A DNA stretch of 64,000 nucleotides from assembly GCA_965205505.1 (NCBI GenBank), contig CBDBHB010000009.1, positions 1,152,001 to 1,216,000 on the forward strand, written 5' to 3'. How positions within the stretch are numbered: position 1 is the first letter of the stretch; every line of letters starts with the position of its first letter. Under the pieces are notes generated by a model. It did no database searches and was not told the DNA's origin. It worked only from the letters and a program-made list of their open reading frames with translations. Source of the DNA: Acidobacteriota bacterium (lineage in GTDB: Bacteria > Acidobacteriota > UBA890 > WLXD01). Shown here in pieces: positions 1-64,000 of the stretch. The translations under genes and the position numbers were made by a program.

Positions 1-11
1 GCCTGCAAAGC

Positions 12-1184
12 GTGCTGATTCCCGTCCGGGCGTCGCTCGAGCACTTCTCGACCGTGTCCATCGGCCTGATGGGCGGGGCGTATTTCCTAGGGTTCACCTT
101 TGGCTGCTTGCGCGGTGGCGACTTGGTGCGCCGCGTGGGCCACGTTCGGGTGTTCGCCGCGATGACCGCTGTCGCTTCCGCCGCGCCGCTGCTGCACGGG
201 CTTTGGGCGGCCGTCTGGATGTGGGCGGTCTTGCGGGTCATTTCCGGCTACTGCTTTGCAGTGCTCTACGTGGTCATCGAGAGCTGGCTCAACGAGCATG
301 CAACCAACGAGACACGGGGCACGGTGTTCTCGGCCTATGTCCTGATCACCCTGACCGTTCTCGCCGTCGGACAGCAGATGCTGCTGCTCTACGATCCGAA
401 TCGCATGGCGCTGTTCGCGATCGCCTCGGCCTTGGTCTCGTTGGCCGCCGTACCGGTGGTGCTGTCGAGCTCCGCCACCCCGCAGCAACCCGAGACGATC
501 AAGGTCGACATCCCGCATCTATACCGGCTTTCCCCGGCCGGTGTCACAGGGTCCCTGGCCGCGGGACTCGCCGCCGGCACGTTCTGGTCGCTGGCGCCAG
601 TGTTCACTGCCGCGCAGTCCTCGGACGTGAATCTAGCGGCATGGTTCATGACCGCGAGCGTGCTCGGCGGTGCCGTCGGTCAGTGGCCCCTCGGCCGGTG
701 GTCTGATCGTGTCGATCGACGCCTGGTGCTGGCGGTGATCACGCTCGTGGCGGCCGCCACCGGCGCGGCTATGTGGCTCATGGCGCCGCAGCTATCGATG
801 CTGGGCATCATCGCGCTCGCAGCCGTCTGGGGCGCGGTGTCTTTCCCCATGTACTCGATATCGGCGGCCCATGCCAACGACTATGCCGAGCCCGACGAGT
901 ACGTCCCGGTCTCGAGCGGCCTGCTGCTGATGTACGGGATCGGAGCGGTCATCGGGCCGTTCATTGCCTCCGCAATGATGACCTGGCTGGCGCCAGGGGG
1001 CCTCTATCTGTTTACCGGGTTTGTCAACGTCATCTTCGGCGTCTATCTGGTGTTTCGTACGCTGCGGCGCGCGCCGCCGTCGGAGCGAGCCCCGTTTACC
1101 GATGCCCTGGCGTCGGTGCAGACGGCCTCGAGCGTGTACGAAGAAGAGCTGTGCGACGAGGAGTTGGGCGAAGCGGAGTCATGA
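12..1184 (+). CDS. MFS transporter (YcaD-like), 5' end probably outside the window
   Basis: Many hydrophobic helices; MFS loop motifs (VRRVGHVR, GRWSDRVDRR, ESWLNE); frame runs to the window edge. Confidence 0.85.
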   Translation: MLIPVRASLEHFSTVSIGLMGGAYFLGFTFGCLRGGDLVRRVGHVRVFAAMTAVASAAPLLHGLWAAVWMWAVLRVISGYCFAVLYVVIESWLNEHATNETRGTVFSAYVLITLTVLAVGQQMLLLYDPNRMALFAIASALVSLAAVPVVLSSSATPQQPETIKVDIPHLYRLSPAGVTGSLAAGLAAGTFWSLAPVFTAAQSSDVNLAAWFMTASVLGGAVGQWPLGRWSDRVDRRLVLAVITLVAAATGAAMWLMAPQLSMLGIIALAAVWGAVSFPMYSISAAHANDYAEPDEYVPVSSGLLLMYGIGAVIGPFIASAMMTWLAPGGLYLFTGFVNVIFGVYLVFRTLRRAPPSERAPFTDALASVQTASSVYEEELCDEELGEAES

Positions 1185-1212
1185 GCCGGAATCCGCGCCC
1201 ACCGCGCGGCGC

Positions 1213-3513
1213 TCAGCGCTCGTTGCTGCCGAGCTCGAAAGAGCGCCGGGCCATCTCCTCGATCCGATCGGTGCTCTCGGTGATACGGATGAAACGGTCG
1301 GCGAGCACGTCATGAAAGATCTGCGTCTGTCCGCTGGTCGGCCAGTAGATCTCGAGGAGATCCACACTCGAGGCTGCTCCCAGACCGACCTCGGCACGCA
1401 GCGGGTTGGCGCCGAAGCTGCTGCCGCTGCCTACGTGTCGGTAGATTGAGCGTCGGAGGCCGTCTGACTCGACCTCGAGGCGAATGCGTGCACCGATTGC
1501 GGCGCGGTTCGATTGCGTGCCGACGAGCTTGATGGCGATCCAGTGGTTGCCGAAGCCGGGATTCTCGTACAGGGCGTTGAAGTAGGCGTCCTGCGGATAG
1601 AAGCCGCCGAGTTGCTCGAAGACATCCTGATCACCATCGTTGTCGATATCGGCGAAGGCGACCGCGTGGCCCTTGGCGAGGTGGCCAAAGCCACCTGCGT
1701 AGGTGACGTTTGTGAAGCGCTCTCCGCCGACGCTCCTGTACATCACGTTCGGCAGCAGAGCCTCGTAGCCCGGATAGCCGGTGCCGAGGAAGTAGTCGAG
1801 GTAGCCGTCGTTGTCGAGATCGCCGAAGTTGGAGCCCATCGGCAACGTTGCTTGGCCGATACCGTATTGCACTGCCACCTCGCGGAAGCCGCCTTGGCCG
1901 TCGCCGAGATAGAGGCGGGGAATCTTGGTGGTACGAGCTTCGTCCATCACGCTTGCCGCCGCCGGGGCGACGCGCGGCCCCCGGTGCTCGTCCGGGACCC
2001 CGTAGTTGTTCACCAGCAAGTCGAGCGCGCCGTCGTTATCGACGTCCCAGAACCACGTCGAGAATCCGGACGTCGGTGCTACAACCCCGACTTCGGGCGC
2101 CACGTCGGTGAACGTGCCGTCGCGGTTGTTGCGGTAAAGCCGGTTGTCGCCGTCCAGGTTCGATACGTAGAGGTCCGCAAAGCGGTCGCCATCGTAGTCG
2201 CCCCACGCGACGCCCTTGGCGCGCCGGAAGTTGCGCACGCCGGCGTTGTCGGCGACGTCGGTGAATGTGCCGTTTCCGTTGTTGCGGAACAGCTGTGATG
2301 GGCTTATCTGAGCGACGCTCGACTCGTTGCCCACGAACAGATCGAGGTCGCCGTCGTTGTCATAGTCGGCCCACCCCGCAGTCTGTGTCGGATAGTCAAC
2401 GGCCGCCAGGCCGGCCTCGAAGGTCACGTCGGTGAAGGTCAGATCGCCGTTGTTGCGCAGCAACGAGTTCGGCATGCGTCCGTCGGCTTCCAGCCAGGCA
2501 CCGCGCAGCACTAGGACGTCGAGGTCGCCGTCGTTGTCGTAGTCCGCTTGGTTGATATTGAGCCCGCCGAAGATACCTGCGAGGTTTGCAGCTTCGGTGA
2601 GCTCGACGAACGCACCGTCGCCCTGGTTGCGGAAGAAACGGAGCTGACCGTTGGAGTCCAGCGTCGAGGACACGACGTCGAGGTAGCCGTCGTTGTCGAA
2701 GTCGTCGACGATGGCGCCTCCGGCGTGGTCATAGCTGTCGAGCCGGGCCGCTGCGGCGACATTCTCGAAGCTCGGGAAGCCCTCATTCCCTTCGAATACG
2801 GTCGGGCTGAATGCCAATCCCTCGGGAACGCCGCCTGGATAGCGGCCAAGCTGCATGTACGCGATGTTGGCGAGCCACTTGGCGGTGAGATATAGCGCAT
2901 GTTGCGGCGGGATGTTCCGCAGCAGCCGCACCAGATGGCCCAGCGCCGCGTCGGCCGGCTCGACCTCTCGATGCGCTCCGGATGGCCCGGCCACGAGAAC
3001 GCAGCCGTTGTCGATACGTAGATCCACACAATTGGCCGTCATCGCCTCGCGTAGATACCCGACTGCTAGCCAGAAGTCGATGTTCGGTCCTACCGAAGCC
3101 CGTTCTGGGCCAGACAGGCCCGGGATCGACTCGAGCACCTGCTCGAGACGTTCGATTCCGCCTTGAACACCGATGCGGAGCTCAAACGCACCGAGCCTGC
3201 TGAGCCTTGCCGCTCGCTCGAGCGGCGAGGAGCCGGCAGCAGTTGCAGCGAGCTCCCTCCGTAGCCTTTCGACGTCTGCCGCTTCCTGGAAGGCGAGGGG
3301 CTTCGAGCGGCCGATTTCCGCCAGCAACGCCACCATCCTGGCGTGGCCAGAGGAGACCGTCTGCTGTTGAGCAGCCAAAGCGTTGACGACCCACCCGCTG
3401 CCTTCAACGTGGCTCGCCGCGTTTGGCGGGGGCTGAACGGGCGGTTCGGCGAGCCCAGCAACCATGGGGCTTCCGGCCAACAGCAGCAATAGCGCCAAGC
3501 GGAATCGGGACAT
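1213..3513 (-). CDS. CRTAC1-family FG-GAP repeat / ASPIC-UnbV secreted protein
   Basis: Signal peptide; repeated DxDNDGDLD motifs; C-terminal NRAAIGARI...GSSFG ASPIC/UnbV pattern. Confidence 0.85.
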   Translation of the reverse strand: MSRFRLALLLLLAGSPMVAGLAEPPVQPPPNAASHVEGSGWVVNALAAQQQTVSSGHARMVALLAEIGRSKPLAFQEAADVERLRRELAATAAGSSPLERAARLSRLGAFELRIGVQGGIERLEQVLESIPGLSGPERASVGPNIDFWLAVGYLREAMTANCVDLRIDNGCVLVAGPSGAHREVEPADAALGHLVRLLRNIPPQHALYLTAKWLANIAYMQLGRYPGGVPEGLAFSPTVFEGNEGFPSFENVAAAARLDSYDHAGGAIVDDFDNDGYLDVVSSTLDSNGQLRFFRNQGDGAFVELTEAANLAGIFGGLNINQADYDNDGDLDVLVLRGAWLEADGRMPNSLLRNNGDLTFTDVTFEAGLAAVDYPTQTAGWADYDNDGDLDLFVGNESSVAQISPSQLFRNNGNGTFTDVADNAGVRNFRRAKGVAWGDYDGDRFADLYVSNLDGDNRLYRNNRDGTFTDVAPEVGVVAPTSGFSTWFWDVDNDGALDLLVNNYGVPDEHRGPRVAPAAASVMDEARTTKIPRLYLGDGQGGFREVAVQYGIGQATLPMGSNFGDLDNDGYLDYFLGTGYPGYEALLPNVMYRSVGGERFTNVTYAGGFGHLAKGHAVAFADIDNDGDQDVFEQLGGFYPQDAYFNALYENPGFGNHWIAIKLVGTQSNRAAIGARIRLEVESDGLRRSIYRHVGSGSSFGANPLRAEVGLGAASSVDLLEIYWPTSGQTQIFHDVLADRFIRITESTDRIEEMARRSFELGSNER

Positions 3514-3583
3514 GGCGCGATTCTAAGCGACAACAAGGCGGCTGTCGGCCTGTCCTGGTTCTGTTCCCAGTCGCTTCCTACCG

Positions 3584-4309
3584 TCAGCTGAACTCGAACG
3601 TCACGGTCGTGCGTCCGCCGGAGATCACGATCTCCCGGGTAAGCGTGCCGAGCGCTTCGTGCCGCGCCTCGATGACGTATGACCCATCCGGGATCTGGTC
3701 GATCGTGAAGTTCCCGTCGTCGTCGGTAGTGGCATGGTACGGATGGCCGAACACGCTCAGGAACGCCGTCATCCACGGATGCACGTCGCAACGAATCGGA
3801 ATTCCGAGCTCCGGGGTGTCGAAGACGCGCCGCGTCTCCAGGCCTTGAATCGGCTGGCCGACGTTGAATTCGGGGCTGGCTGTCGGTCGCACGTGGATGC
3901 TGTGCAACGTCGGGTCGCTATTGCGAAACACCACCGTCTGACCCACGGTGGCCCGCAGCACGTGGGGCGTGTAAACGCACCCCTTCTGATCGAACACGAC
4001 CTCCGTATTGCCGCCGCCGCCGCGGGCATCACGCAGATAGACGACGACGTCGCGAAGTCCGCCCGAATCGCCGACATCTACCGGGCGGAGCATCATTGCT
4101 TCGGAGTGTTGCGACGAACAGTACGGCTCGGCCGCCAACGCCGCCGCCGTCGGTTCGGGCGCTACGCCGGTGAATGCTATGTGCCCCGCGACAGAGCCTT
4201 GCGCCGGCGGCTCGACCGATCCGATTCCCTTTGCCGGCTTCGACAGCAACGCAGCGCCGACGAACACGAGCACCGCCGCAAACAGTACGAATTTTCGCGA
4301 AGCACCCAT
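3584..4309 (-). CDS. Exported cupredoxin-like / carboxypeptidase-regulatory-like domain protein
   Basis: Signal peptide; DQKGCVYTPH, NSDPTLH and CDVHPWM (type-1 copper-like His/Cys/His/Met). ATG at 4309 chosen as start. Confidence 0.75.
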   Translation of the reverse strand: MGASRKFVLFAAVLVFVGAALLSKPAKGIGSVEPPAQGSVAGHIAFTGVAPEPTAAALAAEPYCSSQHSEAMMLRPVDVGDSGGLRDVVVYLRDARGGGGNTEVVFDQKGCVYTPHVLRATVGQTVVFRNSDPTLHSIHVRPTASPEFNVGQPIQGLETRRVFDTPELGIPIRCDVHPWMTAFLSVFGHPYHATTDDDGNFTIDQIPDGSYVIEARHEALGTLTREIVISGGRTTVTFEFS

Positions 4310-4341
4310 GCACAAGCCTACGAACGCTGCCGAGAGCGGCC

Positions 4342-5451
4342 CTACCAGCCGTCGAAAAAACCGCCATCGAACCAATCCCACAGCACGTACATTAGCAACT
4401 GCGTGCTTCGTGTGTGCGAGTTGGTCAGCTGTAGGCGAACGCCGACGTTGAGTAGTATGTGCTGGCGCTGATTCAGCGACATCTGCAGCTGCGGCACCAA
4501 GCTCCAGTCGACCCTGGCGCCGTCCGTCAATGCGACATCGCCGAGCACTTCGACCATTGGCGACCAGGTCCGTCCGAAATCGGCTTGGCTCCAGCTCCCA
4601 CCGACCACCGCTCGCCAGAGCGCCTCGTGGGACACCTTTTCGCGATCGGTGGAGAGCTCCACAGCCCCGAAAAGCTGCAGAAACAGATTGTTTGGCAGGA
4701 TCTGGCCGTAGGCGACGAAGGGCTCGAATCTCGCGACACCGGTGCCGAGACCCTGTTCTGTGCTGCCGGTGGGCAGGATCACCTCGCCGCCGACCGCCGC
4801 GATGGATCCGCTTTCGACGCTATGGTGAACTGTGTGCTTCACCGCGACGGCGATATCTCCCACACCGATGTTGCCCCAGCCGGCCTTGCCCGAGAGCTCG
4901 CGGGCGCCGAATGGCACGATGACCTCCCACATGCTGCGCGGTCCGAAGCGCTTCTCGTAGGTGATCTCGTTGAGCACGCCGCCGGCGCCGCTCGTGTTGA
5001 CGCCGAGCGTATAGACGGCCTCGTCCTCCGGAAACGCTTTCTCCGTAACCAGGGCGCGGGGTAGATTGAGCTCCCCACGCGGCCAGCGCTTGTCGGTGCA
5101 GAAGGTGCGCAGGTGATCCATGATCAGCTGCAGCTGCTGCATCGAGAAGGCCTCACCGAAGGCGGGCATGCTCGAGCTGAAGCCGCGCGACGGGCCGCCC
5201 TGATGGCTCACCGTGATCCAGTCGGCGTCGGGCTCGCGCGCGCCGAAGGAGCAGTCGGTAAAGTCGGGCAGGGGGTCGGTGAAAGCGACCTTCTCCAGAT
5301 CAACGCCACGACCGTCAGGCGCGTGACAGCTCGCGCAACCGATCTCGTAGAGCCCCCTTGGGGTCGTCGGGTACTGCGGTCCCTGCGCCACGGCAACCTG
5401 GGGCAACCCGAAGATCACGACCAGGAGGAATACGGCGCGTACGATCGTCAC
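4342..5451 (-). CDS. Monoheme cytochrome c fused to an outer-membrane beta-barrel (MetA-pathway/transporter-like)
   Basis: GTG start with AGGAG RBS; signal peptide; CASCH heme motif plus distal MPAF; C-terminal amphipathic strands (GVGDIAVAVKH, LPTGS) ending WDWFDGGFFDGW. Confidence 0.75.
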   Translation of the reverse strand: MTIVRAVFLLVVIFGLPQVAVAQGPQYPTTPRGLYEIGCASCHAPDGRGVDLEKVAFTDPLPDFTDCSFGAREPDADWITVSHQGGPSRGFSSSMPAFGEAFSMQQLQLIMDHLRTFCTDKRWPRGELNLPRALVTEKAFPEDEAVYTLGVNTSGAGGVLNEITYEKRFGPRSMWEVIVPFGARELSGKAGWGNIGVGDIAVAVKHTVHHSVESGSIAAVGGEVILPTGSTEQGLGTGVARFEPFVAYGQILPNNLFLQLFGAVELSTDREKVSHEALWRAVVGGSWSQADFGRTWSPMVEVLGDVALTDGARVDWSLVPQLQMSLNQRQHILLNVGVRLQLTNSHTRSTQLLMYVLWDWFDGGFFDGW

Positions 5452-5657
5452 GCTGGTACGCTCCTGCAAAGGCGCAATCGTACTCCATTCTCTGGCGAGC
5501 ATGGTGCGAATCGCGTCGGGCTGGCGAGGACCCTTTCGGCCGCTGTTCGGACGTCTGCAGCTGGTCGATGTAGGCGGGCGTTTGCTGCGCCAGTGTAGGG
5601 TTCTGACCGACCGTGGCGAGTGCCGGGCGCGTTTGCCCTGAGCGGAGCGAGGGAACG

Positions 5658-7877
5658 TTGAGCACGAGCGATTTCATTGAGGTTCGCAATCTCAGGATCG
5701 CCAAGTCGCTGTACGAGTTGGTTCGATCCGAGATCGCCCCTGGTACGGGGCTGGATCCTGACGAGGTGTGGAACGCTCTCGGTCGGATCGTGGAGGATCT
5801 CGGACCGGAGAATCGCCGGTTGCTGGAGGCCCGTGTGCTACACGAGCAACAGCTCGACAGCTGGTATCAGGAACGATTCGGGCAGGCCATCGACGAGAAC
5901 GAGTACCGGGGTTTCCTCCTGTCAACGGGCTACCTGCTTCCCGAGGGCGAAGATTTCCAGATCACCACCGAGAACGTCGATCCGGAGATCACGTCCATCG
6001 CCGGCCCGCAGCTCGTCGTGCCGGTGGACAACGCTCGATATGCCTTGAATGCGGCCAACGCGCGCTGGGGAAGCCTCTACGATGCGCTCTACGGGACCGA
6101 CGTGATCCCCGAGGACGACGGGGCGACGAAAGGGGCCGCGTACAACGTCGTTAGAGGCTCCCGAGTCGTCGCGTGGGCTGAGCAGTTCCTCGATGACGTA
6201 GCTCCGCTTGCTCAGGGCAGCCACTCTGATGCCGTTGGATTTCAGCTCGAAGACGGTGAGGACGGCAAGCGTCTGATCGTTCGGCTCGCCAACGGGCAGC
6301 AGACGCGGCTCGCAGAAGAGTCGGAGCTGGTCGGCTACACGGAGGAGGCGGGCACCCTCAGCGCGGTACTGCTCAGCAACAATGGACTGCACATTGAAAT
6401 CCGCATCGATCGCAGTCATCCGGTCGGGGCAGCGCATCCGGCGGGCGTGAGCGACGTGCAGCTGGAGAGCGCCGTCACGACAATCCAGGACTGCGAGGAT
6501 TCCGTTTCCGCTGTCGATGCCGCCGACAAGGTGGTCGTCTATCGCAACTGGCTCGGGATCATGAAGGGCTCCCTCGAGGCATCCTTCACGAAAAACCTCG
6601 AGCCGGTCGCCCGCCGGCTCAATCCCGATCGAACGTATCGAGCTGCTCGCGGCGGAACGCTTACCCTGCCTGGGCGCAGCCTGTTGTTGGTGCGAAACGT
6701 CGGTATCCACATGTACACGGACGCCGTGACCACCGCGGCGCGGGAGGCGATCCCCGAAGGGTTCCTCGACGCGTTGATCACCGCCTTCGCTGCCGTTCAC
6801 GATGTGAACGGAAACAGCTCAGTGCGCAACAGCCGCAGCGGCAGCATCTACATCGTCAAGCCGAAGCTCCACGGGCCCGAGGAGGTGGCCGCCACGGTCG
6901 AGCTGTTCGATCGTGTCGAGCAGACGCTAGGGTTGCCGCGTACGACGATCAAGATCGGGATCATGGACGAGGAGCGGCGCACCACGGTGAATCTCAAGGA
7001 GTGCATTCGCGCCGCCAAGGATCGCGTGGTCTTCATCAACACGGGATTCCTGGACCGCACCGGTGACGAGATCCACACCAGCATGCAGGCCGGGCCGATG
7101 ATCCCCAAGCCGGAGATCAGGAGCAGCCCATGAATGCTGGCCTACGAGGATTGGAACGTCGACGTGGGCATCGAGTGTGGCCTCCCTGGGCGGGGTCAGA
7201 TCGGCAAGGGCATGTGGGCGATGCCCGACCTGATGAGTGCGATGGTCGAGACCAAGGGCGAGCACCCCGCCTCGGGCGCCAGCACCGCATGGGTACCCTC
7301 GCCGACCGCCGCGACGCTGCATGCCCTGCACTACCACCGAGTGAACGTACGGGAGGTACAAGCGGCGACGGCCGCCCGCGCCCGGGCCCATCTGGGCGCC
7401 ATCCTCACGCCACCGCTTCTCGGTAGCCACCGACTGACCGACGAGGAGATCCAGCAGGAGCTGGACAACAACGCACAGGGCATTCTCGGCTACGTCGTTC
7501 GCTGGGTCGGACAGGGGATCGGCTGTTCCAAGGTGCCGGATATTGGTGACGTGGGTCTGATGGAGGATCGCGCCACCCTCCGAATCTCTAGCCAGCACAT
7601 CGCCAATTGGCTCCACCATGCGGTGGTTACCCAGGACCAGGTGGTCGCCACTCTCGAAAAGATGGCCGCGGTCGTCGACCGCCAGAATGCCGAGGATCCG
7701 GCATACACGCCGATGGTCCCGGAGCTCGAAGCCAGCGTGGAGTTCCAGGCGGCGCTGGATTTGGTCCTGAAGGGTCGGGACGAGCCCAACGGCTACACCG
7801 AGACCGTGCTCCATTCGCGCCGCCGAGAGTTGAAGGCCCGGAGCGGAGCGCATAGCGCGGCGGGTTCGACGTCATGA
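5658..7877 (+). pseudogene. glcB: Malate synthase G interrupted by an in-frame TGA at 7131-7133
   Basis: [44 protein letters not shown] and [13 protein letters not shown] motifs. ORFs 5613-7133 and 7134-7877 are in the same frame, and the TGA falls where Trp is normally found (W-x-x-AYEDWNV). Confidence 0.9.
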
Positions 7878-7955
7878 CTGGTGGACCTCTCTACACCTTC
7901 GCTCCGTTCGGTCCGGTGATCGCGACGGATCGCTCGGGTGCTCAGGCGACGTCGA

Positions 7956-9178
7956 TCAGCGGAGCTGTCGAAAGAAGGCGCGGATATCGTCGACAAGCAG
8001 CTCGGGCTCTTCGAGCGCGGCGAAGTGGCCGCCGCGCGGCATCTCGGTCCAGCGCGTGATGTTGTAACGGGCTTCGACCCAACTTCGCGGCGACAGCACA
8101 ACCTCTTCAGGGAACACCGCGTACGCCGTCGGGACCTGCACGGGTCCGTCCACTCCCGGGCTGGCTGAGTGCCGCCCTTCATAATAGAGCCGCATTGAGG
8201 AGGTGATCGACTGCGTCACCCAGTAGAGCATGACGTTGGTGATCAGTTCATCCTTGCTGAATCTGCTCTCCACATTGCCGTCGCTGGCGCTCCAGCTGCG
8301 GAATTTCTCGACCAGCCAAGCGGCCAATCCGGCCGGTGAGTCGTTGAGGCCATAGCCAAGAGTCTGCGGCTTGGTGCCCTGGATCTGGCCATAGCCCCAT
8401 TCTTCGCTCAACCAAGCCTGGCGCCGCTCCACCCACTCGATCTCCTGATCGGAGAGGCTTGCGTTGGGGTCTTCGGCGCCGGCGGGTGGTCCTATCCAGA
8501 TGAAGTTCAGGTGCACGCCGGCAACGTGATCGGGCTCGTTGCGACCTAGCCAAGCGCTGACCGATGAGCCCCAATCTCCCCCCTGAACGCCGTAACGTTC
8601 GTAGCCGAGACGTGCCATCAGCCGAGCGACGACCTGGCCCACCCGCCCGCTGTTGAACCCCCTTCCGTTCGGCTTCCCCGAGAAGCCTAGCCGGGTATCG
8701 ACGGGCAGATCACATGAAACGCATCCTCGGCGCGACCCCCATACGCGACCGGATCGGTCAGCGGTCCGATGATCTTGGCGAACTCGAAGACCGACCCCGG
8801 CCAACCGTGGGTGATCACCAGCGGCATCGCATCCGGTTCCTTCGAGCGCTGATGGATGAAGTGAACTCTTTGGTCGTCGATCTGGGCTGTGAACTGGTCG
8901 AAGCGGTTGAGCCGGCGCTCCTGCTCACGCCAGTCGTACTCTGTGAGCCAATATTCGATCAGCTCACGCAGGTACCCCAGCTCAGTACCGTAGTCCCACC
9001 CCGCTCCATCGATCTGATCTGGAAAGCGGGTGCGCTCGAGGCGCTGTCGGAGGTCGTCGAGAACCTCGTCGTCGACGCTGATCTCGAAAGCCGCAACAGA
9101 GAGCACTTGATCTTGACCGATGCCCGCAACGGGCAACGTCGACAGGATAATGATCGACGATACGATGCGTCCCCACAT
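7956..9178 (-). pseudogene. Epoxide hydrolase (EHN family) with a 1-nt frameshift near 8687
   Basis: HGWPGS, QGGDWGS, KPQTLGYGLNDSPAG and GGHFAALEEP motifs; the expected PSIPGYGFS reads ggc-ta-ggc (one base missing). Confidence 0.88.
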
Positions 9179-9195
9179 GCGGGCCCCCGCAACCC

Positions 9196-10291
9196 TCAAT
9201 CTGGGCGACTGCCCGGTTCCAGACCCTTCTCCGCCGCGGCACGTTCCTGGGCGCGCGCACCGCTCAGCACGTTGAAGAGTGCGTAGTTCGCCTCGTGGCA
9301 CGCATATTCAGGACTCGTGTAGGTGGTGGCGTCGTGCACCGTGAACTGGTAGTTGATCGTCTGCTCGTCGGCTCGGGTGAAGCGCTATAGACCGGTTCGC
9401 CAAGCGCTTTGAACGGCACCTCCCCACTCCACGGCGGTTACCTTCATGCTCTCGGAGCCGCCGGGGTAGACCCACAGCTGCCCCGTTGATCTGCTTCGGG
9501 GGGAGATTGCTGGTCTCGACGACGAGCGTGTCGCCCTCCCACCAACCCCACGAGTCACCCATCCATGGGCGCATGTGCCCCGCGAGTGGGGTGCGTTCGC
9601 CCAGCCTGATGATCCGCACATCGTGCACCATCTCGGTCATGATCATCACGTGATCGGCGGTCTGCACGATGGTGTAGCTGTTGTTGTAGAAATAATTGGG
9701 AAGCATCGGTGGGCTGGCATTGGAGCCGAACGACTTGATGCAGCGTTCGCCGAGCGGCCGGTTCTCCGGGTTGTCGAAATCGCCGAACTCGGCTCGCCGC
9801 GCGGCAGCCTCCTCGCGCGTCTCCTGTGCGGCGCGCGTCAGCGGCGGAAACCGGCCGTCTGGGGGGTCCACCACCAATGAGCTTCGGGGCTCGCCGTTGA
9901 ACACGGCCACCCGATCGCCGGCATCGATGTAGAAGTAGTTGTAGCCTCCCACCCCGCCTGCGGCTCCTGTCGAGCCATCGCCACCTACCGGCGGCGCCTC
10001 GCGGTCAGGGTCGCTGGGCTCGGCGAGTGAATGGATCCGGCCCTGCCGACGCCCTTCGATCTCGGCGACCCGCTCTGCACCGAGCACCGGCCCCTGACCC
10101 TCGGGGCGCTGAATGGGGGTGATTGTCGCGTTGGTCCAGTTGCCCTGCAGATCCGGATGACCGTCGGGAGTCCGGGGCGTGACCCATGGCTTCGTGTCGC
10201 CGGACTGGGTCTGTGCCATGACGGGCAAGGCCAGCCCGACGAGGACCGCCCCACACCAAAGTGCTCTTCCGCACCCTGCCAGGATCCTCAT
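9196..10291 (-). pseudogene. Conserved secreted hypothetical protein (RTPDGHPDLQGNW...EYACHE type), frameshifted and internally scrambled
   Basis: ATG overlaps the BCCT stop (ATGA); signal peptide; GDSWGWWEGDTLVVET motif; frameshift near 9482; 48-bp block displaced (see findings). Confidence 0.8.
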
Positions 10292-11844
10292 CTCGTCTCC
10301 AACGACTGGTTCAGCGACTTGACCAGCGAGATGGCCATGCCGATGCCAATAAACAACACCGGGAACGACCCGATCAATACCCCCAGGCGAATGACCTGAA
10401 GACCGCCGACAAGCATCATGAAGATGGGCAGCACGCCGATGACCAGCGCCCAGAATAGGCGGTGCCCGCGTGTCGGGTTCTGGTTCGGCCCGAGCTCGGC
10501 GGTGACCGTTGCGGCGAGCGTATACGACGCCGAATCGTACGTTGTGGCCACCGACACGCTGCTGACCACAGCCAGCACGGCGAGCGCCAGGGCACCGTAC
10601 GGCAGCGACGCGACGATCTGCGCCGTGGCGACATTCATGCCGCTGTCCGCCAGTATCGCGCTCAGCGGGAGCATGTTCTCCAACTCCAGATACAGGGCGT
10701 AGTTGCCCATGACGAAGTAGAAGATCCAACAGCCCAGCGTACCGAAGAAGATCATCGATACGATCACCTGCCGTATGGTCCGCCCTCGCGAGATGCGAGT
10801 CACGAAGATCCCGATCACCGGGGCGAACGCGATCCACCAGGCCCAGTAGAAGATGGTCCAGGCCTCCACGAAGCCGGTCGACTCGACGGCGTCGGTCCAG
10901 GTCAACATGCGGACGAAGTTCTGAGCCATGAAGCCCACGGTGTCGGTAGCCGTCTTGAGGATGAAGAGCGTCGGTCCCACCAGAAGGATGTAGGCGAGGA
11001 ACAGCAACGCCAGTACGACGTTGAGGTCGCTGAGCCGCTTGATGCCCCGTTCGAGGCCCAGGTAGACGCTGATCCCGAACAGTCCGACGCAGAAGATCAC
11101 CACGCCGGCCTCGAGGGCGAACGATGACTCGACGCCGAAGAGCTCGGCGGTGACGGCGGCGATCATCGGAGCGATGAGCCCCAGCGAGGTGCCGGCACCG
11201 CCCAGAAGGCCCAGCATGGCGGCCAAGTTGACGGCGCGCCCGACGATGCTGCGATGACCCTCGGGTCCGAGCAAGGCGTGCCACGAAGTGCTCGCGCACA
11301 GATGCGGAACGCGCTGCACGTAGAACGGATAGGCGATGGCGATGGTCGCCAGGGCGTACAGGCTCCAGGCGGTCACGCCCCAGTGGAACGGGCCGTAGGC
11401 GGTGGCCCATTCGATGGCCTCGACGGAGCGGGGCTCAGCTCCGAACGGTGGGGCGTTGTAGTAGGTGATCCACTCCACGCCTCCCCAGACCAGCAGCGAA
11501 GCGCCGGTTCCGGCGCAAAACAACATGCCCGCCCATGAGAATGTGGAGAAATCCGGCCGCTCATCGGCTCCGCCCAGCCGCACGTGAGCGAAGCGGCCAG
11601 TCGCCAGCCAGATCATGAACAGGATCGTGCCGATGGCGCACCACTGGTAGAGGAACCCGAAGTTGTGCGTGATGCCGTCGTACAAATCGGAAACGAATGC
11701 CGCGGCGCGCTCCGGCATGAGGCCCAGCGGAACGCAGGCGGCGGCAATCACGACGATGACCACGGTGAACATCACGCGATCGATTGCCCGGCCTCCGGCC
11801 CGTTCGCTGCGCATCACTGGCTGTTCGATTTCCGGGACCTCCAT
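10288..11844 (-). CDS. BCCT-family (betaine/carnitine/choline) transporter
   Basis: SWAGMLFCAG, FHWG and WTIFYWAWWIAFAP...ISRGRTIRQ signature motifs. Confidence 0.93.
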   Translation of the reverse strand: MEVPEIEQPVMRSERAGGRAIDRVMFTVVIVVIAAACVPLGLMPERAAAFVSDLYDGITHNFGFLYQWCAIGTILFMIWLATGRFAHVRLGGADERPDFSTFSWAGMLFCAGTGASLLVWGGVEWITYYNAPPFGAEPRSVEAIEWATAYGPFHWGVTAWSLYALATIAIAYPFYVQRVPHLCASTSWHALLGPEGHRSIVGRAVNLAAMLGLLGGAGTSLGLIAPMIAAVTAELFGVESSFALEAGVVIFCVGLFGISVYLGLERGIKRLSDLNVVLALLFLAYILLVGPTLFILKTATDTVGFMAQNFVRMLTWTDAVESTGFVEAWTIFYWAWWIAFAPVIGIFVTRISRGRTIRQVIVSMIFFGTLGCWIFYFVMGNYALYLELENMLPLSAILADSGMNVATAQIVASLPYGALALAVLAVVSSVSVATTYDSASYTLAATVTAELGPNQNPTRGHRLFWALVIGVLPIFMMLVGGLQVIRLGVLIGSFPVLFIGIGMAISLVKSLNQSLETR

Positions 11845-12063
11845 TGATGCCGTAGCCTCGCTGCTAAGGCATCGTCTTCCTCACCCTTCCTTGATCTCGC
11901 CCGCATCTCGCTCCTGCAAACGTCACCGTACTTATGATCAGGAGCACTAGTTGTGCATCCTGAACACTCGTACATCAAGTGACGGCGAGGGCCCCCACGC
12001 ATAAGATGAGGGGCCGCGCCGGGCGAGGGGACCGGTGCAGGTCTAGGCCGAGGAGGCTGGCGA

Positions 12064-12480
12064 GTGAGCACTGCGCGACAGGTGGTCGGGGGCACCGTCA
12101 GCATCGGCGGCCGCAAGCTGTCGGTCTCGACGGCGATTCGCGCCGGGGATTTCGTCTTCCTGGCCGGGCAGATCCCGATCCGCGACGGCGAAGTGGTTAC
12201 GGATGGCTCGATCGAAGATCAGACGAGGATCGTGCTCGAGCTGATCAAGAGCACGTTGGCGGAGGCCGGATGCGTTCTCGCGGACGTGGTGAAGTCGATG
12301 GTCTGGATGCGCGACCGAGCTGACTTCGCTGGGTTCAACGCCGTTTACGGTGAGTATTTCCCGGCAGAGCCGCCGGCCCGATCGGCAGTTGTCTGTGATC
12401 TGCTGGTCGATGTTCGGGTGGAGGTCGAGGTCGTCGCCTATCGGCCGATGCGTACGCGGCAGGAACCGGCTGAAGCATGA
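12064..12480 (+). CDS. RidA/YjgF/UK114 family protein
   Basis: FLAGQIP, IEDQTR, FNAVYGEYF, PPARS and VEVEVVA motifs. Confidence 0.9.
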   Translation: MSTARQVVGGTVSIGGRKLSVSTAIRAGDFVFLAGQIPIRDGEVVTDGSIEDQTRIVLELIKSTLAEAGCVLADVVKSMVWMRDRADFAGFNAVYGEYFPAEPPARSAVVCDLLVDVRVEVEVVAYRPMRTRQEPAEA

Positions 12481-13469
12481 CCGCGGCTAGTCCGGGCGGC
12501 ATGGCGGTGACAACGCCCACAGCACCCGCGGTCTCGGCCGTCGGGATCGTCGGTACCGGCGTGATCGGCGGCGGCTGGGCGCTGCACTTTCTCGCCCGGG
12601 GATTGGACGTAATTGCCTTCGACCCGCATCCGGAAGCTCGTGCGCGTCTCGACCGTCTGACCGAGACTGCCTGGCCGGCGCTCGAGAAGCTCGGTCTCGA
12701 GCCGGGCGCCTCGTTGCGGCGACTCAGGTTCGTCGACACCCTCGAGGCCGCGGTCGCAGACGTCGATGTGGTACAGGAGAGCACCCCGGAGATCCTCGAA
12801 TCGAAGATCGAGGTGTTCCGTCGCATGGACGCTGCCGCTGCGCCCGAGACGCTGCTGCTGTCGAGCACGTCCGGCCTCGCCATGTCCGAGATGCAGGTTG
12901 CCTGTGAGCACCCCGAGCGTACCGTTGTCGGCCACCCGTTCAATCCGCCGTACCTGATTCCTCTGGTGGAGGTGGTCGGCGGACGGCTAACCAGCACCGC
13001 GGCGGTCGACCGCGCGGCCGACTTCTACTCGGCGGTCGGCAAGCGCGTCGTGAAGCTCCGGAAAGAGCTGCCGGGCTTCATCGCCGCCAGGCTGCAGGAG
13101 GCGATGTGGCGGGAGATGCTCCACATGGTCGCCAACGACGAGGCCACGGTGCAGGAGATCGACGAAGCCATCATCGCCGGCCCAGGACTGCGCTGGGCGA
13201 TCATGGGACCGGGGATGGCGTTCCACGTTGCCGGTGGCGAGGGTGGAATGGCGCACGTGCTCGATCAGTTCGGTCCTGCCCTGAAATGGCCGTGGACGCG
13301 GCTCGAAGCACCGGAGCTGACCGACGATCTGCGCCGCCGCATGATCGACGGTTGTAACGAGGAGGCCAACGGTCGTAGCATCGCGGAGCTGATCCGGGAG
13401 CGCGACGACAGCCTGATCGAGATCATCAGGGCACTCGATCGGCGCAACTCGGAGGGCACTGATGAGTGA
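12477..13469 (+). CDS. lcdH: L-carnitine dehydrogenase (3-hydroxyacyl-CoA dehydrogenase family)
   Basis: GTGVIGGGW Rossmann motif; [25 protein letters not shown] and [11 protein letters not shown] motifs; next to BCCT and BKACE genes. Confidence 0.8.
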
Positions 13470-13633
13470 GGCCGTTGCCGTCGTGAGACGAGGCGGCGTG
13501 CTGGAGGTCACCCTCGATAGGCCACCGGTCAACGCCATCGATATACCCACCAGCGTTGCTCTCGGCGAGGCGTTCGCGCGACGCGCTGGTTCGAATGTCT
13601 CTGCAGGAGCCGGAGGGTGAGGCAACATCATGA
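13462..13633 (+). pseudogene. caiD: Deletion remnant: N-terminus of a carnitinyl-CoA dehydratase (crotonase) joined to the 3' tail of a second gene
   Basis: [38 protein letters not shown] resembles the CaiD N-terminus. After about 13580 another frame reads [17 protein letters not shown] and ends in an ATGA overlap with the next gene. Confidence 0.7.
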
Positions 13634-14514
13634 GTAGTGGCGTGATCGTCACCTGTGCCGTAACGGGTTCCGGCGACACGGTCGGCAAGAACCCGGCTGT
13701 GCCCGTCACGCCGGAGCAGATTGCCGATGCCTGCATGCAGGCGGCGAGCGCCGGCGCCGCCGTGGTGCACGTTCACGTGCGGGATCCCGAGACCGGCAAG
13801 GGATGCCGCGATACCGATCTGTTCCGCGAGGTCGTGGAGCTGGTGCGGGGCCGCGACCGCGACGTGATTATCAACTTGACCTCGGGGATGGGTGGCGACT
13901 TCGTTCCCGGGGAGGACGACCCGGCGGTGGCCGGGCCCGGGACCGACCTCGTGGGCCCGCTCGAGCGACTCGCCCACATCGAGGAGCTGCGTCCGGAGAT
14001 CTGTAGCCTCGACTGTGGCAGCATGAACTTCGGCCTCGGCCACGAGGTGTATATCAACACCACGGCCAGCCTCGAGATCATGGCGGGGCGCTGCCAGAAG
14101 ATCGGCGTCAAACCGGAGCTCGAGGTCTTCGATCTCGGCCAGATCCGCTGCGCCAAGTACCTGCAAGACCAGGGACTGGTGGATGATCCTCCCGTGTTCC
14201 AGATCTGTCTCGGCCTGGCCTGGGGCGCCGGCGCAGACGCCGAGTCGATGCTGGCGCTGCGCAACGAGTTACCGGAAGGCGCCAAGTGGTTCGCGTTCGG
14301 TGTCGGGCGTCAGCAGATGCCGATGGCTGCCCAGGCGATTCTGCTCGGCGGCCATGTGCGCGTCGGCCTCGAAGACAACCTCTACCTGAGCCGCGGTGTG
14401 CTGGCCAGCAACGGCGAGCTGGTCGAAAAAGCGGTGCGGATCATCGAGGAGCTCGGCGGAGAAGTGCTCGGTCCCGACGCGGCGCGCAAGGAGCTCGGAC
14501 TGGGCCCCGCCTGA
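13630..14514 (+). CDS. Beta-keto acid cleavage enzyme (BKACE/DUF849), probably dehydrocarnitine cleavage (CdhC-like)
   Basis: [31 protein letters not shown] and HVRVGLEDN motifs; carnitine cluster context. Confidence 0.88.
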
Positions 14515-14529
14515 GACCGGAGACCGGGC

Positions 14530-15882
14530 CTACGATGCCCGCGGCGGTGTGAGCGCGCCGCCAGCATCGAGGCCCCGCACCCACTGCAAGAAGCCGTTGG
14601 CGTCGATCTCGTGGCCGCCCGAGGCGGCAAGCTGCCGGAACTTGGTCTCGAGCTCGCCCTCAGACAGAGGGTTCTCCGGATCTCCCTTCGGCGAGCTCAC
14701 GTGTCGATCCCACGAGCCGCCCGCCGTCGATCGCAACCGCAACCGCACCGGCCATTCGCGCGGATACAGAGTCTCGAACTCTGGCTCTGCAACCACCGAG
14801 ACGTTCGGCAACAACGCTCTCACGGTGGGGTCGGCAATCGAGTCGGGGCTGAAATCCGCCGGGGATACGTGTCCCCACGTCAACGCCGCGGCGATGCAGT
14901 ACTGCAAGCTGAACTTTGCCGCGTAGGGATCTGCTGGCTCCGGGTTGTCGCACAGATCGACAGCAGCCTGGTAGGTGCCGATCTCAATGACGTCGAGCTG
15001 TTGTCCAGAGATCTCGGGACGGAGGTCGAGCGCCGCATCGATGCCGGCGTGCGTGTGGCGGCAGCTGGAGTGCGGCTTGATCGACACACCTTCGATTCGG
15101 GGATGGTCGGCCCAGCTGTCGAGGCCTTCGATCACGCGCTCCGGCTCGGCGTCTGGAGCCGTGGCTGCGAAGAAGCCTCGCTCCCCTTCGAGAATCCGTC
15201 TCGCGCCAGTAAACCCCCGGCCGCCAAGCTCCGCCGCCACCAGTCCGGCAGCCGCCGCGCGGCCGGCGTGCAGATGCTTGCTCATGGCGCCGTCGGCATT
15301 GAATTCCCAGAGGCCACAGGCCTGCGTGCCGGCGTTACCGAACGCCCAGACCATCTGATCTGCGTCCAGACCCAACAGCCACCCGGCCGCGGCTGCCGCG
15401 CCGAACACGCCGCATGTTGCGGTGTTGTGAAAGTATCGATAGTGGCGCTTGCCCACCGCCTCGCCGATTCGGATCGCCACCTCGTAGCCGGCGACGACGG
15501 CGGCCAGGAATTCGCCACCGCTGGCGTCGGCTATCTCGGCCGCGGCAAGCGCCGCCGGAATCACCACGGCTCCGGGGTGAAGCACCGAGGCGCGGTGAAG
15601 GTCGTCCATCTCGACGATGTGCGACAGCCCGCCGTTCACGAAGGCCGCCACCTCCGGGGAGCGCCGGAGCCCCGTTCCCAGAACGCTTGCCGCGGCCTCG
15701 GGCCGCTGTCTGGCGTGCTCGACCAGCATGCCGCCAGCTTCGGTCGCAGCGCCCGCCAGCACCGAGCCCAGCCAATCGATCACGTACGTCGGTGCGATGG
15801 CGACCGAAGGGGAGGGGAGTCGGCGCTCCCTAGTGGTCACAAGCTGCTGCGCCAGCTGCTCGGTGAGGGAGGCTGCGCTCAT
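14530..15882 (-). CDS. MmgE/PrpD family protein
   Basis: SHIVEMDDLH, LHPG, KPHSSCRHTH, AKFS and PKGDPENP motifs. Confidence 0.9.
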   Translation of the reverse strand: MSAASLTEQLAQQLVTTRERRLPSPSVAIAPTYVIDWLGSVLAGAATEAGGMLVEHARQRPEAAASVLGTGLRRSPEVAAFVNGGLSHIVEMDDLHRASVLHPGAVVIPAALAAAEIADASGGEFLAAVVAGYEVAIRIGEAVGKRHYRYFHNTATCGVFGAAAAAGWLLGLDADQMVWAFGNAGTQACGLWEFNADGAMSKHLHAGRAAAAGLVAAELGGRGFTGARRILEGERGFFAATAPDAEPERVIEGLDSWADHPRIEGVSIKPHSSCRHTHAGIDAALDLRPEISGQQLDVIEIGTYQAAVDLCDNPEPADPYAAKFSLQYCIAAALTWGHVSPADFSPDSIADPTVRALLPNVSVVAEPEFETLYPREWPVRLRLRSTAGGSWDRHVSSPKGDPENPLSEGELETKFRQLAASGGHEIDANGFLQWVRGLDAGGALTPPRAS

Positions 15883-15973
15883 CGTCCCTTCGTTCCACGT
15901 TTCCGGTGGTCGAGAGTCTGGTAGATTAGCATCGCCGCGCGGACTGGACCGAGGGCGGCCTCTACCCCGACCG

Positions 15974-17137
15974 ATGGCACAACGGCTCAGTTCCGAACAA
16001 GAGCAGATCCGCCAAGCGGTTCGCGAGCTCTGCAGCGACTACCCCGATGAGTACTGGCGTCAGGTCGACGCCGAGCTCAGGTACCCGGAGGAGTTCGTCG
16101 ATGCGCTCACCCAGGGCGGTTGGCTGGCGGCGCTGATTCCCGAGGAGTATGGCGGCTCTGGCCTGGGAGTGCTCGAGGCCAGCATTATCCTCGAGGAGAC
16201 GAACCGCTCCGGGGGCAACGCTGCTGCCTGTCACGCCCAGATGTACATCATGGGCACGCTGCTGCGCCACGGATCAGAGGCTCAGAAGGCCAAGTGCCTG
16301 CCCGACATCGCCAGCGGTACCCTCCGCTTGCAGGCCTTCGGCGTAACCGAGCCGACGACGGGCTCCGACACGACGCAGCTCAAGACCACCGCCGTGCGCC
16401 AGGGTGATCGTTATGTGGTGAACGGGCAGAAGGTCTTCATCTCGCGGGTCGAGCACTCGGACCTCATGCTGTTGCTCGTGCGAACCACTCCGGCCACAGA
16501 AGTGACCAAGCGCACCGACGGGCTGTCGGTACTGCTCGTCGACCTCAGGGAAGCGATCGGTAAGGGAATCACGGTTCGACCGCTGCGCACGATGATGAAC
16601 CATCAGACGACCGAGCTGTTCATCGATGACCTGGAAGTGCCGCTGGATGCGCTTGTCGGCGAGGAGGACAGGGGATTTCGCTACATCCTCGACGGCTGGA
16701 ACGCCGAGCGCATCCTGATCGCCGCGGAGTGCATCGGAGATGCTCGCTGGTTCGTCGAGCGCTCGTGCCAGTACGCCAGCGAGCGCGTCGTGTTCGGCCG
16801 CCCCATCGGACAAAACCAGGGGATCCAGTTTCCTCTGGCCCGCGTCTACGCCGATCTCGAGGCCGCCGACCTGATGCGCTATCGCGCCGCCGAGCTGTTC
16901 GACTGCGGCGAGTCCTGTGGAGCCGAGGCCAACATGGCGAAGTTGCTGGCCGCCGACGCTTCCGCCGAGGCCGGCCGGGTCGCCCTACAGACGCATGGTG
17001 GCTTCGGGTTCGCCGAGGAGTTCGACGTCGAGCGCAAGTATCGGGAGACGCTGCTGTATCAGGTGGCCCCGGTATCGACGAACCTCATCCTCGCGTACAT
17101 CGGCGAGCACGTTCTCGGGCTGCCGAGGTCGTACTAG
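15974..17137 (+). CDS. Acyl-CoA dehydrogenase
   Basis: IPEEYGG, FGVTEPTTGSD, NGQKVFISR, NAERI and QTHGGFGF motifs; ATG at 15974. Confidence 0.92.
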   Translation: MAQRLSSEQEQIRQAVRELCSDYPDEYWRQVDAELRYPEEFVDALTQGGWLAALIPEEYGGSGLGVLEASIILEETNRSGGNAAACHAQMYIMGTLLRHGSEAQKAKCLPDIASGTLRLQAFGVTEPTTGSDTTQLKTTAVRQGDRYVVNGQKVFISRVEHSDLMLLLVRTTPATEVTKRTDGLSVLLVDLREAIGKGITVRPLRTMMNHQTTELFIDDLEVPLDALVGEEDRGFRYILDGWNAERILIAAECIGDARWFVERSCQYASERVVFGRPIGQNQGIQFPLARVYADLEAADLMRYRAAELFDCGESCGAEANMAKLLAADASAEAGRVALQTHGGFGFAEEFDVERKYRETLLYQVAPVSTNLILAYIGEHVLGLPRSY

Positions 17138-17190
17138 TGTCCTGTGACGGAGGTTCGTTGCATATTGCTGGGTCGAGATGGGGACACTAG
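17134..17190. repeat. Collapsed 57-bp copy of the CTAG-bounded palindromic element
   Basis: CTAGTGTCCTGTGACGGAGGTTCGTTGCATATTGCTGGGTCGAGATGGGG closely matches the reverse complement of 51931-51980 and is closed by GGACACTAG. Confidence 0.85.
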
Positions 17191-18377
17191 TGTCCGGCAC
17201 AAGACCGCTCGAGGGAATCACCGTGGTTGCGGTCGAGCAGGCCGTCGCCGCGCCGTTTGCCAGCCGTCACCTGGCCGACCTCGGAGCGCGGATCATCAAA
17301 ATCGAGCGACCGGGGCGCGGCGACTTCGCGCGCTCGTATGATACGGCTGTCGACGGGCTCTCCAGTCATTTCGTCTGGCTGAACCGCTCGAAAGAGTCAC
17401 TGGCGCTCGATCTCAAGAGCGCCGGCTCGCGCCCGGTGTTGGAGCGCTTGCTCGAGAAGGCCGATGTGTTCCTGCACAACCTTGGACCCGGCGCCGCCGA
17501 ACGGCTCGGGCTCGAGGCGCCGGCGCTGCGCGGTCGCTACCCGCAGATAATCGTGTGCACCATTTCGGGCTACGGCTCGGGCGGCCCCTACGCCGATCGC
17601 AAAGCCTACGACCTGTTGGTGCAGGCCGAGAGCGGCCTGATGTCGATCACCGGTTCGGAGCAGACACCGAGCAAGGTAGGGATCCCGGTTGCCGACATCG
17701 CCGCAGGCATGTATGCGTACTCCGGCGTGCTCGCCGCGTTGATTGCCCGTGGCCGCACGGGTGAAGGGGCGGCACTCGAGGTCTCGCTGCTCGACGCGCT
17801 CGCCGAATGGATGGGGTTCCCGCTCTACTACACGGCCTACTCTGGATCGCCGCCGCGGCGCAGCGGCCCGCGGCACGCGGCGATCGCCCCCTACGGCCCG
17901 TTCCGATGCGGCGATGGCAAGGCGGTGTTTCTGGCGGTTCAGAACGAGCGTGAGTGGTCACGCTTCTGCGAGCGCGTGCTGGGCGATACGCAGCTCGCCG
18001 CCGACCGGCGATACGCCAGCGGTCCGCAACGGGTCGCCAACGTCGAAGCGCTTACCGAGTTCATCGAGGGCGTGTTCCAGGCGCGTACCGCCCAGGACGT
18101 CCAGCATGCTCTCGAGGCCGCCGGCATGGCGCACGCCAGGATGAACAGCGTCGAAGAGTTTCTCGCCCACCCGCAACTCGAGTCGCGGGACCGCTGGCGC
18201 GAGGTCGACTCGGCTGCCGGGAAGCTGCGCGCGCTGCTGCCGCCGGTGACGACCAGCGCCTACGAGCCAGCTCTGGGGCCGATCCCGGAGGTGGGTGAGC
18301 ATTCCGAGTCTATCCTCGAAGAGCTCGGCTTCGATGCTTCGGAGATCACCGAGATGCGAGAAGCGCGGGTAATCTGA
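17190..18377 (+). CDS. CaiB/BaiF class III CoA-transferase (itaconate CoA-transferase-like)
   Basis: EQAVAAPF, LADLGARIIKIERPG, WLNRSKES and AYDLLVQ motifs. GTG at 17190 is the likely native start; the ATG at 17178 lies inside the repeat. Confidence 0.9.
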   Translation: MSGTRPLEGITVVAVEQAVAAPFASRHLADLGARIIKIERPGRGDFARSYDTAVDGLSSHFVWLNRSKESLALDLKSAGSRPVLERLLEKADVFLHNLGPGAAERLGLEAPALRGRYPQIIVCTISGYGSGGPYADRKAYDLLVQAESGLMSITGSEQTPSKVGIPVADIAAGMYAYSGVLAALIARGRTGEGAALEVSLLDALAEWMGFPLYYTAYSGSPPRRSGPRHAAIAPYGPFRCGDGKAVFLAVQNEREWSRFCERVLGDTQLAADRRYASGPQRVANVEALTEFIEGVFQARTAQDVQHALEAAGMAHARMNSVEEFLAHPQLESRDRWREVDSAAGKLRALLPPVTTSAYEPALGPIPEVGEHSESILEELGFDASEITEMREARVI

Positions 18378-18409
18378 ATCCCTGGAAACAACCGTCAGGA
18401 GTCGACCAC

Positions 18410-18910
18410 ATGGCGATCAAGCGAGGCTGGCAGGGAAGGGTCTACGAAGACTTCCAGGTGGGCGACGTCTACCCGCATCCGCTCGGTCGAACGATCACCA
18501 CCGCCGACAACATTTGGTTCACCATGATGACTCAGAACACCAACCCCATTCATTTCGATCATGAGTACGCCAAGCGCACCGAGTTCGGTCGCCCGCTCGT
18601 CAATTCGACGTTCACGCTGGCGCTGGTGACCGGTCAGTCGGTGACCGATATCTCCCAGAACGTCATGGCCAACCTCGGCTGGGACAAAGTGCGGCTGCCG
18701 CACCCGGTTTTCGAGGACGACACCATCTACTCGCGCACCGAGGTGCTGGAGACACGCGAGAGTAAGTCGCGATCCAATGTCGGCATCGTGCGTGTGAAGA
18801 CCACCGGCTTCAACCAAGACAACGTCACCGTGATCGAGTTCGAGCGAACGATCATGGTGTACAAGCGCGGGCACGTGCCGTCCACGCCGCGCGATCTGGC
18901 CGAGGGCTAG
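18410..18910 (+). CDS. MaoC-family dehydratase (RipB/itaconyl-CoA hydratase-like)
   Basis: YEDFQVGD, GRTIT-ADN, NPIHFD and ANLGW...PVF-DTIY motifs. Confidence 0.85.
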   Translation: MAIKRGWQGRVYEDFQVGDVYPHPLGRTITTADNIWFTMMTQNTNPIHFDHEYAKRTEFGRPLVNSTFTLALVTGQSVTDISQNVMANLGWDKVRLPHPVFEDDTIYSRTEVLETRESKSRSNVGIVRVKTTGFNQDNVTVIEFERTIMVYKRGHVPSTPRDLAEG

Positions 18911-18932
18911 CCAACCCTCCGAGCGTCGGAGC

Positions 18933-21900
18933 TCAGCGCTGCCGGATGAACGGAATGTTCGCCTCGAGCACGCGGCGGTTGAGCTTGCCGAGATCCTCCT
19001 GAACTAACGTCTCGAGGCTGCCGAGCGCCTCCTCGAGGCCTGCCTCCAGCCGCTCGAGCCAATCGGCCTGAACCTGCGTCGGGGCGGCGGAAGCTCGCCC
19101 TACGGCCGACGCCAGCGTGCGTAGCTTCTGATGGATCTTGGGGCCGGCGATGTAAGGTCCGGTCGGCCCGCTGTCGGCGTCTGCACGTGGCTGGCTGGTG
19201 ATTCCCGACCTGATCTCATCGAGACGTAGGGAGAGATCCTCTGCAGTGCTCGCAAGGTCACCCGCGGCGTCGGCGTCGCCGATCCGATCGCCGAGCGACT
19301 GCAGCTGCCCTACGAGGTCGTCGATGCGCTCGATTCCCTTCTGCGATCGGGCGCGCAGGTCGGCCAGCCGCAGCAGCGCATCGCGCTGCGTGCGCAGCTC
19401 TTGCAACGATACGTCGACACGCGGGTCCATCCGCACCACGAGCTCGGTAGCCGACTCCGTCCCCGCCGCCTTCAGGACCACCCGGTAGGTCGCCGGGATC
19501 ACCAGCGGTGCGGTCGGTCCGGACCCCGGGAACGTAGCTGTCGTTGCTTGCTCTTCCTCCGACTGGTGCCGTAGGTTCCAGGCCACGCGGTTGAGCCCCG
19601 CCTCGGCGGGTGCCTCGAGGGTGCGGACCACCTCGCCGTCGGCGGCCTGGATCTCGATCTTGATCGCAGGCTCATCGTCCGCGTCAGCGGGCTCCCCGGA
19701 CGCCCGCTCCTCGGGAGACGCTTCGTCATCTGATTCGGGAACGTTCGCAACGCTTCCGCTTCCCTCCGCATCGAGTCCGGGTTCCGACAGATCCAGCCCC
19801 GGGGGCACGAAGTACGAGATCACGGCGCCGTAGGGTGGGTTGGCGCCGACGAAAACCTTGTCGCCTAGGTCGACGCGCAGCTCGCGCGTGTACGGTTGAA
19901 AGCGCGTAGCTGTGGGCACGTCGAACAGGTGAACAACGGCCGCATCGGTCCCGCCCGCGGTGCCGCCTTCCGCCGAGGCGGCTGCTCCGCTGCTGCCGTG
20001 GAGCACCGCCAGGAGCTGCTGCAGCGGCGTGATGTCGTCGAGAATGAGGATCGAGCGCCCGTGCGTGCCGATGATCAGGTCGTTGTTGCGCGGGTGGATC
20101 AGGACGTCTCGCACCGCCACCGGCGGCAGCCCGAGGCGCAGCGAGGTCCAGGCGCGCATCTCCGAGTCGTCGTGCCCCGGGCCCCAGGAGGCGAAGATGC
20201 CCAGCTCGGTGCCGACGTACAGCAGGTCGGGGTTGCGCGGATCCTCGCGCACTACGTGCAGGTAGCCTGGGTCGGGGAGGCTCGAGCCAATGTCGGTCCA
20301 GCTGTCGCCGAAGTCGGTGGTCATGAACAGATACGGCGCGAAGTCGTCGAGGCGGTGCCGGTCGAAGGCGACGTAGGCGGTGCCCGCGTCGCGCCGTGAG
20401 GCCTCGATGCGCGACACCCAAGACTCTGGTGGTACCGGGATGTTGCCTACGACGTTGGTCCACACAGCTCCATCGTCGCGCGTTACTTGCACGTTGCCGT
20501 CGTCGGTGCCGACCCAAATCACTCCGGCTCGAACCGGTGATTCGGCGATCGTGTAGATCGTGGTGTGGTATTCGGCGGTCGTGTTGTCGGGGGTGATCGG
20601 GCCGCCCGACGGGCGCTGCTTCTCCTCGTCGTTGGTGGTGAGGTCCGGGCTGATCTCCACCCAGGAATCGCCGCCGTCGCTGGTGCGGAACAGCACGTTG
20701 CCGCCCAGATAGACGGCTTTCGGGTCGTGAGGCGAGATGTGGATCGGCGAGTTCCAGTTGAACCGGTAGGGGTGCTCGCCAACGGCGCCGCCCGAGAACG
20801 GGTAGGGGCGGATGGAGCGGTTCTCGTTGGTGCGCAGGTCGATACGCAGGATGCTCCCGCCCTGGGAGCCGGCGTAGACGATGTTGTGGTCGCTGGGGTC
20901 GGGCTGGATGTAGGTGCCGTCGCCGTACTGCACGTGGTACCAGTCGGCCTCGAGGATGCCGGTGCTGGTCATCGTGTTGCTCGGCCCACACCAGGCGTCG
21001 TTGTCCTGGAAGCCGGCGCAGATGAAGTAGGGGTCGCGCATGTCGGCGCCGAGCTGGTAGACCTGCTGTAGCGGCAGGTTGTTGACCAACTCCCAGGTCT
21101 CACCGCCGTTGTAGGAGTACGCGATACCGCCGTCGTTGCCATCGACCACCATCATCGGATCATCGGGGTTGATCCAGAACGACTGGTGATCGCCGTGATG
21201 CGTTGTGCCGATACGCCGCCAGGTACGGCCCCCGTCCGTGGACACGTTCAATCGCCCTCCCACCATGTAGAGGCGATTCTCGTTGGATGGATCGATGCGG
21301 AAGTCGCTGTAGTAGAACGGGCGCGAGGCGATCGCGCGGTCGTCGCTGATGTGTCCCCAGGAGCTGCCGCCGTCGCTGCTGCGCCACAGGGCCCCGTCAG
21401 TCGACTCGATCATTGCGTACACCACATCGTGATCGGAGACGGCAACGGCCACGCCGATGCGGCCGAGCACGCCGGACGGCAACCCGTTGTCGAGCTTCTC
21501 GTCGGTGAGCTCGGTCCAGCTGTCGCCGCCATCGCGACTCATGTACAGGCCGCTGCCCGGGCCGCCCGAGCGGAAGTTCCACGGCTGACGCAGAAAGTCC
21601 CACATACCGGCGTAAAGGACGCGGGGGTTGGTGGCGTCCATCGCCAGGTCGGATACGCCGGTGGTTTCGTCGACGTAGAGAACCTTCTCCCAGGTCTCGC
21701 CGCCATCGAGGCTGCGGTACACGCCGCGGTCCGGATGGGCTCCCCAGGCGTGCCCCATCGCCCCGACATAAACGTGGTCGGGGTTGTCCGGATGCACGCG
21801 GATGCGGGCGATGCGCTCGGTAGCCTCCAGGCCGATGTGGGTCCACGTGTCGCCACCGTCGGTAGAGCGATACACGCCGTCGCCAAACGACGTCGAGTTG

Positions 21901-22271
21901 CGCGGGTTGTGCTCGCCGGTGCCGAGGTAGACCACATTAGGGTCCGACGGGGCTACAGCAACTGCCCCGAGCGACAAGGTCCCACCGTCGTCGAAGATCG
22001 ACTCCCAGGTGACGCCGCGATCCTCGGTACGGAACAAGCCGCCGGAAGCGGTCGCCATGTAGAGCATGTTGGGGCGCCCCGGAACCCCGGCCAGATCGAC
22101 CGTGCGGCCACCCATGAAAGCGGGACCGATCGAGCGCCAGGAGAGGCCGCCCAGCAGGTCTTCGAGGGTGGCGTCGTCGTCCTCTTGTGGAGCGATCGCG
22201 TGACCAACCGATGGAACCAGAGCTTGGCCGGTGAGCAGCACCAACAGCAGGGTAATCGAGAGCACACGCAT
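18933..22271 (-). CDS. VPS10/BNR (sortilin-like) repeat secreted protein, glycosyl hydrolase-like
   Basis: Signal peptide; WRSIGP...GGR; many SxDGGxTW BNR repeats; THGRS; helical C-terminus. Confidence 0.88.
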   Translation of the reverse strand: MRVLSITLLLVLLTGQALVPSVGHAIAPQEDDDATLEDLLGGLSWRSIGPAFMGGRTVDLAGVPGRPNMLYMATASGGLFRTEDRGVTWESIFDDGGTLSLGAVAVAPSDPNVVYLGTGEHNPRNSTSFGDGVYRSTDGGDTWTHIGLEATERIARIRVHPDNPDHVYVGAMGHAWGAHPDRGVYRSLDGGETWEKVLYVDETTGVSDLAMDATNPRVLYAGMWDFLRQPWNFRSGGPGSGLYMSRDGGDSWTELTDEKLDNGLPSGVLGRIGVAVAVSDHDVVYAMIESTDGALWRSSDGGSSWGHISDDRAIASRPFYYSDFRIDPSNENRLYMVGGRLNVSTDGGRTWRRIGTTHHGDHQSFWINPDDPMMVVDGNDGGIAYSYNGGETWELVNNLPLQQVYQLGADMRDPYFICAGFQDNDAWCGPSNTMTSTGILEADWYHVQYGDGTYIQPDPSDHNIVYAGSQGGSILRIDLRTNENRSIRPYPFSGGAVGEHPYRFNWNSPIHISPHDPKAVYLGGNVLFRTSDGGDSWVEISPDLTTNDEEKQRPSGGPITPDNTTAEYHTTIYTIAESPVRAGVIWVGTDDGNVQVTRDDGAVWTNVVGNIPVPPESWVSRIEASRRDAGTAYVAFDRHRLDDFAPYLFMTTDFGDSWTDIGSSLPDPGYLHVVREDPRNPDLLYVGTELGIFASWGPGHDDSEMRAWTSLRLGLPPVAVRDVLIHPRNNDLIIGTHGRSILILDDITPLQQLLAVLHGSSGAAASAEGGTAGGTDAAVVHLFDVPTATRFQPYTRELRVDLGDKVFVGANPPYGAVISYFVPPGLDLSEPGLDAEGSGSVANVPESDDEASPEERASGEPADADDEPAIKIEIQAADGEVVRTLEAPAEAGLNRVAWNLRHQSEEEQATTATFPGSGPTAPLVIPATYRVVLKAAGTESATELVVRMDPRVDVSLQELRTQRDALLRLADLRARSQKGIERIDDLVGQLQSLGDRIGDADAAGDLASTAEDLSLRLDEIRSGITSQPRADADSGPTGPYIAGPKIHQKLRTLASAVGRASAAPTQVQADWLERLEAGLEEALGSLETLVQEDLGKLNRRVLEANIPFIRQR

Positions 22272-22330
22272 CGAAGCCTCCTTGGCTCAGCTGAGGATCG
22301 GCAGGGTACCGTGCGGCGGCCGTCGGAGAC

Positions 22331-22492
22331 AGGAAGTCTCGATGCGCGCTCCGCCGGGCGTTGAGGGACTTCTTGCGCGGCGATCGGCTCGGTGAGCTGG
22401 AGCGTCAGGATCGTGACGGCTATGAAAGAGTGCCCGAGGGCGTCGAGGAGCTCGCAGTCTGGGAGGACATTCTCGAGTGGCCCGCAGGCTAG
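22331..22492 (+). pseudogene. 5'-truncated RHH/CopG-type antitoxin remnant
   Basis: Frame reads RKSRCALRRALRDFLRGDRLGELERQDRDGYERVPEGVEELAVWEDILEWPAG* and overlaps the toxin start. There is no start codon upstream of the RHH-like part, and an in-frame TGA lies at 22292. Confidence 0.6.
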
Positions 22493-22809
22493 AGCGCGGC
22501 GAAATCCGGCTCGTCAGCTTCGCTTCGCCCGACAAGGTCAGGCCGGCGCTGGTTATCACCCGCGACAGTGCCCTGGGATACCTGAACCGGGTAACGGTGG
22601 CACCGATCACCTCGTCCATCAGAGGCGTGCCGTCGGAGGTCCGACTCGGCGTGGACGACGGCATGACGCGCGACTGCGTTGTCAACCTGCACCACCTGGC
22701 GACGATCTCCCGCCACCGTCTAGGTCGCCGACTCGCGAGCCTTAGCGACGAGCGCATGCGCTCCGTGTGCCGGGCGATCGGCTTCGCGCTGGGCTGCGAG
22801 AGCAGGTAG
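22477..22809 (+). CDS. mazF: PemK/MazF-family endoribonuclease toxin
   Basis: RGEI, KVRPALVIT, VTVAPITS and VNLHHLATI motifs. Confidence 0.88.
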   Translation: MARRLERGEIRLVSFASPDKVRPALVITRDSALGYLNRVTVAPITSSIRGVPSEVRLGVDDGMTRDCVVNLHHLATISRHRLGRRLASLSDERMRSVCRAIGFALGCESR

Positions 22810-23013
22810 CTCCTCTCCTGGCATGCGTGAAGCCTCCTAAACAGATATTTGACTGGTACCCCGTCAGGTTCCCCACGGTGACCTGCTAGAATCGCCGTCG
22901 CTGATTCCCCGTGTTCGCAGCGCAGCGCAGCCGGGCAAACGCTGCCTAACGTCGGCGTAGGTCGACGGATGCTCCCCTTGGGCGCGGACCCGAAACGGAA
23001 CGGAGGCCATCTG

Positions 23014-23450
23014 ATGGAGATGAAACGTCTCGCTGTCTTGCCAATAGCGCTTCTTATCGCGGGCACTGCCGTTGCGGCGAGCGTTCGAGGCATGGCGCCT
23101 GAGACCCTCGAAGCCGGTCGACCCCGGGTGCAGGCTACCCCGCCAATCAACGTCATCTTGACCTGCAACGCGGGCGGCCAGGTAGGAATCCAGGTCAATC
23201 CGTTTCGCCGTCACCTAGGCCGTGACGATACCGCCAGATGGCGGCGAGTCGGCGGCTACAATGGCACCTTCGAGATCGAACCGGTGGGCACTTTCCCGTG
23301 GACGCTCTCGAACGGCGGGACGAGCGCTGGCGGGAGGTGACGGGAACGCCCCCTAGCGGCGGAGTCGGTGACGGAACCTACTACTACAAGGTGAAGTTCA
23401 TGTGCGACGGCGACGAGGTCGTGCTCGACCCCCGCATGGACGTCCCCTGA
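23014..23450 (+). pseudogene. Small secreted beta-sandwich protein (C-terminal YYKV...LDP), frameshifted near 23335
   Basis: GGAGG RBS and signal peptide; the frame switches in a G run (GGCGGGAGGTGA) and continues EVTGTPP...YYYKVKFMCDGDEVVLDPRMDVP*. Confidence 0.6.
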
Positions 23451-23463
23451 TCATCACGTCCGC

Positions 23464-26115
23464 TCAGCGGGCTCCTGGATCCAGCAAGGCCTCGAATCGC
23501 GGGTCGCCCGCGAGGTCGTCGAACACGGGTGCCGCCCGGATCTCAACCACCGTGTAACCGGCGGCCACCGCCGCCTGTAGATGGTGCAGGGCCGTATCGT
23601 CGTCTCCCAGGCGGTGATAAACCTTGGCCGCCTAAAGCAGGACGTATCCCTCGCTGGCCTCCAGAGCCAGGGCCTTTTCGATGTGCGCGATCGCGTTGTC
23701 GCGTTGCTCGAGCATGGCGTTGTAAAAGGCCAGGTCGATAAGAGCATCGACATCACGAGGATTGATACGCAGCTGTGCCTCGCCCAGCGCGATTGCCCGC
23801 CTGTATGTGTCGGCCGCCCTGTCGCGCGCCCCAGGGAGCCAATAATAGGCGTCGGCTAGATTGCCCCAACGCAAGTGGTTCTTGTCGTCGAGCTCCGCAG
23901 CGCGCTCGAAGGTGCGCGCGGCGTCGGCATAGCGTCGCTGAAAGAAGTAGAGGGTCGCCAGGTTCGACAGCGACCTCTCGTCATCCGGCCGGATGCTCAG
24001 CGCCCGCTCGAACAGCCGTCGCGCCTCGTCCCAGTTCTCCGCGAAGTAGTGGGCGGTCCCGAGGTTGCGGTAGCCACTGTAGCTGGCCGGTGCCAGTCGT
24101 ACGACCTCCCCCAGGCTGACGATCGCCTCGTCCAGGCGACCACGGCGAAGCAGGAAGATGCCGAGCCACTGATGGCCGGCCCAGTAGTGCGGCCGGGTCA
24201 TGATCGCGTCCCGGTAGGTCTCCTCTGCCAGCTCCGGTTTGTTGAGCTCCTGATACGCCTTGCCCAGCTCGATGTAGGCCACATCGATCGTCGGATCGAG
24301 CGCCAATGCTCGGGAGAGCTCGGCGATGGCGATCTCCGGCTCTCCCGTGCTGTTGTAAAGCTCACCGAGGCAGACATGGGCAAGCGCCGCCTGGTCGTCG
24401 AGCTCCTGAGCGCGACGGCACTGTTGGCTGGCGCGGTCGATCCACACCGGCTCGCGCGTGTCGGTGAACCGACGCTGGAAGGCCGTGCCCAGGGCAGCGT
24501 GAGCGTCGGCATAGGTCGGATCGAGCCGCAAGGCCTGTTGGAAGAAGTCGGCGGCGGACTCGATGTTGTCAGGATCATCGTAGTCTGCGAGCAACCCCTG
24601 CCCGCGCAGGAATAGCGCGTAGGCTGCCGGATTGCTCGTACCCGCACTGAAGGCCTGCCGGTCAATTGGCTCGAGCTCCACTTGGAGCATGCCCAGGACC
24701 TGCTGCGCCACTCGTTCCTCGAACTCGATGAGGTCGTCGAGCGTGCCGTCGATGGTGTCGGCACCAAGCTGGCGCTGCGCGCCGACGTCGACCAGGGTCG
24801 CCGTGACACGGAGATCCCGATCGCCAACTCGACGCGTCGCATAGTTGATGGCGAGCGACACGCCGAGCTCCTCGCGCGCTTTCCCCAGCGTGTCTATACG
24901 CAGCTCGCGCAGCGAGCTGGCGGGGATCACCTGTAACCCGTGGGTGCGGGACAGTCCCGCCAGTTGCGCCGTCAGCGTCACCGTCAGGCCGTCGTTGAGC
25001 GCGGCGATCTCAGGGTCTGGCTCGGCCACCGCGACGATGGGCAGGACGGCGATGACCCAGTCCGTGGGATCGAACGCTGCGGCCGCGACCCTCGCGCCGA
25101 TCCGGCCGGAGCTCGGCGCATCCACCGGCGCGCTCGAGGTATCTGTGGTCGGCCACAGTGTTTGCCAGCCGATCACCAGCGTTGCAGCCAGGGCGAGCGC
25201 ACCCACCGAGTAGGCTACGGTTCGCTTCTTGTTGAGCCCGCGCCCGGCAACGGCGGTACTCCTCGACCAACCTGAGAGCTCCTCGTCGATCTCGATCCGC
25301 GCGTCGGCAATGTCGTGGAGTCGTTCGCCCCGGTCTTTCTGCAAGCATCGCCGCGACAAGGACTCAACAGAACCAGGCGTGCCAGCCGGCAAGTCACTCC
25401 AGTTGGGCTCGTGCTCGAGGATCGCGTTGAGCGTGTCGACAGCCGTCTCACGAGCAAACGCCGGTTTGCCGGTCAAAGTCTCGTAGAGCACACACCCAAA
25501 CGACCAGATATCGGTCCGACTATCGAGCGCCTGTCCTCGCAACTGCTCCGGACTCATATAGGGAGCTGTGCCGAGGAACACGCCATGCGCCGTGAGGTCG
25601 GAGGCTTTCGTAGCGGCGTGCGTCAGATCACCCTCTTCCACGTGCTGGAGTGCTTTTGCGAGGCCGAAATCGAGCACCTTGACCGCGCCCTGCCACGTCA
25701 CCATCACGTTGCCGGGTTTCAAATCGCGATGGATGATTCCTTTCTCGTGAGCAGCCTCTAGCGCCTGGGCGATCTGTCGGTTGATTCGCATGGCATCTTG
25801 CAGGGATAGAGGTCCTTCTCGCAGCCGCTCGGCGAGGGTCTCTCCCTCCACTAGCTCGAGGATCAGACACGGACGACCGTCGTGCTCTTCCAGTCCATGG
25901 ATCGTCGCGATGTTGGGATGGTTGAGTCCGGCCAGAATCTCGGCTTCGCGATCGAACCTCGCCAGGGTCGCGTCGGAAACCACTCCGTCTGGGAGTACCT
26001 TGATGGCCACATCGCGCTTGAGCTTGGTGTCCTTGGCTCGATACACTGCGCCCATCCCGCCTGCACCGAGCGGGGAGAGGATCTCGTACTGGCCTAGGCG
26101 AGTGCCGGGTTCCAT
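23464..26115 (-). pseudogene. Hanks-type Ser/Thr kinase - TM - TolB-like - TPR protein with a premature TAG at 23632-23634
   Basis: [22 protein letters not shown] and APYMSPE motifs, then TPR repeats. The same frame continues past the TAG for 55 codons (AAKVYHRLG...DPRFEALL), the usual C-terminus of this family. Confidence 0.88.
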
Positions 26116-26209
26116 GGCGCTACCGGAGGGGAGTGGGGGCGAGCGTGAAGCCTACCGCCGGCGCGGGCGAGGGTCCACGGGAGGTCCGGTACCCCTTAGG
26201 GAGCCAATC

Positions 26210-28975
26210 CTACTCTGCGGTCAGCGCTCCCACCGGGTCTGCCGAGGCGGCACGCCGCGCCGGGAGCCACGTGGCCGTCGCCGATACCAACAGAGCCAGC
26301 CCCAGGGCCGAGCCCACGACCCACGGATCGGTGCCGGCGACCTCGTAGAGGAAGCTCTGAATCCAGCGCGCCAGAGCAAGCGCCAATGCCATGCCTGCAA
26401 GCGCGCCTAGGGCCGCCACCTTGAATCCGCCCGCCAGAACCTCGGTCACGATGTCCTTGTCCGACGCCCCCAGGGCGATACGAATGCTGAGCTCCCGTGA
26501 CCGGCCGCGCACGCCATGCGCAGTAATGCCGTAGATTCCGATCGTTCCCAGGATCAAGGCCGCCGCCGTGAAGGCGGACATGAGTATCAATACGGCGCGC
26601 CGATCGCTGACCGAGTCGGCGATCAATCGCTGCATCGTCGTGTAGTCGGAGACGACGCCCGCAGAGTCGACCGCTCGGACCGCATCGCGCACGGTTGCCA
26701 GAGCCGCCGCTCGCGGCTCTGCGCGAACCATGTATTCGCGCCCGAAGAAACCGAAGCGCTCGGCGATTGCCCCGACCTGGGTCTCGGGCCGGTAGACCAA
26801 CAGCGGCGCCTGCTCGGCGAGACCCAGGAAGCGAACATCGGCGGCGATTCCGACAACCGTCGCCCACGGCAACCCTTCCTCTACGGTCGATTCGAACTCG
26901 GTTGCCACCTGCCCACCGATCGCGTCGCCGCTCGGGAAGAGCGTGCGTGCGGTGCTGCTCGAGATGACGGCGACCGGCTCTGAGCCCTCGGTATCATCGG
27001 GGCCGAAGAAGCGGCCTTCCAAGAGCGGCGTCTCGGCGACGGCGAAGTAATCGGGGCCGACCGACCGACAGCGACACAGGGTGTCGCTGTCGGTCTCCGG
27101 GCCTGCCTCGTCGAACCGGCGACAGCCCACTACGCCGCCGTCCTGGTTGTAGGGGGCCTGCGAGATCGTTGACGCCCGTGTAACACCGCGGAGGGCGTCG
27201 ATTCGCTCGAGCACGAGTCGATGGAAGGTCGACGCCTCGACGTGGGAGGTCGGTCGACCTCTCTCGGCCCCCACGTAGAAGGTGACGAGTCCCTCCGACC
27301 TGATACCGGCATCGACACGGCTGAGGTGCCAGAAGCTCTTCACGAGCAGGCCTGCCCCGATGAGCAGCATCACGGCCAGCCCGACTTCCGCAGCGACGAT
27401 GGCGCGCTGGAAGTAGCTGCGCCCGGTCGTGCCACGCCCGCCCGAAGCGAGGCTCTCTCGTAATCGAATGGTGGCGAGTCGCAGGGCAGGCGCGATGGCG
27501 ACTAGCCAACCGGTGAGCAGCGCCAGCGCCACGGCGAAGCCTGCGACCCGAGCGTCGATCTCGATCGCGGCCATACGCGGCGTATCGTCAGGCAACAGCG
27601 CCAGCACTCCCCGCACGGCTACCGCGGAGCTCATCAGACCGAGGCCTCCCCCGAGCAGTGCCAGGACCGTGCTCTCGGTCAGAAGTTGGCGCACGAGGCG
27701 AGATGGCCTCGCACCGAGTGCAAGCCGCACCGAAATCTCGCGCTGTCGCGCGATTCCGCGGGTCAGCAGCAGGTTCACCACGTTGGCCGAAGCGATGAGC
27801 AAGATCAGGCCAACCGAGCCAAACAAGAGCAGCAACGCTGGCCTCACCTCGCCGACGACGAACTCGCGCAGTGGTAGGACGGTGAAATCGGCGCCGAAAT
27901 CGTCCCGCGTCTCATATCTCTCCTTCCACCCCACAACAACAGCTTGCAGCTCGGCTCGCGCCTGCGCGATCGTTGCGCCAGGCTTCAACCGGCCGAGTCC
28001 CTTCATCTCCGCGGACTGGAATGTGATGTGGTCACGGTCGAACGCTTTCGGCAACACGACATCGGCGTCGGGCCGGAGAAGGTCGTAATCTGCTGCAAGC
28101 ACCCCGACGACGACGTGTTCTTCACTATCGAGCGTGACCGTCTGCCCGACGATCGACCGGTCGCCGGCGAGCTCGTTCTGCCAAAACGAGTGCGTCACAA
28201 CGGTGACCTTCTCGTTTCCCAGCTCGTTCGCGTCGGGCGCAAAGGTTCGGCCGAGCTCCATGACGGGTCCGAGCACGTCGAGAAAGCCGGCCGTGACGCG
28301 CAGACCGCTGATCGACTTGGTTCCCTCCTCCTCGTCGCGATACCAGGCGTTGCGCGGCGAGTATCCGGCGACAGCAGAGAAGGAGCTCGACTCCGTACCG
28401 AGCAGGTCTTTCTGGAACACCTCGAAGTTGGCGTTGGAGAACCAGAAGGTCGGCCAAATGGCCACGATCCGGTCGGGCTCGGGGTAGGGCAACGGTCGCA
28501 AGAGGATGCCGTCGACCACACTGAAGATCGTCGTCGTCGCGGCAATGCCGATCGCGATGGTCAGAACGACGGTCGCCGTGAAACCGGGTTGGAGCCTGAT
28601 CGAGCGGGTCGCGAAGCGGACGTCTTGCAGAAGATCGCTGCCCCACCGGGCGACCGCGGCAAGCGGATTGCGGTGGTTCCATGAGGGATCTCCGTGCCGC
28701 GTTCCGCTCAGCGCTCGCAGAGAGGTGCCGGACGCCCACCAGGTGAGTTGCCCACGGATGCTCTCGGCGTCGCCGAACCTCTCGAGGGCGTGCTCGAGCG
28801 CGTCCCTGGGGTGCAGGCCACGGGCGAGCTGCGCTCGGGCTTCCGTCTCCAGGTGCAGGACGAAATCCGTCCTCGCCTCAGTGGTGTTTGCGTTGCGGAT
28901 CTCGAGGCCGTTCAGCAGCTCGTCGACGTGACGCTCGATCCGCCGACGAATCTCGGGTGGCAGCGCTTCGCTCAT
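26210..28975 (-). CDS. ADOP-type duplicated ABC permease (MacB/FtsX x2) with N-terminal prefix domain
   Basis: DLLQDVRFA, LLRPLPYPEPDRIV, REISVRLALGA, QLLTES and PARRAASADPV motifs. Confidence 0.92.
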   Translation of the reverse strand: MSEALPPEIRRRIERHVDELLNGLEIRNANTTEARTDFVLHLETEARAQLARGLHPRDALEHALERFGDAESIRGQLTWWASGTSLRALSGTRHGDPSWNHRNPLAAVARWGSDLLQDVRFATRSIRLQPGFTATVVLTIAIGIAATTTIFSVVDGILLRPLPYPEPDRIVAIWPTFWFSNANFEVFQKDLLGTESSSFSAVAGYSPRNAWYRDEEEGTKSISGLRVTAGFLDVLGPVMELGRTFAPDANELGNEKVTVVTHSFWQNELAGDRSIVGQTVTLDSEEHVVVGVLAADYDLLRPDADVVLPKAFDRDHITFQSAEMKGLGRLKPGATIAQARAELQAVVVGWKERYETRDDFGADFTVLPLREFVVGEVRPALLLLFGSVGLILLIASANVVNLLLTRGIARQREISVRLALGARPSRLVRQLLTESTVLALLGGGLGLMSSAVAVRGVLALLPDDTPRMAAIEIDARVAGFAVALALLTGWLVAIAPALRLATIRLRESLASGGRGTTGRSYFQRAIVAAEVGLAVMLLIGAGLLVKSFWHLSRVDAGIRSEGLVTFYVGAERGRPTSHVEASTFHRLVLERIDALRGVTRASTISQAPYNQDGGVVGCRRFDEAGPETDSDTLCRCRSVGPDYFAVAETPLLEGRFFGPDDTEGSEPVAVISSSTARTLFPSGDAIGGQVATEFESTVEEGLPWATVVGIAADVRFLGLAEQAPLLVYRPETQVGAIAERFGFFGREYMVRAEPRAAALATVRDAVRAVDSAGVVSDYTTMQRLIADSVSDRRAVLILMSAFTAAALILGTIGIYGITAHGVRGRSRELSIRIALGASDKDIVTEVLAGGFKVAALGALAGMALALALARWIQSFLYEVAGTDPWVVGSALGLALLVSATATWLPARRAASADPVGALTAE

Positions 28976-29043
28976 CGCTCAGCAACCTTGTTCGGGGAAC
29001 GCTATCGTCAATCCGCGGCCGCGCATCGCTCGTGCAGGCCAGC

Positions 29044-29391
29044 TCAGTGGGCCCTACCGAGCGCCAGCTTCATGCCGCGGGCAAAAAGATCCCAGTTCTC
29101 GAGTAGCTCGTTGAGAGCCACGCGGCCCTCTGTGGTCAGGTGGTAGACCTTCCGACTGCGACCCGCGTCGGGAGTCTGCACCTCGCTGCGCAGCCAGCCC
29201 TTGTCGCGGAGGCTGTACAGCAGGGGGTACACCGTGCCGTCGCTGAAGGCGAAGATGCCATCGCTCCGCCGCCGGATCGTCTGGATCAACTCGTACCCGT
29301 GCAACGGTTGCTCGGCGAGCACGGCGAGGATCATCGTGGTCGCGCCGCCTCTGACGAACTGCCGTTCCGAGCTTCGGGATCGAGCGCTCAT
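29044..29391 (-). CDS. PadR-family transcriptional regulator
   Basis: LHGYEL, GTVYPLLYSL and RKVYHLT motifs; directly upstream of the ADOP permease. Confidence 0.92.
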   Translation of the reverse strand: MSARSRSSERQFVRGGATTMILAVLAEQPLHGYELIQTIRRRSDGIFAFSDGTVYPLLYSLRDKGWLRSEVQTPDAGRSRKVYHLTTEGRVALNELLENWDLFARGMKLALGRAH

Positions 29392-29580
29392 TTGCGCATC
29401 CTCCGCTGCGAATTACCTGTTCACGGAAGCGAAATCGCCGGATTTCGATGTGGACACTACCTCGACGAAAATAGTATTGCAACCGATGGTAAACTCCGAA
29501 GTGGTTCGCGTGTTGCAAACGTGGGGCAGAAGGGCTGTCGTGTTTTCGCGGGTGCTGAGTTGGTACAGACTGGCTCAGCC

Positions 29581-30768
29581 ATGATCTCGTCAGAACAGCT
29601 GTCGATGCGCTTCTCCAACGTCGGCCACAGCTTTTCGCACCTGTTCATGCTGCTGTATCCGACCGCGCTGCTCGGCTTGGAGTCGGAGCTGGGCATGAGC
29701 TATGCGGAGCTCGTCGCGCTGCTGACGGCCGGCAACGTCCTTTTCGGCCTCGGCGCCCTGCCGGCTGGCTGGCTCGGCGACCGCTGGGACGCCCTGCGCA
29801 TGATGGTGCTGTTCTTCGTTGGTCTCGGCGTTGCCTCGATCCTCACCGGGTTGATGGGCAGCGCCATCGGCATCGGGTTCGGCCTTGCCTTGATGGGGCT
29901 GTTTGCGTCGATCTACCACCCGGTCGGGATCGCCTGGTTGGTACGCAACGCTCCGAGCCCCGGCCGGGTGTTGGGCGTCAACGGGATCTTCGGCAGCTTG
30001 GGAATCGCCTCGGCCAGCGTGATCGCGGGCCTGCTTACCGACCTGATCAGCTGGCGCGCCGCGTTCATTGTTCCGGGGGTAGTTTGCACGGTCACGGGCC
30101 TGTTGCTCTGGCGCTACATCCGTGACGGCTCCATCGTGGCGCGAGAGCGCGACGTGCAGGAGCTTGATCGGAGCGCGCCGGGCGAGGGCCGGTCGCGCGT
30201 ATTCCTGGTGATGACCATCGCTATCCTGTGCGGCGGCATGATGTTCCAGGCACTGTCGGTGATCATGCCCAAGTTGTTTGCCGAGCGGTTGCTGCAGCCC
30301 GGCGAATTCAGCGCTCTTGGGGCCGGCGGCCTGGTGTCGCTTGTCTACCTCATCGCCGCCGCCGCCCACCTGATCGGCGGGTATCTGGCAGATCGCCACA
30401 CGGCGCGTCCGGTCTACGTCGGGATCTACGCGATCGTCACGCCACTGCTGCTGATCGCGGCCGGCATGAGCGGGTACGGCCTGGTAGCGGTTCTGGCCGT
30501 CGCCGTCTTTCTGCAAACCGGGGGCATTCCGGTCGAGAACGTCCTACTGGCCCGCTACTCGCCGCCCGACTGGCGTGGCACCGTCTACGGCGTCAAGTTC
30601 GTCATCGCCTTCGGCGTTGCGTCGTTGGCGGTGCCCATGGTCGCGGTGCTGCATGGGTTCACTGGCGGTTTTTTCTGGGTGATGGTGACCCTCGGAGGAC
30701 TGGGCGCGGCGGTGGCTCTGGTTAGCATGTTCTTGCCCACCGAGCGCCGCGTCACCACCGCGCTTTGA
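29581..30768 (+). CDS. MFS transporter
   Basis: About 12 TM helices; GWLGDRW, ASIYHPVG and GGYLADRH motifs. Confidence 0.88.
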   Translation: MISSEQLSMRFSNVGHSFSHLFMLLYPTALLGLESELGMSYAELVALLTAGNVLFGLGALPAGWLGDRWDALRMMVLFFVGLGVASILTGLMGSAIGIGFGLALMGLFASIYHPVGIAWLVRNAPSPGRVLGVNGIFGSLGIASASVIAGLLTDLISWRAAFIVPGVVCTVTGLLLWRYIRDGSIVARERDVQELDRSAPGEGRSRVFLVMTIAILCGGMMFQALSVIMPKLFAERLLQPGEFSALGAGGLVSLVYLIAAAAHLIGGYLADRHTARPVYVGIYAIVTPLLLIAAGMSGYGLVAVLAVAVFLQTGGIPVENVLLARYSPPDWRGTVYGVKFVIAFGVASLAVPMVAVLHGFTGGFFWVMVTLGGLGAAVALVSMFLPTERRVTTAL

Positions 30769-31567
30769 CGAAGATGCTGGCGCGAGTGCCGTCCACGTCT
30801 GCGGTGCCGGCAAAGAGCGGTTGGTCGTCGACGCTGGCGTCGATGCTCGAGCTCTGAATGTGGATACCGATGCTCGCGTTCTTGAAGCTCAGATGTTCCA
30901 GCCCGGCGCCGCGAACAAACTGCGACCCGTCCACAGTCCGAAACTTCACGGCAAACCAGCCGAAATCCGCCGTGAAGCGCCACTTCCGGGACAACATTTG
31001 GCGCAACTCCACGCCAACGAACGGGAGTGGCGCATCAACGGTCGCCTCTTCGCGCAGCCCGAGCACCGGCGCCTCGATGGAGAACAGGTAGTCTACGCGC
31101 CGCACCCCGATTCCGATGCCGAAGGCCGTGCGGTTCGTGACGATCGAATAGTAGCGATACCAAATGCGGAGCTCCTCCTGTTCTGTTGCCAAGGTGACGG
31201 CCTGGTCGATTGGGATCTCGATGTCACCGAATTGAATCCCGGTCAACACTTGGCTCGCCGAGCTGCGATCGACCTTGAACCAGCTTGCGCCGATCAGGTG
31301 TCGCTTGGCGATTCGCCACTCGGCGCTGAGGCTGGGTATGGTCTTCGACGCGTCGAGATCCAAGTCGCCTTCGAAATTGATCGTCGTGCCGACGCCGAGC
31401 TGCTCGGAATCCAGGCGGACAACCGTCTTGAGATTCAGCAGGTAGGAAGCCTCGAGGGCGACGCTTACTTTGTCGAAGAGCCTGAGCTGCTCCTCCTGAG
31501 CCCGAGCGGGCACGGCGAAGGCGAGACACAAGCCCGCAGCCAGCGCGATCGGACCGAAGCCCCTCAT
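30752..31567 (-). CDS. Outer-membrane beta-barrel protein
   Basis: Signal peptide; alternating amphipathic strands; terminal aromatic residue (VKARW). Confidence 0.7.
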   Translation of the reverse strand: MRGFGPIALAAGLCLAFAVPARAQEEQLRLFDKVSVALEASYLLNLKTVVRLDSEQLGVGTTINFEGDLDLDASKTIPSLSAEWRIAKRHLIGASWFKVDRSSASQVLTGIQFGDIEIPIDQAVTLATEQEELRIWYRYYSIVTNRTAFGIGIGVRRVDYLFSIEAPVLGLREEATVDAPLPFVGVELRQMLSRKWRFTADFGWFAVKFRTVDGSQFVRGAGLEHLSFKNASIGIHIQSSSIDASVDDQPLFAGTADVDGTRASIFVKARW

Positions 31568-31946
31568 GTCCCTCGCTCACCCCGTGTACCAGTACCCGCA
31601 GACTGATCGTACCTGATCCGGCCCTGCGCGCGCTGGCGGTGGCCGGACTGCTCTTTCTCGTAGGGCTGGGACTGCTCTATCTGATCGAGGTGCTCGGCTG
31701 ATCGCCAGGTCACGTTGGAAGGGGCGCTACGGATGCCCGGTAGACAGGTTTCGGAGGATTGCCGACACTCGCACCAGAGTGCAAAGCGTGGAGCGGCTAC
31801 CGATCTACGGTGGCGTGGAGCATGCAGGAGGGAATGGGCCCACCACACTTGCACCACGGTCTGCTAGGTCCGGCTCTCGCCTGTGGCCGATGCCACCTTC
31901 CCACTACAATGCGGCGGGCGCTCATCCCCACAAGGAAGCCGTCAAC

Positions 31947-33296
31947 GTGACCGGCAGATCCCTCGCTCCCTACAAGATCATCGCCGCTCTGGCGCTCCTA
32001 CTGATCACCCTCGGTTGCGCCGCCGAGCCGGGAGTCGAGCTGACCATCCTTCACCTCAACGACCTGCACGCTCGACTCTTGCCGGACTCTGAGGGCAAGG
32101 GAGGCTTCGCGCACCTGGCCGCCGTGCTCGAGCGTGAGCGCAGCGCCACGGCCGCGCACCTGACACTGCACGCCGGGGACATGGTGCAGGGGACGCCGGT
32201 CTCGACGCTGTTCCAGGGTGTTCCGATCTTCACGATCGCCAATGGGCTCGGGATCGACGTTCACTGCCTCGGGAATCACGAATTCGACTACGGTTGGCAA
32301 CAGATTTCCGAGTACGTCGAGCGTTCCGCCTTCGCCACCGTGTCGGCCAACGTGACCGACGCCGCCGGCAACACCCTCGTGCCGCCGTACGTCGTACGAC
32401 GGGTCGGCGCGTTGCGAATCGCCGTGATCGGTGCCATGACCGAGCGGCTCAGCGGTCTTCTACGGTCGAGCAGCCTTGGCCCCTGGCGTGCGGCGCCGTT
32501 GGTGACGACGCTCAAGCCCGTGGTGGAAACGGCGGCCGCAGCCGCCGACATGGTGATCGTCCTCGGCCACCTGAGCAGTGGCGAGGCCGAGACCATTCTC
32601 GAGGCGCTGCCGCAAGTCGCCGTCGTCGTTCAGGGCCATCCGCATGCCGCCTGGGAGCAGGTGCTGGAAGTCGACGGGCGGATCGCGGTCAACGCTTCCG
32701 GCTACGGCCGTGACCTCGGCCGGTTGCGGTTGCGCTACGACCCGGAGACGCGGCGAATCCTTGCCCATGAGTGGGACCTGCTGCCGGTCGTTGCCAGCGA
32801 GGTGCCGCCCGACCCGGCGGTCGAACAACTGGTCGCAGACTGGGAGTCGCGTGCTGCCGATGTGGTCGATGTACCGATCGGCCGGGCTGCCCGGACTATC
32901 CGGGACGCCGAGTTGATGACGCTCATAACGACCGCCCTGCGCGACGGTACCGGAGCGCAGCTGGCGCACGTAGGTCGCGGCGGTATCCGCGACATCCTGC
33001 CTGAGGGCGAGCTGCTCGCCCGGCACGTCTGGAACGTCATGCCGTTCGATAACACCGTCGTGACCACCGAGATCACCGGGCGGCAGCTGATCGAGCTATA
33101 CGACACGGTGCTACGAAACGAGCCGATCGATGGCTATGAGTCACTCGACCCCTATCAGACCTATCGCCTTGTCACGAACGACTTTATTGCCGAAACGTGG
33201 AGCGATCAGGGTATCGATCTGGAGTGGACCGACACCGGGGTGGAGCCGCGCAACATGGTCATCGCTTGGATCGCGGCTCGCGAGTCGGTGCCATAG
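31947..33296 (+). CDS. Bifunctional metallophosphatase / 5'-nucleotidase
   Basis: HLNDLH, AGD, LGNHEFDYG, GHPH, GGIR and MPFDN motifs; lipoprotein-like signal (LGC). Confidence 0.9.
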   Translation: MTGRSLAPYKIIAALALLLITLGCAAEPGVELTILHLNDLHARLLPDSEGKGGFAHLAAVLERERSATAAHLTLHAGDMVQGTPVSTLFQGVPIFTIANGLGIDVHCLGNHEFDYGWQQISEYVERSAFATVSANVTDAAGNTLVPPYVVRRVGALRIAVIGAMTERLSGLLRSSSLGPWRAAPLVTTLKPVVETAAAAADMVIVLGHLSSGEAETILEALPQVAVVVQGHPHAAWEQVLEVDGRIAVNASGYGRDLGRLRLRYDPETRRILAHEWDLLPVVASEVPPDPAVEQLVADWESRAADVVDVPIGRAARTIRDAELMTLITTALRDGTGAQLAHVGRGGIRDILPEGELLARHVWNVMPFDNTVVTTEITGRQLIELYDTVLRNEPIDGYESLDPYQTYRLVTNDFIAETWSDQGIDLEWTDTGVEPRNMVIAWIAARESVP

Positions 33297-33388
33297 ATCG
33301 TTCGCGAGTAGTTGGCAGGATCGCCTGGACGATCGTGCTGGCGCGAATGTCGACCGGCTTGCGTGCGATCGCTTCCGTCGTGGCGCGA

Positions 33389-34588
33389 CTACAGCGAGCG
33401 CAGGAAATCCAGCAACGCTTGTCGACTAGCTTTGTCCAATCGCCGATATGCCTTACGGGCGGCGGCGGCTTCCCCCTCATGCCGTTGAATCGCCGCCCCG
33501 ACCGAGCCGGCAGAGCCGTCGTGCAGCAGAATGCGGCGGAAACGCAATCCCCACAGCGCCGGCGTGCGAATCTCGTTCGGTGCCGCGTCAGCTTGGCCGA
33601 TGCCGTCGCCCGTTCCGATATCGTGCAGTAGGAGATCGGAGAACAGTGGCACCGGCTGCCGGTCGAACAACCGATTGTCTGACGGGCCGGTGCGCAGCGT
33701 CGGCACGTGACAGCTGGAACAGCCGATCGAGCGGAATAGGTCTTCGCCCCTCTGTTCCTTGCCCCTGGTCGCGGCGCGTGATGGCGGAGCGAGAAATTGC
33801 ATGAACGAGACGAAATTGTCGACGCCGCTCAAGCCGGTGACCGGATCGGCGAAGTCCTCGGGATCCGGTATCGGATCGCAGAGAGTCATCTTCTCCGGCG
33901 AGATGCCGAAGGCAAGCTCTAGGGGGAAGATCTCGTTGGTGATGCCCATCTCGTTGCGGTATGCATCGCCGGCGAAGTCCCGCAGGGTGGCGAGCTGCGA
34001 CTTCCACCCGAATCGCCCCACCCGTAGCTCGCCGGTCACGATGTCTTCCACCACCGCTGCTCGTCCGCTGACGCCGTCGGAGTCGAGGTCGTCCGGATCA
34101 GCCCGGGCCGCTATCTCCGAGTCGGGGATCGCCTCCACTAGGCCGGCTCCGAACAGGGGAATCGGAATGCGCCGAGCCACGACTTTGACGTCGGCCGGGG
34201 GAACGGGCTGGCAGGCGTGGTCCGGTATGGAAAACACCTGAAACAGCGTGTCGCCCTCGGTGCCGTCTGGGAGCAGCGGTGGCCCGAAGACCCCGGCCGC
34301 GTTGCGCACGCCGAAGCGCACCTCGGTGGTGAGCCCACTGCCACCGACTGCCGGGATGCTGTGACACACGCCGCAGCTCGTGCCGTTGTAGGCGGGGCCG
34401 AGGCCGTCTTCGGAGGTTTCCACCTCGAGAAAGTCCTCGAGCCCGAGCCGGAAGCGCTCGAACTCGTGCGGCGTGATGCCGGCAATCGGTTGGCCCACGG
34501 GCACGGGCGCTGCCTGGCCGCCGGCTCGCCAGGCGCTCGCCGTCAGCAAGACGATCGCCGTCGCCCCCACAACGAGTGCCTTCTTCAT
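33389..34588 (-). CDS. Di-heme oxidoreductase (DHOR, putative peroxidase/thiol oxidoreductase)
   Basis: GLGP-YN--SCGVCH, GRFGWK, GCSSCH, SDLLLHD, RTPALWG and LHDG motifs. Confidence 0.88.
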   Translation of the reverse strand: MKKALVVGATAIVLLTASAWRAGGQAAPVPVGQPIAGITPHEFERFRLGLEDFLEVETSEDGLGPAYNGTSCGVCHSIPAVGGSGLTTEVRFGVRNAAGVFGPPLLPDGTEGDTLFQVFSIPDHACQPVPPADVKVVARRIPIPLFGAGLVEAIPDSEIAARADPDDLDSDGVSGRAAVVEDIVTGELRVGRFGWKSQLATLRDFAGDAYRNEMGITNEIFPLELAFGISPEKMTLCDPIPDPEDFADPVTGLSGVDNFVSFMQFLAPPSRAATRGKEQRGEDLFRSIGCSSCHVPTLRTGPSDNRLFDRQPVPLFSDLLLHDIGTGDGIGQADAAPNEIRTPALWGLRFRRILLHDGSAGSVGAAIQRHEGEAAAARKAYRRLDKASRQALLDFLRSL

Positions 34589-35022
34589 TGGGAGCCCCCT
34601 TCCGCCGCCGGCTCAGAGGGAGCCGAGGGAGCCGCCCTCACCCGGATGACGCCGCTCATGTAGCTGTGACCGGCGCCGCAAAGGCGTGAGCACTCGAACC
34701 GGTAGTCGCCTGGCTCGGTGGGTGCGAACAAAGCGCTTGCGGCGCCGCGATTGCGCTTCGGAATCGTGATGTCGATGTTGCCCGGGCCGACGATGCGGAA
34801 CCCGTGATCGGTGTCCTCGCTGGTGAGCCGAAACTCCACTGTGGTGCCGGCCTCGATGGTGATCTCGGAAGGTGTGAACAGGAACCGCTCGGCGACGATC
34901 TCGATCACACGGTTGGCCTCGGGTCGATCGACCGTGTCCTCGACCGGAGCCGGCTGCACCGTGGCGCACGCCAAGGCGCCACATAGAACCAGGCAACAAC
35001 CAGTGGCTGCGGGCATCTTCAT
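34585..35022 (-). CDS. Stand-alone CuA-type cupredoxin (Cox2-like) lipoprotein
   Basis: DTDHGF and CSRLCGAGHSYM CuA-like motif; LAC lipobox; start overlaps the porin stop (TAATG) and stop overlaps the DHOR start (ATGA). Confidence 0.85.
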   Translation of the reverse strand: MKMPAATGCCLVLCGALACATVQPAPVEDTVDRPEANRVIEIVAERFLFTPSEITIEAGTTVEFRLTSEDTDHGFRIVGPGNIDITIPKRNRGAASALFAPTEPGDYRFECSRLCGAGHSYMSGVIRVRAAPSAPSEPAAEGGSQ

Positions 35023-36158
35023 TAGAACCACCATCCGATTCCCAGGTTGAGCGAGCGCGGTCCGGCAATGACGTCGCTTTTCGAGCGCACGTGCGAGTAG
35101 TCGACCTTCAACACCACATCGGGATCCAGCCAGTAGTTGGCGCCGATCACCCAAGCATCGCGGTCAAACCCCGGTAGCGGCACGTCGCCCTCGTCCATAC
35201 GAAATTGGGTATCGAAGTCTTCGTAGCGTACGAACAGCCCGAGCTCGTGCGGAAAGCTGCGAGGCAACACGCTGTACGCCCCCTCGACATAGAACCCGCG
35301 GATCTGACTTCCCACGTTCGGATCGACCCCCGTCAAGCGAAACACCGCATCGTTCAATTCGGCGGCTCCCCCGATGAAGCCGTGGCCGTACTGGGCGCGA
35401 CCTTCGAAGCGTCCACGCCGATAGCGGGCGTCGGCCGCGATCATCTTGGTGGGCGTTTCGAGGCGCATCAGGGTCACGCTGCTGTCGCCCCGCCAGAAGC
35501 TCGTGCCGAGTGTAAGACCACGGATGCCCATGTACTCGAGGCGCCCGGTTACCGCCATCTGACGTACCTGCGCGTTACTGCCGTTTTGTGCCGCCCCGCG
35601 AAATCCTTCCTCGCCGCTGAACTCCACCGAATCGAGTGGCGCCATCACGTACATGCGGTAGCGCAGCTTGCCGCCGAGTGTGCCGTGGATGCCGCCACCG
35701 ACGTCGAACCAGGTGGTCGGAATGATGAACGTGTCGACGAAGGGCCGCTCGACGCCGTAGAACGTCGGCGGCTCGTGCCGCTCGTTGATGATGCCCATGG
35801 GTGCGAGCATCATTCCGGCGCGAAAGTTCAGCTCGGGCGTCACCAGGATGTCGACGTACGCCTGCTCCAACTCGAGCTCGCCCTTCTCTTCCAACCCTTC
35901 AACGATGCTGTGCTCGATCTCCACCTCACCGAAGAACTGGATGCGGTCGCTGAAGCGGTGCGACAGCAACAATACGAAGCGGTGAAAATCCAGAATTGGT
36001 GCGGCGATCGGGTCGCCAATCGGCCTGTTGTAGTGCATCTCCATGTAGCCGGAGATGGGCCCGGTCTCGGAAGTGGTCTGGCTCGATCCACCCTGGGCGG
36101 TCGCCGTGCCAGCCCACAGGAGGGGTGCCAGAAGAAAGCCGATCCGCAGGAGGCTCAT
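35022..36158 (-). CDS. Porin-like outer-membrane beta-barrel (OprO/P-like, metal-uptake associated type)
   Basis: Signal peptide; DFHRFVL, EVEIEH, ELEQAY and INERHEPPTF...IIPTTW motifs; terminal GWWF. Confidence 0.8.
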   Translation of the reverse strand: MSLLRIGFLLAPLLWAGTATAQGGSSQTTSETGPISGYMEMHYNRPIGDPIAAPILDFHRFVLLLSHRFSDRIQFFGEVEIEHSIVEGLEEKGELELEQAYVDILVTPELNFRAGMMLAPMGIINERHEPPTFYGVERPFVDTFIIPTTWFDVGGGIHGTLGGKLRYRMYVMAPLDSVEFSGEEGFRGAAQNGSNAQVRQMAVTGRLEYMGIRGLTLGTSFWRGDSSVTLMRLETPTKMIAADARYRRGRFEGRAQYGHGFIGGAAELNDAVFRLTGVDPNVGSQIRGFYVEGAYSVLPRSFPHELGLFVRYEDFDTQFRMDEGDVPLPGFDRDAWVIGANYWLDPDVVLKVDYSHVRSKSDVIAGPRSLNLGIGWWF

Positions 36159-36229
36159 GAGAGCCTCTCACCAGAGTTCGAGCCTTCCAGATACTCGATA
36201 TTTTCCAGATTCCTGGCGTCGGTTTTCAT
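36155..36229 (-). other. 24-aa ORF translationally coupled to the porin (leader peptide or deletion remnant)
   Basis: MKTDARNLENIEYLEGSNSGERLS*; its stop overlaps the porin ATG (ATGA). Confidence 0.4.
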
Positions 36230-36282
36230 CGTGTAGGTCCCACCCCGTCGGATCGGTTCGTGTGAATTCGGTTGCCTAATGC

Positions 36283-36324
36283 AGAAGTTAGCCTAGACTA
36301 AACTAAAGTTAGCCTAGACTAAAC
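36283..36324. promoter_or_regulatory. Two tandem DtxR/IdeR/MntR-like operator boxes
   Basis: AAGTTAGCCTAGACTAAAC occurs exactly twice (36285-36303, 36306-36324; 21-bp period). The reverse strand reads TTAGTCTAGGCTAACTTTA, close to the IdeR consensus TTAGGTTAGGCTAACCTAA. Confidence 0.75.
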
Positions 36325-36481
36325 CACAAGCTGCTCGTGGCTGTGAGCCCGCGACGGCCTCGACAATCCGTTCCCGGCGGGCCAGATTGTCGACTCCAGT
36401 CGACTGGAGTCTGCTGACTTGAGCCTTGGTTTGGGAGACGTCTGGACACGGTAGGTCGATGGGCACGGTAGGGAACATGCC

Positions 36482-38203
36482 ATGAAGAAGCTGTGCGGGA
36501 TTTGTTGGGTGATCTTGGCTGTTGTGGGCTGCGCGCCGGACCAGCCCGGCGCGTCTTCGGTTGACCGTGTCTTCGTCGACGGCAGGGTTTGGACCGGCGA
36601 CGAGGAGCGACCGATCGCGCAGGCGTTGGCGGTCGCCGGGGACACGATCGTCGCGGTGGGCACAACGTCGGAGATCCGCGCTCTCGTTTCGTCTGATACG
36701 GAGGTTGTCGACCTCGCCGGGCGCCTTGTCGTGCCGGGATTTCAGGACTCTCACATGCACCCCCTGTTTCGAGCGGTTGATGGGCTCGTGCTCGACGGTG
36801 CGGAGACGTTGGCCGAGATCCAACGTCGGGTGTCGGAGTACGCCGGCAGCCACCCGGACGCGCCGTGGATCACCGGCATGGGCTGGGCCTATGCAGCCTT
36901 CCCGGACAACACTGTCGACAGGAAGTACATCGATGAGATCATGCTCGACCGGCCGGTGTATCTGACCTCACGCGATGGTCACATGGGGTTCGGTAACTCC
37001 AGGGCGCTGGCCGATGCCGGGATCACTGCCAATACTCCCGATCCTCCGAACGGACGCATTATCAGGGACGCGAGCGGAGAGCCCACCGGCGAGCTGCAGG
37101 AAGCGGCGCAAGGCCTGGTGAGATCTCAGATCCCGCCCCCGACGGCCGAGCAGCTGTACGACGACCTGATCGCCAACATGGCCGCGGCGGCGGCCGTGGG
37201 CCTGACTACCGTGCAGGACGCGGGCACGTCGTTGGATCAGGTTCCGCTGTATGAAAGGGCGGCCGCCGAAGGAGCGCTGAAGCTGCGTGTCCGACTCACG
37301 CCCCGTATCTCGTTCGATGGCGACGATGCGTCAGGCAACGTCGAGAGCGCCGAGGATTCGACCCCGCCCGTTCCTGCTGAGTACAAGGCGCTGCGTGACC
37401 GCCTGGCCGGGCCTCTGGTCGAGCTCAGCTCCGTGAAGGGCATGCTGGATGGAACGATCGACGCGAAGACGGCGGCGATGTTCGAGCCATACGTGGGTGG
37501 CGGCGGCTCGGGGCTCCCGTTCTGGGACCAAGATGAGCTCAATAGCATCGTGGCGTCTTACGACCGAGACGGATTTCAGGTCGTGCTGCATGCGATCGGC
37601 GACAGAGCGATCAACACGGCGCTGAACGCGTTCGAGTATGCGCGGGACGTCAACGGGACGTCGGGTCGGCGGCATCGAGTCGAACACGCGGAACTGCCCA
37701 GGCTGTCCGATCTCGAGCGGTTCAGAGAGCTCGGCGTGGTGGCATCGACTCAGCCGATGTTTGCGCATCCGGATGCCACCGTGCTCGAGAACTTCGCGGT
37801 GTTGCTGGGGCCCGAGAGGGCGCAGCATGCAGATTCCTTCTCGTTGTACGACGACAGTGGTGTAGTGCAGGTGTTCGGTAGTGACTGGCCGGTGTTCACG
37901 TTCGACGTGCTAAAGGGGATCGAGGTAGCCGTGACGCGGACGACCGACAGCGGCACGCCGGCCGGAGGCTGGTATCCGGACGGTCGTATCTCGGTCGATG
38001 CTGCGTTGCGCCACTACACCGTCGATGCCGCATACGGAAGTCTTCAGGACGACGTCAGGGGCACGCTGGCGCCCGGCATGTGGGCCGATTTCGTCGTGCT
38101 CTCGCGAGACATCTTCGAGATTTCCCCTACGGAGATTTCTGAGACGAAAGTGGTGCTGACTGTGATGGGCGGCGACGATACGTATCGAAGCGAGGCTTTC
38201 TAG
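36482..38203 (+). CDS. Amidohydrolase 3 (YtcJ-like) lipoprotein
   Basis: PGFQDSHMH, DGH, HAIGD, RVEH, GSDWP and ADFVVLS motifs. Confidence 0.9.
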   Translation: MKKLCGICWVILAVVGCAPDQPGASSVDRVFVDGRVWTGDEERPIAQALAVAGDTIVAVGTTSEIRALVSSDTEVVDLAGRLVVPGFQDSHMHPLFRAVDGLVLDGAETLAEIQRRVSEYAGSHPDAPWITGMGWAYAAFPDNTVDRKYIDEIMLDRPVYLTSRDGHMGFGNSRALADAGITANTPDPPNGRIIRDASGEPTGELQEAAQGLVRSQIPPPTAEQLYDDLIANMAAAAAVGLTTVQDAGTSLDQVPLYERAAAEGALKLRVRLTPRISFDGDDASGNVESAEDSTPPVPAEYKALRDRLAGPLVELSSVKGMLDGTIDAKTAAMFEPYVGGGGSGLPFWDQDELNSIVASYDRDGFQVVLHAIGDRAINTALNAFEYARDVNGTSGRRHRVEHAELPRLSDLERFRELGVVASTQPMFAHPDATVLENFAVLLGPERAQHADSFSLYDDSGVVQVFGSDWPVFTFDVLKGIEVAVTRTTDSGTPAGGWYPDGRISVDAALRHYTVDAAYGSLQDDVRGTLAPGMWADFVVLSRDIFEISPTEISETKVVLTVMGGDDTYRSEAF

Positions 38204-38475
38204 TGGCCTGTAACAGATGATCGTTGCATATCGCAGATGGGATTTGCGGGTGAGATCAAGGCGCGGTGAGGAAGGCGATGCATTGGGCATCGTCGACGAG
38301 GCGCAACGCCGATATCGCCCGCAACCGCCCATCTGTCCGGAGGATGGCGGCGAAATCGGCCCGTCTGCGGCGTTGCTCCTCCTCGACGATGGGCAAACAT
38401 CGTCTCGTCGTCGCGCCTGGCATCCGGACCCATTTCGCCACCACGATATGCAACGATCATCTGTTACAGGCCACT
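38200..38475. mobile_element. About 278-bp two-armed palindromic MITE-like element, copy 1
   Basis: Perfect 32-bp TIRs at 38202-38233 and 38444-38475. The left CTAG supplies the amidohydrolase stop; the right CT|AG is split by the IS. Confidence 0.88.
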
Positions 38476-38489
38476 TCTATGAGAAGGCC

Positions 38490-38735
38490 TAGTTCGGTCA
38501 AGGGCAATGTGGTGCCCAGCGAAGAATCGATCTGCACGCCATGCTCCTATTCGCACTCTGGTGGACGAGGATTCAGGTCGTCCGGTGCATTCTGGGGTCC
38601 GTCCCGATTCGAGGCGCTGCAATCTAGCTGCCGAGCTCGAAGCTCGTAGTGACCTTCGCAGTCGCCCGGACCGGGCGGTCAGATCGATAACCGTTGGGTC
38701 GCGTCGCCCTACCGACCTCCTGGTTGCGGGTTAGT
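38490..38735 (-). ncRNA. Putative bridge RNA / seekRNA of the IS1111 element
   Basis: A CUGCGA/UUGCAG stem encloses an internal loop carrying AGGUCACUA and GCUAG either side of a CGAGC-UUCGA-GCUCG hairpin. Both loop strands match the reconstructed target. Confidence 0.75.
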
Positions 38736-39782
38736 TCATGCTGCTGAAACCTCTACAGGTGCGCGCAACGGTTCGTACTCGTCTCCACTCAGCCACAGTC
38801 GGTGCAGCACAACGGCGAGCTTACGGGCGACAGCAACTGCTGCCTTTTTGTTGCCATGAGGACCACCGCGTCCGGCCAGCTTGAGCCCCCAGCGTCTGAG
38901 CTCAGTATCGGGCCCGAAGGGGCCCAGGATGTAATGCGCCGAGCCCACCAACAGGCGTCGGAGCATTTTGTCGCCCGCCTTGGTTATTCGTAGCGCAGGG
39001 TCCTTGTCCCCCGACTGCCGTTTCTTCGGTCTCAGTCCCAGGTACGGGCCCACGGCTCTGGAGGTATTGAACCGCTCCGGCTCCTCGAGCGTCAGCACAT
39101 ACGCCAGTGCGGTCAGAGCTCCGACCCCGGCCACTTGCTGGAGCTGCTGTGTCTCCGGGTATCGCCCCTGGCACAGCTGCACGATCTGACGCTCGTATTG
39201 CTGGATGTTGCCCGTCAGCATGGCGATCGTTTCAAGCACCGGCTCGAGCGCTCCCTTGAGCCGCTCCGGTATGTGCTCTGGCGCGGTGCGCGCGAACGCC
39301 GGCGTCGAGCACCTGGGAATACGACAACCGGCCGACTTGACCGCACCACGCACATGGCTCACCAACTGCGTGCGGCTCTTTACCAGAGCATCTCGGCTCC
39401 GAATCACGGCTAGATCCGCTCGCGCTTGTCTGCCTCGATGCTGCACCGTCTTAAGCAGCTTTGGGTCCATTCTGCCCACTCGTGCCAGGTGCTCGGCATC
39501 CAACCGGTCGGTCTTGTCGTGCTCGCCATAGATCAGCTTCAGCCGCCTCGGGTTAGCCACCAGCACCTCATGACCCAGTTGCTTCAACTGCTCACTCATC
39601 CACGGCGAGTGCGTTCCAACCTCCAGCACTACTCGAGCGGGCTCCTCGCACCCGAACCGCCTCGCCAGCCCCTCCGGGCTCGTCCTCACCCGCCCTTCCT
39701 CCATCACCCTGCCCTTACTGTCGAGCACGCACATACGGCTGTACCGGTCGCTTACGTCCAGTCCAATCGTTACACTCCTCAT
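38736..39782 (-). CDS. IS110-family DEDD recombinase/transposase
   Basis: IGLDVS, VVLEVG, KTDRLDAE, GVG-LTA, YLGLRP--RQSG, ITKAG and VAVARKLA motifs. Confidence 0.96.
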   Translation of the reverse strand: MRSVTIGLDVSDRYSRMCVLDSKGRVMEEGRVRTSPEGLARRFGCEEPARVVLEVGTHSPWMSEQLKQLGHEVLVANPRRLKLIYGEHDKTDRLDAEHLARVGRMDPKLLKTVQHRGRQARADLAVIRSRDALVKSRTQLVSHVRGAVKSAGCRIPRCSTPAFARTAPEHIPERLKGALEPVLETIAMLTGNIQQYERQIVQLCQGRYPETQQLQQVAGVGALTALAYVLTLEEPERFNTSRAVGPYLGLRPKKRQSGDKDPALRITKAGDKMLRRLLVGSAHYILGPFGPDTELRRWGLKLAGRGGPHGNKKAAVAVARKLAVVLHRLWLSGDEYEPLRAPVEVSAA

Positions 39783-39879
39783 CGGCCAACCTCCTTGGGC
39801 TTCGAGCCCGTTACGTTTGAAGAAACGTTTGCAGAGCCGTCAGGCTACTGCGTTCAGGAGGTTGGCCTTCTCATCTCAT

Positions 39880-39924
39880 CTAGCAGGCCTTGGCGGAAGT
39901 GTGGCGGACCTGGTTGCCTGCTAG
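39880..39924. repeat. Collapsed 45-bp copy of the CTAGCAGGCC-type element
   Basis: CTAGCAGGCCTTGGCGGAAGTGTGGCGGACCTGG resembles the TIR at 42504 and is closed by GCCTGCTAG. Confidence 0.75.
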
Positions 39925-39962
39925 GTCTGTCGAATTGTTTTGATCATCCTTTGGAGCCACCG

Positions 39963-41516
39963 ATGCCCGGACATCACCGCACGATCGCGCTTGCCATATC
40001 AGCGTTGCTGGCGGGCTGCAGTGGCGGCACACAAAACCCGTTTGCGGACAAGCTCACCAACGTCGATCCATCGTGGGCGGTAACTGCCGACGAGGGTTAC
40101 GAGTGGGCGCTGGTCAAGGACGCCAACCTGCCGGCGATGACCGGTAGCCCGGAATGGAACAACTACGTCGGGTTCCTGGAAGACAAGCTCCTGGAGTACG
40201 GCGTCGTCGACATGCACCGCAACAGCTGGATGTACGACCGGTGGTCCACAACGAAGGACAACAGCGGCTGGTCGCTGGTTTCAGATGGGGAGCCGGTGCG
40301 AGTAGCTCACTACGCCATGAACTCCGGCAACACCGGCCCCGAGGGGATCACGGCCCAGATGATCTACTACGACCACGACAACCCGCCCGACTCCATCGAG
40401 GGCAAGATCGTGGTCTTTCCGACGCGGCCGCACCCGGAGCCGCCCTACGACGACTACTACATCAAGAACTTCACCTTCAACGACTACGAGTGGCGCGCCA
40501 ACGACGACACGTATTGGGAGCTATTCGAGTTCGTGCCACCGGAGTTTTCCATCACCTTCGATATCTGGTGGCAGCTGCGGCAGAGCTTGTGGCGGATCGC
40601 AGTAGAGGGAGGTGCGGCGGGTCACGTCACCGTCTACGACATGGCCTTCGAGCGCACTGAAGGACTGGTGGCCCGGCCGATACCACCCCTGTACCAGTTG
40701 CCGGGGCTGCAGCTGAGTCGCGAGGATGGCGCCAAGGTGATCGCGGACGCCAGGGCGGGCAAGACGGCGACGCTGCGGCTGGAGGCCACGGTCGAGGAGT
40801 CGGAGGCCTACCAGACGATCGCCTACCTTCCGGGTCGCGACTACGGCACACCTGACGACGAGCAGATCCTGCTGATCAACCACACCGACGGTCCGTCGAT
40901 TACGCAGGACAACGGTGCGCTGGGTCTGCTGGCGATCGTCAAGTACTTTTCCAATATCCCGCGGGAGCATCGGCCGCGAACGCTCACCGTCTTCCTCGAC
41001 AACCGCCACTACTATCCAGGACAGGAGCGCGCGGCGCATGAGGTGAGCTGGCTGGAGCGCCATCCCGAGGCCAAGGAGCCTCTGGTGGGCATCATTCAGG
41101 CCGAGCACATGGGCGAGAACGACTACCGCGAAGTGGACGGCGTGGTGGAGCCGGTGGGGCTGGCCGAGCAGTCGTATCTCTGGTCGCGCAACAACCCGGT
41201 GCTCATCGACGCCGCGATCGCCGCCGCCCAAGAGCATGGCTGGGAGCGCGTGCAGGTGGCGGTACCCGAGCGTCCGGGAATTAACGACGGCCTGCAGCAG
41301 GTGTGGTGGGGGGTCGGATCCCGAGCGCAGCGGGGCTGCGCCACGTGCCTCGATCTACCCGGCTACGGCCTCGGCGGGTTTCTTGGTCTGTATTGGACAA
41401 CCGCGTCGGGTATCGAGCGCTGGAACAAGGGTCTGTTCGAAGACCAGGCACACACGATGACCCAGCTGACTGGCGTATTGATGACCGCTGACCTGGATGA
41501 AATCCGGCCTGAGTAG
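39963..41516 (+). CDS. PA-domain / M28-like Zn-peptidase-fold lipoprotein
   Basis: LAGC lipobox; SGNTGPEGITA, GKIVV, NHTDGP...DNG and AEHMG motifs. Confidence 0.6.
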   Translation: MPGHHRTIALAISALLAGCSGGTQNPFADKLTNVDPSWAVTADEGYEWALVKDANLPAMTGSPEWNNYVGFLEDKLLEYGVVDMHRNSWMYDRWSTTKDNSGWSLVSDGEPVRVAHYAMNSGNTGPEGITAQMIYYDHDNPPDSIEGKIVVFPTRPHPEPPYDDYYIKNFTFNDYEWRANDDTYWELFEFVPPEFSITFDIWWQLRQSLWRIAVEGGAAGHVTVYDMAFERTEGLVARPIPPLYQLPGLQLSREDGAKVIADARAGKTATLRLEATVEESEAYQTIAYLPGRDYGTPDDEQILLINHTDGPSITQDNGALGLLAIVKYFSNIPREHRPRTLTVFLDNRHYYPGQERAAHEVSWLERHPEAKEPLVGIIQAEHMGENDYREVDGVVEPVGLAEQSYLWSRNNPVLIDAAIAAAQEHGWERVQVAVPERPGINDGLQQVWWGVGSRAQRGCATCLDLPGYGLGGFLGLYWTTASGIERWNKGLFEDQAHTMTQLTGVLMTADLDEIRPE

Positions 41517-41607
41517 CGTTGGGTCCCCGGTTATTCCGGCAATCGAAGGCCGCTCCCGGAACGCGGATCTACGCGCACTTCAATCCCGACGACACCTCGG
41601 GCCTCGT

Positions 41608-42285
41608 CTATCGCTCCGCGGCAAAACAGTAGAAGAGCCCGTTTCCTCCTGTGCCGACGAGATTCTCTTGGCTGCAGCCCTGCGACGGATGCGCCATGTT
41701 CCACGGGCTGCCCGGCGTGGTGAACCTGAACCGGTCGTGGTGGCCCAGCATCGCGCTGCCCTCGCCGCTGCTTGTCCAGTTGCCGCAGGTCCGGTCGTCA
41801 CCCGGCGGAAAGGCGGTGCCGTCCAATCTCGACCCCGTCAGGATGTCGTGCATGCTCGGAGAGTCGCCCGATGCTCCGGAGTTCACACGCTCGCCCCGCT
41901 CGTTGAGCGCATACTCGTAGCGGATGTTGGCATTGTTGTAGTGGAGCTCGTCCGCATCGGAGGCGATCCCGAGCCCCATGGAGTTGGCCCAGGGACCCTC
42001 GCCGATCCGGTCCCGGGCGTTGATGGCCTGCTGGCCGCCCACTGCCTGGGTGCTCAGGTACGCCCGCCAGGTGCGGCCGCCGGCACCCACCGCCTCGGCG
42101 AGCGATTGACAGTGAGCATCCGCTCCCACCAGGCCCCCGAGATCGCCGCCGCTCCCCGGACCGACGCTGGTAATGAAGAAGCCCATCGGTTCCGTCTCGT
42201 GGTCTTGCTGCGCCGTGACCTGGACCGCCATCGCCAGCATCACCAGACCGAACACCGCGAACGTTGCATTTCGCTTGCCGCTCAT
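41608..42285 (-). CDS. Secreted lectin/endostatin-like domain protein
   Basis: Signal peptide; GDLGGLVGADAHCQSLA, WRAYLS, HDILTGS and GLFYCFA motifs. Confidence 0.75.
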   Translation of the reverse strand: MSGKRNATFAVFGLVMLAMAVQVTAQQDHETEPMGFFITSVGPGSGGDLGGLVGADAHCQSLAEAVGAGGRTWRAYLSTQAVGGQQAINARDRIGEGPWANSMGLGIASDADELHYNNANIRYEYALNERGERVNSGASGDSPSMHDILTGSRLDGTAFPPGDDRTCGNWTSSGEGSAMLGHHDRFRFTTPGSPWNMAHPSQGCSQENLVGTGGNGLFYCFAAER

Positions 42286-42503
42286 CCTCTTGCCTCCTGT
42301 TAAGCAGATCCGCCTAGCGCGGACTTCCCCGGTCGTCGCGGGGCCATCCACCGGCGTGCAACTCTCCGGGTCTCAGCCCATCGAGGCCGGACCCTCGCAT
42401 ATCGACCATATGCGCGGCAAGGGCATTGCATTGCATGTCTTTCTCCAGCCGGTGCAAGTCGACCATCTGAGCTTCGATGTCCAAGGAGCGCGAAAGACCT
42501 CGC

Positions 42504-42782
42504 CTAGCAGGCCGTGGTGAAAGTGTGGTGGGTCTGGCGACAGGGTCTTGCGAAGTGGAGGCAAGGAGAGAGGAGGAGGCGATGGTTACCCCATCGTTGA
42601 CGAGGAACGACGCAGCATACGCGCGCAACCCCCTGTCGCCCGAAGGGTTACGGCGAGTTGGGGCAATTTGCGGCGTTGGCCTTCCTCGACGATGGCTAGG
42701 GCATCGCCAGTGTCAGGCCGCCTTGCATCTGGCCCCAACTCGCCGTAACCAGACCCACCACACTTTCACCACGGCCTGCTAG
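42504..42782. mobile_element. 279-bp two-armed palindromic MITE-like element, copy 2
   Basis: Perfect 34-bp TIRs starting with CTAG (42504-42537, 42749-42782); two internal hairpin arms around CCCGAAGGG. Confidence 0.9.
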
Positions 42783-42956
42783 GCTGATTACCTCGAGCCA
42801 CAGGCGGGTTCGCCGCTCGTCGTCGCACGTCGTCCACGGCCCTGGCTGCCTGGTTTCGGAGAGCCGAGACTCGATTGCGCCGTGGCCTGCAACGTCATAA
42901 AACCCTCGTATCGTTTTTGTCTGGTCTCGAGGATTAGTTATTCAAGCTGCCGCGTG

Positions 42957-45332
42957 ATGCTGAGAACGTACACGCTCCACGCCCTGAGCTCGGCGCTATT
43001 ATTGACGGTTGGTTGCGGCGCGCCCGACCCGGTCGTGTTCGACTTTGCCGCCAACTTCGAGTTCGCAACCGTCCGTCCGGAAACACAGCTCATCAACCTC
43101 GGGCTGCCGGCGGCGCGCCCCCACTTGTTACATGGGTGGAGCAACGACGAGCTCTGGGCGGGCGAGATTCCTTTCGTGTGGGGCTTCTGGCCCGAGTCGG
43201 CTCTCGAGTTCTACACCTACGAGCCACGCGGCACGGTGATCTGGTTCCGGGGCCGCCCATCCGTCCCGATGGAGCGCGCGGAGGTTGCGGTCGATCTGGT
43301 GGTCAACGGTCACCATGTCTCCACGTTTTCGCTGCGCTCCGGCTTCCATGACTATCGCGTGCGCGTTCCGCGCCCACGGCTGCGCGTGGGTCGCAACGTG
43401 ATGCGCCTGCGATACAGGCACGCCGCCAAGGAGTTTCCTTCGTCGGCCGATAATCTCCGACCGAAACTGTCCGTCGCCTGGCAGCAAATCAGCATCGGTC
43501 CCGGGTTCTCCTCCGGGTCGGTGCGGGTCGATGACCGATCCCTCGAGATCCCGTTGCTGACGAGGGTCGAGTACTTCGTCGACGTTGCGCCGGGTGCGAC
43601 ACTGCGATGGGATCGAGCCTCGGTCCGAGGTGTGGCGAGCGGCAGCAGGGCACACACCTTGAGCGTCGAAGTCCTCTATGAGGACGGTAGCACGCCGGCT
43701 CAGGTCACCGAATTGACCGATTCGGAGCTGGCGTCGCCAGTCGAGGCGACACTGGATGGTCAGGGTGTGGCGCGTGTGTCGTTCCTGGCTTTGCCGACCG
43801 AGCGCACACCCGAGCGCGCCTCGGGGCTGCGCATCCACCGACCTGTGTTGACCGCGCCGGTCGCACCCGCACCGCCGAGACCGAGCGGCGCGGAGGCTGA
43901 GCTCATTGCCCAGCCGGCCGGGGAAACCGCCTACCCGGTTGTCCCCGGACGCAGCGCTTTGCCGGCAGCGCTGAGAGCTGCGATGCAAGCGAGCTCGGTG
44001 GACGGGCGGCCGCCGAACATTGTTGTTTACTTGGTGGATACGCTCCGTGCCGACCATCTCGGCGCCTACGGATATGAGCGCCCGACGAGTCCTTTCTTGG
44101 ACGCCATGAGCACCGAGGGGGTGATCTTCGACCACCCGATGGCGCAGTCCGGATGGACTCGAACCTCGGTAGCTTCGATTCTCACCGGCCTCGGGCCACG
44201 CTCCCACAGCGTGCTCAAGCGCGACGACAGCCTTTCCGCCGAAGCCGTAACGATGCAGAAGTTGCTCGGGCACAACGGCTATCAGACGTACGCCGTGATC
44301 ACCAACATCAACGTGACGTCCCGGTTCGGCTTTGACGTCGGATTCGATGCCGTGGAGGTCCTCCCGCTGCGGGTTCCCCTAGGCGCCAACCAGGGTGTCC
44401 AGGATGCCGAGTTGTCGGACCGGGTGAACGACCACTTCTTCGCATGGCTCGCAAGGCGCCAAACCGACCGGCCCTTCTTCGCTTACCTGCACACCATGGA
44501 CCCGCACCACCCATATACACCACCCGAGCCATATCGCTCGCGCTTCGTTGCTGATTCTCCGCTCGCTCGCAACTCCGATGGGCTGCTGATTCCCCACCTA
44601 CGCCAGCAGTTGCCGGGCTCTTCCATAGAAGAGGAAGTGCGTCTCGCAACGGACCTCTACGATGGCGAGATCGCCCACAACGACGCGCAGTTCGGGCTCA
44701 TGCTCGATCGCTTGCGAGAGCTCGGCATCTACGACTCGACCGTCATCGTGTTCATGTCCGATCACGGTGAAGAGTTCTACGACCACGGGGGATTCGGGCA
44801 CGGGCGGACGCTCTATTCAGAGATGATCTTCGTCCCGCTGGTGATCAAGTTCCCGGGCGGCTGGGCTGCCGGCACGCGCGTCACCGTCCCCGTTCAGCAT
44901 GTCGATCTCCTGCCGACGATTCTCGATCTGGTGGGTGAGCCCCCCCTGTCGGAGCACCATGGCGACAGCCTGGTGCCATTGGTTCTGAGCGCCGTCGAGG
45001 GCACCGAAGCCCCACGCTTTGCCGAGCGGCGCTTGCTGGCACACCTCGACCTGGACCAATGGCGCGTCGACAGCCTTTTGACGAGCGACCACCACCTCAT
45101 GGAGTGGTATCGCGGCGTGCCAGAGGTCGGCGGGGCAACCCAGCTGTTTCGGTGGCGTACCGACGCCAGTGAGCTGATGGACTTAATCGGTGAGTCTCCG
45201 GCGTCGATCGGCTATCTACGGCTTGTCTTGCAGGGCATGGTTTCCTCCCGAAAGCCGCTGCTCGAGTCGCCGGACGTGGTGATCGACGACGAGCTCGCTC
45301 GCTCGCTCCGTGCTCTTGGTTATCTCCAGTAG
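42957..45332 (+). CDS. Sulfatase-like (alkaline phosphatase superfamily) lipoprotein
   Basis: PNIVVYLVDTLRADHLG, WTRTSVASILTG, DPHHPY, SDHGEE and LRALGYL motifs. Confidence 0.88.
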   Translation: MLRTYTLHALSSALLLTVGCGAPDPVVFDFAANFEFATVRPETQLINLGLPAARPHLLHGWSNDELWAGEIPFVWGFWPESALEFYTYEPRGTVIWFRGRPSVPMERAEVAVDLVVNGHHVSTFSLRSGFHDYRVRVPRPRLRVGRNVMRLRYRHAAKEFPSSADNLRPKLSVAWQQISIGPGFSSGSVRVDDRSLEIPLLTRVEYFVDVAPGATLRWDRASVRGVASGSRAHTLSVEVLYEDGSTPAQVTELTDSELASPVEATLDGQGVARVSFLALPTERTPERASGLRIHRPVLTAPVAPAPPRPSGAEAELIAQPAGETAYPVVPGRSALPAALRAAMQASSVDGRPPNIVVYLVDTLRADHLGAYGYERPTSPFLDAMSTEGVIFDHPMAQSGWTRTSVASILTGLGPRSHSVLKRDDSLSAEAVTMQKLLGHNGYQTYAVITNINVTSRFGFDVGFDAVEVLPLRVPLGANQGVQDAELSDRVNDHFFAWLARRQTDRPFFAYLHTMDPHHPYTPPEPYRSRFVADSPLARNSDGLLIPHLRQQLPGSSIEEEVRLATDLYDGEIAHNDAQFGLMLDRLRELGIYDSTVIVFMSDHGEEFYDHGGFGHGRTLYSEMIFVPLVIKFPGGWAAGTRVTVPVQHVDLLPTILDLVGEPPLSEHHGDSLVPLVLSAVEGTEAPRFAERRLLAHLDLDQWRVDSLLTSDHHLMEWYRGVPEVGGATQLFRWRTDASELMDLIGESPASIGYLRLVLQGMVSSRKPLLESPDVVIDDELARSLRALGYLQ

Positions 45333-45411
45333 GATCTGTGCCCCTCACCCGGGTAGCGCTGCCGGCCGCCGCAACCTCCTTGTCCCAGCGACCCCATCGG
45401 GGCGGGCTCTC

Positions 45412-46758
45412 TCAGGCGTATCCGATCCATACGGCCACGACCAATGCGATCGAGCCGACGATCCAGATCTTCACCATGAAGGGCAGGATGAAGCGCAGCC
45501 AGCGGTCGTATGGGATTGCCGCCATGGCCAGGGCTCCGACGATCACGGCTTGGGTGGGAACCAGGATATTGCTGAACCCGTCGCCAAACTGGAAGGCCAG
45601 CACCGCCACCTGCCGGCTGACGCCCACGAAGTTGGCGAGGCTCTGAACGAAGAACATCCCCACGGCGGAAACGGCGCCTGGAAGCTGCTGCAGGGGAAGG
45701 CTGATGCCGTGGACCACTGTGTCCACGATGCCGCCCTCGTTCAGCACCACCTGGATGCCCCGCGCCACGCCGATCAGCAGGGCGGTGCTGGTGAGGCTCG
45801 CCGCGCCCGCGCCGAACTCCACCGCTGTGCGGTCGGGGCTCAGGCGGGCGATGATGGCAATGATCACCGTGAGGGCGACGAAGACTGCTTGCATCTCGAT
45901 CAGATACCAGCCCCGCTGGCTCAGCCCGTAGACAAGGACGATCTGCGAGATGCCAACGGCGGCCAGGACCAGCTTGTGCGTGGTGGTCATCGGAGGATGG
46001 TCTGCGCCGGCCTCTCCATCTCCGCCATTGGAGATCGGCACCACCCCTTCGGGCGCCTCAACGTCGGCCACCAGGCTCGCCGCCGGATCCCGCCCCACCT
46101 TCTTGGCATATGACCAGACGTGGTGAATGCCAATCGGCAGGAAGACGACCATGAGCACGACGCGGTACCAGAGCCCCGATGCGGGTTGGAGCCCCGCGAT
46201 GTCCTGCGCGAGAATAACGGTGAAGGGGTTGATGAGGGCAGCGCCGTAGCCGACGCCGTACCCGACCATGATGATCCCCACAGCCGTGATCCTGTCGTAT
46301 CCGAGGGCGAGAGACAGGGTGATGAGGACGGGTACGAAGGGGAAATACTCTTCGCCGAATCCGATGGTGCTCGACCCAACAGCGAACAGGGCAATTCCGC
46401 CGGCCACCAACCAGAAGGGTCGATCCCCCCAGCGCCTCAGAAGGGCTCCCAGAGCGGCATCCACCGCTCCCGTGGCCCGTAGAACGGCGAATGCGCCCCC
46501 GATGATGAAGACGAGGAAGATGATCTGGTGTGCTCCGCCGAGACCCTTGGGAATGGCCGTCAGGATGGCCAGCGGCGACAACGCCGGAGCGTCGGGGGTG
46601 AACTGGAAGCTGCCGGGCACCACCTGCAGTCGTCCGGCGGCATTCTCCACCCGTTCGAACTCCCCGGCGGGAAGCACGTATGAGAGGGCCTGGGCGAGGA
46701 TCACCATCGCGATGAGGATGACCAGAGTGTGTGGGACCTTGAGTCTGCTCTTCGTCAC
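45412..46758 (-). pseudogene. yfcC: YfcC/DcuC-family transporter with an in-frame internal deletion at 45627/45628
   Basis: KVPHT, LPAGEF, INPFTV and [13 protein letters not shown] motifs; the conserved F-x-PSGSGQA...MPIMAPL segment expected after QSLANF is absent. Confidence 0.7.
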
Positions 46759-48777
46759 GAGCCCTTCACGTATTTCTCGAACCAGGCGAGAAAGCGCTCC
46801 AGCAGGTCCTTCTGATAGCTATGCCGCCTGATGCCGTGGTGCGCGTCGGGGTAGACCACTAGCGAGGTCTCGCGGCCCAACTGCTTCATCGCCTGGTACA
46901 TCTGCTCGGAGTTGATGATCGGGACGTTCCAGTCCTTCTCGCCTCCTATGAAGAGCGTCGGCGTGGTGATGTTCTGGACCCTGTTGAACGGCGAAACTCT
47001 CTCCCACACCTCGCGGCTCTCCCAGGGCCGGCCGAGCTCCGTGTCGTACCAGTCCTGGTAGCGGTCGTGGCCGTAGTTGGTGATCCACAGCCCGTTACCG
47101 GCCCCGGAAACGGCGCCCGCGAACCGATCCGTTCTGGTGATCACGTCGTTCGTAAGCGTCCCTCCGTAGGACCAGCCGCCGATGCCGAGCCGATCGGGGT
47201 CGGCGTAGCCCAGCTCCACGACGTGGTCGGTGGCGGTGATCACGTCCTCGGAGTCGTGGGTGCCCCAGGCGCGAAAGTTCGAGAGCGTGAAGTCGAGCCC
47301 CCTGCCTCCCGATCCTCGAACGTTCGGCATCACCACCACGTAGCCGTTGGCGGCGAAGAGCTGTACCCGAAAATTAAAGCCGTAGTCGTACTGCGACTCC
47401 TGCCCGCCGTGAAGCCAGAGCAGGGTCGGGTGGCGGAGCGTCGGGTCGAACGAGCGCGGCTTGTAGACGAAGGCCTGGATCTCGGTTCCGTCGACGGCGG
47501 GGAAGCGCTCCTCCTCGGCGTCGGCCAGCGCGATCGTCTTCAGCAGCTCGTCGTTGACGTGCGTGAGGCGTCGTAGTCGCGGGGAGGCTGTGGGCTCGGC
47601 ATCGAGGGCAAACAGCTCGGCCGGCAACCGGGGCTCGCTGACCAGCGCCACGACGGTGCCGTCTGGACCCACGGTGGCCGTCTGCACCGCGCGCCGTCCG
47701 GCGATCGGCCGGCTCAAGCTGCCGTCGTCCACGGACACAGCGGCCAGATGGACCTGGCCCCAATCCTCGAGCAGCACGTAGATGTGTTCTCCGTCGGGCG
47801 CGAAACGTGGCGCGTACACCTTCCGGTCGAGGGACTCCGTGAGCAACGCGGGCTCGTCGTCACCGACCCGGATCACCGCTAGCTTCGTCTGCAGGTAGGC
47901 CAAGGCCATTTCGGGCCGGATCGTGGTGATGTAGGCGAGCCGCTCGCCGTCGGGGTGCCAGACTGGACTGTCGTCAGACCCGGGGTTGGAGGTCACCCGG
48001 ACCGGACTCTGGTCCTCGTGGGAGGCGTCCGGCTTCACCAGCCAGATGTCGCTGTTGTAGTTGGCGTCGGGCTCGTCGGTGCGGTTGCTGACGAAGGCGA
48101 TCACGCTCCCGTCCGGAGACCAGGTCGGATCGTAGTCCTCGTAGTCGCCCGAGGTGATCTGCACCCTGGCCTTCGTCTCGATGTCGAAGACATGGAGATG
48201 GGCGCGCTGACGATTCAGATAGCCCACATAGTCATCCTTGAACTGCAAACGGTCGATCACCCAGGGTCCGTCCGGGGGCCTCCCCCTGGCTGGGCTCCGG
48301 ATCGCGGATCAGGAGCACGAGTCGTTTACCATCGGGCGACCACTCGTAGGCCTCGACGCCCTGAACCACACTGGTGAGCTGGACGCGCTCCCCGCCGCTT
48401 CGGTCGAGCGTGAACACCTGTTGCCCGCTGTCGCCTTCCGACAGGAACGTCAGGTACTTGCCGTCGGGGCTCCATCTGGGCTGCCGCGAAGAGCTGCCTT
48501 TGGCCGTCATGGGCACCGCTTCGCCGCCGGAGGTCGAGACCACCCACAGCCGCGTTTCGGAACGGTCGTTCTCGAGATCTTTGGTCCCGACCGTGTAAGT
48601 GACCCAGGCGCCGTCTGGGCTGATGCGCGGGCTGCCCACGTTCTTCAGGGCGAAGTAATCATCGACCCGGAGATTACGGAGGGCGTCGGCGTCCTGCGCC
48701 AAGGCTCGCGTTCCCGAGCCCGCGCCGACCAGCAGCAACCCGAGCAAAGTGAGCCCGATGAGCGAACGTCTTCGCAT
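46755..48777 (-). pseudogene. S9-family peptidase (acylaminoacyl/dipeptidyl peptidase), frameshifted near 48275
   Basis: WSPDG propeller repeats, GWSYGG, DWNVP and HHG motifs; split between ORFs 48232-48783 and 46755-48260. Confidence 0.88.
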
Positions 48778-48867
48778 TGGCAATTGACCTCTCTGGCAGA
48801 CGGGCTGCTTGGTAGTGCGACGAGTCAGGCCAGCACCTGCAGGGCGCTGGAGTTGTCTATCTCTCCA

Positions 48868-51100
48868 TCAGCGGGAAAGCAGCGGCCTGACGTCTTGCTC
48901 AATGACCTGGTTCAACCGGTTCCGTTGGATCTCGAAGCGTTCCGAGAGGTCCTCGAGTACCGCGTACATCGATTCCGTCGGTCTGGCATCGGCCGCGCTG
49001 ACATAACCCAAGAGGCTGCTCATCTTCTGGATCAAGCCCGGGGCGCCCCACATCATCGGGTGGTCCGGGGACCCCATCCATATCGTGAGAACGCCCTCGA
49101 TCTCCCTCAATTGCCCCAGGATCCCGCTGGCTTTCACCTTCGAATCCTCCCGCAGTTTAGGCCAGCGACGCCGATCTCAGGGCCCAGTTCGAGCTCATGG
49201 TTGAGCTCAGCGATCGGCTTTCGCAAGTGGTCGACATCGTGATCAGAATCCGAGAGGTCCGAGCCCTGGACCGTACTGTCGTCGGTGCCCACCCAGAGCT
49301 CACCCTCCTGCAGGGGAGACTCTGCGACGGTCCGGATGAGGCTCACGTAGAAAAGCGACGACGCGTTGGAGCTGATGGGCCTTCCGGGGATCGTGCCCAT
49401 CGCCTCCCGGTGGTTCCGCGTGAGATCGGCACTGATGCGGTCCCAGGACTTGCCTTCGTCAGTGGATCGGAAGACGTACTGCGCCCCCGTGTAGAGAACG
49501 CCAGGATCGTGCGGCGACAGAAGCATCGGGAACGAGTAGTAGAACCGGTACTTCACGTCTTCGACGGCTGTACCGAACTCCACCTCGGGCCAGACGCTGA
49601 TGTGCGGGGCCTGCCCGGTTGCCCGGTCGAAACGGACCGTCCTGGTCCGATCGTTCGCATAGACCACGCTGCCGTCAGGCTTCACCGCCGTGTGCCCGCC
49701 CTCGCCGGCCGGAATGGGAAGGTAGTGCTTCCAGCCGATGAACCGATCGTCGGTTCGGCTCGGGATCGCGATGTGGCTGTTGTCGTTCTGAGCTCCGTAG
49801 AGCCAGTAGGGCTCCTGGTCGTCTACCGCCAGACTGAGAAGATCTGCGGTGGGCTGGTTCTCCAGGCTCGACCAGGACTCGCCACCGTTCAACGTCACCG
49901 AGGCCCCCCCGTCGCCTCCTTCGATTATTCGGCGAGAATCGTTCGGATCGATCCACAACGCATGAGGGTCCCAGTTCTCCAGGCGTACACGTTGGAAGGT
50001 GCGGCCCGCGTCCGTGGACTTATGCAAACCGCTGATGGGCTGGATATAGACGACGTCGGGATCCTGGGGGTCGGCGGTGATGTGGTTGTACGAATTGGGG
50101 ATCTCCATCTTGCCGGGGTCTTGATGCGTCAACTGCCAGGTGGCCGCGCCGTCGTCGGAACGATAGATCCCGCCCTCGCCTCCGTCGGCCTCGACGAACG
50201 CATACACCCGGTCAGGGTCAGCCGGGGAGATGGATATTCCGATCTTGCCGACCATCCCCTCTGGCATTCCGGGGTTGTGGGTGATGTCCGTCCAGGTATC
50301 CCCACCATCCGTGGTCTTGAAGAGTCCGGTGCCGGGCCCGCCGCTCACCTCGTCTGACAGGTAGGTCACATGGTGGTTCAGGGCGGCGATGATCAGCTGT
50401 GGGTTCGAGCAATCGATCGTCAGATCCACACCGCCGGAAAACACGTTCCGATACAGGATTTGTTCCCACGTCTCCCCCCCCCATCCGTGGTGCGGTAGAA
50501 GCCGCGTTCCGGGTTGGGGCCGAACATGTCGCCCATTGCCGCCACGTAGACGATGTCGGGATTGGTGGGATGAATACGCAGCCTGGCGATGTGCCGGGTC
50601 TCTCGAAGGCCCACGTGGGTCCACGTCTCGCCGCCGTCGGTCGATTTGTAGACCCCGTCTCCGGGCGAGATGAACTGCCGTTGAAGCCCCTCACCAGTTC
50701 CCGCGAAGATCACCTGGGGATCCGAGAGCGAAACGTCCAGGGCTCCCACCGCCGGGAACTCGAAGAAGCCGTCCGACACGTTCCGCCAGTTCCTTCCGGC
50801 GTCGGTGGTCTTCCACACACCGCCGTGGGCAGCCCCGAAATAGAAGACGAGGGGGTTGTCGGCATCTCCCGCCACCGCCGGGGCACGCCCTCCACGGAAG
50901 GGCCCGACGAACCGCCACTCGAGGGCCGAAAGAAAGCCAGGATCTACGCTCGGATCGTCGGCGAGCACGGCTGCGCCCACGACTGCGCCCATGCCCACGG
51001 CACTGCAGCCGCCGAGGCCTCCCAACAGCACAAGCAGGGCAACACCCGCGGTGGAGAACATCCTCGAGCCGACTCGGGCAACACGGCGAAGCGCATTCAT
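48868..51100 (-). pseudogene. Second VPS10/BNR protein gene, degraded (frameshift, about 1-kb deletion, internal inversion)
   Basis: WRFVGPFRGGR and BNR repeats; frameshift in a poly-C run near 50474-50482; C-terminal fragment 48868-49160; inverted block 49161-49268. Confidence 0.85.
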
Positions 51101-51576
51101 CGCGTAATCGTGAGCCTGACGTTCCCCAGCGGGTTGTAATCGGCCAGGTCAACATTGGTGACGGCGTTGTAGTGGGTGAATGTCCCCAGCTTGAACGAGG
51201 TCCCATCGGTGGGCACGCTGGCGCCGTACACTCCGTCGAAACCGAATCCGCTCTGGTCGGCAAAATCGTGGCAGGGCGGAGGATCATCGTTCACGTCCTG
51301 AGCCCCATACCGCACTTGGTTCTCGTCGTTTGTCGCCTGGTTCTGAATGGCCGGGTCGGTGTCGCTGATGGCATCAGGCCTAGCACCGGGGCCCGTAGCC
51401 CAGCGGTCGCAGTTGGCGCCTTCTCCATCGGTTCCTGGGTCGGAGATTCCCCATACGCCATCAACGTCGACGATGGCGTCCTGGGCCGCGCCGGCCACCC
51501 CAAGCGTCAGAGAGAGCGCCAGAGCCAGCAGCATCATGACTGGCAGTAGTCCTGGTGCCTTCGCTTGGTGTTTCAT
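51097..51576 (-). pseudogene. THxN / choice-of-anchor-K-like secreted protein, apparently truncated
   Basis: Signal peptide; NQVRYG, QSGFGF and FKLGTFTHYN motifs; ends shortly after the THxN motif. Confidence 0.5.
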
Positions 51577-51701
51577 CTAGGTATAGAAGCTCACTTATGC
51601 CCCTCAGATTTCGCGGCACCATAGCACGAGCGAAAGGGAGCCAAGTCAGGGCAGTCGCCGTGCGCGTTTTAGGATGACCGCCAGAGTTCTTCAGCACCCT
51701 G

Positions 51702-51980
51702 CGAGTGTCCTGTAACAGAGGTTCGTTGCATATTGTGGCGAGCGCGACTGAGTCGAATCCAAGGAGGCACGACGACGGCGATGCTGAGGGTATCGCAGAG
51801 GAGGGCCGACGCCGGAGGTGGCCGGTCCCGCGGCCACCCGGAGGGCTGGGTCGATATGGGGGCAATCTCAGCGTTGCGATTCGTCGACGATGGCCACCGC
51901 ATCGCCATCCTCATCACGCCTTGAGCTTGCCCCCATCTCGTCCCAGCAATATGCAACGAACCTCTGTTACAGGACATTAG
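51702..51980. mobile_element. 279-bp two-armed palindromic MITE-like element, copy 3
   Basis: Perfect 30-bp TIRs at 51706-51735 and 51947-51976; bounded by CGAG and TTAG; centre CCCGGAGGG. Confidence 0.88.
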
Positions 51981-51992
51981 ACGGAGAAGTCA

Positions 51993-52862
51993 TTGAGCGA
52001 ACTGACCGGGATCAACCTGGCGATGCAAACCCCGATGCATGCCGACGGCAGCATCGACTATGCACGCTGGGAAGAGTTAATCGACCTCTACATCGACGCC
52101 GGCGTCCATGGGCTGGTGCTCGGTGCTGGCACCGGGCAGCATCCCTACCTCACCCGACAGGAATGCGATCGGCTTTACGAGCTCGGCGCCGGGCGTATCG
52201 AGGCACGCTGTAACCTGATTTGCCAGACCTCGGCGCTGGTGCCCGACGAAGTGATCGAGCGCAGCAAGCACGCTCAGGGACTCGGCGCCGATGCGCTGAT
52301 GATTCTGCCGCCCTACCTCGAAGGCCCCGAGGACGACGACGGGTTGTTGGCGTTTTACGAGGCCGTCGATGCCGCGATCGAAACCGACGTCATCGGCTAC
52401 AACATCCCGCAAGCCACCGGCATCGGTGTTTCGGTCGACCTGTTCAAGCGCCTGAACCAGCTCGAGCATTTCAACTACATCAAAGACAGCGCCGGCGACC
52501 TGGCCACCCACCAGGAATACCTCGCCACCGGATACAACGTGTTGAACGGGTGCGATCCCAACACCGTTTTCAGCTTCATCGCCGGGGCGCAAGGGTGTAT
52601 CTGGGGTGGCGCAAACTACATGCCGCACGAGAGCGTGCGCCTGTTCGAGCTGGTAGCCAGCAACGACATCGCCGGCGCCATGGAACTGTGGTCGCGCATG
52701 ATCCCGTCGCTGCTCTGCATCTGGAGAGGCAACTATGTTCCCAAGGTCAAGGCTGCCTCCCGGCAGCGTGGTTTCGACGGCGGTGCCGTGCGCGCGCCGC
52801 TGCAAGAACTATCAGTCGAGGAGGCGCGTGAGCTCGCGGCCTCTCTCGAGCCGCTGGGTTGA
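51993..52862 (+). CDS. DapA/NAL-family aldolase/lyase
   Basis: TPM, G-GTG, LPPY, YNIP and IKDS motifs; lacks the canonical DHDPS GTTGE. Confidence 0.85.
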   Translation: MSELTGINLAMQTPMHADGSIDYARWEELIDLYIDAGVHGLVLGAGTGQHPYLTRQECDRLYELGAGRIEARCNLICQTSALVPDEVIERSKHAQGLGADALMILPPYLEGPEDDDGLLAFYEAVDAAIETDVIGYNIPQATGIGVSVDLFKRLNQLEHFNYIKDSAGDLATHQEYLATGYNVLNGCDPNTVFSFIAGAQGCIWGGANYMPHESVRLFELVASNDIAGAMELWSRMIPSLLCIWRGNYVPKVKAASRQRGFDGGAVRAPLQELSVEEARELAASLEPLG

Positions 52863-52967
52863 GCCGCATGTGAACGGCGGACGCAGACGGGCATTGTCAA
52901 CTTGACGGAGATCCTGGCAGAGTGCGGCGATGATTACCGCCGCGAGCCGCGATCGCAGACGAGGTCG

Positions 52968-54725
52968 ATGATGCAGAAGGCCGTAGGGATAGGGGTTGCT
53001 GCCATGCTGGTCGTGGCGTCCGTGGCCGCGCCTGCCGCTCCGCAGGTCTCGAGCACGGTCGTTGCCGACGTGATCTATCGCAACGGCAAGATCTTCAAGG
53101 GCCTCGATGAGGGCTTCGCGGAGGCGGTCGCGGTGCGCGACGGCAGGATCATCGCGGTGGGAGCCGACGAGCTACTGCTGACCCACCGGGGCGAGGCGAC
53201 ACGCCTTGTCGATCTCGATGGCCGCACGATGCTGCCAGGGTTTTTCGACAACCACATCCACCTCGGGCGCGACGGCCCCCGGCTGATGGAGTGGAAGGGC
53301 GGCCTGATCGCGGAGGTGCCCGAGTGGATTCGCGATGCGACCGAGATCACCGGCCTGCAGGACGCGTTGCGCGACAAGGCGGCCGAAACGCCGCAGGGAG
53401 ATTGGATTCTGGGGGCGCTGAGCCGTGAGGTTTGGCCGAACCAGACCCTGCCCACGCGGTGGGACCTGGACGAAGGCGCGTTCGACCACCCGGTGCTGCT
53501 CACGCGGGGTCCGCACACCACGATTCTCAATTCCCGCGCCCTCACCCTGGTGGGGATCAGCCGCTCCACGCACTCCGCCGGCGGCGGCGAGGTTGGCAAG
53601 GACGCCACCGGTGAGCCCGACGGCCGGCTCTACGACGCCGCGCGGCGCCTGGTCGAGGAGGAGGCGCCTTCGCGTCGGGCCACGGTGATCGATCAGCGAC
53701 AGGCCATCGAGAACATGCGTCGCAGCTTGCTCCAGCACGCCAGCGGAGGTGTGACGAGCGTCAACATCGCGTCGGTGCGCCCGGACGAGCTGCGCACCAT
53801 CCAGACACTCTACGAGCGTCATGGCGAGGAGCTTCCGCGGGCCACGGTTCAGCTACGTCTGCGGCCTGGCTACGATGCCTACGACGACCTCGATCTAGCG
53901 GTTCGCGAGGCCGTCCAGGAGCTCGAGTCGATCGGCTTCGTCACCGGGTTCGGCGACGATCGACTTCGGCTCGGCGCCATCAAGATGAGCATTGACGGCG
54001 GTTTGAGCGCGCCGGCGTTCTGGTCGCTCGAGCCCTACGAGAACCGCCCGGAGTTCCAGGGCGTGGTGCGCATTCCGGCCACCGCCTTCTATCCGGTGGC
54101 CCGGCGGGCCCATGAGCTGGGTTGGCAGCTCGGGATCCATGCCATCGGAGACGGTGCCGCCAAGATGGTGGTGGAGCAGCTGGAGCGGATCCTCACCGAG
54201 CTGCCGCGCCAGGATCACCGCCATTACCTGCACCACGTATCCGTCAAGCCGCCGCAGGCGACCATCGACGCGATGGCGCGCCTCGGTATCGGCGTTGCCA
54301 GCCAGCCAAGCTTCACCGTCGGTCTCGGAGCGTTCGCCACCGAGGCGCTTGATGGCGACCGCGAGGCCACGATGAACCCCACTCGATCGCTGCTCGACGC
54401 CGGCGTATGGGTGAGCTGGGGCTCGGACGGCGCGCCCTACGGTCCGCGCGTCAGTCTGTGGGCCGGGATCACGCGGAAGGGTTGGGACGATCGGGTGTAC
54501 GGCCCGGCAGAGGCCGTTACGCGCTCGGAGGCCGTCCACCTGCATACGTGGGCACCCGCCTACCAGACCTTCTCGGAGGACGTGAAGGGGACCATCGAGG
54601 TTGGCAAGCTGGCAGACTTCGTAGTGCTGGGAGAGGACGTGTTCACGATCGACGTGGATCGGATCCGCTACGTCCCGATACTGCGGACGATCGTGGGGGG
54701 ACGCGAGATTTACGCACGAGAGTGA
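52968..54725 (+). CDS. Amidohydrolase 3 family secreted protein
   Basis: PGFFDNHIH, HAIGD, GSDG and KGTIEVGKLADFVVL motifs. Confidence 0.88.
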   Translation: MMQKAVGIGVAAMLVVASVAAPAAPQVSSTVVADVIYRNGKIFKGLDEGFAEAVAVRDGRIIAVGADELLLTHRGEATRLVDLDGRTMLPGFFDNHIHLGRDGPRLMEWKGGLIAEVPEWIRDATEITGLQDALRDKAAETPQGDWILGALSREVWPNQTLPTRWDLDEGAFDHPVLLTRGPHTTILNSRALTLVGISRSTHSAGGGEVGKDATGEPDGRLYDAARRLVEEEAPSRRATVIDQRQAIENMRRSLLQHASGGVTSVNIASVRPDELRTIQTLYERHGEELPRATVQLRLRPGYDAYDDLDLAVREAVQELESIGFVTGFGDDRLRLGAIKMSIDGGLSAPAFWSLEPYENRPEFQGVVRIPATAFYPVARRAHELGWQLGIHAIGDGAAKMVVEQLERILTELPRQDHRHYLHHVSVKPPQATIDAMARLGIGVASQPSFTVGLGAFATEALDGDREATMNPTRSLLDAGVWVSWGSDGAPYGPRVSLWAGITRKGWDDRVYGPAEAVTRSEAVHLHTWAPAYQTFSEDVKGTIEVGKLADFVVLGEDVFTIDVDRIRYVPILRTIVGGREIYARE

Positions 54726-54817
54726 CCGGTAACGAGGGTGTGAGTGTGGAGGGTGGCCCACGATATGCTCGCGCGCGACCAGGCTCCGGTGGCTTGAGCT
54801 CGGGGAGGTCAGCAGTC

Positions 54818-56371
54818 ATGCAGGAAAGGCGCGAGCACACGTCCTGGGGTTTTGCTTCCTGCATAGGAAAGTCTGCCGCGATCATCATGTTTGCCTTCGT
54901 CGGCTTCGAACTGCAGGCACAGGATGCCGGGGTGCTCCTGGACACCGACGGAGAGGTTCGCGACGAGGCGTTCGACTACATGCGCATGCCCTTGTCGGGC
55001 CGCGATTGGGTGTATGCAGATATCGACGGGCATCACATCAAGGAACTGCTCGAAGAGGTCGTGTCTATTTCGCGCCGCAGCCGGGACGACGGCAACAGGT
55101 ACTGGGGTCGGATCTCTGGTTCAGAGTACGAGGTGATGACGGCGGACTGGCTCGAGGCGAAGTTCCGCGATCTCGGACTGGAGAACATCCATCGCGTGTC
55201 GTTCGAGCTGGGACGACAGTGGTGGCCGCGGGATTGGGAGCTGACCGCGACCGGTAGCGGACAGATGCTCACCTTCTCCAGTGTGTACCCGGCGCCGCCA
55301 CGTACAGTCTGGGGTTCAGGCCGATACACGGACCAAGCGGTGGTCACTCCTTCCGAGATGTCCGACCCGCTCAGCGTCGACGCGGTCTGGGTTGGCCTGG
55401 GCACCGCCGCGGACTTTGCCGGCCGTCAAGTAGCTGGCAAAGCCGTCGTGTTCCAGGCGATGCTCGCGCCCGGCCAGATGGGGAACTCCTCGCGTTGGGA
55501 AGAGGTGACCCAGCGTGCAGAGGCGGAGGGCGCCGCGCTGGCGATCGGCATCTGGGGATATGCCGAGAACTTGGGTGTGATCCAGGACATGCCAGCGTTG
55601 GATACACCTGGTTTCTGGATCGGGTACGAAGACGGCAGGCGACTGCGAGACCTGATCGCGGCCGGGTCGGTGAAGATCTCCGCAAGCCTGGAGCTCGACA
55701 TGCGCGAGGGGCTAACGAGCCCGAGCCAGTACGCAACGCTGTCCGGCATGACGAACGAGACGATCATCGTCACAGCGCATCAAGACGGGTGGTTCGATGC
55801 GGCTCTGGACAACGCATCGGGTCTGGCGGTGATGGTTGCGCTGGCGGAGCACTTCTCCCGGCTGCCTCGAGAACAGCGCCGCCGGAACATGATCTTCATC
55901 GGCACTGCCGGTCACCACATCGGCTCGCCTAACTCGCCCTACATGCTCGAACAGGGGATGCTCGACAGGTGCGCGCTGTTGCTCAACGCCGAGCACATCG
56001 CGTCCGCGCAGTTCCTGGGTTACGGGACCGAGCTGAGACGAACGGCGGGCATCTCGCCCCGCCGGTGGTGGGTACACGGAAGCGACGCGCTGCTCGACGT
56101 GGCGCTCGACGCCTACCGTACCTTCGGAGTGAGCCTCGTCGGGCCGATGCATCCGAGCGCCTCAGGCGAGATCGGATCGATAGACGAGGAGGCGCCCTCG
56201 ATCCAGCTCATCCGCTCTCCTGAGCACAAGCACACGGATCTGGACATTGCGGCGCTGATCCCCTCAGTCGGACTCGAGGCCGTGGCTCGCGCGTTCGCCA
56301 AGATCATCGACGGGGCCAACGAGCTGAGCCTCGCCGAGTTGCTACGCAAGCCCGTGCCGACGACGAACTAA
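54818..56371 (+). CDS. M28-family peptidase-like protein with PA domain
   Basis: WGRISG, AHQDGWFDAALDNASG, AGHH and NAEH motifs; start uncertain. Confidence 0.7.
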   Translation: MQERREHTSWGFASCIGKSAAIIMFAFVGFELQAQDAGVLLDTDGEVRDEAFDYMRMPLSGRDWVYADIDGHHIKELLEEVVSISRRSRDDGNRYWGRISGSEYEVMTADWLEAKFRDLGLENIHRVSFELGRQWWPRDWELTATGSGQMLTFSSVYPAPPRTVWGSGRYTDQAVVTPSEMSDPLSVDAVWVGLGTAADFAGRQVAGKAVVFQAMLAPGQMGNSSRWEEVTQRAEAEGAALAIGIWGYAENLGVIQDMPALDTPGFWIGYEDGRRLRDLIAAGSVKISASLELDMREGLTSPSQYATLSGMTNETIIVTAHQDGWFDAALDNASGLAVMVALAEHFSRLPREQRRRNMIFIGTAGHHIGSPNSPYMLEQGMLDRCALLLNAEHIASAQFLGYGTELRRTAGISPRRWWVHGSDALLDVALDAYRTFGVSLVGPMHPSASGEIGSIDEEAPSIQLIRSPEHKHTDLDIAALIPSVGLEAVARAFAKIIDGANELSLAELLRKPVPTTN

Positions 56372-56425
56372 CGTGTGATTCTCGTTGGCGTCAGCCCTGC
56401 GGCTCTCAGCGGAGATCTGGTCCGT

Positions 56426-58582
56426 TCACCGCACTAGCGGGTCGGGTCGCAGCTGGAACTTCACGACCTTGCTTGTCGTGCCTTTGCCTCCTTCGAGGTG
56501 AAAAGGCGTTCGGGTGCTGTATGTCGCCCACAGGCCCTTGCCCTTCCAGCCGGTGCTCGGATCATCGATGCGGCCATCCAACCACTTGGTGTAGAACCCA
56601 AGCGGATAGGGCACGCGCATGACGACCCACTCTCCGTCCTTCAGGGCCAGCAGCGCTTCGGACCCGTTGCCCGTATTAATCGGCACGTTTTCGCCCAATC
56701 CCAACGTGTCGAACTGATCCACCCAGGTGTAGTAGCTAGCCTCGGCGCTGCCCGAATCCGTGACGCCTTTGAGTTGCGGTAGCGGCTCTGGATAGAAGGT
56801 CCAGCCTTCCGGGCAGTGCTGGCCGGTCGCCGTCGGCCCGTTGAGCGGCCCCGTACACTTGCGGCGGTCGAAGCTGGCGAGGTGTCCGCTGGCAAGGGGC
56901 GTCCATACGACACCGTTGCGGTCGATGTCCATTCCGCGCGGTGAGTACCCTTGCACCGTTGCCTCCGGGTTGCCCCACGGCAGCAGGTAGTTTTCCGTCA
57001 GAGCCGTCGCCGGCGGGTCTGGCCCCGGGTCGAGCCGAATAATCGAGCCGGGGAAGCCCAACGACGATCCCCAGATCGATCCATCGACGGGGCTCACGGC
57101 AACGCCGTAGTAGCCTGCGCTGATCCGCTTGTCCTTGGTGGGATCGATGGGCTCGTCGGGCTCCACATAGGTATCCCGTTTGCCGTTGCCGTTGGTGTCG
57201 AGGATGAGCGCAGTCCAACCCTGCGACTTTTCCTCATCGCCGGTCTCGTCGAACATCTTCGTGTTCAGCCAGCCGATGACCTGGCCGCCACCGCTTGTCC
57301 ACAGGGTGTGGTCAGCATCCTCGGCGAACACCAAATGGTGGGTGCTGAAACAGGTGCTGATGAGCGCGAACTCCTCCAACGTCGAATCGTACATAGCGAG
57401 ATGGCGGCCCGATCCGGCGACAGGAAACAGCTGCGCCGAAGGATGGTCCGACCCTTCTTGACAAAAAGCAGGATTCTCACGCGGGCGGACTCTCGAGGTA
57501 AGCCAGAGCCGTCCCTGCTGATCGAGCATCGGATTGTGCGCGTTGGCGCGACTGGTCCAGATCGCTTCGTTTCCCCAGTAGGGTGACGGCTTTAGTGGTG
57601 GTCCCGAGGCGACGGGGGTGTCCGGATCGCGGACCGGCAGTGTCACTTGGGTCGCCGTGTGACGCACTGGATCCAGGACCGGCGTGTAGTCCGCACTGGC
57701 CTCGAGCGCCCCGTAAATCGGGCCATTGGCGTTGACGGTGGGGTTCCGCTTGTCGGTGGAAACCTGATCGTGGAGATACGCCTTCGGGTCGGCCCAGTCC
57801 CACTGGGTAATGACGACATTGCGCTCCAAACCTTGCGGTCTGGGCGGCGTCTCCGGCAGTTCTCCGGCGGTGATCCGTTCGCTCCAGTCGGCGAACACCT
57901 CCAACGTCCGCCGCCGGCCCATCCTGTTGAGGCCGTTGCGCATGCTCCCGCCCGCCTGGCCGGACTCGATGCGCCGCTCCCACGCGGCCACCAGGGAGTC
58001 GAACTCGCCCAGCTCTGCGGGGATCTCCCGCGTGGCCTTGTTGCCCATTTGATGACAGGCCATGCAGCCACCCGACTTCACCGCCCTGAGCCACTCGGCC
58101 TGGCTTCCCATGTTCGATGAGATGCCATTGCCTTGGGGTCCCGTGCCCGGGAACTCGTCCGTGCCCGGTGCCTGGATCAGTGAAAACCAGTACCCGGCCG
58201 GGTAGTATTGCGCTGCCGCGTGTGGATCGGGTGCCGCCACCGCTGTCAGGTTCTGAACAGTGCCCGGCGTGACCGGAACCTTCGACGAATCGACCAGCCC
58301 GTAGCCGCGTACCCACACGTCGTAGCTCGCGTTCGGTAGGTCGGGGAGCAGGTAGCGTCCGCTATCGTCCGTGACCACGATCTTGTTGAGCTTGGTGGGC
58401 AGGTCGGTTGTTTCCGCGATGACCCAGACACCCGCCTCGGGCCCGAGCGGTCCGCTTACCACCCCGCCGATGTCATCGTCGTCAATGCGCACGGTGTCGC
58501 CGGGTTGCTGGCAGGCACTCAATGCGGCCAGCGACGCGGCCGCGAAGACGACGATGCCAACTCCCACGATTCTCAAAGACAT
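56426..58582 (-). CDS. Lipoprotein: carboxypeptidase-regulatory-like domain + c-type heme + beta-propeller
   Basis: LSAC lipobox; GVWVIAET...TDDSGRY...WVRGYGL; CMACH; ends FQLRPDPL. Confidence 0.75.
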   Translation of the reverse strand: MSLRIVGVGIVVFAAASLAALSACQQPGDTVRIDDDDIGGVVSGPLGPEAGVWVIAETTDLPTKLNKIVVTDDSGRYLLPDLPNASYDVWVRGYGLVDSSKVPVTPGTVQNLTAVAAPDPHAAAQYYPAGYWFSLIQAPGTDEFPGTGPQGNGISSNMGSQAEWLRAVKSGGCMACHQMGNKATREIPAELGEFDSLVAAWERRIESGQAGGSMRNGLNRMGRRRTLEVFADWSERITAGELPETPPRPQGLERNVVITQWDWADPKAYLHDQVSTDKRNPTVNANGPIYGALEASADYTPVLDPVRHTATQVTLPVRDPDTPVASGPPLKPSPYWGNEAIWTSRANAHNPMLDQQGRLWLTSRVRPRENPAFCQEGSDHPSAQLFPVAGSGRHLAMYDSTLEEFALISTCFSTHHLVFAEDADHTLWTSGGGQVIGWLNTKMFDETGDEEKSQGWTALILDTNGNGKRDTYVEPDEPIDPTKDKRISAGYYGVAVSPVDGSIWGSSLGFPGSIIRLDPGPDPPATALTENYLLPWGNPEATVQGYSPRGMDIDRNGVVWTPLASGHLASFDRRKCTGPLNGPTATGQHCPEGWTFYPEPLPQLKGVTDSGSAEASYYTWVDQFDTLGLGENVPINTGNGSEALLALKDGEWVVMRVPYPLGFYTKWLDGRIDDPSTGWKGKGLWATYSTRTPFHLEGGKGTTSKVVKFQLRPDPLVR

Positions 58583-58768
58583 GACTCCTCTCGCCGTGCT
58601 GTCTGTTCCCTCCTGCGGTCGCTGCGCCTGAAGCCTATCGCTGGAGCGTGCGAGATCCAACGGAGTCTTCAACTTGGTCAGCCCCGACCGCGAGGACGTC
58701 CGGAATGCTGCGGTCTGTCCGTGCACGGCGCAGTTGATCTCGTTTCCTTAACTTGACAGTATCCGCTG

Positions 58769-59443
58769 ATGCCATCTGCGAGGCCGAGGATCGGCTTGAT
58801 TGTTCCTTCGTCGAACACCGTCATGGAGCCCGATCTTCATCGTCGTCTCGGTGCGACCTGTACGATCAGCACATCGCGGATCTACCTGCACGAGGTGACT
58901 CGCAAGGCCGAGAGGCGGATGCTCGACGAAGAGCTGCCGCGATCGATAGGGCTCATCAAGACGACGGAACCCGACGTCGTGATCTTCGGCTGTACGTCTG
59001 CCGGGTCACTGGACGGGATCGAGCACGATCGAGGAATCGCGCGAAGCATCGAACGAGGCACGGGGTGCAAGGCCCTGACGGTGGTCGAATCGGTGCTCGC
59101 GCAGCTGCGCTCGATCGGTGCCCGCAGGGTGGCCGTCTTCACGCCGTACGAAGAGGACCTGACGAGCAGCGTAGCAAGTTGCGTCACCGCGGGCGGCTAC
59201 GAGCTCGCCAAGGTCGCGGGCATGGGCATTCGCGACAACTGCGACATCGGCAAGGTCATGCCGACGGAGATCGTCGAGTTCGTCGATTCGCAGATGACCG
59301 GCGTCGAAGCCGATTGCGTGTTCCTTTCCTGCACGAACTGGCAGGCAATCGATGCCATCGAGTCCGGGCAGGCGCGGTTCGGTGTTCCCGTCATCACCAG
59401 CAACCAGGCGACGCTGGAAGCGGCGCGCCGCATGGTCGGCTGA
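58769..59443 (+). CDS. Asp/Glu racemase superfamily (maleate isomerase/arylmalonate decarboxylase-like)
   Basis: IGLIVPSSNTVME, GCTS, TPY, SCTN and PVITSNQA motifs (both catalytic Cys present). Confidence 0.88.
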   Translation: MPSARPRIGLIVPSSNTVMEPDLHRRLGATCTISTSRIYLHEVTRKAERRMLDEELPRSIGLIKTTEPDVVIFGCTSAGSLDGIEHDRGIARSIERGTGCKALTVVESVLAQLRSIGARRVAVFTPYEEDLTSSVASCVTAGGYELAKVAGMGIRDNCDIGKVMPTEIVEFVDSQMTGVEADCVFLSCTNWQAIDAIESGQARFGVPVITSNQATLEAARRMVG

Positions 59444-59450
59444 GGCCGCA

Positions 59451-59555
59451 GTGACCGTCTACTGGATCTTGGCCTCGGCGATTGCGATCGCACTGGTTCC
59501 CTTGATCCTCACCTTGGTCCTCGAGAGCCTGGAGGGCAGGCGGCGACCGCGATGA
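59451..59555 (+). CDS. 34-aa single-TM protein, probable symporter accessory subunit
   Basis: GAGG RBS and GTG start; MTVYWILASAIAIALVPLILTLVLESLEGRRRPR; ATGA overlap with the SSS gene. Confidence 0.65.
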   Translation: MTVYWILASAIAIALVPLILTLVLESLEGRRRPR

Positions 59556-60997
59556 ACGCCACGCTGCTGGCCACGTTCATCGCCTATTCCACCTTCGTCC
59601 TCGCGGTTGGCCTTTGGGGCTACCGCAAGGGTTCTTTCGCCTCCTACGCGGTCGCCGATCGGACCATGGGGACGGTGATGGCGACGGGCGCGTTCGTAGC
59701 GACCTTCCTGTCGGCGGTCACCGTCATCGGCGTCTCCGGATACGCGTCGCGGTACGGATGGGCTGCGGCAGCGTTCACCTGCTACGGCTACGCGACCGGG
59801 TGGATCCTCCTGGTCGTCGCCGCGCGGCGCATGCACAGGTCGCGACTCACGACGGTGCCCGAGCTCCTGCGAGTGCGCTACGAGTCGCCGGGGCTGGGAA
59901 CCCTGGCCGCGCTGGCGATCATCGCGCTCTACTCCATCACCTTGGTCGTGCAGCTGCTCGGCGTGGCGATCACCTTGAACATCCTGATCGGCCTGGCCGT
60001 GCCGGCGGCCGTCCTGCTGGTCGGTACGGTGTTCGTGACCTACACGGTTCTGGGCGGCCTGATCTCCGTCGTCAGGACCGATCTCATCCAGGCCGTTCTG
60101 CTCGGAGGCGGCGTGGTGACGGGCGCCGCCGCAGTTCTGTGGAAGACGGGCTGGCAGGTGATCACCGCGCCGCCGGAGCCGTTGTCGCACTTCTTCGGAG
60201 GCAGCGTGCAGAACGCCGGCGATTTCATCGGTTGGGCGCTGGTGTGGGGACTCGGGATCCCGACGCAGTCCTACTATCTGCATCGCTTCTACGCCAGCCG
60301 GGATGCCGGCGTGGCGCGGCGGCAGGTTGCGATCGGCGCGGTCGTGATCATGGTGTTGCTGCTCTCGGTGATCATCTGCGGCGTCGGGGCCGGCATGCTC
60401 ATTCCGGCCGATCAGCGGGGCGACGGCGCGTTACCGTACCTGTTCAGGAATGTCATCGGAGGCTGGATCAGCATCCCGATACTGCTGGCGATCACGGCCT
60501 CGGTACACTCCACCACCGACGGGCTGCTGCACATCGTGGGGCTCTACTTTGCCGTCGACGTCTACGCGCCAGCCGCCGGCCGCTCCGACGATGCGCGCCT
60601 GCTGCGCGTCAGCCGCCTGGCAACCCTGCTCTTCGGAGCGGCCGTCACCCTGGTCGCTCTCTATGTTTCGACACGCCCGATACCGCTGATCAGCCTGATC
60701 GGCGCTATCGCCTGGGGCGGCATGGCGTCGGCCTTGTTCGCGCCGCTCTTCTTCGGGCTGTTCTGGCGCCGCGCCACGCGGGCTGGTGCGCTGGCGAGCA
60801 TGGTCGGCGGCATCGCGTTCGCCATCGTCGGCTTCTCGCTGAAGCGCCTGGGCCTCATCGGCTTTCACGAGATCTACCCAGGGGTGATCGCCTCCATGAC
60901 GTTGATGGTTGCGGTGTCCTGCTGCACCCGTGCGAGCAGCGCGGCGACGATCAGCCGCTTCTTTCCGGACCCTGTCCCGCCTGGGGCCGCGCGATGA
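59552..60997 (+). CDS. Sodium:solute symporter (SSS) family
   Basis: YAVADR, TVPELL--RY, LGGLISVVRTD-IQ and GLFWRRAT motifs. Confidence 0.9.
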   Translation: MNATLLATFIAYSTFVLAVGLWGYRKGSFASYAVADRTMGTVMATGAFVATFLSAVTVIGVSGYASRYGWAAAAFTCYGYATGWILLVVAARRMHRSRLTTVPELLRVRYESPGLGTLAALAIIALYSITLVVQLLGVAITLNILIGLAVPAAVLLVGTVFVTYTVLGGLISVVRTDLIQAVLLGGGVVTGAAAVLWKTGWQVITAPPEPLSHFFGGSVQNAGDFIGWALVWGLGIPTQSYYLHRFYASRDAGVARRQVAIGAVVIMVLLLSVIICGVGAGMLIPADQRGDGALPYLFRNVIGGWISIPILLAITASVHSTTDGLLHIVGLYFAVDVYAPAAGRSDDARLLRVSRLATLLFGAAVTLVALYVSTRPIPLISLIGAIAWGGMASALFAPLFFGLFWRRATRAGALASMVGGIAFAIVGFSLKRLGLIGFHEIYPGVIASMTLMVAVSCCTRASSAATISRFFPDPVPPGAAR

Positions 60998-62835
60998 ACG
61001 CTGTCGGGAGCGCCGCTCGGTGCGTGGCGCTCGCGGCCTGCCTGGCGGCAGGGCAGGTCGAGCCAGCGGCGCGCCACCAGCACACGCCGCCACCTCCGAG
61101 CGCAGGGCCCGGGGCGGACACCGGCACCCAGGTCGCCGCGGGCAACCGGGCCCCGGCGACCATCCAGGCTGCAGCTCAGGTGCAGCGCGCCGTGGCGGTG
61201 CCGATGCGCGACGGTGTCACCCTGGCGGCCGACATCTACCTTCCGGCGGAAGACGGACCGTTCCCGGTGCTACTCAGCCGCACGCCGTACGACAAAAGGC
61301 GCGGTGAGCGTGAGGCGACGTTCTACACGCAGCACGGCTATGCGGTCGTCCTGATGGACTCTCGGGGACTATACGCCTCCGAAGGCGAATGGCGTCCCTA
61401 TGTGGATGAAGCCCGGGACGGCTACGACACCCAGACATGGATCGGCGAGCAACCGTGGTGCAACGGCAAGATCGGCATGTTCGGGACGTCCTATCCGGGG
61501 TTCACACAGCTCCTGCCGGCGCCCTATCGAAGCCCCTACGTGAAGGCGCTGGTGCCGGTGGCCGCCCAGTCCGACAACTTCGGGAGCATCTGGTCTACCG
61601 ATGGCCTCTATCACCTGGCGACGGCCTTGAGTTGGGGCACCCGACAGCGGGCCATCGCGACAGATCAGCGCATGCCCGCGGTGAATTGGATGCGCGTGAT
61701 GAGCCAGCTGCCGCTGCGCACGGCGATGGATCACATAGGCATCCACTCGCCGTTCGTCGCCGACACGCTGAGCCACGATCGCTACGACGATTTCTGGAGG
61801 CAGATGAGCGTCCGGCATCGCTATGCCGAGATGGACGTTCCCGCCCTTCACGTTACCGGCTGGTACGACGATCTGACTGCCGAGACCCTGCGCAACTACG
61901 TTGGCATGCGGAAGCTCTCGCGCTCCGAGCATTCGCGACGATGGCAGAGGCTGCTCATCGGGCCGTGGGGCCACGGCGTGCGTACCGATCCGGCGTACGG
62001 GGATGTTGACTTCGGGCCGCAGATGGCGATCGACATGCGCGCCCTACACTTGCGCTGGTTCGACCATCACCTCAAGGGCATCGCCAACGGGCTCGCCGAG
62101 GAGGCGCCGGTGCGCATCTTCGTGATGGGCGAAAACGTCTGGCGCGACGAGCAGGAGTGGCCGCTGTCGCGGGCGCATTCGATGGAGCTGTTCCTGCACA
62201 GCGATGGCGCAGCGAACACGCGTTTCGGGGACGGAGCGCTTACCGTCGAACCGCCTGGCGACGAGCCCCCCGATCAGTATGCCTACGATCCGCGCCACCC
62301 GGTTCCCACGTACGGCGGTCACGGTTGCTGCGGGGCGGGCCTCACACCCCTCGGCCCGCTGGATCAGCGCGTCACCCAGCAGCGACAGGACCTGCTGGTC
62401 TACACCACGGAACCGCTCGCCGCGGACACCGAAGTCACCGGTGCCGCCGAGGTGCGGCTGTTCTTTTCCACCGACGTCGTGGACACAGACTTGTTTGCGA
62501 CCCTCTCGGACGTTCGCCCGGACGGGCACGCCATCCAGATCACCGAAGGAGCTATTCGCACGCGGTTCCGCGACTCCCTGGAACATCCGAGCCTTTTGAC
62601 GCCCGGCGAAACCCACGAGATCAGCATCCGGCTCTGGGAAACCAGCAACGTCTTCAAGCAGGGGCACCGCATCCGCCTGCACATCACCAGCAGCAACTTC
62701 CCGCGCTTCAACAGGAACCTCAACTCCGGCAAGCCACTGGCGGAGGAGACCGAGTCCGACATCCGAGTGGCCACGCAGACGATCCGCCACGACCGCGATC
62801 ACCCTTCGGCGATCATCCTGCCGGTGATCCGCTGA
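60994..62835 (+). CDS. CocE/NonD-family serine hydrolase
   Basis: VPMRDGVTLAADIY, RTPY, GTSYPG, GWYD, IGPWGH and SSNFPRF motifs. Confidence 0.93.
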   Translation: MNAVGSAARCVALAACLAAGQVEPAARHQHTPPPPSAGPGADTGTQVAAGNRAPATIQAAAQVQRAVAVPMRDGVTLAADIYLPAEDGPFPVLLSRTPYDKRRGEREATFYTQHGYAVVLMDSRGLYASEGEWRPYVDEARDGYDTQTWIGEQPWCNGKIGMFGTSYPGFTQLLPAPYRSPYVKALVPVAAQSDNFGSIWSTDGLYHLATALSWGTRQRAIATDQRMPAVNWMRVMSQLPLRTAMDHIGIHSPFVADTLSHDRYDDFWRQMSVRHRYAEMDVPALHVTGWYDDLTAETLRNYVGMRKLSRSEHSRRWQRLLIGPWGHGVRTDPAYGDVDFGPQMAIDMRALHLRWFDHHLKGIANGLAEEAPVRIFVMGENVWRDEQEWPLSRAHSMELFLHSDGAANTRFGDGALTVEPPGDEPPDQYAYDPRHPVPTYGGHGCCGAGLTPLGPLDQRVTQQRQDLLVYTTEPLAADTEVTGAAEVRLFFSTDVVDTDLFATLSDVRPDGHAIQITEGAIRTRFRDSLEHPSLLTPGETHEISIRLWETSNVFKQGHRIRLHITSSNFPRFNRNLNSGKPLAEETESDIRVATQTIRHDRDHPSAIILPVIR

Positions 62836-62930
62836 TGCATGAGAAACAACAACGTCTCCTACAGTGACGGAGATTGTGGAGACGGGCCGCGAGACTTCCC
62901 GTAACTCCAATAGATAGAACAACATAAAAG

Positions 62931-63284
62931 TGGAGGCGGCGGGAATTGAACCCGCGTCCGAAAACAATCCGCGCGAAGCGTCTACATGCTTGTCCCGCCG
63001 AAAAGGTTCACGCTGTATCGACCCGGCGGGCCAGCTGATACGACGCTAGTCCGGGTAGTGTCTCGCCGCCTCGCCCCCGAACGGAACTGGGCGGCCAGCC
63101 TGCTGAACGGCGTTCGCTCCGACCCTTGCAGGCCCGGGTCGGGGAACGCTAGCGGGTGTTTAAGCCGCTAGAGCTACCGGTGTGTTGGCAGTTGTGTTGG
63201 TTTCCACGTGGGATTAACGAGCATACGTGGAACGCTCGACATGCAGCCTCGGCTTCAGTGCTCCCGTCGAACCCTGACGCCCCC
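62931..63284 (-). ncRNA. ssrA: tmRNA; tag peptide ANTPVALAA* (63160-63189)
   Basis: 5' GGGGGCG pairs with 3' CGCCUCC-A (G3.U alanine identity); T-arm GCGGGUUCAAUUCCCGC; resume codon GCC; CCA not fully encoded. Confidence 0.95.
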
Positions 63285-63373
63285 GACTCTGCGGCTGTTC
63301 CGGCACTACCCGGATCCGAAGTCGATGCTCCCAGAATAGCATTCCGCGCCCGATCCGGCCTAGCGAAACCTGG

Positions 63374-64000
63374 CTACTGCTGCTGGGCTTCGATCGGCAC
63401 CTCGATGCCCAACCGATTGTGGATCTCGATGCGCTCGCGGAACTTCTCCATGTCGATCTTCTCGTTGCCGAAGTCGCGGATGTCCTTGTAGCGAATCGAG
63501 ATCACATACTCGGTCTGGTCCACGCCCACGCCGTTGCGCCGCGCCAGCATCCAGGGGTTTGGCGGCAGCACCATGATCGACACCTGGTTGTCGGAGTCGA
63601 GGCCGCGCAAGAGGGTGCCGAACTGCGCCAGCGCCTCGATGGCCGCGTCGTTTACGGCGTTGGCGATTTGCTGATGGTCGCGCTCGAGGATCTGCTTGAG
63701 GGTGCGCTGTTGCTCGATGGCGCCGCGGAAGTATGCGCGGCTGTCGCGCCAATGCGGGCGCGCCCAGGCTCCCTCATCCCGGCGCCGCGCCTGTGCGGTG
63801 GCTTCTTGCTCTCGATCGAGCGCGGCTTCCTCCGTCCCTTCGGTACCGGGATCCAGCGAATTGCGAATCTCCTCCAGCACGTCTTCGAACCTGGATAGCT
63901 CGTGCAGGGCATCGATGTCGATCGCGGCGTCGTCGCGTTCCATGAGGACGCGCAGATCGCCGACGGAGCGCATGAGCATGTCGGCGCGCATGTCGATAAG
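63374..64000 (-). CDS. Hypothetical helical protein, 5' end probably outside the window
   Basis: Open frame with host-like codon usage running to the window edge; no recognisable motif. Confidence 0.6.
   Translation of the reverse strand, partial: LIDMRADMLMRSVGDLRVLMERDDAAIDIDALHELSRFEDVLEEIRNSLDPGTEGTEEAALDREQEATAQARRRDEGAWARPHWRDSRAYFRGAIEQQRTLKQILERDHQQIANAVNDAAIEALAQFGTLLRGLDSDNQVSIMVLPPNPWMLARRNGVGVDQTEYVISIRYKDIRDFGNEKIDMEKFRERIEIHNRLGIEVPIEAQQQ

Follow-up and report, generated by a model that had tools for sequence, protein, structure and literature searches.

A protein uniting a monohaem cytochrome c with a predicted 12-strand outer-membrane barrel, and its adjoining type-1 copper protein: a putative redox cassette in an Acidobacteriota genome

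The window analysed here, 64,000 nucleotides of contig CBDBHB010000009.1 (positions 1,152,001 to 1,216,000) from an Acidobacteriota bacterium (GCA_965205505.1), carries two adjoining genes on its reverse strand (Table 1). To simplify the presentation below, we will refer to the gene for a cytochrome c joined to a beta-barrel as A and to the gene for a copper protein as B. In the list of open reading frames A spans 5502..4342 (reverse strand), ending with the TAG at 4344-4342; the GTG at 5451 is its probable start, since a GGAG lies 9 nt upstream of it and the resulting protein fits a database twin (P0001, 369 aa, 99% identity). B begins with the ATG at 4309 on the same strand, exactly 32 nt past the TAG of A, as an earlier note on this DNA had it, and no terminator-like or promoter-like site was found in the spacer. 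A relative of B, P0121, has 241 aa and 94% identity. Database entries label A and B 'c-type cytochrome' and 'carboxypeptidase regulatory-like domain protein' respectively, and no NCBIfam family matches A, B or the pentahaem protein described below above its cut-off.

Table 1. Positions of the genes, domains and ligand residues of the A-B pair within the window.
Feature	Position	Strand	Basis
Gene A, 369-aa precursor, monohaem cytochrome c and 12-strand outer-membrane barrel	4342..5451	-	ORF, stop codon included
A, putative signal peptide, residues 1-22, MTIVRAVFLLVVIFGLPQVAVA / QG	5386..5451	-	sequence read by eye
A, class I cytochrome c domain, residues about 30-120	5092..5364	-	PF13442, helices in model
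A, haem-binding motif CASCH, C39/C42/H43	5323..5337	-	residues 39-43; invariant in 36/36 aligned sequences
A, Met95 of MPAF (95-98), presumed sixth haem ligand	5167..5169	-	invariant in 36 aligned sequences
A, linker, residues 121-143, KRWPRGELNLPRALVTEKAFPED, nearly invariant	5023..5091	-	conservation in alignment
A, predicted 12-strand beta-barrel, residues 144-359	4375..5022	-	model strands, structural matches
A, C-terminal tail WFDGGFFDGW, aromatic last residue	4345..4374	-	sequence, alignment
Spacer A-B, 32 nt	4310..4341	-	sequence
Gene B, 241-aa exported type-1 copper protein	3584..4309	-	ORF, stop codon included
B, cupredoxin domain, residues about 101-188	3746..4009	-	structural matches
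B, His136, first copper ligand (DPTLH)	3902..3904	-	invariant in 33/33 sequences
B, copper-ligand loop CDVHPWM, residues 174-180 (Cys174, His177, Met180)	3770..3790	-	invariant in 33/33 sequences
B, transthyretin-like (CarboxypepD_reg) sandwich, C-terminal half, residues 189-241	3587..3745	-	PF13620

The A protein opens with a hydrophobic leader ending in AVA/QG, by eye a putative signal peptide, and continues into the full class I-like haem domain that the earlier note had read from CASCH and MPAF. That reading holds: the ligand residues do not vary among 36 aligned sequences, and in an AlphaFold model (whole-chain pLDDT 84.6, pTM 0.79) residues 31-117 are helical. What defines a class I c-type cytochrome is a CXXCH together with a distal methionine, set in a helical domain some 90 residues long, and it is from these cytochromes that we presume Met95 to be the sixth ligand. 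The domain has an extra invariant Cys pair, C67 and C118. With the PF13442 profile A scores 25.9 bits (E 1.3e-5), just below the 27-bit cut-off; four of seven relatives scanned pass it (29.2-39.5 bits, including the in-genome paralogue at 30.5) and three miss it (for instance P0005 with 25.7 and P0101 with 20.7 bits). Compared by sequence with solved structures, A gives weak cytochrome matches only, the best with E 0.039.

The remaining 230 or so C-terminal residues are predicted as a barrel. DSSP divides the model into 13 strand segments, which we read as 12 strands, one of them kinked at G198-D199. The best structural matches (FapF, Z 23.1; 4rl8, Z 22.0; KdgM, Z 19.3; NanC, Z 18.9) are all 12-strand barrels, so that the 'small barrel' of the earlier note proves to be correct, and its wish for a structural check on whether this part folds as a membrane barrel is answered, as far as a model can, by matches to FapF and the COG4313 channels. 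FapF (5o65) superimposes with an rmsd of 2.5 over 220 residues at 13% sequence identity, and the COG4313 channel 4rl8_C with an rmsd of 2.8 over 218 of its 268 residues. The aromatic residue at the very C-terminus is usual in outer-membrane barrels, where it is tied to insertion into the outer membrane. From residue 135 the model of A aligns with 4rl8 from its residue 2 onward, and we presume from this that the linker lies in or at the lumen; in Pput2725, according to PMC4493636, 14 N-terminal residues fill the lumen and the plugged pore passes only glycine-sized solutes.

With PF13557 (gathering cut-off 22 bits) the A protein itself gives no match at E <= 0.1 and the in-genome paralogue scores 20.5 bits, while the other six relatives scanned all exceed the cut-off (24.2-43.2 bits); A is a divergent branch of the COG4313/Phenol_MetA_deg superfamily. 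Mean column identity across phyla is 55% in the 36 aligned sequences, which is an unusually strong constraint for an outer-membrane protein. As the topology is read from the model, the invariant residues lie mostly in the linker, at lumen-facing strand positions and in periplasmic turns, with LPTG and E243 in predicted extracellular loop 3; by a heuristic assignment the lumen-like strand faces are charged, not hydrophobic. Database searches returned no close relative of A without the barrel or without the cytochrome. Short family matches starting at profile position 97 begin at the Met of MPAF, and we read these as truncated gene calls and not as separate barrels.

The earlier note had called the CDVHPWM protein blue-copper-like, and fold and ligands agree with it. 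The model of B (pLDDT 91.7) contains a core shared with plastocyanin, amicyanin, pseudoazurin and the purple cupredoxin of Nitrosopumilus, 5fc9 (Z 10-11.4): plastocyanin 7pcy aligns over 84 residues (Z 11.4, rmsd 1.5), amicyanin and 5fc9 follow at Z about 10.5, and Foldseek gives E values of 3e-6 to 1e-4 against cupredoxins. The match by sequence to 5fc9 among solved structures is weaker (E 0.11), and 5fc9 has the same short C-x2-H-x2-M loop (CSFHPW). Unlike the small blue copper proteins, B has its cupredoxin set inside a transthyretin-like (carboxypeptidase regulatory-like) sandwich and carries an extra invariant Cys pair (C64, C111). The N-terminal strands of this sandwich are residues about 36-95; PF13620 matches with 31.9 bits, at profile positions 27-79 only, and domain II of carboxypeptidase D (1qmu) aligns with Z 11.2 across model residues 39-241. 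On its modelled fold and its His/Cys/His/Met ligand set we take it as confirmed that B is a type-1 cupredoxin nested in a transthyretin-like sandwich. The A-linked B proteins begin with a hydrophobic segment that has no clear cleavage site. Rusticyanin is absent among the listed Foldseek and VIA-align matches of B, although absence from such lists does not exclude a family, and we found no characterised member of the sub-family to which B belongs.

The linkage of the two genes in other genomes, on which the earlier note had staked its proposal, is borne out. The A family occurs in at least 567 species genomes. In 80 loci of other species the partner of A is a pentahaem cytochrome in 64, a B cupredoxin in 12 and neither in 4 (in one of which the contig ends 589 nt after A), and in no locus are both present. 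The usual partner of A is thus a 550-aa pentahaem cytochrome, with the cupredoxin as a minority alternative. Among 41 related genomes A is carried by 17, with B adjacent in 10, the pentahaem cytochrome in 2 and neither in 5; an A-like gene in G039, 29% identical, also adjoins a B. Gene order varies while adjacency persists: B lies upstream of A in G011, G012, G013, G019, G024 and L052, and in G016 A is flanked by a B on either side. Within the source genome the pair has been duplicated as a unit, the copies being 78% and 63% identical, and a single query found no pentahaem homologue there. By sequence the pentahaem partner matches, among solved structures, the pentahaem cytochrome c552 5ze8 (E 0.004, confined to a C-terminal stretch) and has weak similarity to domains II/IV of MtrC/MtrF.

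On a quick tree, the backbone of which is unresolved, the A sequences linked to B group together (none of 500 label shuffles was as low). Only two positions of A, F102 and S173, distinguish sequences linked to B from those linked to the pentahaem cytochrome, and as they are confounded by relatedness they are too few to build on as partner-specific positions. No third gene is conserved with the pair: besides A and its partner, no cluster of crude open reading frames occurs in more than 7 of the 80 loci, two antisense artefacts excepted, and five further A-B loci have mixed flanks (sortilin/BNR, FtsX, Calx-beta, aconitase X, amidohydrolase). An FG-GAP/ASPIC gene downstream of B was considered as a member of the unit and rejected; it recurs only in the 94%-identical relative L001 and is absent at the second A-B pair. 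Of the 41 related genomes 35 have genes of the B family, as a rule several copies each and for the most part away from A, which suggests that B is a general carrier and not a dedicated subunit. One unlinked B paralogue of the source genome adjoins a 967-aa multi-cytochrome c and the haem a synthesis genes CtaA and CtaB, a setting that fits a respiratory electron carrier.

In Acidithiobacillus the partner of Cyc2 is a cupredoxin, rusticyanin (as also stated in review PMC13741234), and it was with this pair that the earlier note had compared A and B, calling them analogous but distinct. We can sustain both words. Like Cyc2, Cyc2PV-1 and Cyt572 (Keffer et al. 2021, PMC8406198), A combines a signal peptide, a single CXXCH and an outer-membrane barrel in one chain, and in both cases the cytochrome is expected to sit where the barrel opens to the periplasm. 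Our comparison used the motifs published there, which are PxFAR[Q/K][T/Y] 5 residues upstream of CXXCH and PXL 4 residues downstream, together with a 16-strand porin of OprO/OprP type. Neither motif is present in A, where CASCH is preceded by TTPRGLYEIG (family consensus G..LYE.GCASCH) and followed by APDGRGV (consensus G.DG.G), nor is the 16-strand barrel. In addition, the haem domain of Cyc2 is very short whereas that of A is a full class I domain with a Met ligand, and the whole A protein is strongly conserved whereas Cyc2 barrels are poorly so. Cyc2 is an iron oxidase; A is a predicted redox protein.

Other barrels offer partial parallels. The COG4313 channels (Pput2725/4rl8, TcpY, SphA) share with A the 12-strand barrel and a segment before strand 1, which in A aligns with their lumen-occupying N-terminus. 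The known members (PMC4493636) are stand-alone proteins of 270-320 residues without a cofactor, implicated in the uptake of hydrophobic molecules, whereas A has a haem domain, a charged invariant interior and nearly always an adjoining gene for a redox partner. FapF, the best structural match, is likewise a barrel of 12 strands and has a plug element at its N-terminus, but it secretes amyloid subunits within the fap operon and has no haem, and there are no fap genes near A and B. As in MtrAB, MtoAB, PioAB and Geobacter Pcc, a barrel and one or more c-type cytochromes are encoded together, and the common form of A has a multihaem partner. However, those conduits enclose a membrane-spanning decahaem wire in a barrel of 20-26 strands; the 12-strand barrel of A cannot house a cytochrome, and A carries only a single attached haem. 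Our literature search brought up no paper in which a COG4313 or 12-strand barrel is fused to a cytochrome c. The accessible text of a 2026 preprint on porin-cytochrome clusters of Acidobacteriota (10.64898/2026.05.27.727921), in which these clusters use 8-13-haem proteins, does not contain 'fused', 'barrel', 'pentaheme' or 'monoheme'.

As the earlier note did, we infer a function in outer-membrane electron transfer or in redox-gated uptake. We lean, by a modest degree of confidence, towards A and B forming a self-contained two-gene outer-membrane redox cassette in which B stands in for the pentahaem cytochrome, and the pair probably links respiration, by electron transfer, to something at the cell surface. 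In this model A would sit in the outer membrane by way of its 12-strand barrel, and the His/Met-ligated haem c domain, made in the periplasm, would remain there, held at the periplasmic mouth of the barrel by the linker in the lumen, much as the N-terminal segment of COG4313 channels is placed. A small redox-active solute would get to the haem through or along the barrel and exchange one electron with it. By analogy with Cyc2, ferrous iron is the candidate that first comes to mind; a reduced metal, an amphipathic redox compound or a hydroquinone would be just as conceivable. B, in the periplasm, would make contact with A and ferry the electron between its haem and the respiratory chain as dedicated partner, a role that the 550-aa pentahaem cytochrome would take in most other lineages. 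That the pentahaem cytochrome and the cupredoxin alternate and never occur together strengthens the reading of both as redox partners.

Several considerations bear on this model. A single haem at one face of a membrane about 4 nm thick cannot by itself carry electrons across it, so that the scheme requires a substrate able to diffuse. The genes nearby vary between genomes and point to none. Both cofactors in the source genome are of the high-potential kind, and we accordingly prefer an external electron donor, whose oxidation would feed aerobic respiration, to an outward export of electrons; the pentahaem partner found elsewhere would normally be of low potential, which weakens the argument on direction. 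It might be that the invariant, salt-bridged linker fills the lumen and that there is perhaps no usable channel. If the N-terminal segment of B is a short-tethered anchor in the inner membrane, the outer membrane would be beyond its reach.

A plugged lumen would suit a barrel that is an anchor only, by which A would tether its cytochrome to the inner face of the outer membrane while electrons take a purely periplasmic path, for instance to a peroxidase, a reductase or an oxidase, with no passage across the outer membrane. A permanent plug is indeed what the invariant linker and the charged residues facing the lumen look like, COG4313 pores with an inserted N-terminus are nearly closed (PMC4493636), and B-family proteins occur in other periplasmic contexts of the source genome. 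We nevertheless think this rather unlikely. A barrel of 230 residues costs far more to make than a lipid anchor or a simple tether would, the barrel is kept at about 55% column identity across phyla, no barrel-less or cytochrome-less close relative was found in the searches, and the invariant LPTG and E243 are placed in an extracellular loop. Rather more doubtful is a redox-gated channel for uptake of an amphipathic or hydrophobic small molecule, in which the haem would sense the periplasmic redox state via B and shift the linker plug. The obligatory redox partner, whether pentahaem or copper, suits electron flux better than sensing, there are no catabolic or transport genes alongside the pair in any locus examined, and the lumen-like faces are, by the heuristic above, charged and not hydrophobic; what recommends such a channel is that characterised barrels of COG4313/Phenol_MetA_deg import trichlorophenol or sphingosine, and that the N-terminus of Pput2725, to which the linker aligns, occupies the lumen.

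The copper site of B, together with PcoB (7pge) among the structural matches of A (Z 13.9), could also indicate copper handling, with A as a PcoB-like copper pore, B binding copper as cargo or oxidising Cu(I), and the haem as electron sink. We regard this as very improbable, since FapF, COG4313 and the KdgM/NanC porins are all much better matches than PcoB, 64 of the 80 A genes are paired with a pentahaem cytochrome and no copper protein, the site in B is a classical buried type-1 electron-transfer site, and cop, pco and cus genes are absent nearby. It is hardly credible, finally, that A is a divergent Cyc2 iron oxidase and B its rusticyanin: the shared layout, from signal peptide through one CXXCH to a barrel with a cupredoxin gene alongside, is set against the missing PxFAR[Q/K][T/Y] and PXL motifs, a 12-strand barrel matching FapF and COG4313 in place of the 16-strand OprO/OprP type, and a full class I cytochrome domain of about 90 residues.

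The reading of A and B as an outer-membrane redox cassette matters because surveys of iron oxidation and extracellular electron transfer lean on few markers, such as Cyc2, MtoAB/PioAB and Mtr/Pcc, and the A cassette escapes these markers although at least 567 species genomes, spread over many phyla, carry it; the A-B pairing is uncharacterised but widespread. The either/or choice between a pentahaem and a copper partner amounts to a natural experiment that marks the partner as an electron carrier, and the two partner types are two ready systems for biochemistry. Because there are cultured carriers of A (Fodinibius sediminis DSM 21194 and Rhodohalobacter sp. 8-1, in each case the pentahaem form), it can be tested whether the barrel is a route for substrate or an anchor. 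If it brings substrate to the haem, A would represent a new minimal design for outer-membrane redox chemistry, and if it is an anchor only, a new way to place a cytochrome in the cell envelope. More speculatively, and with the odds in our opinion against it, A may represent a second, independently evolved class of fused cytochrome-porin, with a 12-strand COG4313-type barrel in place of a 16-strand porin and with interchangeable partners, by which common heterotrophic phyla of soil, sediment and sea (Acidobacteriota, Gemmatimonadota, Balneolota, Rhodothermota, Latescibacterota and Myxococcota) could draw electrons from outside the cell, with Fe(II), Mn(II) or reduced organic quinones as examples of the donor. 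If that were true, lithotrophic or mixotrophic electron uptake would be far commoner than surveys based on Cyc2 and Mto show.

Three co-oriented ORFs are read on the minus strand of the window: A, encoding a putative signal peptide, a monohaem class I cytochrome c and a predicted outer-membrane barrel; B, a type-1 copper protein with a CDVHPWM loop; and C, a 766-aa exported FG-GAP repeat/ASPIC-UnbV protein. A GGAG lies 9 nt before the GTG of A at 5451, and this GTG is where P0001, a 369-aa database protein with 99% identity to A, begins. The span of 3584-5451 reported in the earlier note runs from this GTG to the end of B, and the 32-bp spacing reported there is exact, with 32 nt between the TAG of A and the ATG of B. 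The gap between B and C is 70 nt and holds the sole promoter-like site found by a promoter scan of 1000-5800. C probably lies outside the A-B unit, since it recurs beside the pair in no relative but the closest, L001 (94% identity), and is missing at a second A-B pair in the window's own genome (G000). A single in-frame TGA divides malate synthase G in the window into ORFs of 506 aa and 247 aa; the 94%-identical L001 encodes Trp at this position, and the TGA may reflect a nonsense mutation, read-through at this codon or an error in sequencing.

Coordinates of the features discussed
Feature	Sequence	Coordinates	Strand	Basis
A ORF	window	5502/5451..4342	-	ORF reading
B ORF	window	4309..3584	-	ORF reading
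C ORF	window	3513..1213	-	ORF reading
Malate synthase G	window	5613-7877	+	
In-frame TGA of malate synthase G	window	7131-7133		
Second A-B pair	G000 (locus L093)	C9:21089-22926 (L093 8081-9966)	-	
B-A-B arrangement	G016 (locus L100)	C31:41494-44135		
Pentahaem cytochrome, example	L011	7103-8743		
DUF4399 lipoprotein	L002	7700-8224		
DUF4399 lipoprotein	L099 (G006)	4877-5776		
B paralogue by haem a synthesis genes	G000 (locus L094)	C9:2510644-2511255 (L094 7618-8400)	-	
B-family paralogue with internal TAG	G000 (locus L096)	C9:224755-225444		

By Pfam, A has a cytochrome c domain only, and PF13442 falls just short of threshold there (25.9 bits, cut-off 27). Among seven A relatives scanned, the in-genome paralogue included, four pass PF13442 and six reach PF13557 (Phenol_MetA_deg, the family of the COG4313 barrel; 24.2-43.2 bits, cut-off 22). 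In the AlphaFold2 model (pLDDT 84.6, pTM 0.79) helices at 31-117 are followed by 13 strand segments across 144-359, which we read as 12 strands with strand 4 apparently kinked at G198-D199. Foldseek returns FapF (E 4e-9), the COG4313 channel 4rl8 (E 6e-7) and next NanC and KdgM, and VIA-align gives Z 23.1 for FapF (220 aligned, rmsd 2.5) and 22.0 for 4rl8 (218 aligned, rmsd 2.8), followed by KdgM (19.3), NanC (18.9) and autotransporter and intimin barrels (about 16). The two methods concur in predicting a 12-strand barrel for the C-terminal part, bearing out the barrel proposed from the sequence, and at the fold level the model places A in the COG4313/FapF group. The COG4313 proteins known so far stand alone as channels for hydrophobic molecules and carry no cofactor (PMC4493636), whereas the barrel of A, although of like fold, is fused to a haem domain. 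The alignment with 4rl8 runs from residue 135 of the model and residue 2 of the chain, so that the end of the A linker overlies the N-terminal segment of Pput2725, which fills the barrel lumen (PMC4493636); the linker may thus sit inside the lumen of A.

The corresponding passages of PMC8406198 give as hallmarks of Cyc2 a PxFAR[Q/K][T/Y] motif before CXXCH, PXL after it, and a 16-strand OprO/OprP-like porin. A has none of these three, which on that description rules it out as a Cyc2 member and agrees with the earlier note in calling it analogous but distinct; any resemblance to Cyc2 in its working would be by analogy only. A full-text literature search found no description of a cytochrome c-12-strand barrel fusion, nor was one found in the matched passages of a 2026 review of iron-oxidation proteins (PMC13741234).

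In an alignment of 36 A sequences the mean column identity is 55%, a tightness unusual for an outer-membrane protein. Invariant are C39, C42 and H43 of CASCH, M95 of MPAF, a second Cys pair (C67 and C118), almost every position of the linker WPRGELNLPRALVTEKAFPEDE (residues 123-144) and numerous polar residues of the barrel, and the sequences end in a LWDWFDGGxFDGW tail. A simple in/out heuristic puts E144, E166, R168, E176, K205, E223, Q321 and Q323, all invariant, on the less hydrophobic face of the strands. Outer-membrane barrels usually have both termini in the periplasm, and by this topology the invariant G293-R294, P298-M299, R329-Q330-H331 and C-terminal WDWFDG lie in periplasmic turns, where a periplasmic cytochrome domain would dock. 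Because c-type cytochromes acquire haem in the periplasm, and a 12-strand barrel is too narrow for a folded 90-residue holo-domain to pass, the cytochrome domain of A should lie on the periplasmic side.

Pfam matches B only to the C-terminal two-thirds of CarboxypepD_reg (31.9 bits, profile positions 27-79). All four type-1 copper ligands (H136, C174, H177 and M180) are invariant among 33 aligned sequences, as are C64 and C111. In the confident model (pLDDT 91.7) the stretch 101-188 matches plastocyanin 7pcy (Z 11.4, rmsd 1.5 over 84 aligned residues) as well as amicyanin and 5fc9, the purple cupredoxin of Nitrosopumilus, and 39-241 as a whole matches carboxypeptidase D domain II (transthyretin-like, 1qmu; Z 11.2, 76 aligned). 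With the one match lying inside the other, B is predicted to be a cupredoxin nested within a transthyretin-like sandwich. Many B relatives not linked to A have a lipoprotein-type N-terminus (…ACGGG); the A-linked proteins, the window's included, have a plain hydrophobic leader.

Scanning a single genome for each species gave at least 582 pattern matches, at least 567 of them confirmed as A relatives. The best 80 of these loci come from Acidobacteriota, Gemmatimonadota, Balneolota, Rhodothermota, Latescibacterota, Myxococcota, Pseudomonadota, Verrucomicrobiota and others. Linkage of A and B outside the window, which the earlier note set as a test of its reading, is seen both here and in related genomes, where A was counted as present at E <= 1e-20 and its coordinates were compared with those of B and the pentahaem protein.

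Genes adjoining A in two samples
Adjoining gene	Best 80 of at least 567 loci (crude gene calling)	17 of 41 related genomes, those with A
B	12 (11 downstream, 1 upstream)	10: G000 (two pairs), G004, G011, G012, G013, G016, G019, G020, G024, G039
Pentahaem cytochrome (~550 aa, five CXXCH)	64 (61 downstream on the same strand, 3 divergent upstream)	2: G022, G031
Both	0	
Neither	4: L002, L003, L020, L027	5: G006, G007 (A fragment only), G009, G018 (fragmented assembly), G030

The pentahaem cytochrome carries its five CXXCH in the first 260 residues, and its C-terminal half (~290 residues) has a short stretch like pentahaem cytochrome c552 (PDB 5ze8, E 0.004); its start and the A stop codon often overlap. 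The sequence of L003 stops 589 nt past A. L002 and G006 have neither partner; in both, some hundreds of bases downstream of A, there is a DUF4399 lipoprotein bearing a GEGHYHLAVD motif, which might represent a further type of partner or have no connection with A. ORF clustering in the 80 loci and the flanks of five further A-B loci yielded no third conserved gene next to A and its partner. In a quick tree built from 82 A sequences, whose backbone is unresolved, the B-linked sequences form five groups and the B label changes four times, at least two changes being forced by well-supported branches; none of 500 label shuffles gave as few.

In G016 B-family genes flank A on both sides, and the A-like gene of G039, just 29% identical to A, still has an adjoining B. 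The second pair in G000 (5.98 Mb) is 78% (A) and 63% (B) identical to the first. Its neighbours are a convergent gene for a DUF5916/CBM9 protein and, on the upstream side, helix-hairpin-helix and dioxygenase-like genes. A single query found no pentahaem homologue in this 96% complete genome, which has three more full-length B paralogues away from the A-B pairs. One B paralogue lies directly downstream of a 967-aa multi-cytochrome c protein and upstream of haem a synthesis genes (CtaA and UbiA-type CtaB), a setting suggestive of a path to a terminal oxidase by way of a cupredoxin, and another unlinked paralogue follows a glucose/sorbosone-dehydrogenase-like gene; from these settings B-family proteins look like general periplasmic carriers. 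A further B-family paralogue, with one internal TAG and with rhodanese-domain and ZIP transporter genes alongside, is possibly a pseudogene.

A redox protein nearly always adjoins A, this neighbour is a multihaem cytochrome or else a blue-copper protein, the two never occurring together, and the adjacency is kept where gene order flips between genomes, all of which argues that the partner would serve as electron carrier for the haem of A within a self-contained unit. Since one haem alone cannot span the outer membrane, the barrel would either supply the haem with a small substrate or serve just to anchor the haem domain. Anchoring is the less favoured of the two, as invariance extends to the barrel interior and to one extracellular loop, no close relative without a barrel was seen among the database relatives searched, and 230 residues of barrel would be a costly anchor; on these points we favour delivery of a small substrate. 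His/Met haem and type-1 copper sites are typically high-potential, which points, by analogy with the Cyc2-rusticyanin route, to a unit in which A-B would oxidise an external donor.

Follow-up and report, generated by a model that had tools for sequence, protein, structure and literature searches.

An IS1111-group insertion sequence in an Acidobacteriota genome with a predicted guide RNA matching the tips of a palindromic repeat family

The window analyzed was a stretch of 64,000 nucleotides from an Acidobacteriota genome (contig CBDBHB010000009.1). Positions 38476-39881 of the window, on the minus strand, hold a 1406-bp IS110-family element with IS1111-group anatomy, which lies between two palindromic elements:

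38200..38475, no strand assigned: copy of a 278-bp palindromic MITE-like repeat, the end of which is the target (59 near-full-length copies and 289 BLAST pieces)
38468..38475, plus strand: left half of the target, AGGCCACT, which forms the tip of the palindromic element and includes the core CT; -8 to -1 are invariant in 27/27 copies, one having T at -5
38476..39881, minus strand: IS1111-group insertion sequence, 1406 bp (27 full-length and 6 partial copies, junctions mapped)
38476..38478, minus strand: right-end 3-nt extension AGA (AGA or GGA at the same place in relatives)
38479..38489, minus strand: right subterminal inverted repeat GGCCTTCTCAT
38496..38501, minus strand: TTGACC, which resembles a -35 hexamer and lies 20 nt from the right end (relatives keep CTTGAC here)
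38736..39782, minus strand: DEDD transposase/recombinase gene, 348 aa, with a GLRPKKRQSG motif (Pfam, NCBIfam and alignment to ISCro4 and IS621)
39864..39874, minus strand: left subterminal inverted repeat ATGAGAAGGCC, kept in relatives
39875..39881, minus strand: left-end 7-nt terminal extension AGATGAG (transposase sense; the first 2 bases are the core AG), with AGATGGG and variants at the same place in relatives
39880..39924, no strand assigned: palindromic mini element of 45 bp, CTAGCAGGCC...GCCTGCTAG, directly next to the insertion site; the convention of the initial annotation assigns its first 2 bases to the insertion sequence
39882..39883, plus strand: right half of the target, AG (28/30 right junctions)

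Deletion of 38476-39881 joins ...ACAGGCCACT to AGCAGGCC... and restores CTAG, as the initial annotation of this region had stated, and every coordinate it gave was confirmed against the sequence. The boundaries of the element are ambiguous by the 2-nt core, which is CT on the plus strand and AG in the transposase sense.

The transposase matched Pfam families PF01548 and PF02371 (E = 1.1e-17 and 5.7e-17), corresponding to an N-terminal DEDD/RuvC-like domain and a C-terminal domain, and scored 205.5 bits against the NCBIfam model NF033542, 'IS110 family RNA-guided transposase', for which the cut-off is 140. Its C-terminal part aligned to the transposases of ISCro4 (9t56) and IS621 (8wt6), including the SG residues. 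According to their published description (PMC11187229), IS1111 transposases are 330-350 aa long and carry the motif GL-P----S(T)G in their C-terminal part, and the GLRPKKRQSG in the 348-aa translation fits this motif and aligns to the SG of ISCro4. Published definitions of the IS1111 group give subterminal inverted repeats of about 11-13 bp, a left extension of 7 bp (sometimes 6) and a right one of 3 bp. Here the subterminal inverted repeats (ATGAGAAGGCC / GGCCTTCTCAT) were 11 bp long and perfect, and relatives had left extensions of 6-8 nt and right extensions of 3 nt. As is characteristic of IS1111 elements, most of the non-coding DNA was downstream of the transposase gene (260 nt, versus 99 nt upstream). 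By its domains, repeats, extensions, non-coding region and motif, the element is a member of the IS110 family and of the IS1111 group.

The genome contained 27 full-length copies of the insertion sequence, 98.8-100% identical, and 6 partial copies. The open 348-aa frame was kept in 10 copies, and about 16 of the 27 carried shared frameshifting deletions (a 4-nt deletion in 12, a 1-nt deletion in 5, and both in one copy). This IS1111-group insertion sequence is very probably active, or was so until recently. Judging from its sequence, the TTGACC hexamer may be the -35 of a circle-junction promoter; a consensus scan of the linear element (38400-39950) found no sigma-70-like promoter. Among four other genomes of the same genus there was no match at E ≤ 1e-40, and a genome of the same order (G011) contained a copy of 63-68% identity, the two parts of which lie about 2.7 kb apart. 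Closer transposases exist, with 77-92% identity (P0002-P0006). In the plasmid collection the best IS110-family match to the transposase was 36% identical, with generic names only, and the supplements of the 2024 papers may already include a close relative.

All 31 left junctions of full and partial copies read AGG[C/T]CACT, 30 of them as AGGCCACT and one as AGGTCACT (26 and one, respectively, in the 27 full copies). The 30 right junctions were AG in 28 cases, AA in one and CA in one; in the full copies, A was found at +1 in 26 and G at +2 in 25. Flank positions -9 and +3 were variable, with C in 10, A in 9, T in 7 and G in one of the full copies at +3. The comparison of flanks among copies that the initial annotation had proposed thus revealed a common motif at 31/31 left and 28/30 right junctions. 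The right flank of AGC proposed there was upheld as to the AG; the C is not selected, and to the right of the core the target consists of AG alone.

Twenty of the 27 insertions were at the tip of the 278-bp palindromic repeat, and the other seven lay elsewhere, at the same 10-bp motif. Most insertions lie exactly at repeat tips, and always in one orientation, because the motif AGGYCA-CT-AG is the terminus of the ~278-bp repeat family. There were 145 matches to the terminal repeat of this family in the genome. No autonomous partner was found for it; the sole long terminal-repeat pair (3129 bp) encloses a CBM9/DUF5916 gene and no transposase. Sequences like the 45-bp mini element come after AGGCCACTAG at other loci.

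Empty sites were abundant, with 109 of AGGCCACTAG (about 13 expected), 87 of AGGACACTAG and 7 of AGGACATTAG, which bears out the earlier claim that the position of the wobble in the guide match is the one that varies among the ends of the resident elements. For AGGCCACT sites 30 were occupied and 109 empty, compared to 0 occupied and 87 empty for AGGACACTAG (Fisher p = 2e-7), and sites lacking A at -8 were 0 occupied and 36 empty (p = 8e-4); both p values overstate the significance because the sites are non-independent. Among the assembled contigs of sequencing runs there were no joints that would reveal empty sites or circle junctions. One contig from an RNA-library run, from another sample, joined the insertion sequence to AGGACACT, so discrimination against AGGACACT is not absolute across samples; pairing there would need a U.T mismatch.

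The non-coding region downstream of the transposase gene is predicted to contain two modules of a bridge RNA, also called seekRNA:

38613..38666, minus strand: predicted target-binding loop, made up of closing stem, 5' guide strand, hairpin, 3' guide strand and closing stem (minimum-free-energy fold and RNAalifold; invariant in 27 copies)
38647..38655, minus strand: 5' guide strand AGGUCACUA, in the same sense as the plus-strand target AGGCCACT|A and hence pairing with the opposite strand, with one U.G wobble
38632..38646, minus strand: distal hairpin CGAGCU-UCG-AGCUCG, of variable length in relatives
38623..38631, minus strand: 3' guide strand GCAGCUAGA, in which CUAG (38624-38627) matches the core and AG
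38544..38597, minus strand: predicted donor-binding module, made up of CCCCAGA (38591-38597), stem AUGCAC (38585-38590), hairpin (38563-38583), stem GUGCGA (38551-38556) and AUAGGAG (38544-38550)

In the minus-strand RNA, GGCGACUGCGA (38656-38666) pairs with UUGCAGCGCC (38613-38622) to close the target loop. The minimum-free-energy fold of the 265-nt RNA contained the stem, loop and hairpin, and the stem was kept in relatives, so that the stem enclosing two loop strands around a hairpin, first noticed in the initial annotation, was recovered. The distal hairpin acts as a spacer. The target-loop region was invariant in all 27 full copies, and the conserved flank, from -8 to +2, is the span covered by both loop strands. 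A match of GCUAG (38624-38628) to the right flank had been reported; the insertion sites support the CUAG and do not support the leading G (38628). For the 8/9 match of the 5' strand, the coordinates and the wobble-tolerant pairing were correct, and the match alone is not significant, since the same score was reached somewhere in 420 of 5000 shuffled versions of the 260-nt non-coding region. The 3' guide strand of this element is only 4-5 nt long and was non-discriminating in covariation scoring. Rfam 15 covariance models gave no match at E up to 1 in 37500-40500.

The decisive evidence for reading this region as a putative guide RNA is the covariation of guide strands and flanks among relatives. 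A single-protein scan of genome contigs gave only one locus (L031), and the usable loci were supplied by a phylum-wide genome search, which recovered relatives with 43-58% identical transposases in 14 other genomes. The relatives kept the same closing stem, and their loop strands changed to match their own, differing flanks: in the transposase sense, the homologues of the 5' strand were the reverse complement of the core and right flank, and those of the 3' strand were the left flank and core. A consensus over 16 sequences (RNAalifold) showed compensatory changes in 10 of the 18 predicted pairs. For 18 representatives, the element described here and 17 loci, the summed guide-flank score was 263, compared to 155 ± 9.3 with permuted labels, and none of 20000 permutations reached 263. 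A core change from AG to AA was mirrored in both guide strands (L087 and L074). The fit was not uniform: in the 5' strand there was none in L078 and it was weak in L079, L069 and L087, and in the 3' strand it was weak in L066, L074, L084, L082 and L072. The permutation test left out seven loci for which one end was missed by the pattern (L063, L065, L067, L070, L071, L073 and L075). Five were inspected later outside the test; L067, L070 and L071 fit in the 3' strand, L073 fit in the 5' strand at 8/8, and there was too little flank for guide comparison in L075 and L063. No conclusion draws on L065, which comes from an unpublished genome. Both of the comparative analyses suggested at the outset, the covariance of the folded non-coding end and the comparison of homologues' flanks with their loops, therefore gave positive results.

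The family comparison also lent support to AUAGGAG, which had been put forward as a tentative donor guide. The donor stem UGCAC/GUGCG was kept in 16 sequences (RNAalifold), and in 18 of 20 related loci the 3' donor heptamer tracked the right-end extension plus core, AUGGAAG, AUAGAAG or AUAGAAA matching CATGGA|AG, CATAGA|AG or CATAGA|AA exactly. The heptamer in this element, AUAGGAG, matches its own right end and core at 6 of 7 positions, plus one G.T wobble. The 5' donor strand was less consistent. Its CCCA matches a left-end TGGG in most relatives, and it covaries in G129 (CCUUA with TAAGG) and L069 (CUCA with TGAG) and not in L081 or the present element, where the strand (CCCA...) mismatches the left end (TGAG) and is partly complementary overall. 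These sequences weakly suggest that the 5' donor strand pairs with the left end.

We are confident that this is an RNA-guided IS1111-group element whose bridge RNA or seekRNA specifies the repeat tip as target. In the proposed mechanism the 3' non-coding region would encode the bridge RNA, the 5' strand of the target loop, AGGUCACU(A), would pair with one strand of AGGYCACT|A, and CUAG of the 3' strand would pair with the other DNA strand over the core and AG, the two guide strands together specifying the 10-bp site AGGYCA-CT-AG. The U at the wobble position of AGGUCACU (38652), opposite a target G, would be a tolerated wobble, and AUAGGAG of the second module would match the right-end extension and core (CATAGA|AG) of the circularized element. 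The anatomy, the insertion-site consensus, and the structure and guide-flank covariation across relatives were obtained directly. By analogy with ISEc11, ISPa11, ISKpn4 and IS621, the element would also be excised as a circle, its RNA transcribed and bound by the transposase, and strands exchanged at the core. Contigs from two RNA-library runs cover the insertion sequence, and such contigs carry no information on transcription, ends, strand or expression depth.

The concentration of insertions at palindromic tips would also be expected if the protein itself read the repeat sequence or hairpin and the loop matches were coincidental or secondary, and both the non-significance of the element's own guide match and the copy found elsewhere beside AGGACACT, where the guide should not pair, are in keeping with this. 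However, the seven insertions outside the repeat have only the 10-bp motif in common, the loop strands of each relative vary in step with its own flanks, which are unrelated, to an extent not reached in 20000 permutations, and published IS1111 members are reported to need their RNA and to be reprogrammable through it, which makes recognition by protein alone very improbable. Slightly less probable still is that the conserved flank reflects duplication or homologous recombination of a unit of insertion sequence plus flank, or that AGGCCACT is part of the insertion sequence, rather than repeated independent insertion. Some copies do have identical 45-nt flanks (left in C6:11751 and C6:191362, right in C6:424494 and C6:512432), but many of the contexts differ in sequence outside -8 to +2, there are 109 AGGCCACTAG sites without the insertion sequence, and in relatives the inverted repeats are likewise separated from the ends by 7 nt and 3 nt, with unrelated flanks.

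An equally slim chance attaches to the copies being fossils with an RNA module that no longer functions. The shared frameshifts and the imperfect match of both donor-side strands would fit such decay, whereas the 10 open frames, the near identity of the copies and the invariance of the RNA loop region do not, and the presence of the frameshifted variants at many loci implies that they spread recently. The RNA-guided reading is accordingly preferred to all of these.

Comparison with published systems indicates that the element, though a clear case, is an ordinary representative of a mechanism published in 2024 and reveals no new one. ISEc11, ISPa11, ISKpn4 and ISPst6 (Siddiquee et al. 2024, PMC11187229) are described with the same downstream non-coding region, subterminal repeats and 7/3-nt extensions, and with a seekRNA in which, read 5' to 3', the match to the top strand precedes the match to the bottom strand, the two overlapping at the insertion point. 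The targets of ISPa11 (REP) and ISKpn4 (attC) are likewise repeated and potentially folded. Unlike in these elements, the target here is a new one, AGGYCACT|AG at the tip of a 278-bp palindromic repeat, known in this case from sequence alone, and only 2 nt beyond the core are specified on one side. IS621 of the IS110 group (Durrant et al. 2024, PMC11208160) is similar to the arrangement predicted here in having target and donor modules of two strands each, directed to opposite DNA strands with a 2-nt core overlap, and for 93% of IS1111 elements the same paper predicts a bridge RNA, located in the right end. In contrast to IS621 as described there, the RNA is 3' of the gene, its strands come in the reverse order, and the putative donor strands lie on either side of a stem-loop instead of forming the walls of a simple internal loop. 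The transposase showed similarity to that of IS621 over the C-terminal domain only (E = 6e-8).

Insertion at the end or in the palindrome of some other repeated element is also reported for IS4321 and IS5075 (terminal repeats of the Tn21 family), for IS1111 in Coxiella (the QMITE2 element, a MITE; PMC10969869), and for ISPpu9 and ISPpu10 (REP or conserved intergenic sequences). Compared to these reports, the host lineage, repeat family and target sequence differ, and the guide-target code of the present element is directly readable and can be checked at 31 junctions. RNA-guided parasitism of repeat families is not a new concept, the published targets including REP, Tn21 terminal repeats, attC and the Coxiella MITE. 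The description of this element as a natural RNA-guided parasite of a repeat family was thus supported by the 20 of 27 copies at repeat tips, and its concept had already been published.

The element does provide one example of a mobile element with another repeat family as landing pad, and a clean natural data set on how an IS1111-type guide RNA reads DNA. A single genome offers 31 junctions and 109 cognate sites that are empty, besides 87 near-cognate sites in which just one guide position is different, and 14 other genomes offer relatives with loops reprogrammed to other flanks. These data bear on how far wobbles and mismatches are tolerated and on how short a guide can be, both of which are relevant to the engineering of bridge recombinases.

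A more speculative and rather unlikely extension is that the U in AGGUCACU, instead of being a neutral mismatch, is a degenerate guide position accepting both the C and T variants of the tip, that the element is a broad-range hyperparasite of several CTAG-ended repeat families, and that frameshifted copies with intact RNA ride non-autonomously on the 10 intact copies. Tolerance at the U may be wider still because the copy in another sample adjoins AGGACACT. If this were so, the degeneracy of the U together with the short, AG-only right side would produce a broad-range hyperparasite of CTAG-ended repeats. The wobble reading predicts that AGGCCACTAG (C) and AGGTCACTAG (T) would be used about equally, and both far more than AGGACACTAG (A).

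The element between 38476 and 39881 (1406 bp) encodes on its minus strand a transposase that matched the Pfam families PF01548 (DEDD_Tnp_IS110) and PF02371 and scored 205.5 bits against the NCBIfam model NF033542, 'IS110 family RNA-guided transposase' (cut-off 140). The C-terminal part of the protein aligned with the ISCro4 and IS621 transposases of known structure, and the aligned stretch takes in the SG of GLRPKKRQSG. In the sense of the transposase gene, the element starts with AGATGAG-ATGAGAAGGCC and ends with GGCCTTCTCAT-AGA, with subterminal inverted repeats of 11 bp, extensions of 7 nt and 3 nt, and non-coding parts of 99 nt before the gene and 260 nt after it. Subterminal repeats, 7-nt/3-nt extensions and a longer downstream non-coding region are described as hallmarks of the IS1111 family by Siddiquee et al. 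2024 (PMC11187229). The element has all of the IS1111 features that were testable, a classification made on features rather than on tree placement relative to IS1111. An Amidohydro_3 family gene and an ORF that starts like a lipoprotein and matched no Pfam family flank the IS and the adjoining repeats (36482-38203 and 39963-41516).

Features of the element and its surroundings (window positions)
38200-38475: copy of a 278-bp palindromic, MITE-like repeat with terminal inverted repeats of about 34 bp, ending CTAG
38613-38622, minus: UUGCAGCGCC, partner of the closing stem in the predicted fold
38623-38631, minus: 3' loop strand GCAGCUAGA
38632-38646, minus: hairpin CGAGCU-UCG-AGCUCG
38647-38655, minus: 5' loop strand AGGUCACUA
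38656-38666, minus: closing stem GGCG(A)CUGCGA
38736-39782, minus: transposase ORF, 348 aa, inside 38476-39881
39880-39924: 45-bp palindromic mini element CTAGCAGGCC...GCCTGCTAG

BLAST identified 33 pieces of the element in its own genome: 27 full-length copies (98.8-100% identity) and 6 partial ones. With flanks read in window orientation (left negative, right positive), the left flank was AGGCCACT in 26 of the 27 full copies and AGGTCACT in one; on the right, +1 was A in 26/27 and +2 was G in 25/27. Position -9 was C in 23 copies, T in 2 and G in 2, and +3 was C in 10, A in 9, T in 7 and G in 1. When partial copies were included, 30 of 31 left junctions read AGGCCACT and one AGGTCACT, and the 30 right junctions comprised 28 AG, one AA and one CA, the last coming after an additional CATCT repeat. 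One copy (G000:C9:2702236-2703637) had an extra CATCT between its end and the target AG, with the terminal pentamer present three times in tandem. CT precedes both junctions and therefore constitutes a 2-nt core (AG in the transposase sense), which makes the element boundaries ambiguous by two bases; the bounds 38476-39881 in the initial annotation are one valid convention, and excision of this segment does give back ...ACAGGCCA-CTAG-CAGGCC.... Two pairs of copies (C6:11751 and C6:191362; C6:424494 and C6:512432, on another contig of this genome) had one 45-nt flank fully in common and differed in the other, which suggests that copies recombined or that segments were duplicated.

There were 109 empty AGGCCACTAG sites in the genome, versus about 13 expected from base composition, and the majority were tips of the 278-bp repeat. 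BLAST gave 289 pieces of this repeat, 59 copies were near full length, and its terminal repeat had 145 hits. An end of this repeat was on the left of 20 of the 27 insertions. The other 7, in other contexts, had only the 10-bp motif in common, indicating that the motif is recognised and not the repeat as such.

Occupied and empty sites
AGGCCACT: 30 occupied, 109 empty
AGGTCACT: 1 occupied, 2 empty
AGGACACTAG: 0 occupied, 87 empty
Non-A base at -8: 0 occupied, 36 empty

Occupancy differed between C and A at -5 (Fisher's test, p = 2e-7) and between A and non-A at -8 (p = 8e-4), values that are overstated because the sites are related copies. Discrimination at -5 is not absolute, since a 1281-nt contig (window 38419-39699) from the RNA library of a different sample (sequencing run X16) joined the IS to AGGACACT instead of AGGCCACT. 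No empty-site or circle joints were seen in the sequencing-run contigs placed on the element. Other CTAG-ended repeat tips (e.g. G000:C9:129733) form a second set that read AGGACACTAG (87 sites) or AGGACATTAG (7 sites), none occupied by this IS in the genome. No autonomous, transposase-bearing partner of the 278-bp repeat was found genome-wide; the only long terminal-repeat pair, of 3.1 kb, was rejected in this role, as it contains a CBM9/DUF5916 gene. Sequences resembling the 45-bp mini element come after AGGCCACTAG at other loci, and a terminator scan placed a stem and T-run at 39902-39932, overlapping this mini element.

The initial annotation had proposed that the guide RNA of the element is programmed against the CTAG ends of the resident repeat. 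Its stem-loop was present in the minimum-free-energy fold computed on the 265-nt minus-strand RNA. The 5' loop strand AGGUCACUA has the sense of plus-strand AGGCCACT/A (slash, junction) and is complementary to the opposite strand with one difference, a U facing G; CUAG of the 3' loop strand is complementary to plus-strand CT/AG. The two strands span -8 to +2, the positions invariant among insertions, and the target-loop region was without variation in 27/27 copies. The proposed match of GCUAG to the right flank holds for CUAG, while the leading G (opposite C at +3) agrees with this copy and shows no selection among the copies as a whole. The 8/9 loop-target match is real, but a 9-nt match is not significant by itself: when the non-coding region was shuffled 5000 times, it was reached 420 times. 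No Rfam match (E up to 1) was found in 37500-40500, nor any promoter-like site in the linear element.

As far as sequence can settle it, comparison with relatives decides the guide reading. A phylum-wide search of 401 genomes, including this one, gave transposases at E <= 1e-70 in 19 other genomes; a MAG locus from a separate search was added, and one of the 19, the unpublished genome G166, was left out. The usable relatives had 43-58% identical transposases, and all had inverted repeats ATGAG[A/G/C]AGG.. with the complement, a left extension AGATGGG or variant, a right extension AGA or GGA, and a core of AG or AA. The same stem, GG[C/U]GACUGCG ... AU[U/G]GCAGC[G/A]CC, was found in the non-coding region of the 20 related loci (14 genomes) with both ends definable, surrounding two strands, 5' and 3', with a hairpin of variable length between them. 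RNAalifold (16 sequences) predicted 18 pairs, with compensatory changes in 10. In the transposase sense, the 5' strand of the relatives is the reverse complement of core plus right flank, and the 3' strand is left flank plus core.

Examples of loop strands in related loci
L085, 5' strand: ACGACCUGCUG
L082, 5' strand: UAAUCGCCUGG
L074, 5' strand: AGCCGACUUC
L078, 3' strand: CGAGAGCGAG
L076, 3' strand: CCACGGAG
L087, 3' strand: GUCCGAUAA

Where the core is AA (L087 and L074), both loop strands were altered to match. Summed over 18 representatives, the guide-flank score was 263 with own flanks versus 155 +/- 9.3 when labels were shuffled; none of the 20000 shuffles reached 263. In this test the 5' strand of L078 had no match, 5' strands were weak in L079, L069 and L087, 3' strands were weak in L066, L074, L084, L082 and L072, and the 3' strand of the window element was too short to discriminate. 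Among loci outside the test, those with one end missing that were inspected later fitted in the 3' strand (L067, L070, L071) or, at 8/8, in the 5' strand (L073); L063 and L075 had a flank too short to judge. In the 5' to 3' direction the top-strand match comes first and the bottom-strand match second, the arrangement published for IS1111 seekRNAs (PMC11187229).

Downstream of the target loop, ...CCCA-N-C-AUGCAC-[hairpin]-AGUGCG[A/G]-AU[G/A]GAA[G/A]C was kept in all relatives. The heptamer tracks the right-end extension plus core, exactly in 18 of the 20 related loci; L080 differed by one wobble, and L083 did not fit.

Donor heptamers and the ends they accompany
AUGGAAG with CATGGA/AG: 11 loci, 8 genomes
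AUAGAAG with CATAGA/AG: 4 loci
AUAGAAA with CATAGA/AA: 3 loci

This covariation supports AUAGGAG (38544-38550), earlier put forward as a tentative donor guide, which has six matches and a G.T wobble to CATAGA/AG. The 5' donor strand CCCA, expected to read left-end TGGG, covaries in genome G129 and in L069; it is weaker than the heptamer and mismatched in the window element (CCCA vs TGAG). Donor-binding bases of IS1111 RNAs are described as often lying within multi-loops (Durrant et al., PMC11208160). CTTGAC/TTGACC, 14 nt before the right inverted repeat, was kept in nearly all relatives (38496-38501 in the window element), and the conserved CTTGAC may be the -35 of a circle-junction promoter, a promoter known for the IS1111 family (PMC11187229).

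From these comparisons, the element is predicted to work in the same way as the seekRNA and bridge RNA systems already published. A repeated element as landing site is common to this IS and several others: IS4321 and IS5075 target Tn21 terminal repeats, ISPpu9 targets REP, ISPa11 and ISKpn4 target REP and attC, respectively (PMC11187229), and IS1111 targets QMITE2 (PMC10969869). No literature on the 278-bp repeat family or the AGGYCACT/AG target came up in the literature searches made on this point. The initial annotation was correct and well read; the mechanism is already known.

The 348-aa frame was intact in only 10 of the 27 copies. Two deletions that frameshift the transposase, of 4 nt at 39514-39517 (12/27 copies) and of 1 nt at 39373 (5/27), occurred together in one copy. 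The same lesions at different loci indicate that defective copies have spread, presumably in trans. In a related genome, the closest relative (G011:C1:3908161-3911885; L033, L037) was 63-68% identical, and about 2.7 kb of inserted DNA splits this copy.
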